64,000 bases of DNA from Zootoca vivipara. Taxonomy: Eukaryota. Both the position numbers and the translations under genes were made by a program. Positions 1-64,000 of the stretch are shown here, piece after piece. Position 1 is the stretch's first letter. Each line of letters starts with the position of its first letter. The stretch spans positions 114,824,001 through 114,888,000 of the forward strand of contig NC_083277.1 in the NCBI RefSeq assembly GCF_963506605.1, read 5' to 3'. Below the pieces are notes generated by a model that saw only the letters and a program-made list of their open reading frames with translations, searched no databases and was not told where the DNA came from.

Positions 1-12299: not shown

Positions 12300-15155
12300 A
12301 CCAGCTTTATTATGAAATATGACTGCCACAAGGAAGGCTTGGGTGATAAAATACACTTGCAGCCCCAATGTTTGGAGAAGCAGAATACCCCGCAAAATAC
12401 AGAAGTTGGCCAGGCCTGCCTTAAAGAGAGAGAGAGTTTCCTGCAGCCATCAATCACTGAGGAGGGGGGGGATGCATTGCTCCCAAATGGGTTGTATTAG
12501 AAGGGAATACCAAAGTCTCCAAGGGTACCAATAGTTGCACACGTACTGTACTTCTGTAGGCACTCGATAAAAGATTAGACACTGTTATCACTCGAAGGCA
12601 AACAGGATGGACTTACGTCATGCAGAGGTTGAAATCAATGGGACTTGAGTTAGTCATCCAACCCAATGTTAACCCAGAACTGGAAAGTGAAATCTCAAGA
12701 GATTGTAGCACAATGCACAGTGTCAACATGTGTTGTCGTGAATCACCACGGTAGCCTCCGAGAACGATAAGGAAACCTTCAAGAGGCCACAGTCCCAGAA
12801 TTTCTGGATGCTGCATTGCCCCAGTGGAGAAGGCACAGCAGCTTCCCCAGCTGAAGGGGGAGCACATCACAATGATGTTAAGCTTCACGGTGGAATTTAA
12901 GTGCAACTTGATGGCACCTTGCACATCACCCACCTCCAAACTGCAGTAGGGCTGACCCCTTCTAATGCTATTGACCCAGAACTGGCCCCATAGCAGTGAC
13001 CATGTTGCTCCTGCTTCTTGCCCTGTTGCCCCAATGATCCCTGGGATTAGAAACGTCCAAGTTATTTTAATGCGAGTGTGCATGAAATACAAAAAATAAT
13101 AGCATTTACTCCTCAAAGGAATTCAAGGCAGCATGCATTTGCTCCATTCAATTCTCATGACAAACCCGCACGGTCGGTTGGGTTGAGAGGTAAGTGTGGC
13201 TTTCACACAGCCACCGAGTTTGTTCTATTCCTCAGCGAGATTTGAACCCGAGTCCGGTCAACACTGTGGCCACCAAGGAACTTCTGGGGGTTAACATGAG
13301 ATCTGTGGGACTCTAATGCTATGAAACGCCTCCCCTACACTGCACTCCAAAAGCTTCTTATATAGATGATTTAGCAGGAATGAGGGGCGAGGGAGGAGAG
13401 ACAGGGGACAACCCAGGGCTCTGCAACTTTGCAATCAGGGTCACAGTGTCCCCCACAAAGACTGCACAGCAGAGGATTCCTTGTGAAAATTATTTTGTAT
13501 TCCAGAGATCTGTAGTAGATGGGAGAACCCCACACACACATACACACATATGGAAGGCACTCTTTGCATGAATGTTAAGGATACATAACCCAGCCTGGCT
13601 CTGTTTTGATCTTCTTCACTAAAACAAACAAATGAAAATTCTGCAGCAAGCTTAATCCGCGCCAATGCAAGAAAAAAAATAGGCAGCCTGTGTAAATGCT
13701 GCAAATTAAATAAATTTGCATCTATCTGCTTTTTTGAAGCATAATTTATTCTGCTTCTGCTAAGAGGGACAGGCAAAGAGCTATGCAGGTCCGTCACCCC
13801 CCGCACCTGAGATTTCAGCCAGCATTGCCACTACTGCCACCAAGCATTGATTAAGGACTAGAAACTTGCCCTTTTAAAACAGAAAATTTATATTTTCACA
13901 GGATGCTGAACTCTATGCTGGGGGGCCTTCTCTGCTGTGATGTGCTGGTGGTGGAATGATTATCGCTTTCCAAGTAAAATAGGACACAGCCCACTGTCCC
14001 ATCCTTAGCATCTAGGGGGGGGGGAGAGAATTCAAGCTGGGAAGGAAATACCTTTACCCAAGACCTGCCAGTCTGGGCTGGATGGTCTGATTCTGTGCAA
14101 GGCAGCACTTGCTCATCTCTCCTATGTAAAAAGATGCCTCTCCTTACACTGGCCCACTTTCCTGGGTTAACCTTATCTCACCCCTCTTTCAGCAACCCTG
14201 TTCCCCTAAAACCCAACTTCCCACTTGGTAGGTCTCCACACACATCATCTCAGAGAGACCTCATGGGGCTGAGTGCTGGACCCATCCAATTTGCACACAT
14301 ACACACAGACCTCTCCAAACGGTGCCTGCAATATTTCTACCCTCCTTTTGCACAACAGCCGTGGACAAAACAGAAATGAGTTGCAGTTTTTCAGAGCCTG
14401 CCAGTCAGATGCCACGGGGTTTGTTTACCGAGGTGCACGAATCCCGGGGCATTCCCGCGAGTCAAATCCGTGATATTTTATCAAAACAAATTTCGAAAGC
14501 AAGTAGTAATTTTACGCATCAGAACTACTTCCCACATTGCAGCAATAATTCTCTCATTCCTTGAATGCCCATGCACGTCTTTCAGGCTGACTCCCTCCCT
14601 CTCTCTCCTTTTCACTTAAAACAACCATTCCAGTATCAACCGAAACCATATTTCTATTTTCTCCCTCCTCCACCACCCCGCTCTTCATGCAAAGAAATAA
14701 AAAAAGGGGGAAATCAGGCATAAGAGGCTCTTTTCAGAAACCCCACTCACAATTCAGAAATGTACGCTTCGGCTAGGAAAATACCAACTGTCTAAAAATA
14801 ACGCAAGGGGATTTCTGTGTGCGCTGGTGTATGTTTTTAGAAATGGGAAATGAATTAAATCACAGACTTATGAACGTCTTCCTGTGCCGGGAATCTAACC
14901 TGATAGGATATCCTATCCTAGGATACTGCCACTGAAAAGAACGTTAAAACCCCGGCTTATAATATAGCACAGATGATTGCATTTTGCAAACGGCTTGCAA
15001 CCCCCCCCCAAAAAAAACCAAAACACACACCCGGGTTAACATTCTCCTTTTTAGCGCCCACCCACTTCCAGAGAACTGATGCCATCTCCTACGATCCGCT
15101 AAATCCTAGGGAGAGAGATGAGTTTGCAGCATCACCGCAACGCTCGCCGGCTTAC

Positions 15156-16180
15156 CCGAATTGTTATCCATGTCGCTGCGTTTCCAGGCGCCCGGCTTCC
15201 GTTTGCAGATTTAACCTGACTCCGGGTTTGCAAAGCAGAAATCGCGTCGAGCGTTGCAGACCTGTGCGTGCCTGTGTGCTTGGCAAACGAGGCGCCCCTC
15301 AAAGCAGGCGAAAATAAATAAATAAATGGAAATAACGATCGGCAGCAAGTAGGCTAAGCGCTAAGGGAACCCTCTGCGGCTTCCCTCCTTTCCCCCCTCC
15401 CCTGCTTTCTCCCGCGGATGTGAGTGTGCGTGTGCGCGTGCTTGCTTGCTTGCTCCCGAGCTGCCGCGCTGCGAAATGGTTTCAGGTTCCCGAAAGCGGC
15501 GTTTTTGCAGCCTGCTGCCACTTCCACGTGCTTCCAAGCCCGGCTCCGGCTGCAGATTCCCCCGCTCGCTCGATCTCTCCCCCCCCCCAACTCCGGCGCT
15601 CCCTGGATTGTATAGGCGTGGGTGAGGCTTGCTCGCTTGCCGCTGCTGCTGCTTTTTTGCTTGTTCAACTCGGGGATTAGCCGCTCCTGTTTTCGAGCCA
15701 GGAGGGAGCGGGGGAGGGAGGATCTGGCTTGCCTTGGCGGCTGGCTCATGTGTAGCCTGCATGTGACAGCATCGGAAGCATGCCCCACTGACACACATTT
15801 CAGGCAGCCCAAGCGATGACATCAGCTCCCGCGGCCGCACATGGGCAGCAGGCGGAGGGAGGGGAAGGGGAGCTTGGCCTCGCTTCACACACACATTGCA
15901 GCAGCCCAGATCGGGGGTGGGGAAGGGGAGAGCACCCCCCCCCGCACCGACCCATTCGCGTCCCCCGCACCCACCCGCCGCCTGGCACGGGCCCATCTGG
16001 GACATAGGCAAGCGGCAGTTCCCAGCTTATTGTCAGCGGAGAAAGGGGTCACGTCCTGCTTTGCCCCAGAAGGGAGCCAAGCTGCCGCTCCGGATCCCGG
16101 GGGGGGGGGCGAGGATGACTTGGACAAGCGGGGGAAGGGAGAGAGTGGGGTGGCGATTAGCCGGAGGAGGGGCTGAGGCA
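15156..16180 (-). promoter_or_regulatory. RARG: CpG-rich promoter/first-exon region, candidate RARG 5' exon
   Basis: CpG-dense, repeat-free; minus-strand donor CGG|gtaagc at 15155. RARG assignment rests only on the human RARG(-)/MFSD5(+)/ESPL1(+) order. Confidence 0.35.
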
Positions 16181-17928
16181 TTCTCGGTATGCTCAGAAGC
16201 AGTGTCTTCTTCCTGGTGGTTCAATGAAATAAAAAGTGGTATAGGCAGCACCAGGCTGGGGGAAGCTACACCTGTTGGATTTCTGCCTGTGACCAGATTT
16301 TCTTAACTGCAGCTGGTTAAAAGTGCTGCAGTCAGTGAGCTTCCCAGATGGTGTTGGACTACAGCTCCCATCGTTCCCAGCCAGCTTGGCCCATTGGTCA
16401 GGGATGATGGGAATTGTAGTCCAACAACACCTGGGGACCCAAGGTGGAATAATTATAAGATTAGAGGACTTTTCTGCCCCTTTTGTTTTACTGAGAGAAT
16501 CTGTCCGTGAAATCACTGGGGCCTTAAAAGTGCCTGACTTTGGTTGGCTCATGGCCACCATGTTGTAAATCCTGCCAAAGTTCTGAAGACAAGAGTTGTT
16601 TATTTCTGTGATGTCATAATCAGTATACGGGTGGTTTTCCCTGCCAACGTTGACTAGTGACAACTAGTGACTACAGAGAGCTAAAGCCTAGTGACTAGTG
16701 ACTACAGAGAGTGAGGCAGGCTGCAACCCTGGGCTCACTTACCTGGGAGTAAATTCCACAGTGAAAATCAGTTAGACTTACTTTTGAGTAGACATGTCAA
16801 GGGCTGCAACTTTAAGCAAGTGTGAGCCACTCGAATTGGGAGTTCCAGGACTGAGAGAGTTCACTGAGTTTCTCAAGAGCTCAGGGTGGAACATAGGAAT
16901 CTGTCTGAGTCAGACAATTGTTTCATCTAGCTCTGCTGGCAGGAGGTGTGCGGGGATCGTGCCAGCCGTACCTGGAAATGGTGTGGCCTCCAAAACTTGG
17001 GGCTGCCTCTGTGCAAACCACCAACCATTTAAAAAGCCCCAAACTGCCAAATTATGCACCATAGAAATTAAAATCGCCCTACATCTGCTTAACCCTGGTG
17101 CGTGTGTCAATGCCATTTCAAGCAAGAAATACTTTGATTGCTTCTAAGATGCATTCATCAGGCCCAGACGGTTTTGAGAGACGGTTGTAAGAGAAAGGAA
17201 AACCCACAATTTGGGCCTCTTTAAATTGTCTCAGCTGGAGGAACTGTTTCAGAAATTTTATGTAGAACACAGATGGGATCATCTAATGAAATCTGGGTAT
17301 GCTTAACCTTACTGAAATACTGTAAATTAAATCAGAGCAATAAGACTTAAGAAGAGCCCAAAGGCCTATCTCGTCCTGCATTCTGTTTTCACAGTGGCCA
17401 TCCAGATGCCTATGACAAACCCACAAAAAGGGCATAGATTAGTAATAATAATAATTTATAATTATAGTTTATTATTTGTACCCCGCCCATCTGACTGGGT
17501 CGAACTAGCCCTCCTTTGCTGTTGTTGCCCCCCACAACTATGACTCCACCTGCACCTTACATTTAAAGCAGCAATATTCCGCTTTTACAAGTCATGGTTT
17601 ATCCCAAAGAATCCTGGGAACTGTAGTTTGTTAAGCATGTTGAGAGTTGTTAGGAGAACCCTATTCCCCTTGCAGAGCCACAATTCTTAAAGTGCTTTAA
17701 CAGTCCAACCCTCTTCCCATTGAGCTCTGAGAACTGTGGCTCTGTGAAGGGACAAGGAGTCCCCTCTCAGCAAACTACAGTTCCCATGATCCTTTGGTGG
17801 AAGCCATGATTGCTTGAAGTGGTGTGATATGGCTTTAAATGCAAGGTGCAGATGTGGCCGATACTGAGACACATATAGCCCCTGAAACCTAAAGATTGCA
17901 TATAGCCATCACCACTAATTGCTCAGTG

Positions 17929-17931
<3 letters not shown>

Positions 17932-17982
<51 letters not shown>
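17932..17982. repeat. (CT)n microsatellite
   Basis: Direct reading. Confidence 0.95.
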
Positions 17983-17985
<3 letters not shown>

Positions 17986-18866
17986 TTGTGTCTTTGTTCC
18001 CTTCACTGCTACTGCCCATATTGTAATACCAAGCTTAAGATAAAACTTGGGTTATAGGATCATAGAACTGCAGAGTTGGGTCATCTAGTCCAACCCCCTG
18101 CAATGCAGGAATCTTTTTTGCGGGCCTTGAATCCACAGCCCTGAGATTAAGAGTCTCATGCTCTACTAAATGAGTCTGGAAGTTAGAATGACGGTCTGGA
18201 AGTTAGAATGACAGCTCAGGCCTGTAGCACAAAACAGCTAATGCCAAAAAATAAAAAAATAATGTATTCTTTTTAAAATACAGAAACCAATGTTTGCAAT
18301 GGATGAATTGGTTAAAAACAGAGGTGTGTGAGACAGGAAGTTATATACCAGGGCACAGAGAAAGCCCCTGCTGAATATGAAACTGGGACAACCGCTATTA
18401 ATAGGATGTAAAAAAAACACAGAGAGAGAAACTGGGACAGTGCAGTGAACCATTAACATACTGCCATGACAAAGGTTTTAAAAGTGAGGCAGAAGGTGGG
18501 GGGGGGCACCCGAAGTTAGAGAGCTGGAACGGGAAGCTGACAATTTAATTTACTCAAGTCTGTTTCTCCTAAAAGTTTGTTCTGCTCTGAAAATAGAGTT
18601 TGTGTTCTGGGTCCTGAGCATCTGAGAACATTTGATCAGCCAGGGAAATATCAGTCATTGGCCTTGCTGAGGAAAAGTCTTTCTATGGCATGGGAGAAGT
18701 GCATGAAGGTTTAGGACAGGACCATGCAAGGCATCCTGGAGACTGTAAGAGCCGAGAAGTTCCTGTTTAGGGAAGTTTTTAATCTGTGATATTTTAATGT
18801 AATTTAGTATTTGTTGGAAGCTGCCCAGAGTGGTGGGGAAAACCCAGCCAGATGGGCGGGGTATAA

Positions 18867-18912
<46 letters not shown>
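18867..18912. repeat. (AAT)n microsatellite, tail of a LINE-type 3' end
   Basis: Follows cccagagtggtggggaaaacccagccagatgggcggggtata, a 3' end repeated many times in the window. Confidence 0.85.
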
Positions 18913-18913
<1 letters not shown>

Positions 18914-20139
18914 ACAGCGAGTTGAGGCGGCAGTGCCCATGGCAGAGTGGGAGCTCCAGATCTGATTTGGTCCCAGTTCTCAGGGAAGCCCTCCTGCCCA
19001 ATCCCCACAAATAGAAGCAGTTAAGAAAATGGGAAGCCTCCCATTCATTTCAGCAAAGTGGGTGCAATCAGATTTGACGGCCACCAGGTCTGATAGCTTT
19101 TTAAAGGGATTTGATGAATGGAAGAAAAAAACAGTCACGGCTACACTGCAGTCTCCAGGTTTCAGAGGAAGGCTTGTGGCTTGTGTCGGGCTCCCCAGAG
19201 GTACCTTGTGGTGGCCCACTGTGGGAACAGGATGCTGGACTGTCTGTGTAGGTTTTGGGTCTCATCCCGCAAGGCTCTCCTTACATTCTGATGGGGCTTG
19301 TGCAGGAGAACTTCCCAAGGCCACACTTCACAGCACTGTGCGGTCACAAACCACCTCTAGATATTGCGCATGCGCAGAAGATGACAGCACATGGATGCTT
19401 CTCCAATGGAGAAGTCTCGAACACGGGTTTGAGTGCGTAATCTGCCTAGCATGTGGCTGCAAAGAAGGCTCAATTTGCAGCTTGCATTGCTTGCATCCTC
19501 TGGTAGCCGGCCAGTGGAGTTTTTTCGGATGGCTCAGAGGTTATGGTGGGGGAGGGACCTCTGGAGCTTTCAAATATCTGCTGTAACCAACTTGGAGGAG
19601 AAAGTTGCTTGACTTTGGGGTGATCTGGACTCTGCACTTGTCGCTGCTCCAGCTGAAGCATCCAGTGCCATTATCGAGTTGCATGGTGGGATCAGTTTCA
19701 CCTTGTGCAATCAGCTGACGTGGACAAGGTGCTTGGTGGCAATACATCCGACCACATGCCTTTAATAAGCCATGTTCCTCCTAGCTTATTAAAACTTGCA
19801 GAGGGGGGCTGACTGGTTGGGTCCAGAATGCAGCTAGCACTTCATTGTGTGTTACCTTGAAAGAGGCAGTAGTGTAGCTGCTCCTTGAGAAACCAGCTCT
19901 GGACCCTTTATATTGGAACAATTATTGACCAGTCACAAATGCCCCCTTGGGGCAAAAGGCGGTGGAGAGGATTGCAGTGGGGCAGCTGCAAGCAATTTGG
20001 GGCGACACAGATTATAGGGATCCATTCTAATCTGGAATCCAGCTTTTGGATCGAGCTGTCACTTGGTGGCTCAGCAAGCCTTTGTGGCTAGAAGTGCCTT
20101 TGACCAACAGCAATTGGTATGGCCATTCCTGGACTAGGA

Positions 20140-20375
20140 AAGCTTGGCCACAGTTCATGCATTAGTTATTTCAAGACTAGGTTACTGCAATCCACACTAT
20201 GTGGGGCTTCCCTTGGGCTTGATCTGGAAGCTGCAGTTAGTGCAGAATGCTGCAGCACAGACTAACACCTCGTCAGCATATAACTCCTGTGCTCAGAGAT
20301 CTACACTAGTTGCCAATTTGCTACCATGCCAAGTTCAAGGTGTTACCATTAGTACATAAAGTCCTTAACAACTAG
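20140..20375 (+). mobile_element. Degenerate L2 LINE ORF2 fragment
   Basis: HALVISRLGYCN...GLP...KLQLVQNAAA, the typical L2/CR1-clade C-terminal motif. Confidence 0.8.
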
Positions 20376-21716
20376 TTTACTTGTGAGGTTGCCATATGTG
20401 CCCACTCGACTGCTTCAGTCTGCGGAATCTCTGTCTCTTCAGCCCCGAGTGTGATGAAAACATCCCATCACACCTACTGCAAAAGCTGCAGCAGAATTAC
20501 ATACCCTCAGAGGATACAAACTGTTGTTCTAGGTATGCCAATCCCCAGGGACACCTAGAGCAAAATAAGGAAACTGCCTTATCCCACGTCAAGCTTTTTG
20601 TCCATCCAGCCCAGTATTGCCTGCTCTGATTGGCAGCAGTTCTCCAGGGTCTCGGGGTCTCAGAAGCCTTTGCTATCATGCTCTTTCTGAGTCCAGAACA
20701 GTGATCCACACAGTTACATAAGGGATGGTGTGCAATGTATCACTCAAGCTAGTGTTGCTTCAGCAAAATGATTTCTGCTTGTTCAACAAGACTCCTCCCC
20801 GCACCCAGGTCTCCCAGGCACCCCCTAAATCTGTTCTGGGTTTACCCCCGCCTCTGTGGAGCAGATCTGGAGACAGCATGTGCAAGGGGAAGGAGGAGAG
20901 AGGGTGGAAGTCCCATTGCACTTGCTCAAGAATTTATTTCAACACTGTCCAAGAGCTGGTCCCCTTTTTCCAAGAAGTTCTCCCCTCCTCTTACATAAGC
21001 CTTTTCGGGATGCAAGAGTAAAGTGTGTCACCAGTTTTAATGCAGAAGCTATTAGAAATTTGTAGAACAGTGGTTTATATGATTGTGTGTTGTTCAAGGC
21101 CTCCCCTGGCTGTCTCGCCTCACCCTGCCGAGGGATGACTTCCCATACCATGCTTTCCCCAATGTTCCCTACTGCAGTCAGACAGCAATTCATCTAAAAA
21201 GAAACCTTTGAGGAGTTTGAAGAATCCCAGGGAAGAAAGAAGGGATTGAGCTGTTGTTAAATGGCAACCCAGAACCAGCTGAGCTCCTTCTGCCTGTTTG
21301 TGACAGTTCACACACAAAAAAAACAGCACCGCACACACGTAGGTGGCCCAGAAACCCTAACTCTCTGCTTCCCTTCCACTCCCCCCCCCCACCTCTCTGG
21401 GTGACCCAGATTCCTGCATGGAACCATTACGTTTGGCTAAATAAGTAGAAGGCAAAGAATCACCGTCCTTTCAGTTATAGACAAAAGGAGATGCAATGTT
21501 TTGTTACACGACTTGTTACATGCTCTGTGGATGGGTTTAAAAATAAAGAACAAGAGCAAACAGAGGTCGCAGCTCAGCCGAACCCATCAACAAGAGGGTT
21601 GTGGAAGCTTTAGGGCTTCCAGGAAGAACATTGTGGCAAGGTGAAGATCAATGGGGCTGTATAACTGCAATCTTACTGATTTGGGGTAAATCTGGTTGAT
21701 ACCAATGAGGCTTAAA

Positions 21717-22076
21717 AAGGTAAAGGTAAAGGGGCCCCTGACCATCAGGTCCAGTCGTGTCCGACTCTGGGGTTGCGGCGCTCATCTCGCTCTATAGGCC
21801 GAGGGAGCCAGCGTTTGTCCGCAGACAGCTTCCGGGTCATGTGGCCAGCATGACAAAGCTGCTTCTGGCAGCCGGAGCGGTCCCTATTTATCTACTTGAC
21901 AAAGCTGCTTCTGGCAGCCGGAGCGGTCCCTATTTATCTACTTGCACTTTGATGTTCTTTCGAACTGCTAGGTGGGCAGGAGCTGGGACCAAGCAACGGG
22001 AGCTCACCCTGTTGCAGGGATTCGAACCGCCGACCTTCTGATCAGCAAGCCCTAGACTCTGTGGTTTAACCCACAG
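21717..22076 (-). mobile_element. Sauria SINE with internal tandem duplication
   Basis: Reverse-complement homologue of 11948-12299; ~45-bp unit (tgacaaagctgcttctggcagccggagcggtccctatttatctact) repeated. Confidence 0.9.
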
Positions 22077-23479
22077 TAATCTATATGTTATTGTCATGTG
22101 CATGGCCCATTTTCTATGTAAAATGCCTTGAAGAGACTTGCAGTTGTAAAAGGTATACACATACAATAATTTAAAACAAACATCCTTTAGTTTAGGCAGA
22201 ATGCAACCCTGACCAGAACAGGGAACCATCCGCTGGCAGTGCCTCAGGGTCCTACCTGGGTTGAGCTTCAGTTTCTTGGCTCTCATCCAGTCCATTACAG
22301 AAGCAAGATGCTGGTCTGATGCATCCACTGCCTCACCTGCAGATATACAGGAGAAGTAGAGCTGTGTGTCACCAGCATATTGACAGCAACGCTTCTGCAA
22401 CGGTAAATCCTATCTCACTAACTGGTTAAAAGCTGGTTTTGGGTGTCTTGAAAAGGCAATTTGATGTTAGATTGAATAATATTAATAACACAAATAAGTA
22501 GTAATATGTTTAATGCCAGAGAGAGGAAAGAGCCAGTTATGGGATTTTCCAACTTGGGTACCAACAGCACCAATTTCAGGTGAGATCTTGCCCTCAAATG
22601 GATGTGACCTTGCCCAAAATTGGCGCTGATGGTGCAGGCAGGGCAAATTGGCGCTGATGGTGCAGGCAGGCCACCTGAAGCAGCAGCCTCACCCTGCCTA
22701 ACAGCTGGATCAGCTCTGCTTGTATGCTTTTGACCATTCCATACCCAGTACCCATCTCTTTATTCTGAATAAACAGAGCTCTGGGAGCTTCATTCAACTT
22801 TGCTTCACACATCAGGCAGGAAATTGGAAGCCAGCCTTAATCCCAGTGACCTCCTGTTCATCATCTACGGATGAAGGGCAGTACACAAATTTAATTAATA
22901 ATAACGATTTTGTTGGCATCCGTCTGTCTTGAGAGACAATGGAGTGCACCTCAGGGGTGACGTTAAACTGCTGTAACACCAAATAATATAAATTTTTCTA
23001 GGCGCTGTACAGAATAAAACATAACAATAAACTGCTCCAACTGTTTTAGGGACCCCACTCCAGATTTGTGTAGGGTTTACTACAGAGCTTTTTCTTCTCT
23101 TGAAGATATCCTGCAAAGCAGGTTTAGGATCAGTGTTTTCCTTCTCCTAATCACAACAACCTGGGGTGCCAACTTTAATAAAATGGGAGGGGGGGCAGGT
23201 AAGCCCCACTCTGCATAATCAATCACAAGATGTGGTGCACGCACGCCATTTGAATTACAATGCCCATCAATTTAGGGGGGCAGCCCCCTCGAATATTTTA
23301 TGGAAGGGACCTCAGCCCGTAGGAGCTGGCTCTTATGACACCACAACAACAACCAAGCAATAACAAGGGAGGTCGCTTAAGGTGCTGAGGCGGCCCTTAA
23401 ATCTGGCGAGGTTGGGGCTTTATTTTTGTAAAACTTCGGCCCGACCTCGAGGGAGGAAAAGAGAGATTAAGCTTTAGCT

Positions 23480-23950
23480 GCCCTCAATCCTCTCTTCCCT
23501 TGATCCACCCGCAGCAAGAGGCGCGACCTCCCCAACTCCGATCAGCTGCGGAGAAGCACACGTGCGGCGCCGGGAGTCCCATCTGCGAAGCCGCTGCTCC
23601 TCGCGTGCAAGCCCAGCCAGGGGTGGAAGAGGGGAGGACGCGGCCGGGCTGAGCCCTCCGGCTGCTCGGCCTCCCGCTCGGGGGCCACCCCGGGCAGGCC
23701 AGGGCGAAGGCGGCGCTAATCTCCCCTGGCGCAGATCCGCCCCGGGCGGCGCAGGTTTAGCGAGGGGGAGCCATGTGCCCCAAGGGGCGCGGCTCAGCGT
23801 GACTCGCTCGGCGCACATGGGCAGGGGCGATGCGAGGACAGGGAAGGAGCGGCGGGGAAGCCTGCAATGGCTGCTCTTAGCAAGGGGGGGGGTGGAGATT
23901 GGCGCGATTCCATTCCCATGGACGCGCGCCCTGGAGGCTGACACGTGTCA
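23480..23950. promoter_or_regulatory. CpG island-like region, possible distal promoter or enhancer
   Basis: High GC/CpG, two CACGTG E-boxes (~23559, ~23943), GC boxes, inverted CCAAT; no credible ORF. Confidence 0.45.
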
Positions 23951-24240
23951 TTATAACAATACGAATTTATAATACAATTACTAATACCAATCGTTCAGAT
24001 ACCGAATTACATACTTTAAATAAGGTCGCCCCCCCTTCGCTAGAATTGATGGTTTGATTATTGTCTTCATTTCTGCGTTCCAAATCTTACTAATTTCTCT
24101 TACGTTCCGGTCATCATAATAATTCCTTATACAACAACTGCAACATTAATAACTTCTATTCGTGTTGACACATTAAATGATTTATAAAACTCCTGCTACT
24201 TGTATCGACAGCTAGAAATCCTATGTGCTGTTTACCCCAT

Positions 24241-24385
24241 CATAGAATTGCAGAGTTGGAGGGGACCCTGTGGATCATCTAGTCCAACCCCCTGCAATGC
24301 AGGAATTATAGTTGTCCCATACGGGGGATCAAACCTGCAACATTGGCAATATCGGTGCCATGCTCTAACCTACTGAGCTACCCAG
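24241..24385 (-). mobile_element. tRNA-derived SINE with CR1-like tail
   Basis: Homologous to 40066-40206; related copies at ~4375, 18055, 33115, 34208 and 41325. Confidence 0.75.
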
Positions 24386-24644
24386 CTCTGCATTTCACTG
24401 CATTTCTTTGCTGGAAATGGACACCTGTTGCCTGTTCAAAGCATATAACATAGGAGCCAACTCCTAGGGGCCGAGGGGACTTCACCCCCCCCCATGGAAT
24501 ATTTGAGGGGGCCCAAAGATGAAGGGAACTTCATTCAAATGGGGTGAGTGTGCGCGCGCAGTGTCATGTGATTATGTGGGGCAGGGCTTATTTTATTTAA
24601 ATTGGCACCCCTGGCTTATAACGTGTCCCCCCACCCCGGGTATT

Positions 24645-25096
24645 CAGGGCCGGTGCTAGGGCTTTTTGCGCCCTAGGCAAAATTACCTTCTGGTGGCCCC
24701 CAGCAAATGCGTCATGACGCATGCGTCATGCCCCACACACAACGCCGCTGACGCCCCGCGTCCCCTCCATAGACAGGAGGAGCGCAAGCCAAAAGGAGAG
24801 CTCAGCGTCCTCCCGCCTATGGAGGGGACGCTGTGAGCTCCTCAGCGGCTGCAGCGAGTGAGTGGCGGCGGCAGCAGCAGCACCCATAGCTGAAGGTTTC
24901 AGCTACGGGCGCTGCTGCCGCTCACTTTCTACAGCCGCTGAGGAGCTCACAGCATCCCCTCCATAGGCGGGAGGAGCACGTGCCATGGGAGGGCGGCGGT
25001 GGCACGGGGGTTTTGCGGGGCAGGCTGGCCAGTGCCCCCTCCATTTACACGCCCTAGGCGACTGCCTAGTCCGCCTAAATGGACGCACCGGCCCTG
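24645..25096. mobile_element. Non-autonomous hAT element with GC-rich interior
   Basis: Perfect 12-bp TIR cagggccggtgc/gcaccggccctg; 8-bp TSD cgggtatt/caggtatt (one CpG-type change). Confidence 0.9.
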
Positions 25097-25900
25097 CAGG
25101 TATTATGATCAAGTAAAACAATAGAAATACTTAACTAACTGACCAATCATGACAGTTCTGCCCCCCTAACAAAAGTATTGCCCCCCCCTAACAAAAAACC
25201 TGGCTACGTGCATGATTGACACCCATCTATCTATATAGTATATTTCATAGTACTGTATTCCCCCTTGATAAGAGCTAAACCAGCCCATTTCCTCACACCA
25301 GGAACCAATTTCATAATGTCAAGTGAAGAGGCAAATGCAAGATTGCTGTCATCTCCCCTTTTTTAAAGCCCAATTTTGGACATACAGGATATAAGCCACT
25401 AGATTGGGTGGGGGATGTATGGGGCTGTGTGATTGCAACTGTGCAAAATCACTATTCTGCTTTTTGGTGGGGGAAATCTGTAGGAGAGGGGGCCTTTTCA
25501 GTGATGGCTCCATGGTTATGGAATGCTCTCTTTAGGAAGTCACCTGGTGCCTACATTGTTGTCTTTTGGGGAAGGGAAGTTCCTGTTCTCCTAGGCTTTT
25601 AAAGATTACTGTACTATATATTAAAGGCCCTGTGGCATTATTGATGGTTTTAGTGTATTTGATGGCTATTTCAGTTCTGTGCTGCATCTGCTACCTCAGC
25701 ATGGTGGCTTTATATCTGGGGTTTTATGCTGGTTGCTTCTTAAATTTACTTTGATTTTATTGTTATATTTTATTCTGTACAGCACCTAGAAAATTTAATA
25801 TTATGTGGTGTTTCATAAATTTAATGCATCTATCGATTGAAGCCTGCAATTCCCAGAGGAGGAAGTCCATATTTACAGGAAGTATGTGAGCAATATGTAA

Positions 25901-38377: not shown

Positions 38378-38896
38378 AACACTGCAGCGTCGAGGCCAGG
38401 AGCCGTGCGGCCTCTGAGGCACCTCGGCTGCTCCTGCAAAGAAGGCCGCTTCCTTGCTCCAGGCCTGGCGGTGGCGGGGTGGCCCTTCCTCCTCGGGTCC
38501 TGCCCTGCGCTCCTCAAGTGGCGCAGCAGAGATGCGGTGGGGCCGGCGGTCATGGGTGTCCCGAGTGGGAGGGCCTCTGGCTTTGGCGGCGGACCTGCTG
38601 GTGGCAGCGACGGGGCGCTGGGCTGGCAACGGGGCCTGCTGGACTTGGAGCTCGGCGAGGCCGGCGGAGTCACGCTCCCCTTGCAGCAGCCTCCGCTGGG
38701 CAGGGAAGCGGAGCTGGGTGAGCTGGGCCGGCCCGTGCGCCTGGAGCTGAGCACCGCCGAGCATCGGCGCCAGGAGGAGAGCATCTGGAGCCACCAGAGG
38801 TGAGTGACTCGGAGCCAGGAGCCGTGCAGGCCGAAGGGAAGGGGGGGCGGCAAAAAAAATTGCGCCAGGGCGCTGGGTACCCTTAAAACAGCCCTG
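38378..38896. mobile_element. One-ended hAT element carrying a captured gene fragment
   Basis: Right end ...ttaaaacagccctg followed by gcagtgtt; left junction gcagtgt+aacactgca (palindromic footprint). Confidence 0.7.
38405..38799 (+). pseudogene. GALNT12: Captured GALNT12-like exon 1 fragment (polypeptide GalNAc-transferase N-terminus/stem)
   Basis: LGELGRPVRLELSTAEHRRQEESIWSHQ resembles GALNT12 LGARGEAVRLQLQGEELRLQEESVRLHQ; degenerate signal anchor upstream; ends at donor AG|gtgagt (38800). Confidence 0.7.
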
Positions 38897-40065
38897 GCAG
38901 TGTTTAGGTTCCAAGTTGTTTGAGTATCAAGGCATTTGAGAACCAAGATACCACTATAGTCCATGCATGCATGGTCTTTCCGTACTGACAGTTAAGGTGC
39001 TTCCAGATTGGAGATTTGTTGTGGAATCGTGGCTGCTCATACATGAACAAGGTTGTTGTTTTTTTACACTATCCACATAATGTCATCATTATAATAATTC
39101 CAGCTTGTATCTTTAAAAAAACAAATAAGCATTTCCTCTTAATGTGGAAAATCCGTTCAGTAAAGAAAAAGAAACATCAGTGATGCAACTTCATTCATTG
39201 CTTGTATGGAAGCTTGTCAATGCATTTTGGAGGGGAGGTTGCCATGAAACATTGGTGAATGGCCCCAGTCAACCAAACTCTTACTTCACACCTGAGCACA
39301 ACCTAGCCATTTTGTTCCAAGCAGCCGAATGTTTGCTCTTTTGTTCCATGTCTGGAATGGAATTTCAATCCAGCAAATGCAATTGGTATTCACAGTTGTT
39401 CTTGCTTTCAGGTTCCAAACAATGTGTTATTGATTACCTCCCCCTTCCATTATTTGCAAAATGATTTCTTTGCATTGAAATGAATGTTGCGGACTAATCA
39501 AATGACAACGTAATTAGGGCGAGGAAAAGTGTGGTGCTGTATTTCCGTGAAGGGGAGGGGAGCCTGTGTTCCTCAAGATATTGTGGGGCTCCAACTCCTG
39601 CCAGCCCCAGCTGGCACCGCTAATTAAGACTGGAGTTGCAATCCAGCCACCTCTGGAGGGCCACAGTTTTCCCACACCTGCTGCGCATAGCCATTGTGGC
39701 TAGCAGCCAGCCACTGACACAGCCTTGTCCTCCATAAATTCATCCGATCCCTTTTGAAAGCCATCCAAGGGCTAATCCACAGTTCCGTATGCTTCACTGT
39801 TTTTTCCTGGGAAAACCTACAGTTTAGGGCTGAATCGGGGGGGGGGGGGGACAGCAATTAGGTTTTCTGCAGACTGCTGTTTGTTCCAATTTAGCATTTT
39901 CCAGAGGGAAGCAAAGGCAAACCCACTTAGGCCCGTGCCTAGAATGCACAGGACAAGCAGAAGCGTGCATGAGCCCCAAGCAAGTTCCAAAGTTTAACTA
40001 TGTGCCGTATGAAGGAAGTACTTCCTTTTCTTGGTCCTGCTTCATTGATGTCCACAAGTGGACCT

Positions 40066-40206
40066 GGATAGCTCAGACGGTTAGTGTGTGGTGCTGATTA
40101 TGCCAAGCTTGCAGGTTCGATCCCTGTATGAGGCAGCTGCATAGTCCTGCATCGCAGGGGGTTGGACTAGATGATCCTCAGGGTCCCTTCCAACTGCACA
40201 TTTCTA
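40066..40206 (+). mobile_element. tRNA-derived SINE with CR1-like tail
   Basis: A box tagctcagacgg and B box ggttcgatccc followed by the CR1 3' end; no acceptor stem, so not a tRNA. Confidence 0.8.
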
Positions 40207-40649
40207 CGGTAAGTTCTAGTAGAGTTTGGAGAAAGGGAGGGCAAACATTTCTCTACCCACTTTCTCAGTGAGAACCTGGAGGCTGAGGAGAAAAACGAAT
40301 TGATCATCCCATTTCATGTTAGCTACACACACACACACACACACACGATTTTCAGTTTTATACATTTCAATACTTTTACAGTAACTAACATTTCACTTGA
40401 TTTCCTTCCCCTCTTTCTGCAGTTCCTTAAGTTCATTTTTAGTATTTTCTGCAAATTAGTTTTCTGTACACCGCTTAGAGGTACTTTTTTTTAATACGTG
40501 GTGGAGCACCATAAAAATTAAACCCTCCTCCTGCAAGAGACGCAAAAGAAATCATTATTGTTGTTGCTGTTAAATTAAATTTGTATCAAATAAAAAGCAG
40601 GACGTTTTACGCCACAAGCAGACCGTTTACGCCACAAGCAGCCTGCATT

Positions 40650-40834
40650 CGCAGCGCTCGCCTCCAGGGGGCAGCGTCGCGACAGGCCGAGCGCGCGGCC
40701 TGCGGCCTCGGGTCACGTGACAGGCAGCACAGCGACTCCGGAAGCGGAAGCGAGGCTTCGGGCATGCAGCACGAGCTCCCCCCGGCGGAGACGACGGGGC
40801 TGAGGGGAGGGGAGCCGGAGAGAGACCCAGGCAG
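40650..40834 (+). promoter_or_regulatory. MFSD5: MFSD5 CpG-island promoter and non-coding exon 1
   Basis: CTCF-like cctccagggggcagc (40661-40675), GTCACGTGAC (40712-40721), tandem ETS ccggaagcggaag (40738-40750), candidate donor GCAG|gttggt at 40835. Confidence 0.7.
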
Positions 40835-43717
40835 GTTGGTAAAGGGAAGGGCCATGGGGGGAGTTCGGTAGGGCGGCTAGGGGAGGGGAATCCCCCCCCT
40901 TCGGCCAAAGGGTCGGAAGCGAAGAGGGCTGGTGGGGGGGAGAGGCGAATTCGTTCGCGGGGCAGGAATGTGGGGAGGGTGCCCTGCAAGAAGCGGGGGT
41001 CGGGGAAGGGCATGTTGCTTCCTCCCCTTCCCACTCTGGAAATGCGGGTGGAGGGTACTCTTGCATTAGGGCTGCCACCTTTGTTCTGGGGCGCGATTTA
41101 TTTCCCTTTCCCCCCCAATCCATTACAATCTTACAACTCACACACAACATGAAATTGTAAATCTGCCTGTGCCTGACTCCGCTACATGACGTTTCACACA
41201 CCTGCCTTTGCAGAGGTTCCCTAACTTGGCAGAGAGAGGGACAGAGAGAATCATAGAATCACGTGGAAACCTGGCCAGATGGGCGGGGTATAAATAATGA
41301 TAATAATTACTATTATTATTATCATAATCATGTATGTAGTCGGAAGGGACCCGAGGGTATCATAGAGTCCCAACCCGCTGCAGTGCAGGACTATGCCGCT
41401 GTCCCATAAGGGGATGGAACCTGCAGCCTTGGTGTTATCAGCACCTCACTCTGACCAACTGAGCTATCCAGGCTGACCTGGATAGAAAGAAAAGACCTGA
41501 AATACAGGGCAAACGATCAACACAGGACGTACATTTTGCATTGAAATAGGGACAATCCTGAATTATACAGGACAGGTGGCAACCCTAGCTCTGCATGCAA
41601 CCATCTCCCCTGGTTGGTGGTGTGGAGAGAACTTTTCTCTGTTTCACCTCAGAAGTGCCGTGTGTGTAGGGATTTGGGCTATATGGGGAGGAGGTGTATC
41701 GAAGCCTGCCCCCCCTCCTCAGGCTTAGTCAAAGTGTCTTCTGTTGCTGAGCTGCTGTGGCTTGGGAGCTAATAGCTTAACCTAAATCTAGTACACACAG
41801 TGTTTTGAGGACACTGTGTTGGCATTGCCTGCCTTAATTTACTTAGGGTGCACACTTGCCTCCTGTGAGTAAGCCCCATTGAGTTCAATAGGACATACTT
41901 CCCAATAGTAATAATAGTAATAATAATTTTATTATTGTACCCTGTCCATCTGACTGGGTTGCCCCAGCCACTCTGGATCCACAGGATTGCGTTGTTAGTA
42001 CAGTATATTTTCTGTAACTAATACTTTTGAGTTAATAAATCACAGTTAAAAAACAAATAACTTAAGGTACTATTACATGGATTTAGGCAGTGCTATTTTT
42101 CCAGAAAATGAGGTGCCGGAACTCACTATGAACACCTCCCTCTTTCTCTTAGAATGGCAATGGCACCCACCTAAGAGCTGCCAGAACTCACCTGAGCAAT
42201 GCTGGAACTGAGTTCCGATGAGTTCTCCCTTAAAAAAAGCACTGATTTTAGGATACCAGACTTCCACGCTTTCCTAAATCTGATTGCAAAAGCCAAATAA
42301 GCCCATTCATGCTTTGTTTAGATCTAAACTGTGCTGCTCCTTTAAAGCTTGGGGAAATAAAATACTGTACTCTTAGTTCCTCTATTCTCCTAATACTATT
42401 GTGAAGCAGGTGGCTGTTCTGTTCTAAAGAAAATCTCCTACTACAGGCATTGGAGATGAATCTGATGAAGAGTTGAGCATAAATTGAAAACCTGCATAGG
42501 ACAGGTGTCTGACCAGTAAATAGAGAGAGTCACATTTTTAGGGATCAGTGATAATTAGTTCTACAATGGAAGGTTATAGAGGCAAAACATTCGGGGTTTG
42601 TGAGGAAACATTATGCGTTTTCAATTGCTTTCTGAAGTATTGAGTTTAAACTGCTCTTTCTGGTTTTCATTGTTAATATTTGCATAGAGGTAAGGTGTGG
42701 GTGTTGATCTTTATCGGGTTAACATGAGAGCTAAAAGCTCCATAGCCGAGTTGTAGGAAAGTTGTAATTCAGGATTGCCACAATAATATTACACTCTCAG
42801 ATATTTTTAGTGGCTTTTGCCTCCTGGCTGTAGAGTTATTACAGACATTTTAATGATAGGCTGCAAAGGAGTCCTTGGGAGACAGTTTTGTAGTTCAGCC
42901 AAAAAGTTACTGTACTCTTGATTGCTCCCAAGCTGTGTGGTGGAGGAGATGGCTAGTTTAGCTGGTTGAGCTTGTTTTTCACTGCTCATATGGGAAGCAT
43001 TTGAAACAGCATGAGGAATACTTGGCTGTAGCAGCCTCTAGTAACCTCAGGCTCACTCAGTTTCTTTTTCTTAGCTTTGAGGAGGTGCAAGATAGTTCCT
43101 CGGGGGTCTCCTTGCTAGCTTTGCCTTTTCTTGCTGCCCCTGCCATATCTCCCTTTGGAGCCAATCCCTTTGGCTCTCACTATCCCGGTGGTCTTTACAC
43201 AGTAGTTTATCTGAGCTACTGAGAGGGCTGCTTTACACTTAAGTCTCTGGACTCTGGAGCAATCACTTCCTTGCAGTTCCCAAAAGTTAAGGTTCAGTTT
43301 TTAAAAAATGAAGTTATGTTTCAGGCAGCGGAGAGCATTGCAACAGATCTTACTTTGCATATAGTGTGGGACGCTGATCAAGGTTAGTATGCATTATTTT
43401 TGTCTCTTCTTTGACTCTGGTATGCGGAAAGTAATTGGGCATCATGAAAAGTCTCAACTTATTTTAGGGTGGGGGTAGGCATGGATTGTATCTCTCATGG
43501 TGGTGGGGGGAAAATCTTAAAGTAATTTGGCTTTAGCAGTAGAACAAATCTGTCTCTTCCCTTCTCACTTGAATGCCCAGCATTGCTCCCCATTCCTCTA
43601 TCCTGGGGGTGGAGAGCCTGCGGCCCTTCACATATTGTTCGATACTTCATCTCTGACCATGCTGGCTGGGAGTGATGCCAGTTAGAAGTCCAGGACAATC
43701 TTGAGGTTAGGTTAGGT

Positions 43718-44099
43718 AAAAGGTAAAGGACTGGTTAAGTCCAGTCAAAGGTGACTATGGGGTTGTGGAGCTCATCTTGCTTTCAGGGTGAGGGAGCCGG
43801 CGTTTGTCCATAGGCAGTTTTCCGGGTCATGTGGCCAGCATGACTAAACCACTTCTGGTGCACTGGAACACCGTGGAAACCAGAGTGCACAGAAATGTAA
43901 TTATTATTATTTGCCTTCCCGCTGCAACGGTACCTATTTATCTACTTCCACTGGCGTATTTTTTTTTGAACTGCTAGGTTGGCAGGAGCTGGCACAGAGC
44001 AACGGGAGCTCACCCCGTCATGGGGATTCGAACCGCCAACTTCTGATTGGCAAGCCCAAGAGGCTCAGTGGTTTAGACCATATCGCTACCCGCATCCCT
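43718..44099 (-). mobile_element. Sauria SINE
   Basis: Reverse homologue of 11948-12299, flanked by (ggtta)n. Confidence 0.85.
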
Positions 44100-44455
44100 G
44101 GTTAGGTTAGGTTAGGGAACATTAGGTTCCTTAACTCCTTTTTGCTACTAATCTTCATATGCTTCTGGTTTTGCACTCTCTCTCATTTGTTATTCTTGTC
44201 TCTGCCAACTTTAAGAACTACAAGATGAAATTGAAAGATAAGCTAATGTATATGTGGAAGCTAGCCGCGTTGTTATACGCACACCACCTTGTATGCTCAG
44301 AAATACCACTCTGTGGCTTGTGAACCTAAGGATTGCCCTGCTGGAGAAGACCAGAGGTTCACCTAGTCCACTACGCTCCTAGAGTAGTGTTTTTCCACCG
44401 GTGAAGCATATGAATATATTGGGCAGGTGGGTGGGACCTGAGTGTTCCCAAAGAA

Positions 44456-44583
44456 CAGGCATCCCCAAATTTCGGCCCTCCAGATGTTTTGGACTACAGT
44501 TTCCATCATCCCTAACCACTGGTCCTGTTAGCTAGGGAGTTGTAGGCCAAAACATCTGGAGGGACGCAGTTTAGGGATGCCTG
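44456..44583. mobile_element. hAT MITE (caggcatcccc family)
   Basis: Perfect 8-bp TSD ccaaagaa. Confidence 0.92.
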
Positions 44584-44849
44584 CCAAAGAATATGTACAA
44601 TATGAGTAAAATAATAATAATCAAGTTTATTTAATTTCCATCAATTTAAAAATGCAATTAAAGTAAGATGGGAGGTATGGGATTTCTGTAATTGCAAAGA
44701 TGGAACATGGGTTAGAAAACAATTGAGAAGCATTGCTCTAGGGCACTTAACAAACAGCCTGAAGATGATTGATCTTTTGTTGTGTATAGCCAGCATTTTG
44801 GTACTTAGAGCTATATTGCTTATGAATGGAAGGCTCATTTAGCAGTGTA

Positions 44850-45460
44850 TCTATATATATATATATATAAATGTAAACTGAGCATGTGGGTGTGTTTCCA
44901 CTTTTCACCAAAACCGCTTGACCGATTGAGGTGTAATTTTGACACAACATCACATGTGAATGTCCGAAGGCTATAGGAAAGTTTGTGTCACCTACACCAG
45001 GTAAAACCCCATGTTTCAGAACTCACAAATCATATGAAAGTGCATGCTGGGAGCACAGGAGAGGTTGCAAACCAGCGCCCTCTAGTGACGGCTACACTGG
45101 TACTGCACCTAGGAAAGCTTCCCTCTCCACAGCATCTCGGCTTGGCTTTGCAGACTAGGCCGCTTTCCAGACTAGGCCTAGGCTGCTTTCCAGACTACTG
45201 CTTTCCAGGCTTGCCTGGGTGGGGGATGGGGGGAGGAGGTGGGCGGGATAGGTCATGGGTCAGGACAGGGTGCGCCCAATCACAGGGATGAGCCAGGGGG
45301 GGAGGAGGGGGCGGGATAGGTCATGGGTCAGGACAGGGTGGGGGGAGTCACAGGGATGCGTAAAACAGGGGGGCTCTGAAAGTGAGGGGAGTCTGAAGGC
45401 GGACTCTGAGGCTCCATTTAACAGACTGAGCCACAGCAACGCGTGGCAGGGCCCAGCTAG
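44850..45460 (+). mobile_element. Non-autonomous Helitron in MFSD5 intron
   Basis: 5' TCtatatata; 3' hairpin gccacagcaacgcgtggc then CTAG; inserted between A and T with no TSD. Confidence 0.8.
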
Positions 45461-46009
45461 TTATAAATATTAGTAGCATGAAAGGAGAAATTGACCCTCT
45501 TCTAGTTTACACAAAACTTTCTTTCTTTTTCTTTTTTCCAATTTTTTTTATTGATTTTCTAAACACATATAAAATAACAAAGAGCAACAATACCTGGAGG
45601 TGACTCCCATTTGTTGCAGATGGCCAGGCAATTAAATGTTCACTTAATGTACTCATTGTTTCAAAATGTGTTCAAAGTTTTGCGGTGTTGTCATTCATTC
45701 ATTTAAAAACATGTATTCAAAAGTTACAATACAGTTATAATACAATACTGTATATTTTCAATCAATATACCCCCTCCACAGACACCTCTGTGATGATGGT
45801 GGCATTAAAATATCCTGTTCTTCTTCAAAAAAAGAGAAAAAGACCAGATTGTGTCAAAGGTATCTTTTTCGGAGATGCCTTTGATTTGTCACTGATGGTA
45901 TGTGAGGCGTTTTGATAGAGCAATTCTCCAGATGTTATTAACCCAAACCTCTATTGGTATACCGTATTAGATTCCATTGTTGGACAATAACTAGTCTACC
46001 GGTAGCTGC

Positions 46010-46262
46010 TGTGAACAGTAAGGAAATGGATTCTTTAGATTTAAGGGTAGAATTTGGTGTCAAATCTAATGATAATACGGCAAGTGATAATACGGAGGGA
46101 TAGATTGTTTAGTGATTTTGGAGGTCAGATTAAAAACTTTTTCCCAAAAGGAATGGACCACAGGGCACTCCCACCATACATGAATATAGGAACCTCTTTC
46201 TCCACAGCCTTTCCAACATAATGGTGAGCTTAGAGGATTTATCTGTGCAAGGCGGGGTGTCA
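46010..46262 (-). mobile_element. L1-type LINE ORF2 zinc-knuckle fragment
   Basis: CWKGCGERGSYIHVWWECP..FW motif. Confidence 0.85.
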
Positions 46263-46510
46263 TCTTTAGTGTGCGGGGTGTGTGAGTGTGTTAAGACTGC
46301 ACAAAGTGTGCACTGACTACATACAGTTTGTGCCAAGCTTTTTCAGAAGTGTAAATGCACCACAGATAAACTCTGTTCTGCCCACCTCCAAGTCTTGCTG
46401 CAAAGCTGCCTAGTGCAAATTGTTACATCCGTACCTCTTGTGTTCTTCTCTTTCAGGTGTGTTGGGAGCAGGTATCGGGAGATGCGATGCACACGATGAT
46501 TTAGAACACC

Positions 46511-47869
46511 ATGCTGGTCACTGCCTATGTTGCTTTTGCCTTCCTCCTGCTGATATGCATTGGCTTGGAGTTCTCTGCCTGCCGTTCCAAGATCACCGGC
46601 AGGTCTTGCTCCAACCCAGCCTTCCTGCGGTTCCAGCTAGACTATTATCAGGTCTACTTCTTGGCCCTTGCCGCTGATTGGCTGCAAGGACCTTATCTCT
46701 ATAAACTGTACCACCACTACCACTTCTTGGAGGCTCAGATCACCATCATCTACGTCTGCGGCTTTGCCTCCAGCGTGCTGTTTGGGCTGGTCTCCAGCTC
46801 CTTGGTTGACCGCTTGGGCCGTAAGAAATCCTGCATCCTCTTCTCCTTGACTTACTCCATCTGCTGCCTCACAAAGCTCTCCTGGGATTATTTTGTGCTC
46901 ATTGTGGGAAGGATATTAGGGGGGCTGTCCACTGCCCTGCTCTTTTCTGCCTTCGAGGCGTGGTACGTCCACGAGCACGTGGAACGCCACGACTTCCCGG
47001 CCGAGTGGATCCCCGCTACCTTCTCCAAGGCAGCTTTTTGGAATGGCATCATCGCTATCGGAGCCGGCGTGGTCGCCAACGTCTTTGCAGAATGGCTGGG
47101 GCTGGGCCCGGTGGCCCCCTTCATGGTCTCCATCCCCTTTCTCATGCTGGCAGGTGTCCTGGCGATGAAGAACTGGGATGAAAATTATGGCAAGAAGAGG
47201 GCTCTCTCGAGGACTTGCACTGATGGCTTGAAGTGCCTCCTCTCAGACCGCCGGGTCTTGCTTTTGGGTACCATCCAGGCTTTGTTTGAGAGTGTCATCT
47301 ACATCTTCATCTTCCTTTGGACTCCTGTCCTGGATCCTCACAACCCACCCCTGGGCATAGTCTTCTCTAGTTTCATGGCGGCCAGCATGGCAGGCTCATC
47401 ACTCTACCGCGTCGCAACCTCCAAGAAATACCACCTGCAGCCCATGCACATCCTTTCCCTCTCAGTCCTGATGGTTTTCTTCTCCCTCTTCATGCTGACT
47501 TTCTCTACCAACCCTGGGCAGGAGAACCCTTCCGAGTCCTTCTTGGCCTTCCTGCTCATTGAGCTGTCTTGCGGGCTCTACTTCCCTTCTATGGGTTTTT
47601 TGCGGCAGAAGGTGATCCCCGAGAAGGACCAGGCAGGTGTCGTGCACTGGTTCCGCGTCCCGCTCAACCTGCTGGCATGCCTCGGCCTGCTGATCCTCCA
47701 CGACAGCGACTACAAGACAGGCACCAGGAACATGTTCACCATCTGCTCTGTCATGATGGTGATGGCCCTTCTGGCCGTCGTGAGCCTCTTCACGGTGGTC
47801 CGTAACAATGCAGAGCTCAGGTTGCCCAGTCCACCTGGTCAAAGCGAGGTCTCTTCTCCTGAGCTCTGA
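46511..47869 (+). CDS. MFSD5: Major facilitator superfamily domain-containing protein 5 (molybdate-anion transporter), 452 aa
   Basis: MLVTAY.AF..LL...NPAFLRFQLDYYQVYFLALAADWLQGPYLYKLY; multi-TM; accATG; acceptor at 46456; next to ESPL1. Confidence 0.97.
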   Translation: MLVTAYVAFAFLLLICIGLEFSACRSKITGRSCSNPAFLRFQLDYYQVYFLALAADWLQGPYLYKLYHHYHFLEAQITIIYVCGFASSVLFGLVSSSLVDRLGRKKSCILFSLTYSICCLTKLSWDYFVLIVGRILGGLSTALLFSAFEAWYVHEHVERHDFPAEWIPATFSKAAFWNGIIAIGAGVVANVFAEWLGLGPVAPFMVSIPFLMLAGVLAMKNWDENYGKKRALSRTCTDGLKCLLSDRRVLLLGTIQALFESVIYIFIFLWTPVLDPHNPPLGIVFSSFMAASMAGSSLYRVATSKKYHLQPMHILSLSVLMVFFSLFMLTFSTNPGQENPSESFLAFLLIELSCGLYFPSMGFLRQKVIPEKDQAGVVHWFRVPLNLLACLGLLILHDSDYKTGTRNMFTICSVMMVMALLAVVSLFTVVRNNAELRLPSPPGQSEVSSPEL

Positions 47870-48350
47870 TATGTGATGCTTTTTCTTGGGGGAAGATGCT
47901 CTGGAGTTGGCCAGTCGTCTGCTGCACATCACAGTGCTGGTACTGTATATAGGCAAGGACTCTGCAGAGAGAACACAAGAGTCTCTTCTGACTCTTGTGT
48001 GTCCTTTTTCCCCACAAGGGAGAATCTTTTCTATGCCTTTTTCAATAAGGATTGATCCCCATCGGATTTGATCTGTGGCAAGCATAGCTTTTCTTTTCTG
48101 CACCGTGGAGTTTTTGATTCCCAAGGCACCTTGACTTCTACCAAATTTTCTGTGTGTGAGGGTGTGGGGATTGCTTCCTACCACTTCATCCTGGATAGAT
48201 TGTGGAAAGTAATGGTTGAAAAGGACACAGCCCTCTATTTTTTTTTTAAGTGAGCAGTGAGGTTGATAGACTGACCATCTGTTATCAGTATTGAACTTGT
48301 TCATAATGTCAGCCAAATTCCATGTTGTCAACCCTCTGCTTATGGAAAAG

Positions 48351-48356
48351 AATAAA
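48351..48356 (+). terminator. MFSD5 polyadenylation signal
   Basis: AATAAA ~480 nt after the stop codon. Confidence 0.65.
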
Positions 48357-48774
48357 ATACATAAAGCTTCTCCTCTCAGTGTTAATTGGGGGGGGGGGGT
48401 AATATGGTAAGACCTTCATGGTTCAGGCCCAGGATTGAGTATTGGTGTCTCTTCAGATGCTTTAACTACAGTTCCCATCATTCCTGACCATTGGGTGTGC
48501 TAGCGTAGGAGGGAAGGGAGAGGGCAAACCCTTCATGCGCACAAATGAAGACCCTGCATTGCTCAAACTTCTCCCTTCCTACTACATAACTGATTTTAGA
48601 GTTGCAACATTTTTAGAGGACGGGCAGAAAGGAGAACCTGAAAGGTTTTCCACATAATTTGATCCGTAACAGGAAACACAACTTCTGTTATCAAGCGAAA
48701 GAATATGAAAGGGTTGTCTTTTAGCAAATGTCTTGAGACAGAGATAGAAATCATAGAATTGTAGAATTGGAAAA

Positions 48775-49160
48775 TTGGAAATTTCTATCATTGCTGGTGG
48801 ACATGCCCCAAGGTGGCGGAATTCTGGAATAAGATATATGAAAAAATGAAAAAGCTGTTAAAATGTACTTTCCAAAAAAGTCCTGAAACCTTCCTTTTAA
48901 GTATGACCGCTTCAAATGTCCCAAAGGACAGAGTAAATATCTTGCTTTATGCATGTGCAGCGGCAAGGGTTTTGATTGCATCGAAATGGAAAGGAGTTAG
49001 CTTACCAACAGTCCAGGAATGGCAAGAAAAACTGGTTGAATACCTGAGGATGGCGAAATTAACTGCAATAATTAGGAATGTTCCGAGGCAAAAGATAATG
49101 GGGGAATGGAAATATGTACAAGACTACTTGGAAAAAGAAAATTTAGAATGCTTAGAATAG
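48775..49160 (+). mobile_element. L1-type LINE ORF2 C-terminal fragment
   Basis: FYHCWWTCPKVAEFWNKI...LLYACAAARVLIASKWK...PTVQEW. Confidence 0.85.
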
Positions 49161-49483
49161 AGATATAAAAGGAGAGGTTAAATTATAAAGCAAAGAGAAA
49201 TACTTCTCGTTTCAGGGAATTTCACGGTTGATATTTAGTTTGTGTTTACACTTGGAAAGATAGCATGAAAATGTTTTCATAGTAACGGATGCTCAGACTA
49301 AAAAAGGTGGAGGTGTGGTAAGTGTTGTTAATGACCAGTATGAGACACTTTACAGCAGGTAAAGTGCAGGTATTAATTTATTGTTTATTTTATTATTAAA
49401 TTTGCATACCACCCTCCATCCAAAGATCTCAGGTTCACAGCAAAAAGAAAGAAAGAAAGAAAGAAAGATGAAAACACAAAATA

Positions 49484-49698
49484 CAGTGGTACCTCAGGTT
49501 ACAGACGCTTCAGGTTACAGACTCTGCTAACCCAGAAATAGTACCTCGGGTTAAGAACTTTGCTTCAGGATGAGAACAGAAATTGCACGGCAGCAGCAGG
49601 AGGCCCCATTAGCTAAAGTGGTGCTTCAGGTTAAGAACAGTTTCAGGTTAAGAACGGACCTCCAGAACGAATTAAGTTCTTAACCCGAGGTACCGCTG
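49484..49698. mobile_element. Tc1/mariner (Tigger-like) MITE
   Basis: ta|cagtggtacctcaggtt...aacccgaggtaccgctg|ta. Confidence 0.85.
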
Positions 49699-60823: not shown

Positions 60824-61939
60824 GAATGCCTTGAGGGGGAACCCAAAAATGCAGACTGCCCAAGCCAAGCCTCCAAACAGGTTACAGCATGTGATAGAAT
60901 CCTACGGGCTTGCATCCACAGGCTTGGTGAAGGTTTGGACTGCCCTGCTCACTTGGAAAGTCTCCAGGCCCTAGCCAAGGCAGCCTATGGCGGCTACACT
61001 GCATCAAGGCTCCAGTATATTCCTCTCTACTTGGAAAAGTTGCTGTACCATTTGCTGAGGGCTGTGGCTGCTCAGGGCTCCTCTGATTCTTGCCTAATGT
61101 TTGCTGATCTCCTCTATGAGGAACTCTTGAAGTACCAGCCTCCCCAGGTGCCTGCTCATGACTATGCGGCTGTTGCCCAAAGCACCTTTGGTGTGCTGTG
61201 GAAGAGCGTGGATGGCAGGGCTAAACTGGACAAGACTCCAGCAGAGCTCAGGGCCGTGCTCTCCACCCAGCTGCAAGCTGTACGCTTCTTGGTGCTTCTG
61301 GAGAACGATGCCGCCAACCTCTTGCCTCAGGAGGCCCCGTACTTCACCTCCAAGGTGGCCCGGCATGCCTCCATTGCAGCTGTGACATTTGAGGCCCAGC
61401 GGAGTCCTCTGAGAAAGGAAGAGGCCCATTTTCTCAGTGCAGAGTTCTTCCGCCTGTTGGTTGCTGCCCTTCTGGAAAAGAGGGGTGTGGATGCGCATTT
61501 GGCCTTCCAGGACTGTCTCTGCATCTTTGAGCTCACTGTGGTGAGGTGCCGTTACCTCTGCAAAAGTGGCTGCTTCAAAGAGAGCGATGAAGTTATCCAG
61601 CAATTCAGTGACTACTTGAAAAAGTCCAGCAATGAGGGCCATTGCTTTAGTGTGGCTTTAGACGTACTCTCTGCTGGAGTCGAGCTGAACAAAGTGTTGG
61701 TGCAGGCTGAGGGTTCAGTAAAGCCCTTCTTCATCCAAGCTACTGAGGCTCTAAACTCCTCAACAGATCATCAAGAGCCCCTGCTTAGAGTGCTGACTGA
61801 AAGCTGCCAGTTGCTCGTAACCCCTTTGTATGGACTTGCAAAGAACAGCAAACAGGGCTTCTTTAACCTGCATGATATTCTGGGGATCTCTGCCTTCATG
61901 GAAAGTTACGTCGCATTACTCCAGAAGCTGATGGGTTTA
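60824..61939 (+). CDS. ESPL1: Separase, large second coding exon (372 codons)
   Basis: ACDRILRAC, CPAHLESL, PLYLEKLLYHLLR, AAQGS, DYAAVA...LWK match separase; AG/GT boundaries, phase 0. Confidence 0.93.
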
Positions 61940-62064
61940 GTGAGTAAAGCTTTCCCCGTCTATCCTTTCATATAGTCCTGGATGTCTTTGTGAGAGCAGT
62001 AGTGCATGGCTAAGATGTAAACAATAGGGTTTTATCCTGGATTTGGGGAGCGGAAGGTGCAGAC

Positions 62065-62200
62065 CAGGCATCCCCAAACTTCAGCCCTCCTGATGTTTTG
62101 GACTACATTTCCCAACATCCCTGACTGCTGATCCTGTTAGTTAGGGATCATGGGAGTTGTAGGCCAAAACATCTGGAGGGCCAAAGTTTGGGGATGCCTG
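62065..62200. mobile_element. hAT MITE (caggcatcccc family)
   Basis: TSD gtgcagac/gtgcagat. Confidence 0.9.
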
Positions 62201-62284
62201 GTGCAGATTATGCAGAGATTCAATGAATGTGGTTCAATGAACACTTAAGGCTTTCAAAACATGTTTTATTCCATTGGTTTAGCC

Positions 62285-62470
62285 CAGGGGTAGTCAACCT
62301 TCTTATACCTACCACCCACTAATGCATCTTTCTTGATGGTAAAATTTCCTTACTGCCCACCAGTGCTTGATGGAAGGAGGATTCAGCTAGCGCTATAGAA
62401 CCCCCTACCGCCCACCTAGAATCCTGAAACGCCCACTAGTGGGCAGTAGGGACCAGGTTAACAACCCCTG
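62285..62470. mobile_element. hAT MITE
   Basis: TIR caggggt/acccctg; perfect 8-bp TSD gtttagcc. Confidence 0.9.
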
Positions 62471-62585
62471 GTTTAGCCTGTATGGGCAAGAGGAGGTGGG
62501 TGGGGATAGGTAGGATAAATACCTTTGCTCTGCTATTGTGAGATCTAGAAAGTTGATTTTCAAAGTACAGCCTTCTATATAGTTG

Positions 62586-62617
<32 letters not shown>

Positions 62618-62947
62618 AGAGGGGGCACAATCAGATTTTCAGAATGCAAATGTTGGCGTTACATCTTAGAAATATGTTTTCCAAGTTCTCATCGATTGCA
62701 TTTTACACTGAAGTGTGAAAAGACTTTGTAAACTCTGCTAATGGTGGTAGGTAGATTAATAAATTGTATTTTTCCTGTCTCAAATTAAAATAGGCCAGTT
62801 CCTCTGCTATCACTAGAGTGTTACTGTTTTTGTTTTAATGGGACTTTTAGGAGGGCTTTCAGCGCATTAAAGGTTTTGCGAGTAGTCTTATACAGGTTTG
62901 ACCTGGGATTGTTCCAAATACTTTCTGTCGTCTTTGTCTTCTACAAG

Positions 62948-63052
62948 GTTCTGCCAGAGACCATGAGACAGCAGCAAGCTCTGAAGAAGCAACTGTACCA
63001 CTACTTCCAGATGTACACGACTTTGGTATCCGACACTCTACAGACTCTGCAG
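62948..63052 (+). CDS. ESPL1: Separase, third coding exon (35 codons); gene continues beyond the window
   Basis: Acceptor ...gtcttctacaag, donor CAG|gtaagt; 105 nt, open, phase 0. Confidence 0.85.
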
Positions 63053-63499
63053 GTAAGTCTGTCTTGAATGGACAAAAACATTCAGTTTGTGGAAGTAAGA
63101 CTGAGGTTGTCTTCCTTGGGCAGGATAAATAAGTCTTAGTCTCTTTAAGTCTTGGCTCAGCAGAAGTTGCTTGCTGTCTCGGTGGGGGAGCTTTTAGTCT
63201 TCTGTCAAAACGTCTGGTAGCAGGACTATGAAAGACGCTTGCCTGGAGAATTGTTGAATTGCTGCTCCCTGTCAGAATAGACCAGGGATGAAGAACCTGT
63301 GGTCTTCCGAACACTGCTAGACTGGAACGCCCATCATTCCTGAGCATTGAGCATTCTGGCTGAGGTTGATGGGAGATATAGTCCAACAACATCTGGAGAG
63401 CCACTGATTCCCCCATCTCTGAAGAAGACAGTTCTGGGCTAAATGGAACTTTGATCAAACAAGAAATAGCTCACTTTTATCACCTACCCGATTCCTATA

Positions 63500-63735
63500 C
63501 AGTCGTACCTCAGCTCCCGAACACCTTGGGAGTCTAACGTTCCAGCTCCCAAACGATTGAAAACCAGAAGTGAGTGTTCCGGTTTTTGAATGTTCTTTGT
63601 GAAGCGAAACATTTGACAGGGCTTTTCACAGGTTCCGATTGTCTGCAGGAGCTTCCGCTAGCCAATCAGAAGCCACGCTTTGGAAGTCGAATGGACTTCT
63701 GGAACGGATTCTGTTCAACTTCCGAGGTACAACTG
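63500..63735. mobile_element. Tc1/mariner (Tigger-like) MITE
   Basis: ta|cagtcgtacctc...gaggtacaactg|ta. Confidence 0.8.
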
Positions 63736-64000
63736 TATAGACAAGATGCTGACATGGTTCCTCTCACATCAACAGAACACCCATGGTTCATAAATAAGAG
63801 AGAAGTGTAGTCTTTTTAGCTGTGAACGTGGAAGCTGACCTCTGAAGGGCAGAAACAATGCCTCAACTTGACTGTGTAATGTGTGGCACAAGCCTCTTCC
63901 CCTACCAAGAATGCACACATCAAAATGAGCATATCTGGCTAAAAAAGCAATAGGATGTGATGTGGTGGCTATCTGATGCCTTGAATGAGGAACTGCAAAT

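Follow-up and report, generated by a model that had tools for sequence, protein, structure and literature searches.

The window, by which we mean the whole 64,000-nucleotide stretch of Zootoca vivipara DNA analyzed here (NC_083277.1, positions 114,824,001 to 114,888,000), very probably contains a broken copy of a non-autonomous hAT subfamily that carries ~550 bp from the start of GALNT12. We regard this cargo as likely acquired in a single event, when DNA repair or replication switched template, and as having spread to ~30 sites, likely mobilised in trans by a hAT transposase. The copies are likely passengers, methylated and non-coding, and GALNT12 would be one cargo of a lineage that repeatedly takes up CpG-rich gene starts.

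The copy family, its parent gene and its carrier

Searching the genome with the insert from the window, we obtained 33 DNA matches, which comprise one TIR-free parent and 29 copies. Merging all searches gave 31 family loci, spread over 15 contigs; GALNT12 sequence is clear in 30 of them, and the other is a right-end fragment. This count is a lower bound that is near saturation, as judged by a left-junction motif with 25 matches (control, 1), 24 of which fell at loci already known. Both hAT ends are kept in 24 of the 31 loci, with lengths of 548-1242 bp (mostly 800-960 bp). The 8-bp target-site duplications (TSDs) of these two-ended loci are exact in 18 cases, have one mismatch in five and are lacking in one; all are different, and the flanks of the copies are unrelated to one another. 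The TIRs are short, with CAGG(G/C)CCG ends, and imperfect beyond ~9 nt. Short TIRs and 8-bp TSDs are the marks of a non-autonomous hAT element.

The sequence-only reading had proposed a Pack-type hAT carrying a piece of GALNT12 exon 1, and had predicted that BLAST would return one GALNT12 parent and dispersed hAT-ended copies. Both expectations held: there is one GALNT12 parent, and 23 of the 24 two-ended loci have an 8-bp TSD, each distinct. By the definition given in the accessible part of an animal survey, a Pack-TIR has both TIRs around an interior of 100-5000 bp and a single parent at ~90% identity or more with a length ratio of 80-120% (PMC8277862). The first describes 24 of the 31 loci, though not the window copy taken alone, and the second describes the family, whose cargo and parent agree at 89-96% of aligned columns. 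Of the five long copies, three align over 530-537 of 547 nt; the window copy aligns over only 406 nt (74%), below the 80-120% ratio in the portion of that survey available to us (PMC8277862). Several copies with distinct TSDs, the mark of a multicopy Pack-TIR, were also found. The definition further asks for a parent without transposons within 100 bp and excludes intronless retrocopies of multi-exon genes; the family fits most of it and is a genuine multicopy Pack-hAT whose parent can be named.

That parent lies at G000:C8:77.80 Mb (L018/L021), on a contig other than that of the window. It has no transposon ends; its 10-kb stretch, searched for the family TIR only, contained none. Exon 1 matches GALNT12 best (E 2.5e-16, vs 3.8e-12 for GALNT4), corresponding to the stems of human GALNT12 and GALNT4, and exon 2 also matches GALNT12 best (E 9.2e-29, vs 1.6e-22). 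These two matches bear out the earlier suggestion that the insert resembles the GALNT12 stem. The same reading had remarked that a stem segment was missing from the insert, and the parent indeed reads on through that segment. The gene is multi-exonic, with its own donor after exon 1 and more exons across ~27 kb, and has none of the deletions found in the copies. A scan of 64 ORFs in its surroundings gave GALNT and retroelement domains only. Ty3/Gypsy-type retrotransposon ORFs (L074:6624-9998 and L026) are found 6-20 kb upstream of the gene. One of the GALNT12 introns contains, 23 kb from exon 1, a 180-bp MITE that ends in the same hAT terminus and belongs to a subfamily other than the carrier (L023:9064-9245).

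The GALNT12 cargo starts 201 nt before the ATG. In the five long loci (L020, L028, L044, L066 and L070), it stops inside exon 1, ~30-50 nt before the true donor; after it, the long copies have a short scrambled filler and then the carrier arm, which is whole in all six less-deleted loci. A GALNT12-free carrier family has the same left and right arms around a different interior. The donor-bearing motif of the right arm had 31 matches, and of the 30 fetched, 28 have a TIR and none has GALNT12 sequence. No host parent for this arm was found among those 30 loci, the two TIR-less ones continuing into the same subterminal arm. Six carrier copies (L239-L244, C14:28.49-28.65 Mb) share the same right flank at ~30-kb spacing and form a tandem segmental array rather than separate insertions.

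The GTGAGT that follows the cargo in the window is carrier DNA, not the donor of GALNT12; a later 37-nt junction deletion brought it up against the stem. The sequence-only reading was thus right that a gtgagt follows the insert and wrong about its origin, which is an arm shared by GALNT12-free elements. What it took for intron-like DNA after the donor is likewise carrier sequence. Its argument for DNA-level capture, that the donor had been retained, fails, because the cargo ends before the real donor.

The left junction is identical in all copies that extend to it. The long form is present at six loci and the 37-nt junction deletion at 20 of 31, while 19, 17 and 19 copies share losses of 22, 25 and 12 nt, respectively. 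One shared junction and shared deletions are explained by a single capture event and a succession of subfamilies. In a tree of 25 copies and the parent, from which six short fragments were left out, one branch (94/81) sets apart seven copies that differ at their left end. Support in this tree is otherwise low (1 of 23 branches starred), so the order of the subfamilies rests on the shared indels. In L054 and L056, other DNA has taken the place of the right half: a GC-rich tandem-repeat element in L054 and an LTR-like stretch in L056.

The window copy and its surroundings

The insert at 38387-38896 is CpG-rich, as had been noted from the letters (GC 0.71, CpG o/e 0.66). It lies within a Tc1/mariner-type MITE (Table 1) whose inverted arms are 24 nt long (37934-37957 and 38935-38958) and which has 2243 candidate loci genome-wide. 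In 11 of 11 other fetched copies of this host MITE the hAT site is empty, mostly reading GCAGTGTTTGGG. The hAT-type right end that had been read at 38896 was confirmed, and an 8-bp target copy adjoins it; the window copy is one-ended only, and relative to full-length copies it lacks the left TIR and ~300 nt of the left arm. Over the 406 nt that align, identity between its cargo and the parent is ~93%.

Table 1. Features of the hAT insertion and of its host element in the window.
Feature	Position	Strand	Details
Host Tc1/mariner-type MITE	37934..38958	+	~500 bp when empty; TA target duplications; received the hAT insertion
Left copy of 8-bp hAT target site	38371..38377	+	GCAGTGT, last base lost; agrees with the right copy and the empty-site sequence
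Palindromic addition	38378..38386	+	9 nt, reverse complement of target site and flank; likely hAT hairpin footprint
Short filler at repaired junction	38387..38390	+	Based on comparison with full-length copies
GALNT12-derived cargo	38391..38798	+	5'UTR and part of coding exon 1; six internal gaps
Equivalent of the parent's start ATG	38532..38534	+	Frameshift in the signal anchor; stop after 72 codons
Carrier right arm	38799..38896	+	Apparent GTGAGT donor at 38800-38805, subterminal GCGCCAGGGCGC motif, hAT terminus ending CCCTG
Right 8-bp target-site duplication	38897..38904	+	GCAGTGTT; adjoins the hAT end at 38896

A palindrome (38371-38386) marks the left boundary, its centre lying precisely where the element used to end; of ~64,000 window positions, 5 have an odd-centred palindrome with 8-nt arms. 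The exact one-base offset would be expected from the chemistry of Hermes/RAG hairpins. According to the accessible text of a study of hAT excision, the transposase forms a hairpin on the flanking DNA, which is then opened and end-joined, leaving a footprint (PMC5499845). The palindrome in the window fits such a flank-hairpin footprint as far as that text describes it, with the difference that the event here was one-ended and joined the flank to the interior of the element (PMC5499845). The loss of the left end was therefore likely a later, one-ended transposase cut followed by repair. No clean hairpin footprint was found in the inspected flanks of the other one-ended copies. Contigs of organisms B and C (runs X13 and X14) extend over the host MITE and right flank and leave the hAT insert uncovered, and such contig gaps are no evidence for dating the insertion.

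The window holds several other features. At 40600-40950, ~1.8 kb downstream of the insert, is a CpG island that likely contains a first coding exon; it may be linked to an ORF with an MFS_5 domain at 46505-47866, which we take to be of the MFSD5 type. Long ORFs with a Claudin_2 domain (54562-55563, plus strand) and with a HAD-hydrolase domain (56898-57629, minus strand) lie further on. The region at 28950-29800 (GC 0.66, CpG o/e 0.5) contains a palindrome of 17 nt, at 29255, and is possibly another GC-rich mobile element, and inverted arms of 108 nt, 95% complementary and 1137 nt apart, occur at 34439-35791.

Coding potential, decay and the route of capture

The long reading frame of the window copy had been described as open from a GTG at 38405, possibly a mutated ATG, through a degenerate signal anchor into the stem. 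The frame is indeed open, and already from 38387 through the stem peptide, but such openness is expected by chance: it recurs in 125 of 300 dinucleotide shuffles and in 14 of 22 copies. The GTG falls in the 5'UTR, the parent's ATG maps to 38532, and the supposed anchor is off-frame 5'UTR, the real one being in the ATG frame. We found no match to the open frame in PDB or Pfam at E up to 10. The frame is patched together from 5'UTR, off-frame and in-frame sequence, and given how often shuffles and copies are open too, we rejected it as coding. The ATG frame itself shifts after ~28 codons, in the signal anchor, and meets a stop at 72 aa. Across the family, frames are broken and no copy extends past exon 1, as a functional GALNT12 paralogue would.

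In the 30 copies, transitions were found at 565 of 3041 parent CpG positions vs 262 of 8980 positions elsewhere, an enrichment of ~sixfold among related, non-independent copies. Mean non-CpG divergence from the parent is 3.8%, and frameshifts and stops vary from copy to copy. This pattern fits DNA that would be methylated and decaying neutrally, the methylation being read from the CpG decay. Not every copy need be silent, however: a 370-nt contig from run X5, which we guess to be RNA, fits copy L006 at 19 of 19 diagnostic sites (10 for the next best copy). Copy L006 lies between LTR-retrotransposon remnants (L120-L123), with one retroviral envelope-like match below the cut-off, so read-through is the likely source of this contig.

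The specificity of the X5 contig for L006 might be taken to mean that some copies function, whether as mobile CpG-island promoters, as antisense or small RNA against GALNT12, or through a short membrane-anchored stem peptide. The position of the window copy ~1.8 kb upstream of an island that likely starts an MFSD5-type gene would suit the first of these, and the last could draw on L011, which has the longest parent-frame reading among the copies (102 codons). The CpG decay, the differing frameshifts and stops, the likely read-through at L006 and the lack of a match to the window copy among the X5 contigs listed all speak against it, and we consider such functions unlikely.

For the capture itself, we considered DNA-level template switching the likelier route, based on the microhomology at the left junction and on the intron DNA in a sister cargo. 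The left junction sits in a GCT common to carrier and parent, and a 3-nt microhomology is weak support by itself. Neither poly(A) nor spliced exons nor variable-length TSDs were seen, as retrocopies or transductions would have; the copies have TIRs, and their TSDs are of a fixed 8 bp.

Alternatively, reverse transcription of the mRNA's 5' part could have supplied a patch for a break in the carrier, or the piece could have been spliced in, before hAT spread. The cargo is wholly inside the presumptive first exon and spans no splice junction, and in the parent the sequence before its left end is a pyrimidine tract that ends in GAG, all of which suits this route. It is nevertheless quite improbable: poly(A) and an exon-exon junction are both absent, the cargo's right end is inside the exon, and in a sister cargo an exon and its donor are accompanied by two separate intron pieces, the second with 93-96% identity. 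Splice capture at the left junction was ruled out by base count, the junction being an exact GCT overlap where a clean splice would leave one G fewer. Although the parent is nested among the copies in the midpoint-rooted tree, the notion that GALNT12 exon 1 was exapted from the transposon, or that the copies are segmental duplications, is next to impossible given an exon that matches human GALNT12 and GALNT4 stems, a parent without TIR or deletions, and copies with unrelated flanks and distinct TSDs.

Under capture by template switching, the order of events that we infer from the observed parent, cargo limits, cargo-free carrier, TSDs, shared deletions and CpG decay would be as follows. The middle of a pre-existing GC-rich carrier MITE of ~650 bp would have been replaced by GALNT12 sequence, joined through the GCT microhomology on the left and the scrambled filler on the right. 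This long form would then have spread, and a derivative with the 22-, 25- and 12-nt deletions and the 37-nt junction deletion would have spread further, a side branch swapping its left end. One copy would finally have landed in the Tc1/mariner MITE of the window, where a later transposase cut at its left end and repair would have left the hairpin footprint and an immobile, one-ended remnant.

Sister cargos and comparison with known systems

The lineage to which this family belongs is wider and has taken up CpG-rich gene starts repeatedly, GALNT12 being one of them. The right terminus motif has 161 matches at ≤1 mismatch (control, 0), and 30 sampled terminus loci enclose many different GC-rich interiors with 8-bp duplications. 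In L116 (also L125, and L127 in part), two TIR-free CpG islands, from C10 and C5, are fused. The C10 parent (333 kb) is likely a first exon, with an ATG, a donor and the start of an intron; a BMAL-family bHLH exon follows 12 kb downstream. The other island lies at C5:15.96 Mb. L145 and L146 contain the same BMAL-family exon with a second intron piece from 500 bp further on, which indicates that intron DNA was captured in this lineage. In relatives of L104, the cargo is a stretch of at most 298 bp taken from immediately before a PDE4 exon (C11:40.53 Mb); the terminus is present at 28 of the best 30 loci. At a first look this piece had 753 candidates and may be present in hundreds of copies. For the cargo of L115, no clear parent was found among 47 matches, of which five odd ones were inspected.

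The mobilising enzyme is likely a hAT transposase acting in trans. Part of a hAT transposase, its 3' end, is present in L146 (C11:701.6-704.9 kb), and related broken elements with a Dimer_Tnp_hAT domain have CAGGGCCGG ends and 8-bp TSDs, one of them carrying a sister cargo. These remnants share the first 9 nt of the terminus only and have no similarity to the carrier arms. An intact transposase with exactly these ends was not found among the 150 candidates scored of 386, nor was the family TIR near the best 30 Pfam hAT loci, and nine transposase-bearing stretches gave no support for the carrier arms as the transposase's own leader. As a side observation, L146, L223 and L221 are hAT elements with transposase remnants and GC-rich, host-like cargo at the left end; in L146, the BMAL-family exon cargo is nested in a different hAT.

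Pack-MULEs typically fuse pieces of several genes. Cargo GC is 0.75 here, and fused pieces occur in L116 and L125. Like rice Pack-MULEs as presented in the accessible text, the GALNT12 family consists of non-autonomous TIR elements that brought GC-rich gene pieces to unlinked sites in multiple copies; unlike them, it is a hAT with short TIRs rather than a Mutator element with TIRs >100 bp, and its cargo is vertebrate CpG-island DNA (PMC5861414). The family works like a Pack-MULE and is not a member of that group.

Among animals, the consulted portion of the 100-genome survey lists 370 Pack-TIRs, only four of them multicopy and none in Anolis, and includes Pack-hAT-N8_XT of Xenopus tropicalis, with 291 bp of CAPSL 5'UTR (PMC8277862). 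Its 12 supplement files contain no GALNT12 entry, and its conclusion was that genes captured by vertebrate cut-and-paste transposons almost always stay single-copy. As far as that portion describes the multicopy Pack-TIRs, the family resembles them in being a non-autonomous hAT with a GC-rich 5' gene piece, a parent on another chromosome and distinct TSDs, and its breakpoints, with microhomology on one side and filler on the other, resemble those of Ssk-FB4 (PMC8277862). By the same partial account, it differs in having ~30 copies rather than 3-5, coding sequence in the cargo, a cargo-free progenitor and a graded deletion series in the same genome, and, for the lineage, several cargos, some of them fused (PMC8277862). 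Within lizards, hobo_AC and its non-autonomous families in Anolis carolinensis, in the available part of their description, likewise share ends around very different interiors, incorporate genomic DNA and recombine between elements; the filler described there is genomic DNA that consists mostly of older transposon fragments, whereas here the cargo was traced to named host gene starts (PMC3014272). Within the openly accessible literature searched, the family was unreported, and it may already be deposited unannotated in Repbase or Dfam. What is new relative to known cases is the copy number and the serial, fused CpG-island cargos.

Repeated capture of gene pieces by such elements is a frequent finding in plants, with few reports from vertebrates. 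The harvesting and fusing of gene starts is supported for this lineage, and a regulatory role is putative. Whether the lineage is a full vertebrate counterpart of Pack-MULEs is more doubtful, though possible: it would serially take up CpG-island gene starts (GALNT12, a BMAL-family clock gene, the upstream region of a PDE4 short form and others) and fuse them in tens to hundreds of copies, some of which might serve as mobile promoters or regulate their parents through RNA. For gene annotation, the copies are a hazard, since they can be mistaken for first exons in CpG islands, complete with a splice donor. With the parent, the cargo-free carrier, ~30 graded copies and several cargos on the same terminus in one genome, this lineage offers an amniote test bed for the mechanism of capture (template switch vs RNA), the bias toward CpG islands and the fate of promoter DNA that has been moved.
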